In this document: positions 1-64,000 of the stretch, piece after piece
Numbering within the stretch: the first letter of the stretch is position 1
Layout: each line of letters begins with the position of its first letter
From: Octopus vulgaris
Taxonomy: Eukaryota
DNA length: 64,000 bases
NCBI GenBank assembly: GCA_951406725.2
Contig: OX597820.1
Coordinates: 47,492,001 to 47,556,000 of the forward strand
Direction of reading: 5' to 3'
Notes under the pieces: model-generated
Told to the model about the DNA's origin: nothing
What the model saw: the letters and a program-made list of their open reading frames with translations, nothing else
The model's database searches: none
Translations under genes and position numbers: made by a program

Positions 1-211
1 TTTGAAGGTAAACAATTCTTGTAATAAGAAAGCCTGAGGGAATAATTAAAAAAACATGCAGATAAAAACGTAACAAAAATCACAGGCCTCATACACACCA
101 TACAGAAAATAGTTTGAACACAAGAAGGTACTGCATTTCATCAACTGTTGGTTATGTATTAAAATCACATATTGAAAATAAGACAACTGAAATACTACTA
201 CTACTACAAGT

Positions 212-490
212 TTTTCATTGGCCTCCTTCGGCCAGAACTGACCAAGAGTAGTATCCTTGCAGTTTTCAGCTCGGCTGGAACTGCGTCTCCGATGGCTAAA
301 CAGACATGTATGTGAGTAACAGTCTCTGTTACATATCACACATTTGAATAAGGTGTTGTGAGTTTGTCGAAGTAACTGCGCTCCTTTTGCCGGTCTCACT
401 TGTCTGCTGCTGTGCTCATTAACCGCTTTTCCCCCGACTTGAGGTGTTCATTCAGGCTGCTCTTCCATGTTGACCAGTCAGCTGCGATTA
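212..490 (-). mobile_element. RTE/BovB-type LINE 3' fragment (ORF C-terminus with degenerate zinc finger)
   Basis: Minus-strand translation FKCVICNRDCYSHTCLFSHRRR matches the C..C.R.C.S..GL.SH.R motif at the end of RTE ORFs; preceded by a W...AAD...W-like stretch; disrupted. Confidence 0.65.
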
Positions 491-504
491 ACTAATACTA
501 TTAG

Positions 505-870
505 TAATCCTTTCTATTATAGGCACAAGGCCTGAAATTATAGGGAAAGGGGTCTAGTCGACAACATCAACTCCAGTGCTCAACTGGTACTTATTTCATC
601 GACCTCGAAATGATGAAAGGAAAAGTCTATCTCAGAGAGATTTGAACTCAAAATATAGAAAGCTGGAACAAGCATCCTAAAGCAGTTTGTTCCAATACTC
701 TAGTAATTCTGTCAAATCCACTAATCTTTGACAATTATTTCTAATACAAGTGCTAGGTCAGAATTTTCTGGTAGAAGAAGGGTGAGGATTAGAAGATTAC
801 CTCAGCCCTAGTATATGACAGGTACTTTATTTTTACCGACCGTGTAGAAATGAGAGATAAAGTCGATTCA
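505..870 (-). mobile_element. SINE family A, two degraded copies
   Basis: Contains the family core CAACTGGTACTTATTTCATCGACC...GATGAAAGG...TTTGAACTCA seen many times in the window. Confidence 0.7.
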
Positions 871-899
871 TGGTAGGTGGTGAAAAATTGTGTCGACAA

Positions 900-1400
900 C
901 TACGATGACGATGAGAATGCTGATGGCGAGGAAGACAGTGATGATGACGATGATGATGATGACAGATATGTTGACGACGATTGGGGTGATTTTGGTTTTG
1001 ATAATTTTGCTGCTATAGCTGATGTGGATGAATGATGATGATGATATGATGATAATGATGACGACAACAACGATGATGATGGTGATGATGATAATCATGG
1101 TGGGATTACTGCTGTTGATGATGATGATGATGAGGATGCTGTTGGCACTGTTGCCGCTGCCGCTGCTGCTGCTGCTAAGAATGGTTATGACGGTAGCAGT
1201 AATGAAGATAGTGATGATGGCAGTCGTGACACAATGAAAGCGAAGAGGACAAGCGAAATTCGTCCATCCTTCTGTTAAATCCTCACCTCCATTACCCATC
1301 ACCACACCACCACCACCGCCACCACTATAACAACCACATCACCGCAACCATCACAATCGCCGCCGCCGCCGCCACTGTGTTCACCGCCACCTCCTCCGCC
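900..1400. repeat. Trinucleotide low-complexity tract (GAT/TGC/CAC)
   Basis: Degenerate (GAT)n, (GCT)n and (CAC)n runs; the overlapping poly-M and poly-I ORFs are artefacts. Confidence 0.85.
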
Positions 1401-1504
1401 GCAATAACTAAATTTATTCATCCCAGAATACCTCAACACACAACACGAAGTCGCACGCAACACCACACCTATCTACTCCAAAGCAGCTGCCCACCGTACT
1501 CTTC

Positions 1505-1689
1505 TTTCTCCTCTCTCTCTCTCTCTCTCTCTCTCCCACTGTCTGTCTGTCTCTGTCTGTCTCTCTCATATCTCCCACTTCTACTCTCAAGTACTCTATA
1601 CCGCTTTTATGAATGGAAGAACAAAAGAACACGTTCAAAATTCTCACCATATTGGAATTATTCTACACACAGGTGCCATCCCGCGTACG

Positions 1690-1758
<69 letters not shown>

Positions 1759-1767
1759 GTATGTATG

Positions 1768-1801
<34 letters not shown>

Positions 1802-2387
1802 CATGTGCGTGTGTGTTTGCATAAGTATGTGTGTTTATGTTTTTGCATGCATGTAGGATTTTTCTAAGTGTTGGTCCACGCACACACGCACACACGCACA
1901 CACGCACACACATACACACACACACACATACACACTCATATACAAACATGTGCGTGTGCATGCATCTGTAAGCTTGTGCTTCTGTATGTACATGTAAATT
2001 TGGGTTCTCATATGCATACGTGTGCATGCGTATGGTATTGTCTGCATGCGTGTGTACATGTAGGTGTAAGTGAATGTGTGTACTTGAGTGTATCGCCGTT
2101 TGTGTGTGTGTGTGTGTGTATGTATGTGTGTGTGTGTGCATTTTTATGTATGTATACAAATGGGCGAAAATGTGTGAATATATGTGTGAATACATATATA
2201 AGACTGCGTTTATATGCTAATGCGTTTGTATGTTTGCATATATGCATGTGTATGTCGTATACTCGAATGTGGGTGCAACACTTTGTGGTGTAGAATTTAA
2301 AATAGAAGGCAAAAAAGTAACTACATGTATGCGTGGGCTGGAAGCTATAAAAACGGAAAGATGAAGATGATGATGATGATGATGATG

Positions 2388-2418
<31 letters not shown>

Positions 2419-2450
2419 CGACGATGATGATGACCACGACGATGATAGCG
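1505..2450. repeat. Compound microsatellites (CT, CA, TA, TG, GAT)
   Basis: Directly visible runs, e.g. (CA)n 1693-1740 and (GAT)n 2358-2445. Confidence 0.9.
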
Positions 2451-2869
2451 GTGGCATCTCTATACCCATGTCTATATGTGTGAATAAGCTGTGTAATAAC
2501 ACATGTGTGTATATACATAGGTACACACACACATATATGCTTGTGTCCTCAAATGCATACACATATACACATGCATTTTTGTATAAAGCTAGTTGATCGA
2601 ATTAGAGCTGCTGTTTCTTTAACTCTCTATAATCTCTTGTCAAATTTCGGTGTATCTTCATTTCCTTCAATACTTCAATACCGTTCTCTACTCTTTGTAT
2701 GAAACTTGATTCACCTAAAACCAACACTCTTACGGCTTTTATAGAGACCTGCCTACAGCCTTCTTGTGGCCCTATCTGCGGCAGTATAGATACATAAATC
2801 AAGTTTAATTTAATAAGTGTTAACCGGTCAGCATACATGCATGCATGCATATATATATATATGTACATA

Positions 2870-3091
2870 CTATTTCTTTACTACCCACAAGGGGCTAAAC
2901 ACAGAGAGGACAAACAAACGGATTAAGTAGATTATATCGACCCCAGTGCGTAACTGGTACTTATCTAATCGACCCCGAAAGGATGAAAAGCAATGTCGAC
3001 CTCGGTGGAATTTGAACTCAGAACGTAGCGGCAGACGAAATACCGCTAAGCATTTCGCCCGGCGTGCTAACGTTTCTGCCAGCTCACCGCC
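2870..3091 (-). mobile_element. SINE family A (tRNA-like head, central GCCTTTCATCCTTTCGGGGTCGATAAATTAAGTACCAG core)
   Basis: Near-consensus copy of the most abundant interspersed repeat in the window; B-box-like GAGTTCAAATTCC; the core resembles the Meta/MESC SINE domain as I recall it. Confidence 0.9.
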
Positions 3092-3139
3092 TGTATATAT
3101 GTATATACATACATACATACATACATACATACATACATA

Positions 3140-3270
3140 ATAAAAATCTGCAAGACCTTCCTATGATTTGAAGGATGAAGGTCAAAACAAGATACTTTTC
3201 TTCACAACCTTGCTGCCAAGCAAGTGGCCGATCAAAATTCACTCTAAATTAAAAAGATAAAGAGAAGACA
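3140..3270 (+). mobile_element. 3' end of an R4/Dong-like RLE LINE, flanked by (TACA)n
   Basis: Homologous to 4100-4222 (AAAATCTGCAAGACCTTC...GTGGCCGATCAAAATT.ACTCTAAATTAAAAAGA); TACA repeats on both sides. Confidence 0.75.
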
Positions 3271-3293
3271 TACATACATGTATACATACATAC

Positions 3294-3915
3294 CAGGCAC
3301 GTACTGTCAGTAATTACTCAGGGTAGGCAGTTGGTGACCTTTATGTAGTAAACAATCATTAAAAGATTTGTGAGTTGATAAAAGGATAAAAATATTTAAA
3401 AAGTTTACTTCCTAATTATATTAGCCTATTTGTACAGGAAATCTATTCTTCTCTCTTTCTTTGTTGCAAAAATGTCAGTCACTTTTTCATAGAAATTGAA
3501 AGTAGGGTCTTGCTCCATTTTGTTAAGGCTTTCCTTTTTAATGGATATTAACGCAAGTAACGAAAGCTTTTGATTTGTCATTCTGTTCCTAGTGTAGATC
3601 TTAATTCTTTTCAAAGCAGAAAACGACCTCTCCACAGAAACAGTTACAGAAAGAACTGTCAAGATTAATTACAGCAACTTCACAGCTTGGGGAAACGTTT
3701 AGGTCAGTTTATTTTCAAATATAAAATCAAGCAAAGTTTTAACGGATTTATCTTGAAACATTTGTGCATCGTAAATTCCAGCTAAATCCGCTTTCAGTCT
3801 TATGATGTCGAAAAAGCTTCCATAGTTTTTTTTCTAAACTTTCAAATGCATCCTTGGCAAGAAAGATCTTGAAATTTATTTTCACGAACTAATGAAATGA
3901 ACTTTTTAATGAAAT
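3294..3915 (-). mobile_element. hAT transposon relic: C-terminal dimerisation domain and one terminus
   Basis: ORF 3426-3662 VSVERSFSALKRIKIYTRNRM..KLSLLALISI...FATKKERR is the hAT dimerisation motif (ZMYM1-like/Tip100 type); frameshifted upstream; CAGG putative TIR start at 3294. Confidence 0.88.
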
Positions 3916-3919
3916 GAAG

Positions 3920-4222
3920 TTTTTGATATGGAGTTGCAAACCCAATACCCAAAATACATTTTCAACATCATACCAATCATTATTGGAGCATTAGGATACA
4001 TACCGAGCCGTCTGGAGCAAAGTATGGCCTAACTTTGGATCTTGGGGAGGGGATGCAAATCCTTAATTCATATAATATAAATGATTACAATATCTGGGAC
4101 TATAAAAATCTGCAAGACCTTCTTGAGATTTAAAGGATGATGGTTAAAACAAGAATCTTTCATTCACTACCTTTCTACTAAGTAGGTGGCCGATCAAAAT
4201 TTACTCTAAATTAAAAAGAGAA
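3920..4222 (+). mobile_element. R4/Dong-like LINE 3' fragment (end of RLE domain and 3' UTR)
   Basis: Translates MELQTQYPKYIFNIIPIIIGALGYIP...SGTIKICKTFLRFKG*; ends in (TACA)n 4222-4355. Confidence 0.8.
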
Positions 4223-4355
4223 CATACATACATACATAAATACATACATACATACATACATACATAAATACATACATACATAAATACATACATACATACA
4301 TACATACATACATACATACATACATACATACATACATACATACATACATACATAA

Positions 4356-4475
4356 ATACTGGATTTGCAAACTCCTTATCAATAGTCCATAGATGTCCTC
4401 TTTCTCTCATATTTTTCTAACCACATTTGTGTCCAGAGGGCAGCTGATTTCCACAACAGGACATATCTTTTCTTT
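4356..4475 (-). mobile_element. Inverted RLE-domain LINE fragment
   Basis: Minus strand reads KICPVVEISCPLDTNVVRKI*EKEDIYGLLIRSLQIQY, the E.SCP.D.N...K..EK...Y part of a restriction-like endonuclease domain. Confidence 0.75.
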
Positions 4476-4479
4476 GTGG

Positions 4480-4912
4480 CCCCACACAACGATAATAGAC
4501 CTGGCATAGTAAGAGAAGACAGAGAAGAGAAACTGTATAGTTGTGGAAACCCAGTGGATGTTAACATAGAGCTAAAGATCAGCGAAAAAGAAAATACTTA
4601 CGCTGAACTATTGAGGAATCTACATATACTCTATCCAGATTACAAGTTCAGGTTGATACCTGTAATTATTGGGGAACTGGGATATGTAACACACTGCCTA
4701 AATTGTAATACACTGCGTAAATTCTAACACACTGCCTAAATACCAGTCTTGAGAAATTAGGCTTCTCAAAACCAGAAAGGAGACATCTGATTCGACGACT
4801 ACATCAAAATTCACTGTTGATGTCGAAATTCTAATGAAGGAGCTTTGGATCTAGGTTAGAAACTATGTCTTTCCTCATTGACAAGAAATCTTGAAATAAA
4901 ACCGAATAATGA
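4480..4912 (+). mobile_element. R4/Dong-like LINE fragment (RLE domain and 3' UTR)
   Basis: ORF 4476-4727 NRPGIV..DREEKL...PVDVNIELKISEKENTYAELLRNL.ILYPDYKFRLIPVIIGELGY; 3' UTR runs into (TACA)n 4912-5036. Confidence 0.85.
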
Positions 4913-5036
4913 CATACATACATACATACATACATACATACATACATACATACATACATACATACATACATACATACATACATACATACATACATACATA
5001 CATACATACATACATACATACATACATACATACATA

Positions 5037-5435
5037 CCAAGAACGTTGACAATAAGATTAGCTTCTAGATGTGAGATAAATAGATTACACCTCATCAAAG
5101 AGGCTACGTCTTTTGGCCTTTCCTATCTTGGAAGAGGAGGTAGTTGCTAAATACTTTAACAATAAGGAAGATAGGGATACCTCTAAGCTTCTACATTGTG
5201 GTAAAAAAATAAACGTCGATTGTGTCATTAGAAATACTTCATATTAACGGCAGCTGTCCAAAAATACCTGCAAGGGACTACTTTCTCATGAGACAGCAGT
5301 GTTGCTGTAACATTTATAGCCGCCGGAATAATAGTTCCGATGGCTATAAAACAGGCACGTAAGAACTAAAATCTATCCATACCTTTAAAGATAAAGAATA
5401 CTGGTGGAGCATTCCAATCAAAAACAGCAACATGG
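5037..5435 (+). mobile_element. RLE-LINE fragment, CCHC knuckle region, decayed
   Basis: Residual motifs LHINGSCPKIPARDYFLMR and KEYWWSIPIK, typical of the H...SC.K....Y..RH and WW segments just upstream of RLE domains. Confidence 0.6.
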
Positions 5436-5689
5436 TGTAAATACACAGGCTTGGTATTATTCTATGGAACCTGAAAAATAAAAATAAAGGCCATGCGTTA
5501 CTGTATAGGTCAACTGTTCCGTGGATGTGAACGTCTGAGCCTCAATTGGAAAAAAATGGAGAGCATCTATAGAGAAATGTAAAACCAGTGGAATATCGTG
5601 TGGAAGTAGAGAGATTTTATATCCTGATGTTGGATAAATAATTTAACGAAGCAGAGAGAAAGAAAGTATTCACACCACAGACTAAGATT

Positions 5690-5960
5690 ACTGTTACACG
5701 AGGTTAAACGATCTCTACCAACGGCTCACAATGAACGGCTTACTCTGAATAGCTTTTAGAACACAGGGGGTGGTCGGAATCCTTCCCCAACAAGAGGGTT
5801 GCATCAGCATTCAACTGGTACCAGTTTTCAGCTGAATAGTCCAGATCAAAAAGAAAATTATGTTCCTGGCTCAAAGGCATAACACGTCACCCAGTCCAAG
5901 AACCAAACTTATAACCATACGATTATTAGGTTAACAACATAGCCACAAGACCACTTGGTA
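5690..5960 (-). mobile_element. Degraded tRNA-derived SINE (family D-related)
   Basis: Reverse complement has a tRNA-like head and a CCTTTGAGCCAGGAACA body similar to 19085-19230 and 25172-25426. Confidence 0.5.
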
Positions 5961-6009
5961 TGCAAGCGCGCACGCACACACATATCAATACACATGTGCA
6001 CGCATTATT

Positions 6010-6790
6010 GCATTTTTTAGCACGCCGAACAAAATGCTTAGCGGCATTTTGCCCGTCTTTAAGTTGTGAGTTCAAATCCTTTCAGGGTCGTTAAAATAAG
6101 TACCAGTTGAGCACTTGGATCGTTGTAATTGGCTTCCCCTTATCTCCGAAATTGCTGGCCTTGTGCCAATATTTGAAACTGTTCTTAACATTTTTAGCAT
6201 ACCAGATAAAATGCTTAAAGGCATTTCTTCCGGTTTCACGTTCGGAGGTCAAATTCCACTGAAGCCGGCCTTTGCGTTTCATTCTTTCGGAGTCGATGAA
6301 ATAAGTACTATTTGTGTACCGGAGTCGATATTATCGACTAGTTCCACTTTCCCAAAAAATCAGGCCTTGTGCCTATAGTAGAAAGGATTATTACATTTTT
6401 TTAAGGCATCGAGTTGGCAGAACCGTTGGAATACTGGACAAAACGCTTCGCGAAATTTTGTTCGTCTCTACGTTCTAAGCTCCAATTTCTTCGTGGTCAA
6501 CTTTGCCTTTCATCCTTTAGGGTCGATAAAATAAATAACAGTCAAGTACTGGGGTCTCTGTAATTGACTTGCCACTCCCCTCAAAAATTGCTGATCTTGT
6601 GCTAGAATTTGAAACCATTACTACATTTCTTCTGGCTTCGAGTTCTGACTTCAAATTCGCCGAGTTCAGCTTTGCTTTTCGTCCTTTCGGGGTCGATAAA
6701 ATAAGCACCAGCTGAGTTCTGGTGTCAATGTAATAGACTAGCCTCTGTCCCCAAATTTCAGGCCTTGTGCCTACAGAAGAAATAATTGTT
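6010..6790 (+). mobile_element. Four consecutive diverged SINE-A copies
   Basis: Core repeated at about 6070, 6250, 6480 and 6650, each ending in GGCCTTGTGCC-like tails. Confidence 0.85.
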
Positions 6791-6945
6791 ACATGCATAT
6801 AATTTTAGTACTGTTTCCATTTATCAGTTATACTTAAGTACCACTACAGTCAGCTCTCAGTTTACACGGCAGATTGGTTCTGTTGATCATTGAGTAAACC
6901 GTGTAGAACGAGGAAAATGCTTCTGATGATATTAATAAAGAACAC

Positions 6946-7362
6946 CACAGGTGTGGCTGTGTGGTAAGAAGCTTGTTTCCCAACCACATGGTTCCGGGTT
7001 CAGTCTCACTGTTTGGAAACTTAGGCCGATCAAAGCCGCGTGAGTGGAATTTGGTAGTTGGAAATTGAAAGTAGTCCGTCATACACACATACACGTGCGC
7101 GCACACACACAAATATATATGTATGTGTGTATCTGTGTGTGTGTGTGTGTGTTTGTGTCCGTGTTTGTCCCCGCCCGATTGACAACCAGTGTTGGTGAGG
7201 TTATGTCCCTGTAACTAAGCGGTTTGGCAAAAAAAAATGATAGAATCAATACTAGGCTTAAAAAAAATAAGTCCTAGGGGTTGGTTTGTTCAGCTAAAAA
7301 ATACCCTTCAAAGCGGTGCTCCAGCTTGGTCGCAGTCAAATGACTGAAACATGTAAAAGAGT
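6946..7362 (+). mobile_element. SINE family B (tRNA-like head, internal CA/TA/TG microsatellite, CR1-like 3' tail)
   Basis: GTGGCTGTGTGGTAAGAAGCTTG...GGTTCAGTC head; internal microsatellite 7080-7155; tail GCGGTGCTCCAGC...CAGTCAAATGACTGAAAC. Confidence 0.85.
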
Positions 7363-8284
7363 AACTATTTATCGAAATGAGCATTAGAAAATGCGATTAT
7401 GAAGTGTGTGTACACACAGACACACAGACACAAGTATACAGACTGATACATAGATTTGGCCGCTGACGTAAATTGGCTTCTCTCATTGTTTCTACAATGT
7501 CTCAACGGTTAAATGCCGTGATTCAAAGTTGTTCAAGATCCTGCGATTATACCGGCTTTGATTTATACTTTCGTTCCTTTTAATCGTTTTAATAGTTACT
7601 TCGTTTGTATTAAACGGATTCGCAGTATCTGTTAAAACCGGTTCCATTTTGAAGTTGATTTAAGATAATCAATTTAAACTATCAGAGAAATCGACTTGCT
7701 TGACATTTGAAACTCTATTATTCAATCTCGTAAATATTTAACAAAATAAAAAAAACAAACAAAAAAAAAAAACAAAAAAAAAACAAGCGAACAAACAAAC
7801 AAAAACAAAACAAAAAGAATTAGATTGATTCTAACGTAAGCGTTAGTTTAGAATATGGTTTTCCTTATTGTCGAAGAAATGAGATGAAAGTAGAATTAAA
7901 GGAAGATGTAAAACCAAACGGAAATGACGAAGTGGTATGTCTGTATAGGTGAGTGGTATGTCTGTATACGTAGGAAAAATATCCTCTAAAAACGTGCTCA
8001 AGTGAAACTGTGCGAAGCAAGTATAGTGTTAGTCTAGTATTATTTATTTTACCGTTCTATATTCTACCGATGAAATTATAATTTTGTCATAGCACCCATC
8101 TTGCTTTAACGTTTTATTTAAAATATATTTCTATATTTTGACGCACGTACGCACATACGTACGTAATGTATGTGTGTGTGTGTGTGTGTATGTATGTGTG
8201 TATGTATGTGTGTGTGCGTCTGTGTGTGATAGTGAAATAGGAAAGATATATGTGTATCATGAAGTGAATGTATGCATTAGTGTC

Positions 8285-8285
<1 letters not shown>

Positions 8286-8371
<86 letters not shown>

Positions 8372-8423
8372 GCTAGCTAGCTAGCTCCCCCATCTCTCTC
8401 TCTCTCGCTCTGTCTCTCTCTCG

Positions 8424-8460
<37 letters not shown>
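8286..8460. repeat. (TATC)n, (TAGC)n, (CT)n, (TA)n
   Basis: Visible runs. Confidence 0.9.
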
Positions 8461-8575
8461 CACGACAGGCTTCTTTCAGTTTCCGTCTACCAAATCTACT
8501 CCCCAAGGCTTTGGTCAGCCCGAGGTTATAGTAGAAGACACTTGCCCAAGGTGAGACTGAACCACTCCTGCGCCT
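8461..8575 (-). mobile_element. SINE-B 5' half with internal deletion
   Basis: GGCTTCTTTCAGTTTCCGTCTACCAAATC...GAAGACACTTGCCCAAGG. Confidence 0.8.
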
Positions 8576-8582
8576 ATATATA

Positions 8583-8797
8583 TATAATAGTGTATAAGGG
8601 TTTATACACGAAGAGGAGACCACCATGTGGGTTCCTTGCATACTAGAAAGCGCAGTTAAAAGGTTCACATGGTGGTCTACTCTTCGTGTATAAACTCTCA
8701 TACACTATTATATTATAAAAGTATTTGTACCTTCTGACTTTGTATTACGCATGCTAACCGCCGGTATTAATTATTAATTTAATAATTTTAACCCTGT
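8583..8797. mobile_element. Inverted-repeat element in TA context (Penelope-like inverted terminus)
   Basis: 47-bp arms 8583-8629 and 8666-8712 with 3 mismatches, followed by about 85 bp of unique tail. Confidence 0.6.
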
Positions 8798-9245
8798 ATA
8801 TGTGCCTGTGTGTGTGTGTGTGTGCATGCGTGCGTGCGTGCGTGTGCATTAAATTTGAATTATAAGCAGGTCTAATAATATAAAAATTATCGTCACAATC
8901 TTAACGTACGTGTCTTGTTTACGCGCTCATCAGCTGCTGGATAGCATCAAATGAAAAGTCCCTGACGCTGAGTGACAAAGAAACAAAAAAAAAAGAAAAC
9001 AAAAAAAAAACAACAGAAAACAAAAAAAAACACGCACACACTGTATCCTTAAACTAAGCGAGATAACACTCGTCCCATGACAAATAGAGAACGAAGGATG
9101 TCGAAATTTCTCTATTGTTGCAGCTCATCGGCATAGAGTGTACTTCTGTCATCTCCAAATCAATTAGAATTGTTGGTCTGAAGTATATATGCAAATCGGG
9201 TAGAGTATCTTTCTCTCTCTCTCCACACACATGCATATATATATA

Positions 9246-9447
9246 GGACGCCGTGATAGATCGTTAGCTCCTACACGCATTTTTTTCTCTCCTTGTTTCT
9301 CTCCTTGTTTTTTTTCTGTGTATCTTTCTGTCGAAGAGCGTAGGCTCGAAACGTAAAAGACTTTTCCTATTCCTGAGCGCTATACTAATACATTTTTTGT
9401 TTGTACTCCACCTGCTTTCGTCTTTTGTTCATTTTCGTAAACTTTCC

Positions 9448-9450
<3 letters not shown>
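9246..9450 (+). mobile_element. About 200-bp TA-embedded repeat (family P1) with hammerhead-like motif
   Basis: Homologous to 17048-17247, 58886-59053 and 42578-42690; motif at 9323-9360; (TA)n follows. Confidence 0.75.
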
Positions 9451-9511
<61 letters not shown>

Positions 9512-9516
<5 letters not shown>

Positions 9517-9680
9517 AATGAGATAGGGGTTGAAAATTCAACCCACCATGGGATAATATATATCCAATATACTGCTAGATAGGTACCCAACAAAATTAAT
9601 ACATAGTTATTTCGATCTTGAAAGGATGGACTTGGTGCTAACTTAACTGTATCTATTTTTAGTATTTTTTATTATTATTA

Positions 9681-9717
<37 letters not shown>

Positions 9718-9809
9718 CAATAGTAATTTTTATTAACTTTTATAGCTTTAGAATTTTATGAACTGTACCACGGATTTAATTATTATTTTTCATCTCCATA
9801 TGTGTTAGC

Positions 9810-9845
<36 letters not shown>

Positions 9846-10395
9846 AAAAAACTATTAGCCAAATATGTATAATATCGGTACTTATTAATATTAATATATA
9901 CACTGTTATATATTTTGTTTTATTTTGTTCTGTTTACCTTCCTTTTTGTACAAATGTGTATTATATTATATAAGTGTAGCATTATGATGTATAAGTTTTT
10001 ATATTTTACATTTTTATATTTTTATATTTATATGTATATGATTATATAATATTTTTCACTATTATAACAAATTTAATTTAATTCTCTGAAGAGGCCGTGG
10101 GGCATCCTTGTTAATGCCTCATTTATACCTGCCTTTATGGCTTATAGGTTAAATGAGGTATGACTGTCCTCACTGCCGAAACAGCTGTCAGTTTTGATTT
10201 ATTTGCATATTATATTTGAAATTTTTTACTTATATCTCTTTATCTTTTTACTTTTACTATTACTGTGTATCTCATTTCATTTTATATATTGCCTTTACTC
10301 ATATGTAATGGTGTATTAAAGTATGGATTGAATATCATCGGATAGTTGATGTTTTACTGATTTAAGTATGTTTCTCCATTCTCTAATTTTGTAGT
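9512..10395 (+). mobile_element. AT-rich Penelope-like terminal segment between (TA)n arrays
   Basis: Bounded by (TA)n 9451-9511 and 10396-10421; contains a hammerhead core at 10084-10191. Confidence 0.55.
10084..10191 (+). ncRNA. Type I hammerhead ribozyme motif with extended stem II
   Basis: CTGAAGA 10086-92; 85-nt hairpin stem II 10093-10177; GAAA 10178-81; palindromic stem III ACAGCTGT; GTC cleavage triplet ending at 10189; stem I only CT/AG. Confidence 0.7.
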
Positions 10396-10652
10396 TATAT
10401 ATATATATATATATATATATACATGTTAGCAAGCAAGCGCTAAATGATGATGATGATGATGATATATATATACACGCATACATATATACATTCATGCATA
10501 CATGCATATGTACATACACACACACACACACACACATACACACATATATATATATATATGCGCACCCATAAATATATATTTTTCACCATTACTTATAGCG
10601 TATTTTCTTGTTCTTTTCATCGTCATCATGATGAATATTCTTTTTCTTTCCT

Positions 10653-10712
<60 letters not shown>

Positions 10713-10884
10713 TATTTCTTTATTTATTTCAATCACTGTCAACCGGTTTGCGATATAGTTTATAAGGATATTGAGATAAAAGTCTCAATTTTATTGAGTC
10801 TATTTTTATTCAGAAAGTATTAAAGTGGAGACAATAGAAAAGAAAGAGAGATAGATAGATAAAGATAGTTAGATAAGAGTGAGA

Positions 10885-10934
<50 letters not shown>

Positions 10935-10945
10935 TAGATATATAG

Positions 10946-11012
<67 letters not shown>

Positions 11013-11420
11013 AAAAAAGTGAAAACAAATTGGCAGAAAAGTGATATTTCGTTACCAAGTCATTCGTCTTTTTCTTGATAAACGAGAAACTACTTCAACA
11101 ACAATACCGACAACAGGGTTACATCCTGAGCATCAGCCACAATAACAACAACAACCATATGAAAAACAATATATATAAACAACAACCTCAACAAGAACGA
11201 CTTTAACAACGGCATCAGCATCATGATGAGCATCAACAAAAATATTAACAACAACGTTATTAACTGTAACGTCATCATATCGATAGTGATAACACAGACG
11301 TTATCAGTTTCAACAACATCATCATCAACAACAACTGCAATGTTAATGACATCAACTACAGCGTAAACATCAACATCAATATCATTATCAACGATATTCG
11401 TTTTTCGTTTTTCTTCTTCT

Positions 11421-11870
11421 TTCAGCTCAGAGCTGCGGCCATGCTGATGCACCGCCGTTTTGTGCTACACTGTTATTGCGAAGAACCTCGTCTAATATGT
11501 GGCACTTGGTGAAGAATGGAGTTTGATATAGCTACTCTCATTTGCACCTCTTGCCGTGAGGTAGGTTCATCTGGGACTCTCGCGACAGGAAGATGTCCAG
11601 CTTTGATTTAAAAACCGCTACATCTACTTTGTGCAAGTTCCTCAGACTCTTTGGGAGAATATTAAAAAGCTGTGAGCCCTTGAAACCCAGGCTGTTGCTG
11701 TAGCTGTTCCTGAAGCGTGATGGCATTGCTGGGATCTTTGGCACTATGCAGTGTCGTCCCGTTCTAGCATTGGTGTAGCTTACAATGCCAAAATTTGGCA
11801 CAATCCCTTCCTGGATCTTCCAGACATATATTACTGCACACCTTTCCCGTCTTCTCTCAGAGTCTTATAG
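11421..11870 (-). mobile_element. CR1-group LINE 3' fragment
   Basis: RRRER..VIYVWKIQEGIVPNFG...NSLGFKGSQLFNILPKSLRNL..VDVAVFKSKLDIFL; 3' tail GGCGGTGCATCAGCATGGCCGCAG; homologous to 26232-26566. Confidence 0.85.
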
Positions 11871-11992
11871 TAAAAACAAGCAAAAAAATAAACAGCATCA
11901 TAATAATCAATAACAACAACATACCAACAGCAACAACAACAACAATGCCAACAACTGCAGTAACAACGTCATCATCGACAACAACAGTTGAG

Positions 11993-12107
11993 TGGAGGCG
12001 CAATGGCCCAATGATTAGGGCAGCGGACTCGCGGTCTTAAGAACGCGGTTTCGATTCCCAGACCGGGCATTGTGAGTGATTATTGAGCAAAAACACCTAA
12101 GCTCTAC
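11993..12107 (+). mobile_element. SINE family C (tRNA-Arg-like, OR-type) 5' fragment
   Basis: GGAGGCGCAATGGCCCA.TG.TTAGGGCAGCGGACTCGCGG...GGTTTCGATTCCC with Pol III A/B boxes and a TCG anticodon-like triplet. Confidence 0.85.
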
Positions 12108-12369
12108 ATCACCATAACAATAACAACAATTGCAAAGTCAACAGCAACATTAACGTCAACGAGAGCATCATCAAAAAATTCAATAAGACCCACATCAACA
12201 TCAAAAATATCAAAAGCAACAACAACAACAACAACACCATTTCGCCAGTGGCAACATCAATAGTGTCATTAATAACAGGATAACTCACTTTATCAGTGGC
12301 ATCATCAGCAGCATCAACATCAACAGCAAACGAGATTGATTTCAGATTTTCGCGCAAGGCCAGTAGTTT

Positions 12370-12777
12370 CTGTTTTGGTGTCTTCAAGCCATGAAGTCGT
12401 TGTTCTAAAAGAACGCTGGTCTCCTTGACAACGCATTACGACGTTGATTTCCTTAAACTCCCTTCCCCACAGCTTCACGAGGGAGGGAAGAAGGGGGAGA
12501 AGCAAACACAGGTGCAGGTGTTTGAGCGTGGACGCCAACTCCGCCGCCATAGACACACGAAAAATTATGCATTAAAATGGAATAAAAAATGATGTTAAAT
12601 TATTTTTAAAATCGTAGACTCATCGTAGACGCGCGCTAATAGCCAGACGGGCTCGATATTAATCACGACTATAAGATACCCGAATTTGGTTAAACTGCAC
12701 CGCAAAATGTGGGAGGAGTTAGGAATCTAAATCGTAGGAGACAGACACTCACACAACTACAGTTTTATATATATAGA
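12370..12777 (-). mobile_element. Helitron-like non-autonomous element, 5' portion
   Basis: Minus strand begins A|TCTATATATATAAAA, the typical Helitron 5' TC end after an A; no 3' CTAG end seen. Confidence 0.6.
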
Positions 12778-12839
12778 TAACATCATCAGCAGCATCAACA
12801 TCAACAGCATAATGCCAACATCTTTAACAGCAAACAAGA

Positions 12840-13060
12840 TTGATTTCAGATTTTCGCGCAAGGCCAGTAGTTTTTTTGGGGGAGGGGCTAAGTCGATTAC
12901 ATTGACCCCAGATCCCAACTGGTACTTATTTTTTATCGACCCCCGAAAGGATGAAAGACAAAGTCGACCTCGGTGGAATGTGAACTCAGAACGTACAGAC
13001 GGACGAAGTGCTGCTAAGCATTTTGCCTGGCGTGCTAGCGGTTCTGCCATCTCGCCACCT
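12840..13060 (-). mobile_element. SINE-A
   Basis: Full core and head. Confidence 0.85.
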
Positions 13061-13283
13061 TACTTTAACAACAACATCAGCAATAGTAACAGCATGAACA
13101 TCAACAGCTATATAAATAACAGCAACAACAAAAGCAACACTACCAAGAACAATCGAAAATGTCAGGAGGTTGGTAGGTAGGTATGAGGGTAGGTAGTATG
13201 TTTCGGGTGGAAATGTTTGATTAGAAAAGCGTGGGCTGGTGTGAATTAGGTACTTTGTGGAACGGCAGCAACAACAGCAGCAG

Positions 13284-13472
13284 TGGAGGCACAATGGCCC
13301 AGTGGTTATGGCAGCGGACTCGCGGTCGTAAGAACGCGGTTTCGATTCCCAGACCGGGCATTGTGAGTGACTATTGAGCAAAAACACCTAAGTTCCACGA
13401 GCCTCCGGCGGGGGAGGGTGGTGAACCCCGCTGTATCCTTTCACCACAACTTTCTCTCACTCTTTCTTCCTT
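13284..13472 (+). mobile_element. SINE-C, 5' half
   Basis: Matches the reverse complement of 27764-28144 up to CTCTCACTCTTTCTTCCT. Confidence 0.85.
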
Positions 13473-13869
13473 CTTCTGCCACAAAGCAGAGGAACCATGG
13501 TGTAACCCACTATGGTGTGGTAAACTTTCAGACCCTAGTCTAGATTGCAAATCCTCTGTACACAAGGATGGTTCACCCGTTAAAAGCCGCCGTTTACGGA
13601 ATGAGAATAACAACGTAACTTTCGCGCACGTGCAACCGCCAGTCTATCAAGTGTGGCGGGTGGCTCTTCAAGTTGCCACACTCATTCTTAGTAGCTTAGA
13701 GTAGGCTCGAATTAGAGATTATTCTTTGTGGCTAATGACCTGAGTCCTGATTGGAAGACGAAGAGGAAGACAACAGCAGCAATCGAAGCAGCAATCCCAG
13801 CAACAGCAGCAACTAGAAGAAAGAACGATTTCCCTCCTTCTTCCTCACCTTCTTTCACCTCCCTTCAAT

Positions 13870-14672
13870 ACACCATCACCACCATCGTTGTCGTCGTCGT
13901 CGTCATAGTCCTCCTCTTTCTTCTCCCCATCATTATCATCATCATCATCGTCGTCGTCGTGTTTGTCGTCGCCGTCGTCGCCGTCCATCTCGTCGTTATT
14001 GTCTTTATCGTCGTTGTCTTCCGGAAGTATTTGATCAGGAAGTGATTTTTTTTTTGAGCGAAGCGATTCTATGTAATAACGAGACCACAAACACCGCCAT
14101 CGCTAACACCATCTTTCTCAACACCATCATCGTTATTATTACCTTCAGTGTCGGTTACATGATGACGATGACGTCGCTCCTCCCCACCCCAGTAGCAACA
14201 GCAGCAGCAGCACCACGCTCATCATTATCACACCTCTACCGTCACCGTTACTTCCGTTATCCTTGTCTTCTCCCCTACTTCTTTTCCTCTTTCTGTTCAT
14301 CCTTCTCAGCATCAACATCATCATTCTCTGCTTCCAGTTTCTCTTCTTCTTCTTCTTCTTCTTCTTCTTCTTCTTCTTCTTCTTCTTCTTCTTCTTCTTC
14401 TCCTCCTCCTCCTCCTCCTCCTTCTTCTTCTTCTTCTTCTTCTTCTTCTTCTCCTCCTCCTCCTCCTCCTTCTTCTTCATCTTCTTCTTCTTCTTCTTCT
14501 TCTTCTTCTTCTTCTTCTTCTTCTTCTTCTTCTTCTCCTCCTTCTTGCTCTTTTACTGCTTATTTCAGATCTTCCTCTTCATCGTCTTCTTTTTCTTTTA
14601 ATTATCACCATCTTTATCCTCTGCCTCCTCCTCCTCCTCCTCCTCTTCTTCTTCTTCTTCTTCTTCTTCTTC

Positions 14673-14740
<68 letters not shown>

Positions 14741-14860
14741 CATTATCATCATCATCACCATCATCAACGTGATCAGCATCATTATCGTCATCCATCATCA
14801 TCATTATGATCATCATCATCACCATCACTAGCAGTAGCAGCAGCAGCAGCAGCAGCAGCA
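13870..14860. repeat. Trinucleotide repeat block (TCG, TTC, TCC, CAT, CAG)
   Basis: Long pure (TTC)n, (TCC)n and (CAT)n runs at 14340-14830. Confidence 0.92.
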
Positions 14861-14879
14861 CTACCGGTGGCCGCGGGGC

Positions 14880-15420
14880 AGCGGTAGTAACTCCGTCCCA
14901 AAGAGGATCCTCTGCACGATTCCTTTACATCTCATATTTTACCATCTTATAAAAAAAGACATACCGGACTGTAAAATACTCTTAACAGACTTCAAGTTCA
15001 TAGTTGGAACGTCTTTAATCAATAGTCTGGTAGTTCAGAGCTGATCTGTCGTAAACTAATAACAACTTTCCCCTTCATCATTTCTGCTGCCATCACCACA
15101 ACGGGTGCGTTTATGAGGTCATTCAGTCGTCTAGAAATAGCAACCAAATCCCGCCTCATGTCACTCCCTACATTAGTTTAAGGAAAAGATACATTGAATA
15201 GTACCATTAAAAACAGAAGAAGGCCTGGAGAAAATGCCTTTGATCATGGGGTGAATGTCTTTGAGGACACTCAAACCGCGTAGAAGTAGTAACCTAATAA
15301 CCCTCAGGTCAAATTCCCTTCAGGTCACCCCCTATGATAATTGAACGAAAGAACACTCAATGATGTCATCCTTGGTATCATTAAAAACACAGGATCGTAG
15401 TTGACCTGGGGCTAAAAGAA
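14880..15420 (+). mobile_element. Three diverged copies of interspersed repeat family E
   Basis: CTAGAAATAGCAACCAAATC...ACATTGAATA...CCTTTGATCAT...GACCTGGGGCTAAA; also at 20680-20775 (-), 48240-48710 and 62700-62855. Confidence 0.55.
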
Positions 15421-15439
15421 ATTAAGATATAATAACCAA

Positions 15440-15655
15440 GACGATGACGACGACGACGACGACGACGACGACCACGACGACCACGACCACCACCACCACC
15501 ACCACCACCACCACCACCACCACCACCACCACCGCGATTACCACTACGAGTACAAGCTGTACCTCTTACCACTGCAGCTATCATCTCCGACCACTATATC
15601 CCCTGACAGCAACACCTCAACTATCATCACGGTCATCATCATCACCGACATCATT

Positions 15656-15691
<36 letters not shown>

Positions 15692-16375
15692 GCCGCCGCC
15701 GTCGTCGTCGTCGTCGTCATCTTCGTCGTCGTCGTCGTCATCGTCGTCGTCAACATCATCATCATCCTCACCATCCTCATCGTCATCACAATTATTCAAA
15801 ACCCCTCACCACGACACTTCTTCTACCCCTACTTTACTACCCTTAATGCTCTGACACTGCCTATATATTCCAAATAACTACACCAGCACCAGCACCAGCA
15901 CCACCACAACCACCACAACCGCTAGATCAACCAGCACCACCACCAGCACTAGCAGCAGCATATACTAACACACCATACAACCTCGCACCATCATCATCAG
16001 CATCATAAACACCACCAGCAACATCAGCAATACCAACAAGCTTACCAGTACGACTATGAACAGCACTAGCACCAACAGTAGCAGTAGCAGTAGTACTACC
16101 ATCAATATCAACACCAACGCTAATAGCACCACCCTTTCCCCAGACACCGCACCACCACCACCACCACCACTATTGCCACCACTACCATGACGACGACGAC
16201 GATGACGACGACGACGACGACGACGATGACGACGACGACGACGACGACGATGACGACGACGACGACCACCACGAAGACGATGACGACGACCACCAACACG
16301 ACCACCACGACCACCACAACCACCGCCACGACCACCAGAACCACCGCCACCACTACCACCAGCAGCAGCTTCAAT
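15440..16375. repeat. Trinucleotide repeat block (GAC, CAC, CAT, CAG)
   Basis: Visible runs; the poly-T/S/V ORFs are artefacts. Confidence 0.9.
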
Positions 16376-17047
16376 AACTAACAACAGAGGCATTAAGAAA
16401 CGACACAATTATATGGAGGTCATTAATAAGGTTCAATCTAATTCACATTCTCGCTGTGATTGGCAGACATATTGGAATGTCTTTCGCTCTTGTCAGACAT
16501 TTTGGATTTTGCAAATTTGCTGTTGCATCTTTCTTCTACCTCTCTCCTCTCTCTTTCTTTCACTGCATCTCTCATTTACTTCATAAAGTTATATTTGTGT
16601 TTAAGTGTGGGCTTGTATAAATTCTGCGTCTTAAAGCAGCGCGTATGTAATTCTGCACGTGTATATGTAAATGTGAATGTAACATTTATGTATGAGCTTG
16701 TCTTTGTTTATTGTGTATGTGTGTGAAGACGTTTGTTTAGAAACCTTCCGGCATACATTAAAGAAAGAAACAATCTCCATCATTTTCTTTCGTTAACTCG
16801 CTCTGTAATTAAACGTATGCAACGTTGTGTAAATAGGTGAACTGGCAAAGTCATTAAGGTATCGAAAAAACATGGTATGTCTTGTGATATGTGTTCAGAT
16901 TATCTCCACTTTCAGTTCAAATACTGCCAAAAGCCACCTTGATTTTTCATACATTTGATGTTGATAAATCAAGTACCAGGGTTGATTTTCTTCTTATCCC
17001 TCCTCCTATTCTTCTTCTCTTCCTTACTCACACATACACACATACGC

Positions 17048-17246
17048 ATCGCTAGCCTCTGCACGCATTTTATTTCTCTCCTTGTTTCTTTCTGTGTTTC
17101 TTTTCTGTGTATCTTTCTGTTGAAGAGCGTAGGCTCGAAACGTAAAAGACTTGTTTTATTTATATTCCTGAGCGCCATACTAATACAATTGTTTGTTTGT
17201 ATTCCACCTGCCTTCGTCTTTTGTTTATTTTCATAAAGCTTCCCGT

Positions 17247-17247
<1 letters not shown>
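17048..17247 (+). mobile_element. Family P1 TA-embedded repeat with hammerhead-like motif
   Basis: Motif TCTTT-CTGTTGA-A-GAGCGTAGGCTC-GAAA-CG-TA-AAAGA at 17112-17149; (TA)n follows. Confidence 0.75.
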
Positions 17248-17307
<60 letters not shown>

Positions 17308-17313
<6 letters not shown>

Positions 17314-17475
17314 GAAGTGCTGAAAAGTTCTGGCTTTAAGGGTATCGTGAAAAGCCTGGTTGGAGGTCAACCTTCAGAGTTCTTTTACAGGGCTTAGAAA
17401 ACGAAAGACTGCTGCAATCGCAATTAACTGACCCTCCTGTATTTTCATTTACCCAAAGTCAGGAACTTTTCAGTA
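17308..17475 (+). mobile_element. Mariner-derived MITE, degraded
   Basis: TIR-like GTGCTGAAAAGTTC...GGAACTTTTCAG; homologous to 47886-48106. Confidence 0.7.
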
Positions 17476-17778
17476 AGTGTGTTTGTGTTAATTTACGTGG
17501 CATACATACATACAGCAGTTCTACTTCTCTTTCAGGAGGTAGAAAAATGATGAACAGCCTTAGTCAGAGGTGTCTACATCACTTGATCAATCCCAGAGAA
17601 ATATCAATTCCGGCAGCTTCAGAGAAATGGTGCTAGTGTTTAACAGTTTATTTAATATCAGGGGCCTATCAATAGGGTTCTCAGACCTCACAGTGTCAGG
17701 GTATGATATAATATATGTAAGCTTCAGACTTGTAGAGATACAAACATGTAAATGCTATCTATACATGTCTCTGAGTAA

Positions 17779-18590
<812 letters not shown>

Positions 18591-18904
18591 TAAAAAAGAA
18601 GGACCTTAATCAATTTTCGGATCTTATTGAGATCTCGTCAGAATTGCTTAGAGCATTTCACCAATTCCAGAAAAACGGACAGCCACTCTGTTTATATGCA
18701 CAGCAAATCTAGTAGCTTCAGGGAAATGGATCTATTAATATGCATATAGTTAGTGTTTAACACTAAGCGCCTGTTACTCGCAACTGTACGGTTTAGAAAT
18801 ATGTAAATGTAATTGGGTGATTGTTTTAGATACGAGCAGATATACACACCATCTTACTCCTTCACCCACATCCTTGACTTCAATATGTGGCATCTGGAGA
18901 TGTA

Positions 18905-19051
<147 letters not shown>

Positions 19052-19084
19052 GAGAGAGAGAGTGGGAGAGAGAGAGCGTGTGAG

Positions 19085-19230
19085 AGGGTTTACTGGAACT
19101 CATAACTGAAAAAAAATGGCAAAACGCGAAATGAAGTGCCTAGTGCAGGGACACAGCGCGCCACCTTGAATTGAAATCAGAACTTTATGATCGAACCGAA
19201 CACTCAAATCATTTGGTCACACGCCTTCCT
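19085..19230 (-). mobile_element. Degraded tRNA-derived SINE (family D-related)
   Basis: Reverse complement GGAAGGCGTGTGACC...TGTGTCCCTGCACTAGGCACTTCATTTC resembles the 25172 copy. Confidence 0.55.
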
Positions 19231-19619
19231 TTTATCTGCTTTTGTGTCTTTCATTCCCCCCCTCTCTCTCTCTCTCTATCTATCTATATAATCTATATAA
19301 TCACCCATATCAAAAACAAAGATAGATATAACCCATTAGGAAATAAATCAAATATTGGACAAAATACTTTATCTTCTTTGGTTACAGCTCTCTTGTTTAA
19401 TTCCTCAACGTTTTCATCCTTCCGAGATCGATAAAATAAAATACTTCGGAAGTACTGTGTCAATTATTATATCTTACCCTACCTTTTGAGTTCTTGGACC
19501 TATGTAAGAAACCTGTATTATAAAGAGCTATCAAATTACATTTTTTGAGCCCTTCATTTAGATTTGTGGTTTGCATCAAAGTTAGGGAAAGAGGCTTATA
19601 GAATGGAACAGTAAATAGA

Positions 19620-20090
19620 GCGCCTTAGAAAATGTAGTTGTGTCCATTTAAGATCCGACTTCGACTGTTCCTTAGGTCGATGCCGTAAGTATTAGCTGCA
19701 TAAGTTATAACTCTCTACAAAGCTCGAGTGGGATCTGCAATTGCGTAGTTCCCACTTCTAAAATGATGTCCTTGCTGCACACACAGACATCCTAGATTAC
19801 AGCCTAAGAAATGTCACTTGTCTGATAGGTATAAAATTATTCACACAAGCGCTCCAGCCTCTTCTCCACGGATATATTGTCCTCTCTCGCCCTTTTCTGC
19901 TTTTATTACAGTTGCTTCAGCTCTTTGGAGCTGGCTAGTCTCGAACGACTTCTATCAAGCATTTTCAGTTCACTTGTCATCCCCATCGTGTCCAATCTGT
20001 AGGCTACAACACCCAATCCTTCCATTTCAGAAAGTCAGCCATTTTGAATTCTCTCGCCTCGTTGGTTATGGCTTTTTTTAACTGGAATGT
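19620..20090 (+). mobile_element. Decayed CR1/Zenon-like LINE 3' fragment
   Basis: Residual motifs ITLYKARV, ALQPLLH..IVLSL, SSLELASL and NSL, in the order expected after the RT domain; many stops and frameshifts. Confidence 0.6.
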
Positions 20091-20343
20091 TAGCGATGTC
20101 GCCGTCACCGGACTCAGACAGGCTGTGAAAACCATAGGTACTGTCTCTTGTTACAGAACTAATAAATAAATAACTGGTGTTGTCAAGTCATGTGACAATT
20201 ACTACAATCGTTTATGAATAGTGAACCTCTTTGTAATCAAAATGAGAAACTCTAAGAAGAGTGTAGTTGGTTTGAAGCATCCTACATCAACAATTGAGGA
20301 GTTGCTGCTGCTGCTAACTCAAAGATCGGGTAATGCACATTAT

Positions 20344-20469
20344 GTAAATAAACATTTCATTGATTGTATTCTTCTGAAGACGGGCCTTTGCGCCAGAAAT
20401 ATATTGTGAATACACATTTCATTGACTGTATTCTTCTGAAGACAGGCCATTGCGCCTGAAATATAAGGG
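20344..20469 (+). ncRNA. 62-bp tandem duplication, each unit with a hammerhead-like core
   Basis: CTGAAGA at 20374 and 20436, each followed by a GGC/GCC hairpin and GAAATATA. Confidence 0.45.
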
Positions 20470-20877
20470 CTTCAAAAGCTTCAGCGTTGTGACAAGCTTT
20501 CGTTAAAACTCATTTCATTCATTTTTCACCTAAGGAGAAAATATAGCCAAAGATATACAAGATGGTGGAATTGGCAGTTAAAACTGTAATTTTACTGAAT
20601 CTACTGTGTCAGATTCGATAAAGTAAAACATCAATTGTTTGTTGGTGTTGTTGTTGTTGTTGTTGTTGCTGTTATCGTCGTTTAGCCTTCGACTAGCTCT
20701 GATGGAGTAGACTTATGTACAAAGATGTTCCAACCTTGACTAACTCGTCTGTTTTTTTAATGTTTGTTATCCAATGTGAAAGCGGTCGATTGGCAGAGTC
20801 ATTAGAACGTCGCAAAGAAAACACTGATATTTGTTGTCACGCTGAATCCCGTTCACGTTAACTTTACCTTTCATACT

Positions 20878-20936
20878 TCATCATCATCATCATCATCATA
20901 ACCACCACCACTGCCACCACCACCACCACCACCACC

Positions 20937-21012
<76 letters not shown>

Positions 21013-21496
21013 GCAATAACAACACTATCCCCATAATCGTGGTAACCAATACCACTGTCACCACAACAACCAGAACCAGAACCAGAACCAACACTACACC
21101 TCACTTCACTACCACTGTTACTTCCTCTGCCACCATAATCGTCAAAACATCCACGACGACGACGACGACCACCACCACCACCATCACTACCATCACCATC
21201 ACCAGCACCAGCACCATCACCACCATCACCATGACGACCACGACGACCACGACGACCACGACCACAACCACGACCACGACCACCACCACCACCACCATCA
21301 TCATCATCATCGTCAATGTTTCTATTGTTTCCTCATGATCTGGGTTCAAATCTAATCTCGATCTATTTAGCCTTCTTCTACATGAGGGGGTCAATAAAAA
21401 TGAAGCATGAATCTTTCGCCTTTTCTTTTATTTTCTATTCAATCCTTTTTCTCTTTTTCATCCCAGGTTCTTTCTACAACAACAACAACAACAAGA

Positions 21497-21559
<63 letters not shown>

Positions 21560-22000
21560 TGTTATTCTTCATTACATATATCTTAACCATACCAACCATA
21601 ATTAATCAATAGCTTCATTTGAAGCAACCTCTTCGCCCTTGTCATATATATATATATATACTCTCACACCCTACCTACATCCATTCATCCATTCATCTAA
21701 CCATCTATATATGTATACATGCATTCCTACATACATACATACATACATACATACATACATACATACATACATACATACATACATACATACATACATACAT
21801 ACATACATACATACATACATACATACATACGTATATGCATACATACATACGTATGTGCGGGCGTACGTAGGTATACACACACACTAGTAAAATGTGCGCT
21901 TACACGTATAATTCTACGCATTTATATACTCATATGTGCTTGTGTGTATGAGTAAATGTGTGTATGTATGTATAAACATATATATAAATATAAACACACG

Positions 22001-22036
<36 letters not shown>

Positions 22037-22151
22037 CATATGTATATACGTACGTATGTTTGTTTATATATATATATACACATATATATATATATATATA
22101 TATATGTAAATATATATACATATATATATACATGTATATATATATATATAT

Positions 22152-22199
<48 letters not shown>

Positions 22200-22272
22200 A
22201 ATATATGTATATATGTATGTATGTGTGGGTATATATACACATACATCAGTGTGTTTTAGTGTGGATATATGA

Positions 22273-22309
<37 letters not shown>

Positions 22310-22375
22310 TATGCACATAGACACAAACATATATATATATATATATCTATCTATATATATATATGTGTGTGAGTG

Positions 22376-22406
<31 letters not shown>

Positions 22407-22724
22407 ATGCATAGGTGTGTGTGCGTATATATTTGTGTACTTATTACCTCGCACATACACACATATTAATACAAGGTTTTATAGACATCCTAGATGTAGT
22501 TTGAAACAACAGTGATTGCTACGGAGATCGGATAGATAATACAATGTATGTTGACTATAATGACGGTGTGCCTGTCATTTTGTTGTTGTCCTCCAAATAT
22601 GTTCAAATATTATTGTCTGAATTAATGAATTTTTAGAAAAGCTTCTCAAAATTTGACAGGTATATTAACTTACTCTCATCCGACCCACGTAACCTTTTGT
22701 TGCTCTGCAGACGCCATTCAGTTA

Positions 22725-22769
<45 letters not shown>

Positions 22770-22830
22770 TGTGTGAGTGTGTGAGTGTGTCAGTGTGTTT
22801 GAGCGCGTGTGTATTAATATCTATCTATCA

Positions 22831-22908
<78 letters not shown>

Positions 22909-22910
22909 AT

Positions 22911-22957
<47 letters not shown>

Positions 22958-23362
22958 CACGCACACATAAATGTATGTCTTTGTCAATCTAACAACTATA
23001 TATGCATTCTCCCACTGTGTATAAAAATCTATGTATGCATATGTGTGTGCGTATGTGCACGCGTGTATATATATATATTACAAATAAATATATTCACATA
23101 AGTACATGCATGCCACTCGTATACACACACATACATGCATTTATATAATACACATACACACGCACACACACATATCCGATTTCACTTATTTAATATACAT
23201 ACGATATACAAACACATACACATGCACAAACATACAAACATATACACACAGAGAAATGCACGTTCGCACTCACACACACATACACATACACATATATGTT
23301 AAACGAATGTAAAGTATGTAACTTTTGTCAAGCTTTATCATGATGTTGTGTTCATATGAGTC

Positions 23363-23424
<62 letters not shown>

Positions 23425-23428
23425 CATT

Positions 23429-23460
<32 letters not shown>

Positions 23461-23464
23461 CATC

Positions 23465-23496
<32 letters not shown>

Positions 23497-23530
23497 CATT
23501 ATAATAATAATAATAATTATTATTATTATT
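20878..23530. repeat. Dense microsatellite mosaic (CAC, CAA, TAC, TACA, TA, TG, TATC, TAT)
   Basis: Visible runs with short unique spacers. Confidence 0.9.
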
Positions 23531-23532
23531 TA

Positions 23533-24140
23533 AGGCGGCGCGCTGGCAGACTCGTTAGCGCGCTGAACGAAATGTTTAACGGTATTTCGCCCGTCGTTAC
23601 GTTGTGAGTTCAAATTCCACCGATGTCGACTTTGCCTTTCATCCTTTCGGGGTCGATAAATTAAGTACTAGTTACGCACTGAGGTCGATATAATCGACTT
23701 AATCCGTTTGTCTGTCCTTGTTTGTCCTCTCTGTGTTTAGCCCCTTGTGGGTAGTAAAGAAACAAGTATTTCGTCTGCCGTTACGTTCTCAGTTCAAATT
23801 CCACCGAGGTCGACTTTTCCTTTCATCCTTTCTGGATCGATAAATTAAGTACGATGTAATCGACTGGCCCCCACCTCCCCTAAAATTTCGGGCTTTGTGC
23901 CTAGAGTAGAAAAGATTATTATTATTATCAAGGCGACGAGCAGGCAGAATCGTTAACACGCGTCGCGAAATGCTTAGCGACATTTCGTCCGTCATTACGT
24001 TCTGAGTTCAAATTCCACCGAGATCGACATTGTCTTTCATCCTTTCGGTGTCGATAAAATAAGCACCAGTTACTCACTGAGGTCAATGTAATTGACTATC
24101 CCCTTGGATTGCTGGCCTTGTGGCAAAATTTGAAGCCTCT
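23533..24140 (+). mobile_element. SINE-A dimer followed by a monomer
   Basis: Units 23533-23765, 23766-23915 (headless) and 23930-24140. Confidence 0.88.
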
Positions 24141-24562
24141 ATTACGATTGCCTTTTTTATATACTTAATTATTATTTTGAAAAGGCTTCAAAAGATTGAA
24201 TCATAAGATTGAATCATAAAGTTCCGTCAATCTATATACATGAGCCTGGCTAGGCTTGAAAAGGGCGACGTTTTTTATCGTATACATTATATAGAGGTCA
24301 GTATCAAAATATATAAATTTAGCAGAGAAACTGGAGAATCACGAGACCAATAGTTCATAACAATTTCTCGTAAAAATCCTGAAAGTTTGCACAGTAGTGT
24401 CAGAGATGATGTAGAGAAGAATTCAGATTTCCTTTGGCATTGTTTCAAATTGGATAGGTAAGTAGATTTTCCCTGGGATTTACTAGGCAAACCTCGCAAA
24501 TGAGGGAGTGGAGAATGCACATATGTATGTATGCATGTATGTATATGTATGTGTGCGTGCGT

Positions 24563-24618
<56 letters not shown>

Positions 24619-24621
24619 TGT

Positions 24622-24925
24622 GGAGGCAAGGCACGTGGTTTAGTAGTTAGAGAATCGGTTCACGATCGTAAAGTCGAGAGTTCGATCCCTGGCGGCGTGT
24701 TGTGTCCTTCAGCAAGACACGTTGTTTTACGTTACTCCTGTTCACTCAGTTGGCAAAAGTGAGCTGTAACCGTAATTCAAGTTCAAGGGGCGTTCTTCTT
24801 AAGAACTACGTCAAGGCAACGCGTGCCTGTGGAGTGTGTAGTGACTTGCACGTTAATTTCACGTGCATGCTGTTCTCCTGATCAGATCAAGTGGAACCCT
24901 CGTCGTCATAACCGACAGAATGGCA
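24622..24925 (+). mobile_element. tRNA-derived SINE with family D head and family C 3' tail
   Basis: B-box GAGTTCGATCCC; tail GAACTACGT...GTTAATTTCACG...GGAACCCTCGTCGTC.TAACCGAC shared with 27764-27900. Confidence 0.75.
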
Positions 24926-24976
24926 GTGTGCGTGTTTGCGTGTGTGCGTGCGGGAACGTGTGTATACGCGCTCGCG

Positions 24977-25069
<93 letters not shown>

Positions 25070-25171
25070 CACACACATATATCCGAGAGGTGAGTAAAAT
25101 TGGAGAGTTGATTCAAGTGTTTTCAGTAGATCGTGAAATACTCAATTTTACATGAGTTTCAGTAGCGAATA

Positions 25172-25426
25172 GTGGAGGCGCGTGGCTTAGTGGTTAGGGT
25201 GTTGAACTCACGATCGCAAGGTTGTGGTTTCGATTCCTGGACCGGGCATTGCGTTGTGTTCTTGAGCAAAACACTTCATTTTCACGTTGCTCCAGTCCAC
25301 TCAGCTGGCAAAAATGAGTAATCCTGCGACGGACCGGCGTCCCGTCCAGGCGGGGAATTTCTACGCCTCTGAAACCGGGAAACCGGCCTTTATGATCCTA
25401 GCATGGCTCGAGAAGGAACATGTTTT
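25172..25426 (+). mobile_element. Full-length tRNA-derived SINE (family D) with 15-bp TSD
   Basis: A/B boxes TGGCTTAGTGG and GGTTTCGATTCC; TSD TTTCAGTAGCGAATA at 25157-25171 and 25427-25441. Confidence 0.9.
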
Positions 25427-26231
25427 TTTCAGTAGCGAATACTGAGACGTTATGCACAATCGTTACATGAAATATTACACAATAGGGTTGAAATACCACA
25501 TCTTCAGAGGAATACATTAAGTCAATACTGCGTAACAACTACGCTGGTTGGCATTGCAATCGCACTTTAAGTTATTCTAATGTATATTAAACCAAGAGAT
25601 AAAAGGAGGACAAATACTCGATTAAAATTTAGACATTCAAGTATTTAAAGGCTCGAAACGTTAGTCGAGCTTAGATGTGCGAATATTCTGGTTACAATTA
25701 AGAGTAGATGAATATAAAATTTTAATGGCGTTTTTGTTGAAATTTCTATAGTACTTAACTTGTGAAGGAAGATGATTCCTAAATAAAATAATCATGTGTA
25801 GTTTTATTACTGTCGTGTGGAGGTGTGAAACATGTAATATTTACATCTAACAGATGGTTTCTTCAGTATCAGGAAGAATACGACGTGACGTCAATTCGCT
25901 ATTGTCCGTGCACTATAAGCATAAAAAGAAGCAGAGACGAGCAGGAAATAATTTTTATGCGATTAAACATACATTCATACATCCATCCATCCAAAATCAT
26001 AAATAAATATATATATATATATAGATGTATGAATATATAAGTTTATATATATATATAATATGTGTTTGTATGTGTTAGGGAGTCTATTCGGATGTTTATA
26101 TATATATCTATATATACGAATATACGTATGCATGTTGGTACATATGTGTATGTCTGTATATGTATATGTATACATATATATATCACATATATATATATAT
26201 ACATATATATATCACATATATATATATATAC

Positions 26232-26562
26232 ATCACCATCAAAATACAGGTCCAGATACTGCAACAGCTTGGGTTTCAGAGGACCACAGCTTTTCAACAT
26301 CCTCCCTAAATGCCTGAGAGACTTACATGGTGTGGATGTGGGTTTCTTTAAAACTAAACTGGATCTCTTCTTGTTGGGAGTCCCAGATGAACCTACCTCA
26401 CGACAGGAGACACGGATGCGGGCAGCAGCATCGAACTCCCTTGTTGATCAAGTGCCACGTATCAGAGGTGGATTCACAAACTAGTGTGGCTCATTCAGCG
26501 GTGGTGCCCCAGCATGGCCGCGGCCTTCGGGCTAAAACATTTTTAAGGATTTAAGGATTTAA

Positions 26563-26566
<4 letters not shown>
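26232..26566 (+). mobile_element. CR1-group LINE 3' end
   Basis: Open frame SPSKYRSRYCNSLGFRGPQLFNILPKCLRDLHGVDVGFFKTKLDLFLLGVPDEP...; tail GGTGCCCCAGCATGGCCGC then (TTTAAGGA)3; lies within TA-rich repeats. Confidence 0.88.
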
Positions 26567-26621
<55 letters not shown>

Positions 26622-27080
26622 TATAGGTGAGTGTCTGCAGGTGTGGGCGTGTGTTGTACGAGTCTGTATTTGTATCTGTAAATTAATTAACGGCAATAGA
26701 ATCCAAACCGCAGGTATTCGGATGCCAGCCCTGGGGATCGGTGTTGTATTTAGCTTACAGTTTGATATATTAATACAAACATGTGCTCTACGTTCACTAC
26801 TAGATTAGTTCCCATGAAGAACACCTCCCCACCATTTTATGTATGTATGTATGTATGTGTGCGTATGTATGTATGTATGTATGTATGTATGTATGTATGT
26901 ATGTATGTATGTATGTATGTGTGCGTATGTATGTATGTATGTATGTATGTATGTATGTATGTATGTATGTATGTATGTATGTATGTGTGTGTGTGTGTGT
27001 ATGTGTACATAGAAATATATGTATATGTATATTAACACATTAAATAGACGTATATAATGAAATATATATGTGTATTCGAA

Positions 27081-27128
<48 letters not shown>

Positions 27129-27148
27129 CACCCATCCATCCATCTCTC

Positions 27149-27179
<31 letters not shown>

Positions 27180-27205
27180 CATATACACATACATACATAC
27201 ACACA

Positions 27206-27265
<60 letters not shown>

Positions 27266-27596
27266 CATAGATATATACATAGATATATGCAAACATGTGT
27301 AGATACAGATTTATAAATACATACTTCGTCGTGTATAACAATAAATACACACACGCACACATACGCACACGCATAGACTACGCACATAGTGTGAGTGTTT
27401 GCGTGTTTTTCCTGAGAACTAATCTAGTATTGAACGGAAAACTCATGTTTGTATTATTAAATCTAAACGTAAGTCGAGATACGATATTGATCCCCAAAGC
27501 TGGTATCCAGTACCTGCGTTCTGGATTCTGTTGGTACTAATTAATTTACAGATATGAATGCAAAAGTACACAGAACAATCACACACAACACAACTG

Positions 27597-27649
<53 letters not shown>

Positions 27650-27763
27650 TTCTGCTTCTTGTACCGTTGTATTGTCAAGTTGCTCTGTTGTGAGAGCGCG
27701 AATTGTTATGCTATTTTATTGCAGTTTATTGTTGGATGTTTAGCCTAATGCCATCTCCGATCT

Positions 27764-28144
27764 GGAAGCACTCCGTCGGTTACGACGACGAGGGTTCCGG
27801 TTGATCCGATCAACGGAACAGCCTGCTCGTGAAATTAACGCGTAAGTGGCTGAGCACTCCACAGACACGTGCACCCTTAACGTAGTTCTCGGGGATATTC
27901 AGCGTGACACAGAGAGTGACAAGGCCGGCCCTTTGAAATACAGGTACAACAGAAACAGGAAGTAAGAGTGAGAGAAAGTTGTGGTGAAAGAGAACAGCGG
28001 GGATCACCACCATCCCTGCCGGAGCCTCGTGGAGCTTTAGGTGTTTTCGCTCAATAGACACTCACAACGCCCGGTCTGGGAATCGAAACCGCGATCCTAC
28101 GACCGCGAGTCCGCTGCCCTAACCACTGGGCCATTGCGCCTCCA
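27764..28144 (-). mobile_element. Full-length SINE-C (tRNA-Arg-like, OR-type) with 13-bp TSD
   Basis: Perfect TSD CCATCTCCGATCT at 27751-27763 and 28145-28157; intact head with A/B boxes. Confidence 0.92.
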
Positions 28145-28343
28145 CCATCTCCGATCTAACACACGTATGACTAAGATCAACCCACTTGTACCCATCACAT
28201 CTTTTCTGCATATTTAGGGACCAAATTAGCCGAATATGTCGTTTTGTAAAACGCTGAAGTGCTTAGAGAAGTTTTGCTACTCTTACAAGTAGATCAAGGG
28301 GAAAGGATACCTGTCTGCCTATCTATTTATCTATCCTATCTGC

Positions 28344-28445
<102 letters not shown>

Positions 28446-28594
28446 GTCTGTCTGTCTATTTACCTCCCTCCCTCCTTCCCTCTCCCTCCATCCCTCTCTC
28501 CCCATCCCCCTTCCTTCCTTCCTTTCCCTTCCTCCTTCCCTCCCCTCTCTTCCCACCCTTTTCCCCTTCCCCCTACCTACCTAGCGGTGTAAGG

Positions 28595-28810
28595 GAGGAA
28601 CAAACATAGACACAAAGGTACACATACACACACACACACACACGCACACGTATATATACGATGGACTTCTTTCAGTTTCTGTCTACCAAATCCACTCTCG
28701 AAGCTTTGGTCGGTCTGAGGCTATAGCAGAAGACGCCTGCCCGAGGTGCCACGCAGTGGGACTGAACCAAGATCCATGTGGTTAAGAAACAAACTTCTTA
28801 CCATACTGTT
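28595..28810 (-). mobile_element. SINE-B, 3'-truncated
   Basis: Head and internal CA tract. Confidence 0.8.
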
Positions 28811-28877
28811 GCGATTGACTATGCATAGTGCATGTGCGTAATACACATACACGCACAAATATACAGAACACACACAC

Positions 28878-29108
28878 TATTTCTTTACTACCCACAAGGG
28901 GCTAAACACAGAGGGGACAAACAGGGACAGACAAACGGATTAAGTCGATTATATCGACCTCAGTGCATAACTGGTACTTATTTAATCGACCCCGAACGGA
29001 TGAAAGGTTAAGTCGACCTCGGCGGAATTTGAACTCAGAACGTAACGGCAGACGTAATACGGCTACGCATTTCGCCTGGCGTGCTTAACGTTTCTGCCAG
29101 CTCGCCGC
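28878..29108 (-). mobile_element. SINE-A inserted in a CA repeat
   Basis: Near-consensus; flanked by TACAGAACACACACAC on both sides (28862 and 29112), consistent with a TSD. Confidence 0.9.
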
Positions 29109-29116
29109 TTTTACAG

Positions 29117-29155
<39 letters not shown>

Positions 29156-29579
29156 AATTGTTTGTTATTCAGATGACATCTTTTATAGAAGACTTATTTT
29201 CATATTTTGTTCTGTTTGTTCTGTTAGGTTCTAAGTGTGAACAGCCTTGTTAATCTCTTTGGTTCGATTAAAGTGTGAAAATAGGATGGATGAAAGACGG
29301 AAAAATTACTTTAGAAACAACAGTATACTAACGGTCATAATTGCTGGAGAGACAATCGATGCGCGGTTCGATTCCTGCAAAAGGCTTCCCTTCTTCCCGT
29401 CCTAGGGTTTTAAACTTTATAACCTTATGTTATTATGAGCAACTATTTGTTACTTGATTGGTATACGGAATGCACCGTTTAAAGGAAACACATGCATACA
29501 TAAATACGTATATACATAAACATACATGCATACGTACATGTATATATAAGTATACATATGCGCGCACGTGTGTGTGTGT

Positions 29580-29595
29580 ATATATATTCATACAA

Positions 29596-29627
<32 letters not shown>

Positions 29628-29635
29628 TCATACAA

Positions 29636-29667
<32 letters not shown>

Positions 29668-29679
29668 TCATACATACAA

Positions 29680-29720
<41 letters not shown>

Positions 29721-29785
29721 TACAAATATGTATATATATATATATATTCATACAAATATGTATATATATATATATATATATATAA
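29580..29785. repeat. Compound minisatellite: TTCATACAAATATG + (TA)n, 5 units
   Basis: Spacer at 29587, 29627, 29667, 29717 and 29747. Confidence 0.85.
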
Positions 29786-29864
29786 AAATAGTAAAAAGTG
29801 AAAAGACTACAGAAGGCTTGTTTTAAAAGGTTAAAAAATATATATTTGAGTCAACTTTCTCATC

Positions 29865-29895
<31 letters not shown>

Positions 29896-30466
29896 GTATA
29901 TTGCGTATGTATACACACACTCACACGCACATATTATCCATGAGTGTCTCAATGTGTGTGTTTGTATGCAAGTTATTAGAATGTATAATGTGCATGCAGT
30001 TGTATACACGTGCGTGCGTGAGTGAGTGTGCGAGTGCTTGTTTGCGTGTGTTTCTGCATACATGATCTTGAATGTCTGTGTGTGTGTGTGTCTGTATGCG
30101 ATATATCCTGATTTCTAAGAGTTTTTTTTATTATTAAAAAAGAAATATATACGTCAAAACATACAAGAAAATAATAATAAAAATTTGACAAAGATGAAAC
30201 AACATGAAATCACAATATATGCCCAGCAAATACATACAAGAGAATAGATAAATATATAGATATAAAAAAATATATATACCATGCGACTATCGATCAGTAA
30301 AATCGAAATTATAAAACAGAAAACAGCATATATATACATAGATACAAACACACACATACATGCATACATACAAATCTATACATACATGCATATGTATATA
30401 TACACACACATATATATATATAATATATATATATATATACATATATATACATACATGCATACATAC

Positions 30467-30525
<59 letters not shown>

Positions 30526-31206
30526 CCAAAAAGACCCACCACGCCTTCTTAATAATCGAAACAATTGTTTAATCCAACCCATTAAATCTAAACATAAATA
30601 TTTTCGAAACCATTGAAAAGAACAGCAAATACATAAATATATATAAATATATGTATGTAAAAACAAAAAAAAAAAATGAAAATATATACCCAGCACCTCG
30701 CCTTCCTGTTGTCTCTTTTACAGAGCCGCAAGATACGATATACTTACCTCCCTTGTCTCGTGTCTACCATCCCTTTCCTTTAACACCAAATAATATAAGA
30801 AGCAATAATGAACTTCACCTCTCGCCACCGGAAAAAATATTTTGCAAAATTATTTTTCTTCTACGTTTTACTTTATTTCGGTATTTATTTCTTTAATTTT
30901 TGTTTTGAAGCTCTGTTTTCAAAATTTTCATTTTTATTTCATGTTTAAAACCAATCCTTTGGAGAACTTTCTTATCAACACAAATCTAAAAAGATGATTT
31001 ATATGTGTATATAACATACAAACACACATAGACACGCGCATTTATACGCACGGACACACAAATATTCAGACACATATGTATACATTCATTCGTTTGATAT
31101 ACTTCAATACTCATATGTGGAAATTTACCGATACAAAAATGAGCAGGGTTATATATGTGTGCCTTTATACACGTACACAGACAGACGCAAAAATACATGT
31201 CTGTAC

Positions 31207-31274
<68 letters not shown>

Positions 31275-31582
31275 CATATATATATGTATATATATATATA
31301 TGTATATATATGCATATATGCATGCGTGTACGTTTTGCGTGTTCATTGTGTGTATCGAAAAAATTTTTAATCAATTCTGAAAAGCCAATCATTGTTTGGT
31401 TTCAAAGATCCTTTCATCTGACACCTCACTTCACCTAAATCACACTTATTTTGCTCCCAAGACCAATGGCGCCAGATCGAACCACGCGTCCAACATCACA
31501 TCAGTCCACATTTGCGACCCCATCTACGTATATATATATGAGTGTATGTATGTTTATGTGTGTGTATATATGTGTGTATGTA

Positions 31583-31627
<45 letters not shown>

Positions 31628-31834
31628 ATATGTATGGTGTGTGCCAGTAGAATTAATAGATCACAGACAATAAATAAAATTCAAAACACGAATGGATACA
31701 TTTTATTACTTTTTATCGGCAGAAGTTAGAAAGTAACTGAAGGGCCGAAATTTTCGCTATGCACGAAGCTCTCGGCCTCTTAGTGACTTAGAGAAAGTCA
31801 CTAAACTTTCTCCGATAAAAAGAAAAAATAGAAA

Positions 31835-31993
31835 ATGGTTTCAAATTTTGGCACTAGGCTAACAGTTTCAGGGTAGTGGGCTAATTCTATTACATCGAAC
31901 CTGTACTCAATTGGTACTTATTTAATCGACTCTGAAGTGCAAAGTCGACCTCGGCGCAATTTGAACTCAGAAAATAATGACGGAGGAAATACC

Positions 31994-31996
<3 letters not shown>
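31835..31996 (-). mobile_element. SINE-A, degraded
   Basis: Core TGGTACTTATTTAATCGAC...AAAGTCGACCTCGGCG. Confidence 0.75.
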
Positions 31997-32060
<64 letters not shown>

Positions 32061-32063
<3 letters not shown>

Positions 32064-32543
32064 GCCTTGATGCTGTCCCAGGCACTGACTCTCATGGCTT
32101 CTGAGCTTAAATGACTGGAAGTGTTATCATGTAGATGTTTTGTCTTGGTGTAAAAGATGTGCTACCGCAAATATTTTGCTCAGTACCACAGATCTACTTG
32201 TCAGTTGTTTGAACTTAACCGGTTGAGCATGTCTTTGAGTGGCCGACGATATGTATATCTCTGATCACGAGCAGAAGTAGTGGAGAAGCTTCATAGCCAT
32301 GTGTTGAGAGGAATTCTTTGGGGCTTGAATAAGTCACCTGTGGAAAGATGGGTGTTTCTTTCAACATCCTTAAACAATCTTTATTCAGGGACCTTTTGAG
32401 CTGGATTACCATGTCGTGCACATTTAGTTGTGACGCACGTGCCTTGTGTACCTTTATCAGACGGGTAGTTATAATGGGTATACTGGGCTTCGTATATTTG
32501 TATCCCAGTGTCACTTTGATGGCACGTATTGCTCTCTCGCTCA
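32061..32543. mobile_element. About 480-bp non-coding element inserted in (TAA)n
   Basis: Complex sequence bounded sharply by (TAA)n 31997-32060 and 32544-32636; no credible protein motif. Confidence 0.55.
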
Positions 32544-32546
32544 ATG

Positions 32547-32625
<79 letters not shown>

Positions 32626-32633
32626 TAATAATA

Positions 32634-32672
<39 letters not shown>

Positions 32673-32674
<2 letters not shown>

Positions 32675-33612
32675 ATCGAACTCGAAGGCATAATGAGATA
32701 CCTATCCCAAAGTAAGAAAACCTTGCTAGTGTCAGTTAGGAATGAGGGAGTATTGAAAGCAGAGAATAAAAGGAGAGCAAAGGAAGAAGTACAAAAGGGA
32801 CATGGAGAAGCATTAAGCAAGAAGGGACTATCAATTCCATGGAACCCCAAAAGAAGTTGCTGGAAAATATAAATGAGATTGGCTGAAGAAAGGAACACTA
32901 TAAAAGACAGACTAAGAGCAGTATACTGGCACCGCAAGACCGGTCAACCTTAGGAATGAGCAAGTGTCTCTGCTGTACCGCATCTGTAACAGAGTGGACG
33001 AAACAAGTGCCCAAAATCATTACAAGTTGTAGCAACAAGATCAGGTAGCGAAAGTGCGACATTGGAAACTGTGCGAAAAGTGGAGGCTAGCGAGAGGCAA
33101 GACGTGGTATGAGCACACACTGCAGCGAGTGGCAGAGTCGTAGGCTTGCAAAATGCTCTAGTATTTCCAAATCCAAACAGATCAGGTGTTAGAGTATAAC
33201 AGATCGGACCTAGTGGTGGTGTCATGATGAACTACATGTGCTATATAACTGATGTTGTGTATTCCTTTGACCCACGAATAGTCAAGAATGAAGGCGAAAA
33301 AATAGATAAATACAACCCTTTTGAGTACGAAAGAACTCGGCTATGAAAAATGAAGAAAGTGAAGATGATGCCAATTATTGTTGGATCCTTGGGGACAGTA
33401 TCAGAAGGCATTAAGAGAAATATAAAAGAAATCGGAATTGAGTGCTCAGTAGAACTGTTACAAAAGGTTTGCCTCCTTGCCACGACCAGAAAAATTAGGA
33501 TAGTAGTAGATAGTTGAAAAGAACAGATAGCGTGGTACCGTAGGCTGCAGGCAGCAAGCCCGTTACGCATGCAAGATTCCAGGAGCTCCAACAACACCTG
33601 AAATAAAAAGAA
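32673..33612 (+). mobile_element. R4/Dong-clade LINE 3' fragment (knuckle and RLE domain), decayed
   Basis: Motifs VAKVRHWKLCEKW, WYEH, FQIQTDQVLEYNRSDLVVV, EGEKIDKY, MPIIVGSLGTV, LLQKVCLLATTRKIR; TAA/TGA repeats on both sides. Confidence 0.88.
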
Positions 33613-33615
33613 ATA

Positions 33616-35023
33616 ATAATCCTTTCTACTGGAGGCACAAAGCCTGAAATTTTACGGGAGGGGGATAGTCGAATACATTGACCCCAGTACTCAACTGGTA
33701 CCTATTTTGTCGATCCCGAAGGGATGAAAAGCAAAGTCAACCTCAGTGGAATTTGAACTTGAAACGTAAGGAGGGACGAAATGACGCTAAGAATTTTGCC
33801 CAACGTGCAAACGATTCTGTCAGCGCACAGCCTTCATAATAATCCCTTCTACTATAGACACAAAGCCTGAAATTTTTGGGAAGGAGGCTAGTTGATTAGT
33901 CAGGTGTGTCAAGCAGTGTTTAGTAGGGTGTGTTCAAAGTGCTGTTATAGCTATCTCCATCAATCTAAAAAACAGTAGATGTATAGAAATGATATACTGA
34001 AAGAGAAATAATCTGGGGCAGTTATGACCGACTCTCCTAAAAAAGTCTTAAGCAATTTCGAGGGAAGTCTTAAGCAATTTCGATTACATCGATTACAGTG
34101 TTCAACTGGTACTTATTTTATCGACTGCGAAAGAACGAAAGGCAAAGTCACCTTCGGCTGAATTTGATCTCAGAACGTGAAGTCGGACGGTATACTGATA
34201 AACATTTTACCCGACATGCTAATGAGCCTACCAGCTCGCTGTCTTAATAGCAGTAGATATCAATTTCAAATTTTAGCATACGGCCAGTAATTTCGGGGGA
34301 GAGGGTAAGTCGATTACATCGACCCCAGGGTTCAACTGGTACTTATTTTATCGACTGCGAACGGATGAAAGGCAACGTCGACCCCGGCGGTATTTGAATT
34401 CAGAGAAATATTGCTAAGCAATTTTCCGGTGCGGTAACGATTCTTTTCTACTCGAGGTACAAGACCCGAAATTTTGGGGGAGGGAGCCAGCCGATTAGAT
34501 CGATCCCAGTACGCAACTGGTACTTAATTTATTGAACCCCAAAAGGATGAAAGGCAAAGTCAACCTCGACGGAATTTGAACTCAGAACGTAAAGACAGAC
34601 GAAATACATATTTCTTTACTACCCACAAGGGGCTAAACACAGAGAGGACAAACAAGGACAAACAAACGGATTAAGTTGATTATATCGACCCCAGTGCGTA
34701 ACTGGTACTTATTTAATCGACCACGAAAGGATGAAAGGCAAAGTCGACCTCGGCGGAATTTGAACTCAGAACGTAAAGACAGACGAAATACATATTTCTT
34801 TACTACCCACAAGTGGCTAAACACAGAGGGGACAAACAAGGACAGACAAACGGATTAAGTCGATTACATCGACCCTAGTGCGTAACTGGTACTTATTTAA
34901 TCGACACCGAAAGGATGAAAGGCTAAGTCGACCTCGGCGGAATTTGAACTCAGAACGTGACGGCAGACGAAATACCGTTGAGCATTTCGCCTGGCGTGCT
35001 AACGTTTCTGCCAGCTCGCCGCT
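33616..35023 (-). mobile_element. Cluster of about six SINE-A units, ending in a near-consensus trimer (34443-35023)
   Basis: Repeated core; one unit is interrupted by an insert at about 33900-34080. Confidence 0.9.
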
Positions 35024-36049
35024 TCAATCGCAGCAGCTATTGAGGCCACAAAATAAATCTGGGGATGTTGCACTCAGTTAGAAGAGAATACTAGCATTTA
35101 TATCATTTCTCTGCTCTTCTACAACTCACTGTGAACAATTTTTACAGCGTTACTCTATTGTTTCTTATATTATTAACAATCAATTTACTATCTCTAGTTG
35201 CTATATCTGCTACGTTCTCACCTTTCTCACATCTCACCACACTACTGAGATTCAGTGGTATTATATTGGTAGTCCTGAGAGCCTGATATTGAGCTTCAGA
35301 GATCTATAATTCCGTTTCAAGCCTTAAGTCTCATTCTCTTAATCCTTGACCACGATTTAACTACTTCAAAACTTTCATCCACCTTCCTGAAAACCTGACC
35401 ACACATGTATTTATTTATTCATTTATTTATTCATTTATTTATTTATTTCTATTTTCTAGTCGTCTCTGTATTTTCAAGATATCGCATTCCGAATTCTTCA
35501 GGTGTTATGTATCCTTCAGTCAGAGCCATTCAGATTTTCTTATCGTTTTCCTACTTCGTAATTCTTTACCTTGCCACTTCTCATTTTTTTCTTTCTTCAT
35601 AACTTTACGCCACTTCCCGTTCTTTCTTACAGATCCGCTTATTAGAAGGAGGAAAAAAAATATAATAATAGTAAAATCCAGTCAAGCAAGCAAACAAACA
35701 CTTCCCTTTCTTTATCGATGATTCTCGGCATCACACGCAGCTTTAAAACCTTCGGCTCTATGAAGATTATTCTTTCCCGCTCTTGAGCAATTTTTTCCAC
35801 TCAATTTACTAAAGAATGGAAAAATATCGCTTCCAGAACATCCATCTGTCCAGAGAGGAAAGGAATACATTGCATGTCAAACTCTGATGACCAATACTGA
35901 TTTCATTCACACACATACATGGTTATGCACAAATACGCATATACGCATACTCAAATACATATTTACCCGCATATCTTCACAAATCCCCACACGTAAATAC
36001 ATGCACACACATACATGCACATACATGCATATGTATGCTTGTGTATATA

Positions 36050-36103
<54 letters not shown>

Positions 36104-36213
36104 CATACATACATACATACATACATACATACATACATACATACGCACATACATACATACACACATACATACATATATATGTGTGTGAGTGTGTATGCGT
36201 GTGTGTATATATT

Positions 36214-36244
<31 letters not shown>

Positions 36245-36771
36245 ATACACACACGTGCATAGATACTGATAAAAGCACAGAAATACATGCTTAAACAGGC
36301 ATACATGTTCACATACGTACACACGTGACGTATATATACATGGAAACACAAACACATACATAAACACATATACATATGAGAACACACACACACGTATAGA
36401 TATATATACATAAACGAATACACACATCCTTACTTGCACGTGTGCATAGCTACATTATCACCTACACACATTTACATATACACTTAGGCACAAATGTGAT
36501 GTTAAAGAGAGTGTATGATATTTTCTGAAGCTTATGGGTTTTGCATTAAAGTAATTGCACTGCAACTGTTGTGTTATATTTTTGCACAGATCACTTCTGC
36601 ATGAATCGGTTCATCAACGTACCAGCAGTAAACTCGAAGCTAAGCTAACACTTTATCCAGGGAAACTATTAGCTCTCATGTATTTAAGGCATATAACAGA
36701 AGAGAAAGGGATCTGGCTGATCGTTATGATCCACGCAGAGTATCTGCAACATCAATATATATTAATTAAAA

Positions 36772-36985
36772 AAGCGGCGAGCTAGCAGAATCGCTGCAGC
36801 GCCGGGAAGAAAATGCTTAACAGCATTTCGTCCTCCTGACGTTCTGTGTTCAAATTCCGCTGAGACTGACTTTGTCTTTCATCCTTTCGGAATCGATAAA
36901 ATAAGTACCAGTTGAGCACTGGGACGATGTAATAGACTTACTCCGTCTCTGAAATTTCTGAATTTGCGCTAAAATTTGAAGCCAA
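36772..36985 (+). mobile_element. SINE-A
   Basis: Head GCGGCGAGCTAGCAGAATCG and core. Confidence 0.85.
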
Positions 36986-37584
36986 TGTACACGAACAAAC
37001 CTCAAATGTATTTGGTAAGATGGTAACAGTGGTGTAGGATAATTAAAAGTTGGAGAAAAAATAAATTGTTATACTTTGCCTGTTCTAGTCACTGGATTGC
37101 AACTATGCTAGGGCGATGGATTAAACAATTAATGGTCTAGTCGAACAAATCTATCCCAGTATCCCAGTACATATTTTTCTGTTTCTGTATACACACACAC
37201 ACACACACACGCGCGCGCGCGCGTATATAGGTAACTGTTTTGTCGAAGAAGTATCTTGTCGTGAATTGCTCGAAATACGGACTGGAAAAACAACCGACAA
37301 CTGATGAAAGGTCGTTCTTTATATTGCTTGCCTTGTTTTCCATTTGTTTCTTTCGTTGATCGCAAAAAGAAAATGTTCGTATTCAACGCTTTCGTATTTC
37401 CTATTGTTTACGTTCTATGACGTCCTGTGCCCATATATGCATATATGTAAACATATATATGCAAGTATGCACATATATGTATGTTTATATGCGTATGTAT
37501 ATACATATATATCTTATTTATATTTTTATTTTATAATATATATTCATCCATAAGTTGATAGTATCTATCAACTTATCTATCAAC

Positions 37585-37686
<102 letters not shown>

Positions 37687-37729
37687 GTATATATGTATAT
37701 GTATATATATGTATATATATATATATATG

Positions 37730-37784
<55 letters not shown>

Positions 37785-38023
37785 TGGTTTCAGTTATTAG
37801 ACTGCGGTTATGCTGGTACAACACCATCTTGAAGAATTTTAGTCGAACAAATCGATCGCAGTATTAATCTTTTTAAAACCTGGTGCTTATTCTGTCGTAC
37901 TATTTTGCGAAACCGCTAGGCTACGGAGACGTAAACAAACTAGCACAGTGATGGGCGATAAACAGAACACAGACACAAAGACTCACACACACACACACAC
38001 ACATACACACACACACACACAAA

Positions 38024-38062
<39 letters not shown>

Positions 38063-38230
38063 TTAAGACGAATTTCTTTTAGTTTTCTCCAACCAAATCT
38101 ACTCACAAGGCATTTGTTTGTCCGCGGTTATGATAAAAAGGCTTGCCCAAGTTGCTACACAGTGAGATTGAACTCAAGACCACATGACTGGGAAACAAGC
38201 TTCTTACCCACACAACCACATCAGCGCCTA
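37785..38230 (-). mobile_element. SINE-B, full length and diverged, with internal (CA)n
   Basis: Tail, body, CA tract and head collinear with 53692-54127. Confidence 0.85.
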
Positions 38231-38299
38231 TGAAAACAGTCAACCCCGAATGGGAAGATCTTCAAACAGATTTCTGACTTGTTTTGCAGAATTTGTTGC

Positions 38300-38733
38300 A
38301 GTTGCTTCCTCCAGAGTCATATCCCAATGATGATCAAGTTCGTCGGAAAAAAATCATGTAAAAAAAAATGTCGCCGAAAACAATCCCAGTAATGAAAACA
38401 TAGGAATCCAAAATTTCATATTGCAGGTCCGGATTCGGTTCAGAATGTTTTTAATTTACTTACGGAGTTAGCCTTGAGATTATAAAAATTGTTATCGTAC
38501 TAAAAAATTTGTCGCAAAAAGTCAAGTAAAAAAAAAATCGCCGAAAAGAGTCAGTTATGAAAACTTGGGAAGCCAAAATTTCAGAGTTGTGAGTTTGGAT
38601 TCGGCCCAGAATGTTTTTAATTTACTCACAGAATCAGTGTGATTCCCAAATGGTATAATATGTTGGGCTACGGCTTCTAGGAGTAAAGTTGAGAAAGTGT
38701 GGACACACTGACATTCACATTTATTATATTAGA
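38300..38733 (-). mobile_element. Helitron-like element 5' portion with internal duplication of about 165 bp
   Basis: Minus strand starts A|TCTAATATAATAAA; CGCCGAAAA...CCAAAATTTCA...GGATTCGG..CAGAATGTTTTTAATTTACT occurs twice (about 38372 and 38539). Confidence 0.5.
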
Positions 38734-38785
38734 TACGTTTAATTTTAGGAAACTTTATTTCCGTTAAAGTGTATTTTTTATATAT

Positions 38786-38822
<37 letters not shown>

Positions 38823-40041
38823 TGTATATATGTATTAAAGAAAGCAATAAAACAAAAGAAAAATGATAGTGTTCAGTATGTTGGCGACAGGAATTTCTGT
38901 GAAAGAGACATTATTAAACAAAGTTGTATATCATCTCCCTATTTCTCTCCCATACTCTTTCTCTATCTTTTATTATTACCCCCACTGCCACCATCAACAC
39001 TACTACTTTTAATAAAACCTCAACTCTCCCTAAATGTCTTTCTCTCCCTCTTTTTTCTCTCTCTCCCTCTCTGTTTGAGACGCCCGCATCGTCTCTCTGC
39101 CTATTATTACTTTCACCCCATCATGAGGAATGGTAGGAGTGTCATTGAATAGCGAGAGAGGAGGGTCCAAGTGTCACACAATGACACACAGAAATTGGTT
39201 TTCGCATTTATTATATCAGATGTATACATACATATACATACACACAACACGTATAATTTGCATGCATATTCATATATGCGTGCATGCATACATACATACA
39301 TACGTACGTACATACATACGTACATACATACGTACATACATACATACATACATACATACATACGTACGTACGTACATACATACGTACGTACGTACATACG
39401 TACGTACATACATACGTACGTACTTAGATACGTACGTACATACATACATACATACATACATACATACATACATACATACATACATACATACATAATGCTT
39501 AGATGCATACACACACAAACTTTGGTAATATTATACTTCCGACTCGAGTATGCAGATACATAGATAAACACACACATACACACACACAGACGCACGTATA
39601 CGCGCGCATGTTGACATTTGTAGCAACTTTTCCACTTTACAAATTTACACGTTCCTTACAAGGTTGTCACTGACAAAAGACACGCCCACACAAACGTACT
39701 TGCGTATCTAGTTACATATACACACCTATTCACACACACAAATACACAGAAATACACATACATTCACACGTAGCTCCTGAGTTCATGGTCTGCTGTCGTG
39801 TCAACAAGTACAAAGTGCTCAATTCCAGATTAACAGAACTGGATTCTTCAGACAAAGCATCACGCAGTCAGATCACATGTCATATTAACTGTGGAGAAAT
39901 ATGAGAATCAGTCTATTGAAAACACAGGAAGCATCCGCAAAAATACCTCTGTGTGTGTATATATATATATATATATACGTACATATATACACTCATACAT
40001 ACATATATACGTATATACAAATATGTAGATACAAAATATAA

Positions 40042-40072
<31 letters not shown>

Positions 40073-40827
40073 CGCCCATATGCATGTATGTATGCATGTA
40101 TGTATGCATGTATGTATGTCTGGATGTATGTATGTGTGCCTGTGTGCGTGCGTGTGTTATCGTGTGGGCATGCGTATATACATACAATGTCTACAAAACA
40201 CTGATATGCATATCTATGTGGTTGTATATAGTTATACACACATATACACGCACATGCGCGCGCACACACTCACACAACACACACTCACACAACACACACA
40301 CACATGTATATATATAATCATATACATACGTATATATGTGTATACATATGCGCCACACATACACACGCATACAGAACTATATACACATATACATATATGC
40401 ATATAAATATATTTATAGACAATATTTAAATATGTATGTATTTAAGTATGCATGTACACACACACACACACATACATATACACACATATAAACACACGCA
40501 TATACACACACATGGATGTTCACATTTCTACAGGTATTTCCTGTGTTTTGAAAAGTGCCTCTTAAATTTGCTCGCATTTGTGTTTGTATGCGTGTATGCG
40601 TATGCATGTGTGTGTATGTGTGTGCGTGCGTGCGTGTGTGTTCGTGTGTGTTTGTGTGTTTGTATGCGTGTGTGTGTGAGTTTGCGAACATGCGTGTTAG
40701 TTTATGTGTGTGTATATATGTATATGTGCGTTTTTGAGTGCACGGAAGCAAGAGGGGGAGAGCGGAAGAGAGAAGGATAGAAAGACAGAGAGAGAGAAAG
40801 AAAGAAAGAAAGAAAGAGCGAAAGAGC

Positions 40828-40861
<34 letters not shown>

Positions 40862-41346
40862 GAGAGAGAGAAGGAGAGAGGGAGAAAATAGAGTTTAGAG
40901 TGGAAGGAAATATGCAAAAAAGTTTCATTGAAATATGGAAATAGGGGATTAAAATAGAAGAAAAATATAAGAAAATATTAGAAGAAAAACAAAGAAAACA
41001 CACTAAACTAAAGCGCTATATACATCCGAAACAGATCGATGACATGTCAACTGAGTGCTTAACAACAACAACAACAACAACAAAAACATGAGCAACAACG
41101 CAACAACAACAACAAGAGCAGCAAAAACAGTAACATCCAACAGACGTATCAAGAAGCGTAACAACACAAACAGCAACACCAACCAGGATAAGACGAACGT
41201 CAACCATAATCATAACAGCAACAACAGCAACTACTACAAGCCTTCCACGGTACTATGATAAAACAGGCAACGATATTAATTCATTATGAAGAACAAGGAA
41301 AGGAATTTCATGAAAGAGGAACTGTCAATTGCATATATATATATTA

Positions 41347-42076
41347 CCGTAAATCCTCGAGTATAATCAGCATTTTTTCCCCAAAAATGTAAAGGTCAAA
41401 ACCCCCAGTGTGTACTATATACGAGGTTAAAAATGAAAATTATTTTCTAAGCAATGTCCGACCGAGTCTCTATTTGCTGTCCAGCAATGTTTATTCAGAC
41501 GCATTTTGTGACGTCGGGGGCGAAAATACCTTAAGCTAAGCCTGAAAGCAATGAAGTCATAAAAGAATCATCCATAACTTGCAGCATTTTTTCCCCAAAA
41601 TTTAAAGGTCAAAATCCCTAGTGCGTACTATATACGAGGTTAAAAATGAAAATTATTTTCTAAGCAATGTCCGACCGAGTCTCTATTTGCTGTCCGGCAA
41701 TGTTTATTCAGACGCATTTTGTGATGTCGGGGGCGAAAATACCTTAAGCTAAGCCTGAAAGCAATGAAATCATAAAAGAATCATCCATAACTTGCAGTAA
41801 GCAACATTTATTAAACGTTATTATTGTTATTTCTTTATTTTCTGCAAACAAAATGCACAAAAAAGCTACACGTTTGCATTATATTATATATAAAAAAATA
41901 ATAAAGGACGTTACCGTATACAGTTTTACAAACCAAGGACGTTATATAGACCTCCTTGACTCAAGTTAGAGAAGGGGTGCGTATTATACACAAGGTTTAG
42001 GTTTTTCAGAGGTACAGCCCCCTAAAAATCCCCTGCGTATTATATTCAAATGCGGACTATACTCGAGGATTTACGG
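41347..42076. mobile_element. Tc1/mariner-superfamily MITE (Tc2/pogo-like TIRs) with TA TSD
   Basis: TA|CCGTAAATCCTCGAGTATAATC ... GACTATACTCGAGGATTTACGG|TA; internal tandem duplication of about 214 bp. Confidence 0.92.
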
Positions 42077-42164
42077 TATATGTTTTTATTGATCCCAGAA
42101 GAATGAAAGTCAAAGTTGACCTTAACGGGATTTGATATGATAGCTAAATACCACAAGGTGTTCG

Positions 42165-42290
42165 CATGTATGTTATTATTTAGTCTTGTTTCTGGATTTC
42201 TTATCAATGGAGAAAAGACTGTTTTCTAATCTAGATCCAAAACTCCTTGGAAGGAATTTTAACAACCACCAACAGGCTATTTGTGCATCA
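42165..42290 (-). mobile_element. 3' UTR fragment related to the R4-like family at 4810-4912
   Basis: Reverse complement AAGGAGTTTTGGATCTAGATTAGAAA...ATTGATAAGAAATC...AATAACATACATG. Confidence 0.7.
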
Positions 42291-42412
42291 TGTATGTGTA
42301 TATATGGACTAGTGTATAAACTCAGTGTAATGTGCAGATTTGTATGTTTCGGTTTATGCATACACACCTATTCACACTTACACAACTAGATCCAAGTGTA
42401 CATAAACATACA

Positions 42413-42552
<140 letters not shown>

Positions 42553-42577
42553 GTATGTATGTATATTTATATATATT

Positions 42578-42690
42578 TGAAATTTACAGAAAAACAAGAG
42601 ACGAAGATAGGTGTATAAACAACTAGCAGGGGTATTAGTTTGACGCTCGGGAAGGTGAGAAAGTCTTTTACCTTTCGAGCTTACGTTTCG
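42578..42690 (-). mobile_element. Family P1, truncated copy
   Basis: GTATTAGTTTGACGCTCGGGAAG...TCTTTTACCTTTCGAGC.TACG matches 58940-59000; next to (TA)n 42440-42549. Confidence 0.65.
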
Positions 42691-42739
42691 AGACCAATAC
42701 TGTACTTATGTATCAGTGTCTACATATCTGAAGGAGGGG

Positions 42740-42776
<37 letters not shown>

Positions 42777-44397
42777 AAGAGAGGGAGAGAGAAATATGGA
42801 GAGAGACATAGGGAGAGTTGAAAAGAATGAACATTATTAAAAGGATTCAAGGACCTTCTTTCGTAGTAGATCCCAAATTACAAAAGAGCAAATGAATGCC
42901 AGCAGGAACCGAGTATACTTATAAATACCTCGGCAATAATTTAGAGTAAAATCCTTTATGAAGAGTCACTGATGACGGTCCGTGTCAGAAACTTTGGCTG
43001 TTGTAGTGAGGTGTAGCAAAAACCTGACGTTTCGTAAACGTAGTCTTTTTTCGAAAGAAAGCATTTTAGTTATATTTACTGATACCTTTAAACTTTCTTC
43101 AATTATAAAGAACAATCAGAATATTCATAATAATGACGACGATGATGATGATATTGATGACAACGACGATAACGATGACGCTGATGGTGATGATGATTTG
43201 ATGATGATGAATTGATGATGATAATGATGATAATGATGATGATGATATTGATAATTATAATAGTAATGAAGTTGTGGAGATGATGGTGAGGATAACAATG
43301 ACGCTGACAAACGATGATGATATTAGAATAATAATAATAATGACGATGGTGATGGCTGTGGTGGCGACAATTTTGATGAGGATGATGAGGATGATGCCAC
43401 TGCTGGTGGTGGTGTTGGCGATGATGATAATGAAGATGAGGACGACTACGAAGATGATGTTTGTATTCATGGCGATGTTTGAAGATTGCTACGCACTAAA
43501 CTACATGCTACGCCACATTACACGTCAGACCGCACCTGACCACACATTGTTAAATTTCTCACTGCACCAAGTAGCACGATATTACACCACTCAAACTCGC
43601 ACTATTCCACATCACATATCACTAACCCGTACTACATCACATCACAATACACTGTGCCACGCCACATTTCACAATACAGTAGCATATGAACCGACAAGAA
43701 AGTTCCTATGACATCACTCTACCTACCCAATTATCCACAAATTACATTTTAAGTTTCTAAAATTAAAGAAAAAAAAGATCCAAAATAATAGCGTAATATA
43801 CAGCTGTGGTTTTTTCTGTATAGACTCTCTGAGTATCTACAACTGGATAGTTCCTTTCCAAGTTGCACACCTGATTAAGAACTTTTTTTTATGATAGCCA
43901 ATGAAATAATAATAAATAATAATAAATTATAATAAATTATAATAAATTATGATAGCCCATAATTTATTATAAAGGTCAAGGTCAGAAAGTTGATGAAAAA
44001 GGAAGAATTGATTATATCGACTTCTGTATTTTATTCTTTTATTCTTTTATCTTTTATACGTTTCAGCCCTAAGGCTGTGAACATGCTGGGGCGCTGGATT
44101 GGTATTTTATTTCGTATCGATTCCGGAAGGCCGAAAGTCAAATTTGATCTTGTTGGGATTTGATATCAGAGCAAAAAAGCACAAGGTATTTGTATTTACG
44201 TATGTATGTATGTATGTATGTATGTATGTATGTATGTATGTATGTATGTATGTATGTATGTATGTATGTATGTATGTATGTATGCATGTATGTATGCATG
44301 TATGTATGCATGTATGTATGCATGTATGTATGCATATATGTATGTATGCATATATGTATGTATGTATGCATGTGTGCATGTATGTATGTATGTATGT

Positions 44398-44633
44398 ATT
44401 ATGTTTATGTTTATGTTTATGTTTTCCAGTTTCAGCTCTTGAGCTGTGGCCATGCTGGGGCACCGCCATTGTGGTGAAAGAGTACAGCAGGGATCACCAC
44501 CCCCTGCCGGAGCCTCGTAGAGCTTTTAGGTGTTTTCGCTCAATAAACACACACAACGCCCGGTCTGAGAATCGAAACCGCGATCCTGCGACCGCGAGTC
44601 CGCTGCCCTAACCACTAGGCCATTGCGCCTCCA
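44398..44633 (-). mobile_element. SINE-C 5' half (44470-44633) joined to a CR1-type tail (44398-44468), inside (TATG)n
   Basis: Head matches family C; tail GGCGGTGCCCCAGCATGGCCACAGCTCAAGAGCTGAAAC followed by (ATAAAC)n. Confidence 0.8.
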
Positions 44634-44684
44634 CATGTATGTATGTATGTATGTATGTATGTATGTATGTATGCATGTTGTTTT

Positions 44685-44960
44685 TGTACTGGGTGTGGCA
44701 TTAAACTGCATCCAGTTGTGAGGTTCCAGTTCAGGAATTCTGAATTCTGGAGTTGTGGAGAGCGTGTGGTCACTCTTTAATTACTATTACTCCAAGGTCC
44801 GTTCTGACCCGGCATCGATAGTACCCGTCAGGGCCCCGTCTATAGGTTAAATAGATTTTCCAGGGATAGAAGAGGCTCCCTTTATCTTTAAGAAAGTCGT
44901 GGGGAAGGCAACACTTCTAGGTAAAAAAACACTCTGACTTAAAACTTGCTGTCAAAATAG
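44685..44960 (+). mobile_element. Probable RTE-type 5' region or RTE-related repeat
   Basis: GGGGAAGGCAAC...CTAGG.AAAAAA..ACTCTGACTTAAAAC resembles RTE 5' sequences as I recall them; not confirmed. Confidence 0.4.
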
Positions 44961-45680
44961 TACTAGGCTTCTTGGAATAGTTGTCACTGGAAGCTACTAT
45001 GGCGAGCGAGAGAGTGTCAAAAGTGTTGTACTTAAATGTTGTCACTTAAATCCAATGATGTACAAATATCTCGCTATCTGAATGTGAGACGGTTATTATC
45101 TGATAAAATGAGGCAATCATTACGTGTGTATGTATGTATGTATGTATGTATGTATGTATGTATGTATGTATGTATGTATGTATGTATATGTGAGTATTTT
45201 TGTATGTATGTATGTGTGAGTATTTCTGTATTTTATCGTTTAAATTCTTCCCCTGAAGCAGGAGGCGGATTCTAACAAAGATACAAAGCTTCATTTTTGG
45301 AATGTAGATAACGAAAACAATGTCACATTTTAAACCCGAGAAAAGTCTTGCAAAGTTTTACTGCTCCACTTGCAGATTCTATGTGTAATGTGCGAATCGG
45401 TTGATTTCTTTTTCTGAAAATCCAAGCTTATCCAGACTGACAGTTTGGTATTTACTTACGGAACCAAGTACTCTAGTTATTATTGGTTATGTGTGTATGT
45501 ATGTATGTATGTATGTATGTATGTATGTATGTATGTATGTATGTATGTATGTATGTATGTATGTATGTATGTATGTATGTATGCATATATGTATGTATGC
45601 ATATATGTATGTATGCATGTATGTATGTATGCATGTATGTATGTATGTATGTATGTATGTATGTATGTATGTATGTATGT

Positions 45681-45809
45681 ATGCATGTTGTTTTTGTACT
45701 GGGTGTGGCATTAAACTGCATCCAGTTGTGAGGTTCCAGTTCAGGAATTCTGAATTCTGGAGTTGTGGAGAGCCTGTGGTCACTCTTTAATTACTATTAC
45801 TCCAAGGTC
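45681..45809 (+). repeat. 129-bp direct duplicate of 44671-44799
   Basis: One mismatch (AGCGTG vs AGCCTG); offset 1010 bp. Confidence 0.95.
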
Positions 45810-46875
45810 TAGTACTCTAGTTATTATTGGGTATGTATGTATGTATGTATGTATGTATGTATGTATGTATGTATGTATGTATGTATGTATGTATGTATGT
45901 ATGTATGCATGCATGCTGATACCAACAAGTGTCTTTTCTTCTACGCTGGCAATGCTGTCCAATGGAAGAAAAATGGCAAAACAAGTGTGGCCTCTGTATC
46001 GATGCAGAGGTTGCCGTCAGAACACAAAGAGTCGGAACAGACTCATGCAATCAATTCCCTTCTCTCCCGACGCTCTAACAATTCTACTGCTAATCCAACA
46101 GAAAGGACGGAAACTTTATTTATCGATCTACAAAGAATGAAAGACAAACGCTGACCTCGGCGGGATTTGAGCTCAAGAGCGCAGGGGAATCTGAACGCCT
46201 CTACTATTTCGACACCCAAGTATATAATGTGTAATAAAGTAACATAATATTGTAATCTAAGACCGAACTATAATTTAAGTTACCTCCGGATTTATAGATT
46301 TTATTATAATTTTCTCAGTGCAATATGATAATATAATAAATCCGCTAGAAATCCGAGTTTATAGTGGAGACTTTGATATTCTATATCTGAATAAAATCGG
46401 TCTAGTTACGGCTGGAGGAAGATATTTGATAATATGGCTCTCCTGGGGCTTGAAGAGAAACAATGATGACGATGGCGACAATGATGACGACGACGACGAC
46501 GACGACGATGACGGCGGCGATAGAAACAGCAGCAGTGGCAGTGGAGGGGGCGCCGGGAATGCTTAGTTTATTCTGTGTGTTTGTCTTCTTGGCGGAGTTA
46601 ATGGTGTGTCTGGGGAAGTGATCTGCGAATCGCAACTAGTAGTTCGATCAATTTAGCTATGAATTGATCTGAAGACTACACAACAACAACAACAACAACA
46701 ACAACGACGGCGACGACGACGACGAACAACGATGATAATGATGATAATGACAATAACAACAGCACCAACAACAAAGTAATAATGACGACTATAAACTTAA
46801 ATTACAACACAAACCAGAGTTTGCTCACACTTAACGCTTTACTACCACAACAAACTGTACAAGTGGCAGAAACGT

Positions 46876-47848
46876 GGCGGCGAGTTGACAGAAACGTTAA
46901 CACGCCGGGTGAAATGCTTAGCGGTATTTCGTCTGCCGCTATGTTCTGAGTTCAAATTCCGCCGAGGTCGACTTTGCGTTTCATCCTTTCGGAGTCGATT
47001 AGATAAGTATCATTTACGCACTGGGGTCGATGTAATCGACTTAATCCGTTTGACTGTCCTTGTTTGTCCCCTCTGTGTTTAGCCCCTTGTGGGTAGTAAA
47101 GAAATAAGTATTTCGTCTGCCGTTACGTTCTGAGTTCAGATTCCGCGGAAGTCGACTTTGCCTTTCATCCTTTCGTGGTCGATAAATTAAGTATCATTTA
47201 CGCACTGGGGTCGATGTAATCGACTTAATCCGTTTGACTGTCTTTGTTTGTCCCCCTCTGTGTGTAGCCCCTTGTGGGCAGTAAACAAATAAGAAACGTT
47301 AGCACATCGGGCGAAGTCCTTGGCGGTATTTCGTCCGCCGCTACTTTTGAGTTCAAATTCCGCCGAGGTCGACTTTGCCTTTCACCCTTTCGGGGTCGAT
47401 AAATTAAGTACCAGTTACGCACTGGGGTCGATGTAATCAAATTAATCCGTTAGCCTGTTCTTGTTTGTCCTCTCTGTGTTTAGCCCCTTGTGGGTAGTAA
47501 AGAAATAGGTATTTCGTCTATCTTTACCTTCTGAGTTCAAATTCCGCCGTGGTCGACTTTGCCTTTCATCCTTTCGGGGTCGATAAATTAAGTACCTTAA
47601 CCCCCTTGTTTGTCCTCTCTATGTTTAGCCCCTTGTGGGCAATAAAGAAATAAGAAACGTTAGCCACGTTGGGCGAAATGCTTAGCGGTACTTCGTCTGT
47701 CTTTATGTTCTGAGTTCAAATTCCGCCGAGGTCGACTTTGCCTTTCATCCTTTTGGGATCGATAAATTAAGTACCAGTTGCGGACTGGGGTAGATATAAT
47801 CGACTGCCCCCCCCTCAATTTTGGGCTTTGTTTCTAGAGTAGAAAAGA
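46876..47848 (+). mobile_element. SINE-A pentamer, head-to-tail
   Basis: Units start at about 46876, 47109, 47293, 47508 and 47653; no spacers; last unit has the alternative tail. Confidence 0.92.
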
Positions 47849-47885
47849 GCAAACTGTACAAGTTACTAGATAATGTAGTTTTACA

Positions 47886-48106
47886 TACGAAGGAGTTCTA
47901 AAAAGTTCTTGGCTTCAAGGGTGTCGCGAAAAACATGGATAGAGGTCTAACCGTCCGAGTTTTTATACAGGGTTTAGAAAAATTGAAGAACTGCTGTAAT
48001 AAGCATGTGAATCTGAGAGGGGAATATGCTAAATAAAATCATAATTAACTGATTCTCCTGTATTTTCTTTTACCCAAAGCCAAGAACTTTTCAGCACCCA
48101 CACGTA
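47886..48106 (+). mobile_element. Mariner-derived MITE
   Basis: TA|CGAAGGAGTTCTAAAAAGTTCTTGGCTT ... AAGCCAAGAACTTTTCAGCACCCACACG|TA; interior encodes the transposase end GLEKLKNCCNKHVNLRGEYAK*. Confidence 0.85.
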
Positions 48107-48239
48107 CATCTACAAAGACGGGGTGGCCATGGTTAAAATGAATTTTAGGCAAAACAACAAGAGCGGCAGTAGCAGCAGCAGCAGCAACAACAATAACAAA
48201 ATTGATCAGATCAGACTGTTACTCATAATAGAAGCAAAT

Positions 48240-48710
48240 GGTGGTTGCTCTATGTAGTCGCTTAACCTGCTAGAAATAGCAAACACATCTCAATGACTTC
48301 ATATAGCTGGTTCTTTTTTTTTTTTAAAGAAGGGAACATTGAATAACGTGAGTATGTGTGCATACTAAATGAGAGAGAGAAAAAATTCAATGATTACGTC
48401 TCAAACTCCTTTAATCGTAGGCTTGCTATTTGAGCCCTGACATGAAACTAAACAAAAATCAGCTACTTAAACCAAGTATACAAATCAACCAAGTATACAA
48501 ATCGGGAGCCGTTCGTGGTCATTGGATCTGCTAAAAATAGCATCTGAATTTCCCTCAAATCATACTCTACTGTCTTAGATAAATAAAGGACATATTAAAT
48601 AATGAAGACCAAGATAGATATAGCTCTAAAAAGATAGGAATATTAGAAATCGAATTCATTTGAACATACATTTCCTCAGTTTAAGTTGACCAGGGGCTAA
48701 ACAGCAACAA
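48240..48710 (+). mobile_element. Two diverged copies of repeat family E
   Basis: CTGCTAGAAATAGCA...ACATTGAATAA...GGGGCTAAACA, ending in AAC/CAG repeats. Confidence 0.6.
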
Positions 48711-48744
48711 TAGCAGCAGCTGTAATAATATCAGCAACAGCAAG

Positions 48745-48943
48745 TGGAGGCGCAATGGCCCAATGGTTAGGGCAGCGGACTCGCGGTCGGAGGATCGCGG
48801 TTTCGATTCCCAGACCGGGCGTTGTGAGTGTTTATTGAGCGAAAGGACCTAAAGTTCCACGAGGCTCCGGCAGTGGGTGGTGGCGATCCCTGTTTTACTC
48901 TTTCGCTCCAACTTTTTCTCACTCTTTCTTCCTGTTTCTTATC
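48745..48943 (+). mobile_element. SINE-C 5' half
   Basis: Near-consensus head with A/B boxes. Confidence 0.88.
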
Positions 48944-49282
48944 CCCGACTTCCTACGAAACCGCTGAGTCTGGATGCACATTCATCCATCCGTCGATGCC
49001 CTCGGTGTCGGGGGTTGACCTGCTTTCTCTTCTGCGGGTCTTACGAATAGCAAAGGACCACGTTTCGGACTTCTCCCACTACAGACGGGACGAAGACCGC
49101 TTCGCTCAACAAACAAAACAAACAGCAACAGCAGGTGACCAGCCAATTTATATGAAACTTTCCAAAACCAAATGCCTACACGAAACAAACACATCAACTA
49201 CAACACTAAACTACTTCACAATCGACTACAACAAACTACTACTCTAAATTAATATATTAAACTATCACAGAATGTATGTATG

Positions 49283-49570
49283 TATGGCCTAGTAGTTAAG
49301 GTGTTGCATTGTCGATTGCAAGGTTGTGATTTCGATTTGCAGATCGAGTGGTGCGTTGTGATTTTGAGCAAAACACCTAATTTCCCGTTGCTCTGTGATT
49401 ATTTTAACATGTGACGTGTGTCACGCTTGTGTACGTATACAGGCAATGTCAATTTGATGAAGGAAGAGAGCTCATGTACAACACAAACATTTGGCTCTAT
49501 AAACAAATAATTGGTATGCTTGCTCAGCAAGAGTTTGCGGGATACTAATCTATCGTCTAACGACACGAAA
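49283..49570 (+). mobile_element. Degraded family D-related SINE
   Basis: TGGCCTAGTAGTTAAGGTGTTG...TTGAGCAAAACAC matches the 25172 head. Confidence 0.6.
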
Positions 49571-49593
49571 GTCCATGATATATATATATATAT

Positions 49594-49884
49594 ATCGTGA
49601 CGTATATTTGCCATTTGAATATGGCTAACCCCTAAGGGTGGATACTACTGTAGTTTGTAGCCCCAGGAGGACACCTCCTCCAGTTGGCTATAGACACACT
49701 TTCTGTGCCCTATCAGTACCCTGTGCCCCAGAAAGTGTGTCTATAGCCAGCTGGAGGAGATGTCCTCCTGGGGCTACAAACTACAGTAGCATCCACCCTT
49801 AGGGGTTAGCCATATTCAAATGGCAAATATACGTCACGATGTGTTGCTGCTACTGTTTATAACTCGCTCTGAGATTTATCATTG

Positions 49885-49885
<1 letters not shown>
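49594..49885. mobile_element. 112-bp inverted repeat element in (TA)n (Penelope-like inverted terminus)
   Basis: Arms 49594-49705 and 49729-49840, 3 mismatches, 23-bp spacer, 45-bp tail; TA arrays on both sides. Confidence 0.7.
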
Positions 49886-49936
<51 letters not shown>

Positions 49937-50199
49937 TATATATATAAAGTCATGAATGACAAAAAAATTGTTTGATGAAATTTTATTTAGCAATAAGAAA
50001 ATTTTAATATTACGATGAATTATTTCGTAACTTAAAACCTTGTAAATAATTTATATCATGACATTTAATAATAAGTAAATTACTTACCTGCATTAATGCA
50101 ATAAGCAAAGAAATTCTCCAAAATAATGCAGAATCTAAGCTACGTCCTATGTTTTGAAGAATGATACATTAAAGAGCTTTTTTATGAGTACTACCTGAT

Positions 50200-50375
50200 T
50201 ACTTGGTTTGTTTATGTCCCTAAAACCCAGAGGTTCGTTAAAGGTGACCAACAGAATAAGTAGCAGATTTAGAAAATTAACAAGTACTGGGGGGGTCTAT
50301 GTATGATTAAAAAGAAAAACCCTTTTAAGGTAGTGCCCTAGCATGGCTGCTGTCCAATGACTGAAACAAATAATA
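50200..50375 (+). mobile_element. SINE-B 3' half, degraded
   Basis: GTTTATGTCCC...AGAATAAGTA...GTGCCCTAGCATGGC...TGACTGAAAC. Confidence 0.65.
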
Positions 50376-51263
50376 GAACAAGATGATAACTGAATTTACT
50401 ACGCTAAAATACCACACCATACTACAGCACAAACTACGATATAAACTACACCAAACTACAACACAGACCATACCAAACTCCCTTACATATCCCAGCGCAA
50501 GCCAATTCAAACTCCCTGACCTATTGCAGCTCAAAATGTCTGCATCAAATCACCATACTGCGCTACCGCACAAGCTATATCAAACTGCTTACTATATTTC
50601 CAACACAAAATGACCTCAGTAACATAACCAACGCATAAGACGAAACAACCAACCACCCAGCAAACCACCGCGTTTGGTACGACACCAAACTCATTTCCTT
50701 TATTGTAATAATACGTCCACACTAACCTAACACTAACCTATCACACTAACTACAGAACCTCCTATGCACATTAACCAATGAAATCCCCGGGCAAATTATA
50801 GAAATTTACATTAAAAACTGCAATAATTACCACGATGACAACAATAAAACTTTTCTGAAATATTTTCTTCTTTAATATTTCTTCCATATTTTTTTTTTTT
50901 CCTATTTTAAAAATTTAAATATGATTGAAATCAAATAAAATGAAAATGAAAATAAAAAGAATTTTGAAATTATATTAGAAATATTGTTTTTTTATATTTT
51001 AAAAAAATATATATATATATATTTTTTGTTTTGGTATTTTTATTTTCAGCAGACGACATTTTAAAACATCATAACAAATACTAGAAATAAGGAAACAAAA
51101 ACAACGAAAACAAAGAAGAAATAACAGCACCAGAAACGAGAACAAGAACAAAAACAAGAACAAGAAAAACAACAACGATGACGACGACCGCCATAATGAC
51201 ATCGACAAGAAAAAGCAACAGTTTTACAGTAAAAATATGAGCAACAATAACACAGACAACAAC

Positions 51264-51328
51264 AATAATGAATAATGATAATAATAATAATAATAATAAT
51301 AATGATAATAATAATAATAATAATAATG

Positions 51329-51371
<43 letters not shown>

Positions 51372-51442
51372 TAATAATAATAATAATGATAATAATAATA
51401 ATAATAATGATAATAATAATAATGATAATAATAATAATGATG

Positions 51443-51497
<55 letters not shown>

Positions 51498-51520
51498 TAA
51501 TAATAATAATAATAATAATA
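51264..51520. repeat. (AAT)n with periodic GAT interruptions
   Basis: About 250-bp run. Confidence 0.95.
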
Positions 51521-52314
51521 GAAATAATGGTAGTATTAACAAGAGTAAGAGCAATAACCAAGGCATTAAAAAATAAAACAAACTAGAAAGACGACAACAC
51601 AAACAAGAAAAAGACAACAATAATAATAACAATAATAACAATAATGATAATAATAATAACACTGACAACAATAATAACAACGTCAACGACAAGTATAATG
51701 GAAATAAACAAAAAATGAAAGAAACCAACGTAAACCAGAAAATGTCGACTCACTTGGTAGAGAGGGAAGGAAAGAGGGAAAAGACAGAGAGAGAGAGAGA
51801 GAGTCAAAGAGAGAGCGTGAGAGGGAGGGAGAAGGAAAATAGGAGAGAACGAGAGGGTTATTGATCTATAAAAGTTTTCTATTTAACAGCAATCTTATTG
51901 ACTTGCATTGATTTATGTGTGTGTATATGTGTGCCTGAAGGCGTCAGTGTGTATGCATATGTATAAATATGTGTGTGTGTGTGTGTGTGTGTGGGCATAC
52001 ATGTAGTATATACGTATATATAAATACATGCATAGAAACGCACACGCACACTTACATATGTATGTGTGTGCGTGTACACGAGGTGTATGTGTATTTGAAT
52101 TTGTGTATGTATATAACGAAGTCCAAACCCAAACACGCATGCGCACATACATTTCTTTATTAATGTCTATATATACAATTGTTTAACTACATTTGCTCAA
52201 ATGTGTTTATACGCATGCATCTGTGTGCACAGATACAGATAGAAACACACACACATACATGCACAAACGTATATATATACATACACACACAGACACACAG
52301 ACATATATACATAC

Positions 52315-52349
<35 letters not shown>

Positions 52350-52529
52350 AGAGAGAGAGAAAGTGTGTGTGAGAGAGAGAGAGAGAGAGATTACAACAGG
52401 GGAGAGAGAAAGAGAACAGAATGAGACAAGGAGTAGATACATACGTACGTACACGCATACATATATACATACGAAAATACATACACACGTATCGTTTGTG
52501 AAAATGCCCAAGCATTCAATTCTGTGATC

Positions 52530-52625
<96 letters not shown>

Positions 52626-53139
52626 TGGTTTTGTATCGTACAGGTAGTAATATTATGGCGAGACGAGACAAAAACCCAGTTTGAATCGTCGCTTGTAACC
52701 AACGACCATTTCTACTCGCCCGTTGTGTTACTGATGCCTTTTAACACGAATTTATAGTATAATTGTAGGAATTGATTCGCTCAATTACTACGGAACCAAC
52801 GAATGGAAATAACGGTCCGAATACCATCAAAATACACAAGTCACACTTCATAATTATTTTAGACTTTCTCGTAAAGTAATGAATATAATCAGTTAACTCG
52901 ACCGGATTACATTACTGCTGCACACACACATGCTCACATACGCACACACACACAGAGGCATACACACATCATGCATACTTTCATGAATAGATACACAAAC
53001 GTACAGGTGCAAGGATCGAATCCACATAAGTACGTATTTATAAGTGTGGAAGTTCATTCTACCGGTCGCTTGTTTTAAAAACTCTATTTTACTGGCGTGT
53101 AAACAAATCAAAGTCTGTTGTGAAGTGAGGACAATCAAA

Positions 53140-53206
<67 letters not shown>

Positions 53207-53691
53207 ACACACACACACATACACACATGCAGATACATGCAGACACATGATATATATAAACTTACAATCACACACACATACACATATACACACACACGCA
53301 GACACGCACAGACACAATATATATATAGGAACATACACACTCGCGCGCACACGCATACACGTAGACACACGCTGACACATAATATATATATAAACATACG
53401 CACACAGACACACAGACGCACCTATATATAATCAGATATACATATGCATACATATATTCATACACACACACATGAGCAGACAACCCCACACACGAAAACA
53501 CACGCACACACATAAGAAGAAGGTCGAGCATGATACACACTCTTGGTTCTGGAATTTATTAAAACAAAAGCAAGTGTCGGAAAATTACATCATTTTCACC
53601 TTACTTTTCGAGACACTTCATGCAACAGTCCACAACCTCACGGACTTCCTCGGAGAAGAAGGAAGTGCAGCCATTTATGCACCACTTCCTG

Positions 53692-54127
53692 TACTCTTTA
53701 CTCTTTACTCTTTTACTTGTTTCAGTCATTTGACTGCGGCCATGCTGGGGCACCGCCTTTAATTGAGCAACTCAACCCCGGGACTTATTCTTTTGTAAGC
53801 CCAGTACTTATAAGCCCAGTACTTATTTGTAAGCCCAGTACTTATTTGCCGAACCGCTAAGTGACATAAACACACCAGCATCGGTTGTCAAGCAATGATA
53901 GGGGGACAAACACAGACACACAAACATATACACACACACTTATATATATATATATACATATATACGACAGGCTTCTTTCAGTTTCTGTCTACCAAATCCA
54001 CTCACAAGGCTTTGGTCGGCCCGAGGCTATAGTAGAAGACACTTGCCCAAGGTGCCACGCAGTGGGACTGAACCCAGAACCATGTGGTTGGTAAACAAGC
54101 TACTTACCACACAGCCACTCCTGCACC
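53692..54127 (-). mobile_element. SINE-B, full length and near-consensus
   Basis: Head, GGCACCTTGGGCAAGTGTC (CORE-like), internal TA/TG tract, tail ending (GTAAAGA)n; internal TAAGCCCAGTACTTAT x3. Confidence 0.9.
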
Positions 54128-54454
54128 TGTACGTCTACGTCCGTAGTAATTCATAAAGGATGTTTGAGCAGTCCAAAGGAGTGATAGTCTGATGGAGCGA
54201 GATCAGGATTGTATGCAGGGTGTTCCAGAAATTCGAAACACAATTTTTCACTGGTTTCATCTATGTGGGCATGCATTGTTATGCAACAATAAGATGTGAT
54301 TTGACAATAGACCTCAGCGTTTGATGCAAATTACTGATTTCGGTTTGTTGGTCAGCGTTTCACTGTAGCCTACACTGGTGTTCATAGGCCCCTTTTCTGG
54401 GTAATGTTCCAGTATAGACCCCCTTTGCGTCCCCTGAAACAGTTAGCATCACTT

Positions 54455-54918
54455 TTTCTGCTGAAGCATCGACTTCATCGTTGTAACAATCGAATAAGAT
54501 TTAGCAGATTTCAACATGATTGTGCTTATGCGCTTCGGTAAGCCCTCTTGGTACCAATCTCGCACTGACTTAATGGAAGCGAAGCTTGTCGGGGACCATT
54601 TCGGGTGCAGAATCACGACTAATTTGTAGATAACAAGGCACCTCATCGATGGTCATTTGTCGGTTCACCAGGACCATCTCTCGAATTTGTTGAATCTTCA
54701 CATCAATGGTGGAGGTTGATAACCGTCTCATTCTCTCTTCGTGCTTCACGGTTGTCCGGTCATTTTTAAAACTTCCCTATCCACTCATACACACTTATTC
54801 GCGGTAGAGCGCTGTCCCCTTATGGTACTGGAGGCTTGCAATGAATTTCAGCCCTTGAAACACCTTCAGACCAGATAAATCGGATTACTGATCTCTGTTC
54901 TTCTTTGGTGCACACTGC
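54455..54918 (-). pseudogene. Mariner transposase N-terminal fragment
   Basis: CTKEEQRSVIRFIWSEGVSRAEIH...VYEWI.KF...R.STS...IREMVLVNRQMTIDE...ARLVPRGLT (HTH region and WVPHEL-equivalent motif), with stops and frameshifts. Confidence 0.85.
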
Positions 54919-54929
54919 AAGTGTGTGTA

Positions 54930-54973
<44 letters not shown>

Positions 54974-55535
54974 TGTGTGTATGTGTGTGTATGTGTGTGT
55001 GTCTGTGTGTGTGTGTGTGTCTGTGTGTTTGATAGACTGTGCAAGAGTTTAAACGATTTATTTAAAGATTTTTTTCATATTTTCTTAGTCATTTACGATA
55101 ATGGAATAGTAGATGGCCATGGGTCATAGAAATAGTGTTGCAACTGATGAAGCTGACACAGCTTTATTGTCTAAAATGGTTTTCAAATGGTAGCTGTATC
55201 TTTACGTTGATTTTTGCCTTGTATCTGGCCATTAATAAAGCTTCGTAGCTAATCTCTTCTTTGTGCGTGGGCATCTCTATAGGATCATAGTGTTGTCACG
55301 TTATACGTTTTCTGTCTAGTTGATTTTATTGTTCTGTTTAGTAATATTCTGTAATGGCTTCTAGTAAATGCATGATTAGACGTCGACGACGACGATAACG
55401 ACGAGATGCCATTGTTCTGTGTTACCTTGGTTGTCTGAAATCCGTCGTTCTGTGGTTTACATATTTGATGGTTTGTGTTTATGAGGAGGTTATCAATTCT
55501 AATGTTTTTGTGATATATGTATGTATGTATGTATG

Positions 55536-55920
55536 TCTTCCTTTGATGCTGACATGCAATGTCTGTGCAAGACCCTGCCTCAGTAAAGCTGGACTCAAGA
55601 GTCATCTTCGTAGTCATAAAGCGAGATAGATGATTGACAACCTGGCCACTGGTGATGGTGTAACACACCATACTAATCATATCTGTCGGGCATGTGGAAG
55701 AGAGTGTAATTCGGCAGGAGGACTTAAACGACATGCAAAGGTACATGAAGCCCAGTTACAACTACAGCCGGCTATTACCGGTAAAGGTATTAGTTGCTAA
55801 TTCTGTAAAAGACATTGTAGATTTTTAACTGGGCTAAAAAGTCACATTCGATCACAGCACCAGAAACAGTTAAGCTTCGTGCAATGGCCACACTCGATAA
55901 CGAGGGGGCAGCCATAATAA
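55536..55920 (+). mobile_element. RTE-type LINE 3' end encoding three C2H2 zinc fingers (two in-frame stops)
   Basis: One frame from 55546: CNVCARPCLSKAGLKSHLRSH, CRACGRECNSAGGLKRHAKVH, C*FCKRHCRFLTGLKSHIRSQH; (TATG)n on both sides. Confidence 0.75.
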
Positions 55921-56319
55921 TGTATGTATGTATGTATGTATGTATGTATGTATGTATGTATGTATGTATGTATGTGCATGTGTGTGTATGTGTGTGCGTA
56001 TATATATATAATAAATATATATACGCATATATCTATACACACACACACACACACTCATACACACACATGAAATTTTTAGGACTAATAGGCCGTAGCCAAA
56101 ATACCGCAAGCAAGAACAACATGCATAGCACAACTCAGTATATCTAGCGGGAGATTCCCTTCTTAATGCCTGTACCTGATGTGACACAAACTGCACAGAT
56201 TGATGCAACACAATTAGATACACAATATCCTACCCATAACGGACAGTTCCAGGATGGATGGAAACGATCGTCGTACTGAATAAAGACTACCTTCCGTTTC
56301 CGTCATCAATTATGTATAA

Positions 56320-56421
<102 letters not shown>

Positions 56422-57067
56422 GCATACATACATGTACACACACACACACACATGTATACATACATACATACATGGCTCACACGTGGCTGTGTGGTAAATA
56501 GCTTGCTTCCGGTTCCGGTCGTTAGTGTTCTTCACTCTACCATTGAAGTCACCACGCTGGTGTGCAGCGGACCTATGTTGTATTGAAAGACGCTCTACTG
56601 TAAGGTAAGACCATTTTTGAGTCTAGTGAGAATTCGTTGTTTGTGCGATTTATTTTTTGTACAGGTAAGGAGTCCTCACTGGATTCTGATCTTTTGGTCT
56701 GTCTGCGGTAGAGACGTGTGTTTTTCTCACTTAGAGAACGACCTGTTCAGGATAATGGATTGCAGGTTACGTTGAACTGCTAATTCCCAGTATATCGAGG
56801 AATAGACAATTTTTATGGCCATTTGGCATTTATTCAGTGGATTATTACATTGGATTTACCCATTGTTATTATTTGGCCTTTGTAGGTATTGTTGAGCTGC
56901 GCCCCTCCCCCAACGTTTTTTGTGTTTCTTGCTAATTCATATCGACAGAAATGTCGATAGAGATAATTAGAGAAAGATGGTCTCTGGAAGAAAGCGAGGA
57001 TTTGGAGGCTAACCAGCGGCCCCACAAAGTTACCAAAGGCTTCGGGGCAGTCGCCGCTGTAAAAATA

Positions 57068-57473
<406 letters not shown>

Positions 57474-58638
57474 TAATAAATATTAGGGAATAAATCCAAA
57501 CTTACAGGGGAAAATCAGATTTAAGATTGAATCCAATTTATAGTAAAATATTATATTATACAAATTAGAGACAAAACCACTATTATGCAAATCAAACAAA
57601 GAAAGACTTAATCCAATACACCAATACATCTAGAGGGTATTGGAATATCCTTCAATGATGAATTCCAAAATAGCGGTTCTATCTTACCTGTAAATTCCAT
57701 AATTTACGAAGTTGAGGTATTACACTCAATATACGCAATTTATCAATATATTAATTAATAATAAATGTATAATATATATATATATAGACATATATATATA
57801 TAATAGACATATACATATATATCGTGATGCATGTTATATTGTGTTTCATGTGTAATTTTTTTAACCAATGCAGATATTCTCTCTATAAATTTGGAGGATT
57901 TTCGCATCTATGTGATTAGTCTGCTTTTCAGTGTGTGTTGTAGCTTTTAGATTTGTCTGAGATAAATTTAGTTTTGCATTAATTTACGGTTTAGTTACAA
58001 CATTATAACTTAATACAATGCAATACACGAAATAAACAAGATAAAAGCTGCTGTTATCACAACTTACGTACAATAGGATCCTAGAAATAAAAGCAAGGAA
58101 GCAAAGTAACAGCAACTAAAAGATTAAGCATGGGATCTTAATATCAAAATACAAACAATAAGCATGCAGGTGCAATAACTGTCGAGTAATCTATGAAAAT
58201 ATGCTGAAACTAACTGTTAAAAAACTTGACGTCTAGCAATGATGATTTTATCAAAAACAATATCATTTCCAAAATCCTTGGCATCTTCAACGAAAATGCG
58301 ACAGTAATAGCGTCACTATCGCCCACTCTTCATGTAAAAGGTGAAACGGAGAAGGGTTAGAAACGTGAATGGATTTAAGAATGTTGTTCTAAGCTTGGCA
58401 TGGGCAACGTTATTCAAGATGCAGGCTGCATTGAAGAAACAATCAAGGTTAATTTTCGCTAAGTGTGCCATTGAGAAAGCTCTACTGGCTCGCAGTTTGT
58501 CTATGGCCGTTCGAAACTAACCAGAAATAAGAAAAATACTAAACAAGTCGTTGAAGTAAACAAAAGATTAAATTTTAATTCAGTCGGGTTTTAATACAAT
58601 GCTCCAAAGAAAAGCAATCTCTTCAAATGCTCATAGAA

Positions 58639-58723
<85 letters not shown>

Positions 58724-58857
58724 CATACATACATACATACATTTGTACGTACGTACACGCACGCATACACACACACACACGTACTACATGTGTGTGTGTA
58801 TGCATGTAGGTGAGTATGTGTGTGTATATATATATATTTGTGTATGTATGTGTGTGC

Positions 58858-58885
<28 letters not shown>

Positions 58886-58888
<3 letters not shown>

Positions 58889-59053
58889 GGTGGGGGAGAA
58901 GTCACAAAAACAGAAGACGTAGACAACAAAACAACAAACAGATGTATTAGTTTAACGCTCGGGAAGTGAAAACATCTTTAACGTTTCGAACCTACGCTCT
59001 TCCACAGAAAGAAACAAGGAGAGTAAATAAAGAATGTGTAGTGGCTAGCGATC
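58886..59053 (-). mobile_element. Family P1 copy with hammerhead-like motif
   Basis: Reverse complement TCTTT-CTGTGGA-A-GAGCGTAGGTTC-GAAA-CG-TT-AAAGA at 59012-58975; TA on both sides. Confidence 0.75.
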
Positions 59054-59059
59054 TATATA

Positions 59060-59172
59060 TATAGTAAGTCTAATACTTATTCTATCAGTGCTTTTTGCCG
59101 AACCGCTAAGATATGGGAATGTAAACATACCAATATTGGTTGTCAAATAATGGAGCTGGGGAGAGACACAAA

Positions 59173-59237
<65 letters not shown>

Positions 59238-59385
59238 GTTTATATACGACATGCTTCTTTCAGTTTCCGTCTACCAAATCAAATAACACGGCTTTGGTCG
59301 GCCCGTGGCTATAGCAGAAGACACTTGCCCAGAACCATGTGGTTGGGAAGCAAGCTTTTTACCACACAATCACGCCTTCGCCTAC
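59060..59385 (-). mobile_element. SINE-B with internal (CA)n
   Basis: Collinear with 53692-54127. Confidence 0.85.
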
Positions 59386-59674
59386 ATATAGTTATTGATA
59401 GTATTGATTTCACTGGGACATCAGGTTTCGCTATTAACTGTAGATTCATCTAGGGGAAAACCTGAAGTCCTTATGAAAGAAATCTCACTGTATTTTTTGT
59501 ACAAAGTATCACCACCAGTAAATTCATTTATTGCTTTCATGTTTTTGAACCTGCGGTTTATTAATTTTTTTGTTTGTTCCCTGGATGGTAAAATACAATG
59601 TCATTTAAGTTTTGGAATTCATACACCTGACTTATTTCTCGCCAAAAATTTGAGTTCCTCTATCGATTAGTAAT

Positions 59675-59885
59675 TATTATAGGCACAAGGCCTGAAATTT
59701 GGTAGGAGGGGACTAGTCGACTACATCGACCCCGAATTTCACTGGTACTTTATTTATCGACACCGAAAGGATGAAAGTCAAAGTCAACCTCACCTCGGCG
59801 GAATTCGAACTCAGAACATAGCGACGGGCGAAATACAGCTAAGCATTTCGCCCAGTGTACTAACGACTCTGCCAGATAGCCGCCT
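59675..59885 (-). mobile_element. SINE-A
   Basis: Core and head. Confidence 0.85.
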
Positions 59886-60231
59886 GTTATCGACTCTCCC
59901 AGCTAGCCGCCTATACTAACGACACATTAGAAGATTGTTTCTAGCGGATTTTGTAGACCTTTTCACTAATTTCGTTATGTTCCTTTACATTCTTATTTGA
60001 AATCCCATTGAGTTCAGTTTAGATTTTCATTCTGCTGGAGCAGGATCGGTTGAGTGAGTATACTTGAGTGTATATAATCGATTATACATCATTGCTTTAA
60101 AATTCTAGTATTGAGCTTTTGCTGGCAATTAATATAAATATTAATAATGAAGAAATATAGATTCAAGGTAAATGAGAGAGTGCTGCACCTAAATGCATTT
60201 CATCATCTTACTATTTACCTCACGTGCTTAA

Positions 60232-60800
<569 letters not shown>

Positions 60801-61499
60801 CATTGAGCATTGAGAATATTTTAATATACATCTGCCTGACTAATATGGAAATATTTTATATCGGTAAATGAAGACATACTGAACAAGTTTAGGCTGTCAG
60901 CAAAGAACGCCTTTAAAACTGTCTCAGTGAAGTTCACCATTTTGGAGCTGTAAAGAGATGTGACCTGGAGGTTAGCAAGGAAACAAGACATTGCAAAGAA
61001 TTCATGGCTGCAATAAGTTCTGCAAATAATGGTACTGCTGACATTCGTTGATATTTATCGGTTACGGTTCATTAGCAGAGCCGTACAGTAGATGACTGCG
61101 GAAGTTGTTAAAAAGTTTTACACTGTAAACCCTTACGTTTCACGCATTCCTTTTCAATATGGGATATAAAAGATTTAGTAGAGTTGTCCTGAATTATAAT
61201 CTAGAATGTTCGATAGAGAGGGCTAAGGAAACGTGGCTGAAAGGTGAAAGGAACGGAAGGGGAGGAGAGGAGAAGGAAGGTGTGCAATAAGATTTGTGTT
61301 CATTATACCGCCTTCCTGAATTTAGTTATGTGTATGCTTGTCTATGAATGTACATATGTGTTTTTGTGTGAAGACATAGTATGTGTGAATGCAAGTGCTT
61401 GTTGTAGGGTGCATTTAGTCACTCTGAGCGTCATTTAAGACATCAATATGATAGATTCCTTAAAGATTCGCTTCAGCTGAGAAGTAACATCAAATTTGG

Positions 61500-61601
<102 letters not shown>

Positions 61602-61685
61602 GCCTGTGTGTCTTTCTGATGTCCGCCTGTCTCTCTGTCACCTACCTACCTACAATGCAATCACTGCATTGCCATTGTCCAGCAT

Positions 61686-61766
<81 letters not shown>

Positions 61767-62029
61767 CCCCCTATGACTACATCTTAAATCGACATCATCT
61801 CTCTGCACTTCAATACATTCACATAGTATCACCTCTCACCACCTACAAACCTATCAAAACCACCATAACTACCACGATTCTCCACTAACATTTAACAACC
61901 GCCACCACCACCACCACCACCACTATAGCATGCGTCATCACACTATTATATACCACAACCGCAATTTTTGGCATTCCACAACATAGTCGAAACACTGAAA
62001 CCTGCATCCCTTAATATTGATTTAATATT

Positions 62030-62230
62030 GATTTCATATTTTGGCACAAGGCCAGCAATTTCAGGGGAGGAGTAAGTCGATTAGATTGACCCCAGTACAC
62101 AACTGGTACTTATTTTATCAACTCCAAAAGGATGAAAGGCAAAGTTGACCTTGGTGGTATTTGAACCCGGAACACAAAGACGTGTGCTAATGAGATGTTA
62201 AAAAAAAAACTTGCACATGCAATTGCTGCC
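62030..62230 (-). mobile_element. SINE-A, diverged
   Basis: Core present. Confidence 0.8.
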
Positions 62231-62234
62231 AGTC

Positions 62235-62700
62235 GAAAGCTGCGCATACCGGAAGTCATCAGGGGAGAATGCGATCCGTTTCGGAACCTGTCTCTCGACG
62301 GTATCATTGCGCACCGGCCCACTCCTCACTGTTATAAGGTCCCGCTTGCTAGATTACCTGGTTATCAAATAAAGCTCAATAGTCTTCTAGCCATCGCTCA
62401 TCGACTCATTTTAACCAAATCCAGTGGCTAGCCTTTTCCATTGTGGTTTGGATTTCGTTCATGGTGGTATTCACTTTACAATGAGTTAGGCCTAACGATA
62501 ACAACGGTCGCCTCACACTGTGTCCAACAAATTCTCTACTTCCAACTTCGATTGGAAAGTGCCCTGTTTTCCAGCCTGCGTCTTCACATTCCTCGAGCAG
62601 GTTTACATAACAGTCAATCTTACGAGCCCGAGCGGCGTCCATGTTGTCTTCATGAGGAACCGTTAACTCGACTAGATTCACCACTTTCACGCCACATTAT
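62235..62700 (-). mobile_element. Hero/NeSL-like RLE LINE 3' fragment
   Basis: ORF 62406-62690 VELTVPHEDNMDAARARK..Y..L..EC..AGW....PIEVGSR.FV..S...SLGL...EKASHWIWLK, the ELTVP.E/EVG.RGF/AS.W.W pattern of Hero-type RLE domains. Confidence 0.85.
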
Positions 62701-62854
62701 AATATCCTGCTAGCTCGCCAACCTAAACTGTTCTGTAATATTAATGTCTAAATTAAGTTGGCGAAGGTTGATATCCTGAAAGAGTGCATGGTCTCAGAAT
62801 TTTAGTGATTACAGACCTGCTGGATCAGAATTGCCCTGGTCAAACAACAACAAT

Positions 62855-63258
62855 AACGGTTTCAAATTTTACTACAAGGGCAGCAATCTTGGGTGAGGGG
62901 ATTAAGTCGATTACATCGACCGCAGTGCATAACTGGTACTTATTTAACCGACCACGAAAGGATGAAAGAAAAAGTCGACCTTCGCGGAATTCGAACTCAG
63001 AACGTATCGTCGGGCGAAATACCTGATTCTTTATAACCCCATAAGGGGCTAAACACAGAAGGGACAAACAAGGACAGACAAAGGGATTAAGTCGATTATA
63101 TCGACCCCAGTGCGTAACTGGTACTTATTTAATCGACCCCGAAAGGATGAAAGGCAAAGTCGACCTCGGCGGAATTTGAAATCAGAACGTAGCGGCAGAC
63201 GAAATACCGCTAAGCATTTTGCCCGGCGTGCTAACGGTTCTGTCAGCCCGTCGCCTTA
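62855..63258 (-). mobile_element. SINE-A dimer
   Basis: Full unit 63025-63258 followed by a headless unit 62855-63024. Confidence 0.9.
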
Positions 63259-63307
63259 AACAACAACAATAATAAAAACAAAAACAAAATAATTTTTTTC
63301 TTTGTTA

Positions 63308-63722
63308 TTACTTGTTTTAGTCATTTGACTGAGGCCATGCTGGAGCAATGCCTGGAAGTCGTTTTAGTCGAGTAAAGCGACTCCGGTACTTACTTTTTTT
63401 TTATAAGCCTTTTTACTTATTCTGTCGGTCTCTTTTGCTGTACTTCTTAATTACGAGGACATAAACACACCAACACCGGCTGTCAAGCGCGAAGGAGAAA
63501 AAAGACGCCCCCCACATGCTCACATATACATATACACACATGCGCGCGCGCAAACACACACACACACAACGGGTGTCTTTCAGTTTTCGTCTACCAAATC
63601 CTCTCACAAAGCATGGTTGGTCCGATGCTACAGTAGAAGACACTCGCGCAAGGTGCCACACAGTAGGAATGAACCCGGTACCCTGTGGTCAGGAAGGAAA
63701 CTTCTGACCATACACCCACGCT
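63308..63722 (-). mobile_element. SINE-B, full length and diverged
   Basis: Tail, body, CA tract and head in order. Confidence 0.82.
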
Positions 63723-64000
63723 TATCTTTTACGTGTTTCAGTACCGCGGCCATGCTGGGGTAACCACCTTGAAATGTTTACTCCAATAAACCAACTTCTG
63801 TACGCTCTTTTTTTCTGTTTTCCTAATTCTTCGAAATTTTACAACAAAGAGGGATCGATTTTAAAGAAATAAACTCCTATCATTGGAATTTATATATCAA
63901 AGACTATGAAGATTTACATGTTGAATATTAGAAGTCTTGCATAATTGCAGTTCCGCTTACAGATAACAATTGAAGAAATGAAGTTAAAGGATCTCTGTCT

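Follow-up and report, generated by a model that had tools for sequence, protein, structure and literature searches.

A minimal hammerhead motif with U at core position 6, carried by an abundant Penelope-like retrotransposon of Octopus vulgaris

The closest described counterparts of the motif reported here are the minimal type I hammerhead ribozymes of metazoan Penelope-like elements (Cervera and De la Pena 2014, PMC4209133). In the accessible text of that paper, the constants of these ribozymes are an unpaired base between positions 9 and 10.1, a G10.1-C11.1 pair and a palindrome at positions 15-16; stem I is short, the motif lies in the pLTR, most copies are truncated singles, and cleavage is weak even with A6. 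The octopus motif shares this architecture, including a palindromic ACGU that replaces stem III; however, its stem II is 4 bp long and its core has U6 in ~98% of our pattern matches, whereas the core variant given in that text is U3-A8. The supplement of the same paper has A6 in all rows listed, and the CUGU matches displayed there (2/3) lie outside the core. Position 6 has also changed naturally, in an otherwise intact core, in the A6C hammerhead of phage Bcep176 (accessible parts of PMC3088659 and PMC7151607); that case is one sequence, with C6 and a preference for Mn2+, whereas the octopus lineage in which U6 is fixed numbers at least 20,000 copies. Compared with Neptune and Nematis, endonuclease-positive Penelope-like elements (PMC8557442, in the text available), the element that carries our motif has a similar single ORF with DKG, RT, CX2-5CxxC, a C-terminal GIY-YIG and CCHH-like residues, as well as partial tandems, inverted truncated copies and microsatellite targeting; it differs in its unusually long, pyrimidine-rich UTRs and in its variant core. 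Non-LTR retrozymes (available sections of PMC7229834 and bioRxiv 10.64898/2026.07.22.740005) likewise have a type I hammerhead and a short repeated unit from the pLTRs of Penelope-like elements, but they are non-coding units in head-to-tail tandem arrays, whereas the copies here are dispersed truncations of a coding element and are colinear with it.

Within the window, by which we mean the whole 64,000-nt stretch of Octopus vulgaris DNA that was analysed, a relaxed type I scan identified complete hammerhead motifs at 9323+, 17112+ and 59012-, the same three that a sequence-only reading had proposed (Table 1). Each has a stem I of 5 bp and a stem II of 4 bp, and in all three the order is stem I, CUGUNGA, an extra A, GAGC-GUAG-GCUC, GAA, ACGU, H17 and stem I. 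Copies 1 and 2 show 86% similarity across 202 nt, with a difference at 1 of 38 motif positions, in agreement with the claim that the flanks are more diverged than the motif; copy 2 is also 92% alike to the 3′ end of a young full-length unit of the element described below. That reading had further held that the copies differ only at sites where a hammerhead tolerates change, and this stood for the freedom at N7 and H17; the G-U pair in stem II, taken as a sign of selection, is private to copy 3 (2 of 88 copies have T there). Copy 3, which has TA runs to either side, has lost 12 nt upstream of the core that its subfamily retains; this private deletion lies between two TTTCTGTG repeats and restores an identical join between stem I and core. 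The N7=G of copy 3 was considered as an artefact of the deletion and rejected, as G is the state of its subfamily. Copy 4 retains loop II, the 3′ half of stem II, GAAA, GGU-A (the palindrome with C>G) and AAAGA; its truncation was correctly recognized in the earlier reading, and without the CUGUNGA half it cannot form the motif alone.

Table 1. Positions, within the window, of the four copies and of their hammerhead motifs
Feature	Position	Strand	Description
Copy 1	9245..9455	+	5′-truncated 3′ end (pLTR) of Penelope-like element, N7=C subfamily
(TA)n directly after copy 1	9451-9515		
Copy 1 motif	9323..9360	+	Minimal type I hammerhead motif, N7=C, H17=A
Copy 1, stem I	9323-9327/9356-9360		
Copy 1, C3	9328		
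Copy 1, U6	9331		
Copy 1, N7	9332		
Copy 1, G8	9333		
Copy 1, A9	9334		
Copy 1, extra A	9335		
Copy 1, stem II	9336-9347		
Copy 1, G12-A14	9348-9350		
Copy 1, palindrome	9351-9354		ACGU
Copy 1, H17	9355		Predicted cut 3′ of H17
Copy 2	17049..17254	+	5′-truncated 3′ end, subfamily N7=U, H17=A
(TA)n after copy 2	17250-17310		
Copy 2 motif	17112..17149	+	Hammerhead motif, CUGUUGA
Copy 3	58887..59056	-	5′-truncated 3′ end, subfamily N7=G, H17=U
Copy 3 motif	58975..59012	-	Hammerhead motif, CUGUGGA, private G-U in stem II
Copy 4	42580..42685	-	Older copy, truncated inside stem II

The motif has stems I and II, G10.1-C11.1, a base after A9, a palindrome at 15.1-16.1 and an H17 that is not G, and these features support its identification as a Penelope-type minimal hammerhead of type I in which U replaces A6. 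The base after A9 had been described as an atypical insertion; in the accessible text of PMC4209133, however, a base at this place is a conserved feature of Penelope minimal hammerheads. The only atypical feature is therefore A6U: in 88 copies chosen by their flanks, the consensus core C3 U4 G5 A6 N7 G8 A9 is broken by U6 in 87. The same genome contains A6 sister families with cores CUGAAGA or CUGACGA, which differ from the U6 motif in their loops and in stem I (GUUU/AAAC versus CUUU/AAAG). Because these families keep the same stem II and palindrome, we regard the U6 and A6 motifs as homologous. One A6 sister family (loci L394-L396, L277-L279, L116 and L126), with the stem II and palindrome of the U6 motif, includes three copies with a common 5′ start and had no ORF in 8 upstream stretches; it may be a true non-autonomous derivative.

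The genome searched comprises 2.8 Gb in 227 contigs. The motif pattern CTGNNGAAGAGCNNNNGCTCGAAACGT gave 19,868 exact matches, of which 356 have the canonical A6, and the reversed-pattern control gave 0; the motif recurs far above chance. A further pattern search that recounted the U6 lineage gave 20,996 matches, and the downstream flank pattern matched at 21,691 places. Since the core pattern was also matched in 41 of 83 flank-picked copies, these counts suggest a total of ~40,000 element copies, probably a lower bound. Based on 93 anchor matches, 81 of which have their 3′ end in (TA)n, the TA association noted in the window extends to the repeat as a whole.

The repeat had been taken for a non-autonomous element; however, its 5′ ends are staggered (+14 to beyond -270, with most copies 150-250 nt), and long copies extend 5′ into an ORF, so that a search for a parent Penelope ORF, as suggested earlier, succeeded. 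Among the best 30 ORF loci, 27 contain the U6 motif, in all cases as CUGUUGA. The subfamily of copy 1 (N7=C) reaches the ORF in 5 of 28 loci and that of copy 3 (N7=G) is ORF-linked at L114 and L044; ORF-linked copies thus exist for N7=C, N7=G and N7=U alike. Based on this colinearity with ORF-bearing units and on the staggered 5′ ends, the ~200-bp repeat is the 5′-truncated 3′ end of an autonomous, recently active and abundant protein-coding Penelope-like element. A separate non-autonomous 200-bp element, retrozyme-like or SINE-like and copied as a unit by a Penelope partner, would agree with the size of most copies, with the single 5′ junction found in 11 of the 30 copies that most resemble copy 1 (a query-biased set) and with the common 5′ start of the ORF-less A6 sister family, but the stagger of the 5′ ends, the colinear sequence at the 3′ end of ORF-bearing units and the ORF-linked copies in each subfamily checked all contradict it, and head-to-tail arrays of a 200-bp unit were not seen in the loci read. 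We consider such an element most unlikely, and largely refuted already.

We read the structure of the autonomous unit from 16 stretches of 15 places, chosen for long open frames. The full unit is 4.47 kb long, and full units are 94-99.7% alike. In 11 of the 15 places a 5′-truncated copy is joined directly upstream, giving a partial tandem (pLTR-ORF-pLTR) in which both pLTRs carry an identical U6 motif, located ~790 nt ahead of the start codon in one and ~100 nt short of the 3′ end in the other; inverted pairs of copies occur at L068, L071, L072 and L283. One natural copy has an intact ORF of 1,079 amino acids, in which we identified DKG, YIDD, CSRPRCRTC and, at the C-terminus, a GIY-YIG-like motif. 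Pfam found RVT_1 in this protein above the cut-off (E = 1.4e-7) and GIY-YIG weakly, below the cut-off (E = 0.0065), and returned 0 families for a partial protein; 1,126 homologues with RT domains were present among 7,997 scored. The element thus has the single RT and GIY-YIG ORF, the pLTR partial tandems and the 5′-truncated and inverted copies of endonuclease-positive Penelope-like elements, and CSRPRCRTC, which precedes GIY-YIG, conforms to the Neptune/Nematis linker CX2-5CxxC. Judged from this linker, the element appears to fit the Neptune/Nematis type. Its unit ends in TTATATA, which abuts genomic (TA)n and from which the sequence also runs on at the tandem junction, suggesting that priming may occur on TA repeats through short homology.

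To describe variation in the motif we used copies chosen by the downstream flank pattern, blind to the core; of 102 matches, 8 lacked a motif within reach because of truncation or deletion and 1 was out of register, and the rest yielded the 88 unique copies. In these, N7 is C in 24, U in 28, G in 14 and A in 22, and H17 is A in 70, U in 15, C in 2 and G in 1; every other motif position, the outermost base of stem I excepted, has a single state per subfamily. We then clustered the copies at three thresholds, using the flanks and nothing else. Between clusters, 0 of the 30 sites in the core, stems and palindrome differed, compared with 40, 39 and 44 out of 125 sites in the flanks (p = 5e-5, 9e-5 and 2e-5), so the expected excess of motif conservation over the flanks was found. 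A test of fixed versus private differences was weaker (p = 0.02, 0.06 and 0.06). Loop II (GUAG) is likewise constant between subfamilies. We also compared the youngest subfamily (22 copies) with the oldest of those sampled well, whose 19 copies were selected by a pattern in which the 5′ half of the motif is held constant; the two differ at 1 of 36 motif columns versus 51 of 145 flank columns (p = 2.5e-5). The old copies depart by 19% from the column majority, alignment noise included, which at the rate quoted in the accessible text of PMC13282606 would correspond to tens of millions of years if that rate is assumed to apply. In the oldest U6 subfamily, position 6 is U in 81, C in 11, A in 7 and G in 1 of 100 copies, and no flank marks shared by a separate A6/C6 branch were evident among them.

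A dead relic carried neutrally, its motif constant by chance or through low mutability, would lead one to expect the decay that single copies do show at all motif positions. Private changes per site amount to 1-2% in the core and stems versus 4-7% in the flanks, so part of the gap may reflect mutability, or alignment noise in the T-rich flanks. However, the CpG of the palindrome, the spot most mutated in single copies (19 changes in 176 letters), is never fixed in another state between subfamilies, and N7, which lies within that motif, has changed again and again. When a tree was built from the flanks only, using 65 copies picked by hand, it took the shape of a single ladder with good support for 13 of 62 inner branches; along this ladder, there are at least 4 changes of N7 and three of H17. 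Given these patterns, and the cluster comparison above, we consider a neutral relic very unlikely. As a separate observation, N7 (window position 9332) changes along the lineage more often than the average flank site.

Stem II was rewritten with its pairing kept in 6 older U6 copies (e.g., GGGC/GCCC, GGAC/GUCC and GGAU/AUCC), and in 20 hand-picked copies both-sided changes occurred in 6 of 10 pairs, a value that 0 of 500 shuffles equalled. With the A6 sister families, these compensatory changes bear out the covariation of stems across related families that had been predicted; because paired cases were favoured in choosing them, and most of them are single copies, we treat them as support and not as proof. 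About 28 lineage-like double mutants occurred among the matches listed, and ~1/3 of these pair (counted by eye), no more than transitions give. In contigs of four runs with four organism labels, N7 and H17 are the only motif positions with variants and coverage accumulates over the motif, although such data cannot show RNA ends or expression. The fixed core and stems beside changing flanks, together with the compensatory changes, argue that the hammerhead fold has been under selection since A6U.

Since the motif stays constant across successive subfamilies, it probably still does its job, and on balance we think it likely that the A6U hammerhead is still a self-cleaving ribozyme, albeit a slow one that would need a dimer and the element's protein. 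Transcription from the upstream pLTR would give an RNA with two motifs, the ACGU palindromes of which could pair to form a stem III, which is missing from a monomer. This folding may be helped by the RT-endonuclease protein, by analogy with the Poseidon element of anole, for which the accessible text of PMC11167929 reports hammerhead cleavage only with its own protein. The GIY-YIG domain would then cut one strand at (TA)n, and reverse transcription would be primed near the TATATA of the RNA; its early stops would leave the ~200-bp relics. A6U is presumed to lower the cleavage rate without abolishing cleavage; cleavage by natural A6C hammerheads is slow or occurs with Mn2+ (PMC3088659 and PMC7151607, in the parts available). 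The pattern of free and fixed positions follows catalytic rules, and we counted it in favour of the predicted activity.

The same selection could act on a fold in which A6U switched cleavage off and which is kept for binding of the element's protein or a host factor or for pairing of two RNAs (packaging or template switching), a reading that we take seriously but rather doubt. In vitro, changes at A6 are highly damaging: a mutational scan found low activity for every single change in the CUGA turn (PMC9901934), and A6C in a fast hammerhead reduced the rate from 0.3 to 3.55e-6 per min, ~85,000-fold, at 0.3 mM Mg2+ (PMC7151607), as stated in the accessible portions of both papers. In those of PMC11167929, hammerhead mutants left the insertion of the anole element in vitro unaffected and no RNA ends lay at its cut site, and in those of PMC8557442 Naiads spread without hammerheads. 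In the octopus copies, there is no excess of insertion 5′ ends at the predicted cut site (1 of 83); such ends are also absent from the anole element. Loop II, as fixed as the core and not needed for the chemistry, is equally explained by a binding role. For both monomer and dimer, the minimum-energy structure is predicted to be a rod with U6 paired to A15.1 and not the hammerhead dimer, and motif monomers fold no better than shuffles (z = -0.6 to -1.6); in free RNA, U6 is predicted to favour this inactive rod (U4-G, G5-C, U6-A15.1) by giving it one more pair. Against a non-cleaving fold, the freedom in the motif is catalytic in kind, with N7 free, H17 being A, U or C but not G as a subfamily state, and G8 and G12 fixed, and a mere binding site is not expected to obey a no-G rule at H17. 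Beyond the slow, assisted cleavage that we favour for this element, an active natural CUGUNGA class, in which an animal retrotransposon lineage fixed A6U long ago, kept the other catalytic requirements over many master copies and cleaves only with its own protein, a dimer or an unusual metal, may exist, though we put this forward tentatively.

Hammerhead cleavage in Penelope-like elements is weak and, in the accessible text of PMC11167929, was dispensable for insertion in vitro of the one reconstituted element, which raises the question of why these elements carry hammerheads. The U6 lineage is a natural experiment on this question, in which a base regarded as near-essential was changed and the rest remained under purifying selection in a young, intact, high-copy element. 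If the U6 motif cleaves, the natural hammerhead consensus widens and scans are shown to undercount; if it does not, the fold is kept for another purpose. CUGUNGA cores are invisible to CUGANGA-based scans, so, if the former holds, some Penelope families scored as hammerhead-less may have one. Lunse, Weinberg and Breaker reportedly listed very many small Penelope-associated hammerhead variants in 2017, and U6 may therefore be among them. In the available text of the retrozyme preprint (bioRxiv 10.64898/2026.07.22.740005) and of the Naiad preprint, the descriptors are CUGANGA-type or relaxed. We found no natural U6 hammerhead in the openly accessible literature on hammerheads, that on octopus included, nor in the accessible portions of PMC11014351, PMC6765202 and PMC6155905. 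The kind of element and the ribozyme motif are thus known, and what is new is the U6 core at very high copy number, together with the evidence for its continuing selection that was drawn above from the comparison of copies.

We searched for independent U6 families with a pattern that forced a change at pair 10.2/11.2 (113 matches). Two apparent extra families were rejected, the first for its lack of stem I and its G at H17 and the second as a canonical CUGAAGA hammerhead read in the wrong register. Versions with a longer stem II gave 109 matches versus 15 for the control, and those listed are mostly insertion mutants of the U6 lineage. In metagenomes, the U6 motif had 118 matches, 8 of them with a paired stem II versus ~6 expected by chance, and none of the 118 lies near a Penelope ORF; no relatives were found in viral contigs. 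Two metagenome contigs, L451 (1501-1528) and L485 (604-631), have a near-identical U6 architecture with a different stem I, and these may be single mutated copies of an A6 family. Rfam covariance models gave 0 matches on the pLTR (L146:1500-1800) at E up to 10, and on the window no hammerhead among the 150 of 443 rows listed, which contain microsatellite noise.

Other repeats, most of them hammerhead-like, were observed in the genome and in the window. A separate repeat family with ~60 copies among the matches listed (L247, L248 and L252-L262) has a CUGUUGA...GAAACGUG stretch without stem I and a CUGAUGA upstream. At L249 and L250, around 1490-1535, a canonical CUGAAGA minimal hammerhead family adjoins AAT/AAC repeats and is probably another Penelope family. 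In the window, 2.6 tandem copies of a 184-bp SINE-like repeat lie at 34492-34975, and many loci are flanked by the same repeat. Two more minimal hammerhead-like motifs with a paired stem I occur at 42964-43002 (+) and 18646 (-), with the canonical cores CUGAUGA and CUGACGA, respectively. Two 62-bp tandem units at 20343-20465 (+) each have a canonical CUGAAGA hammerhead-like core with an imperfect stem II, and are possibly a decayed retrozyme or another Penelope end.
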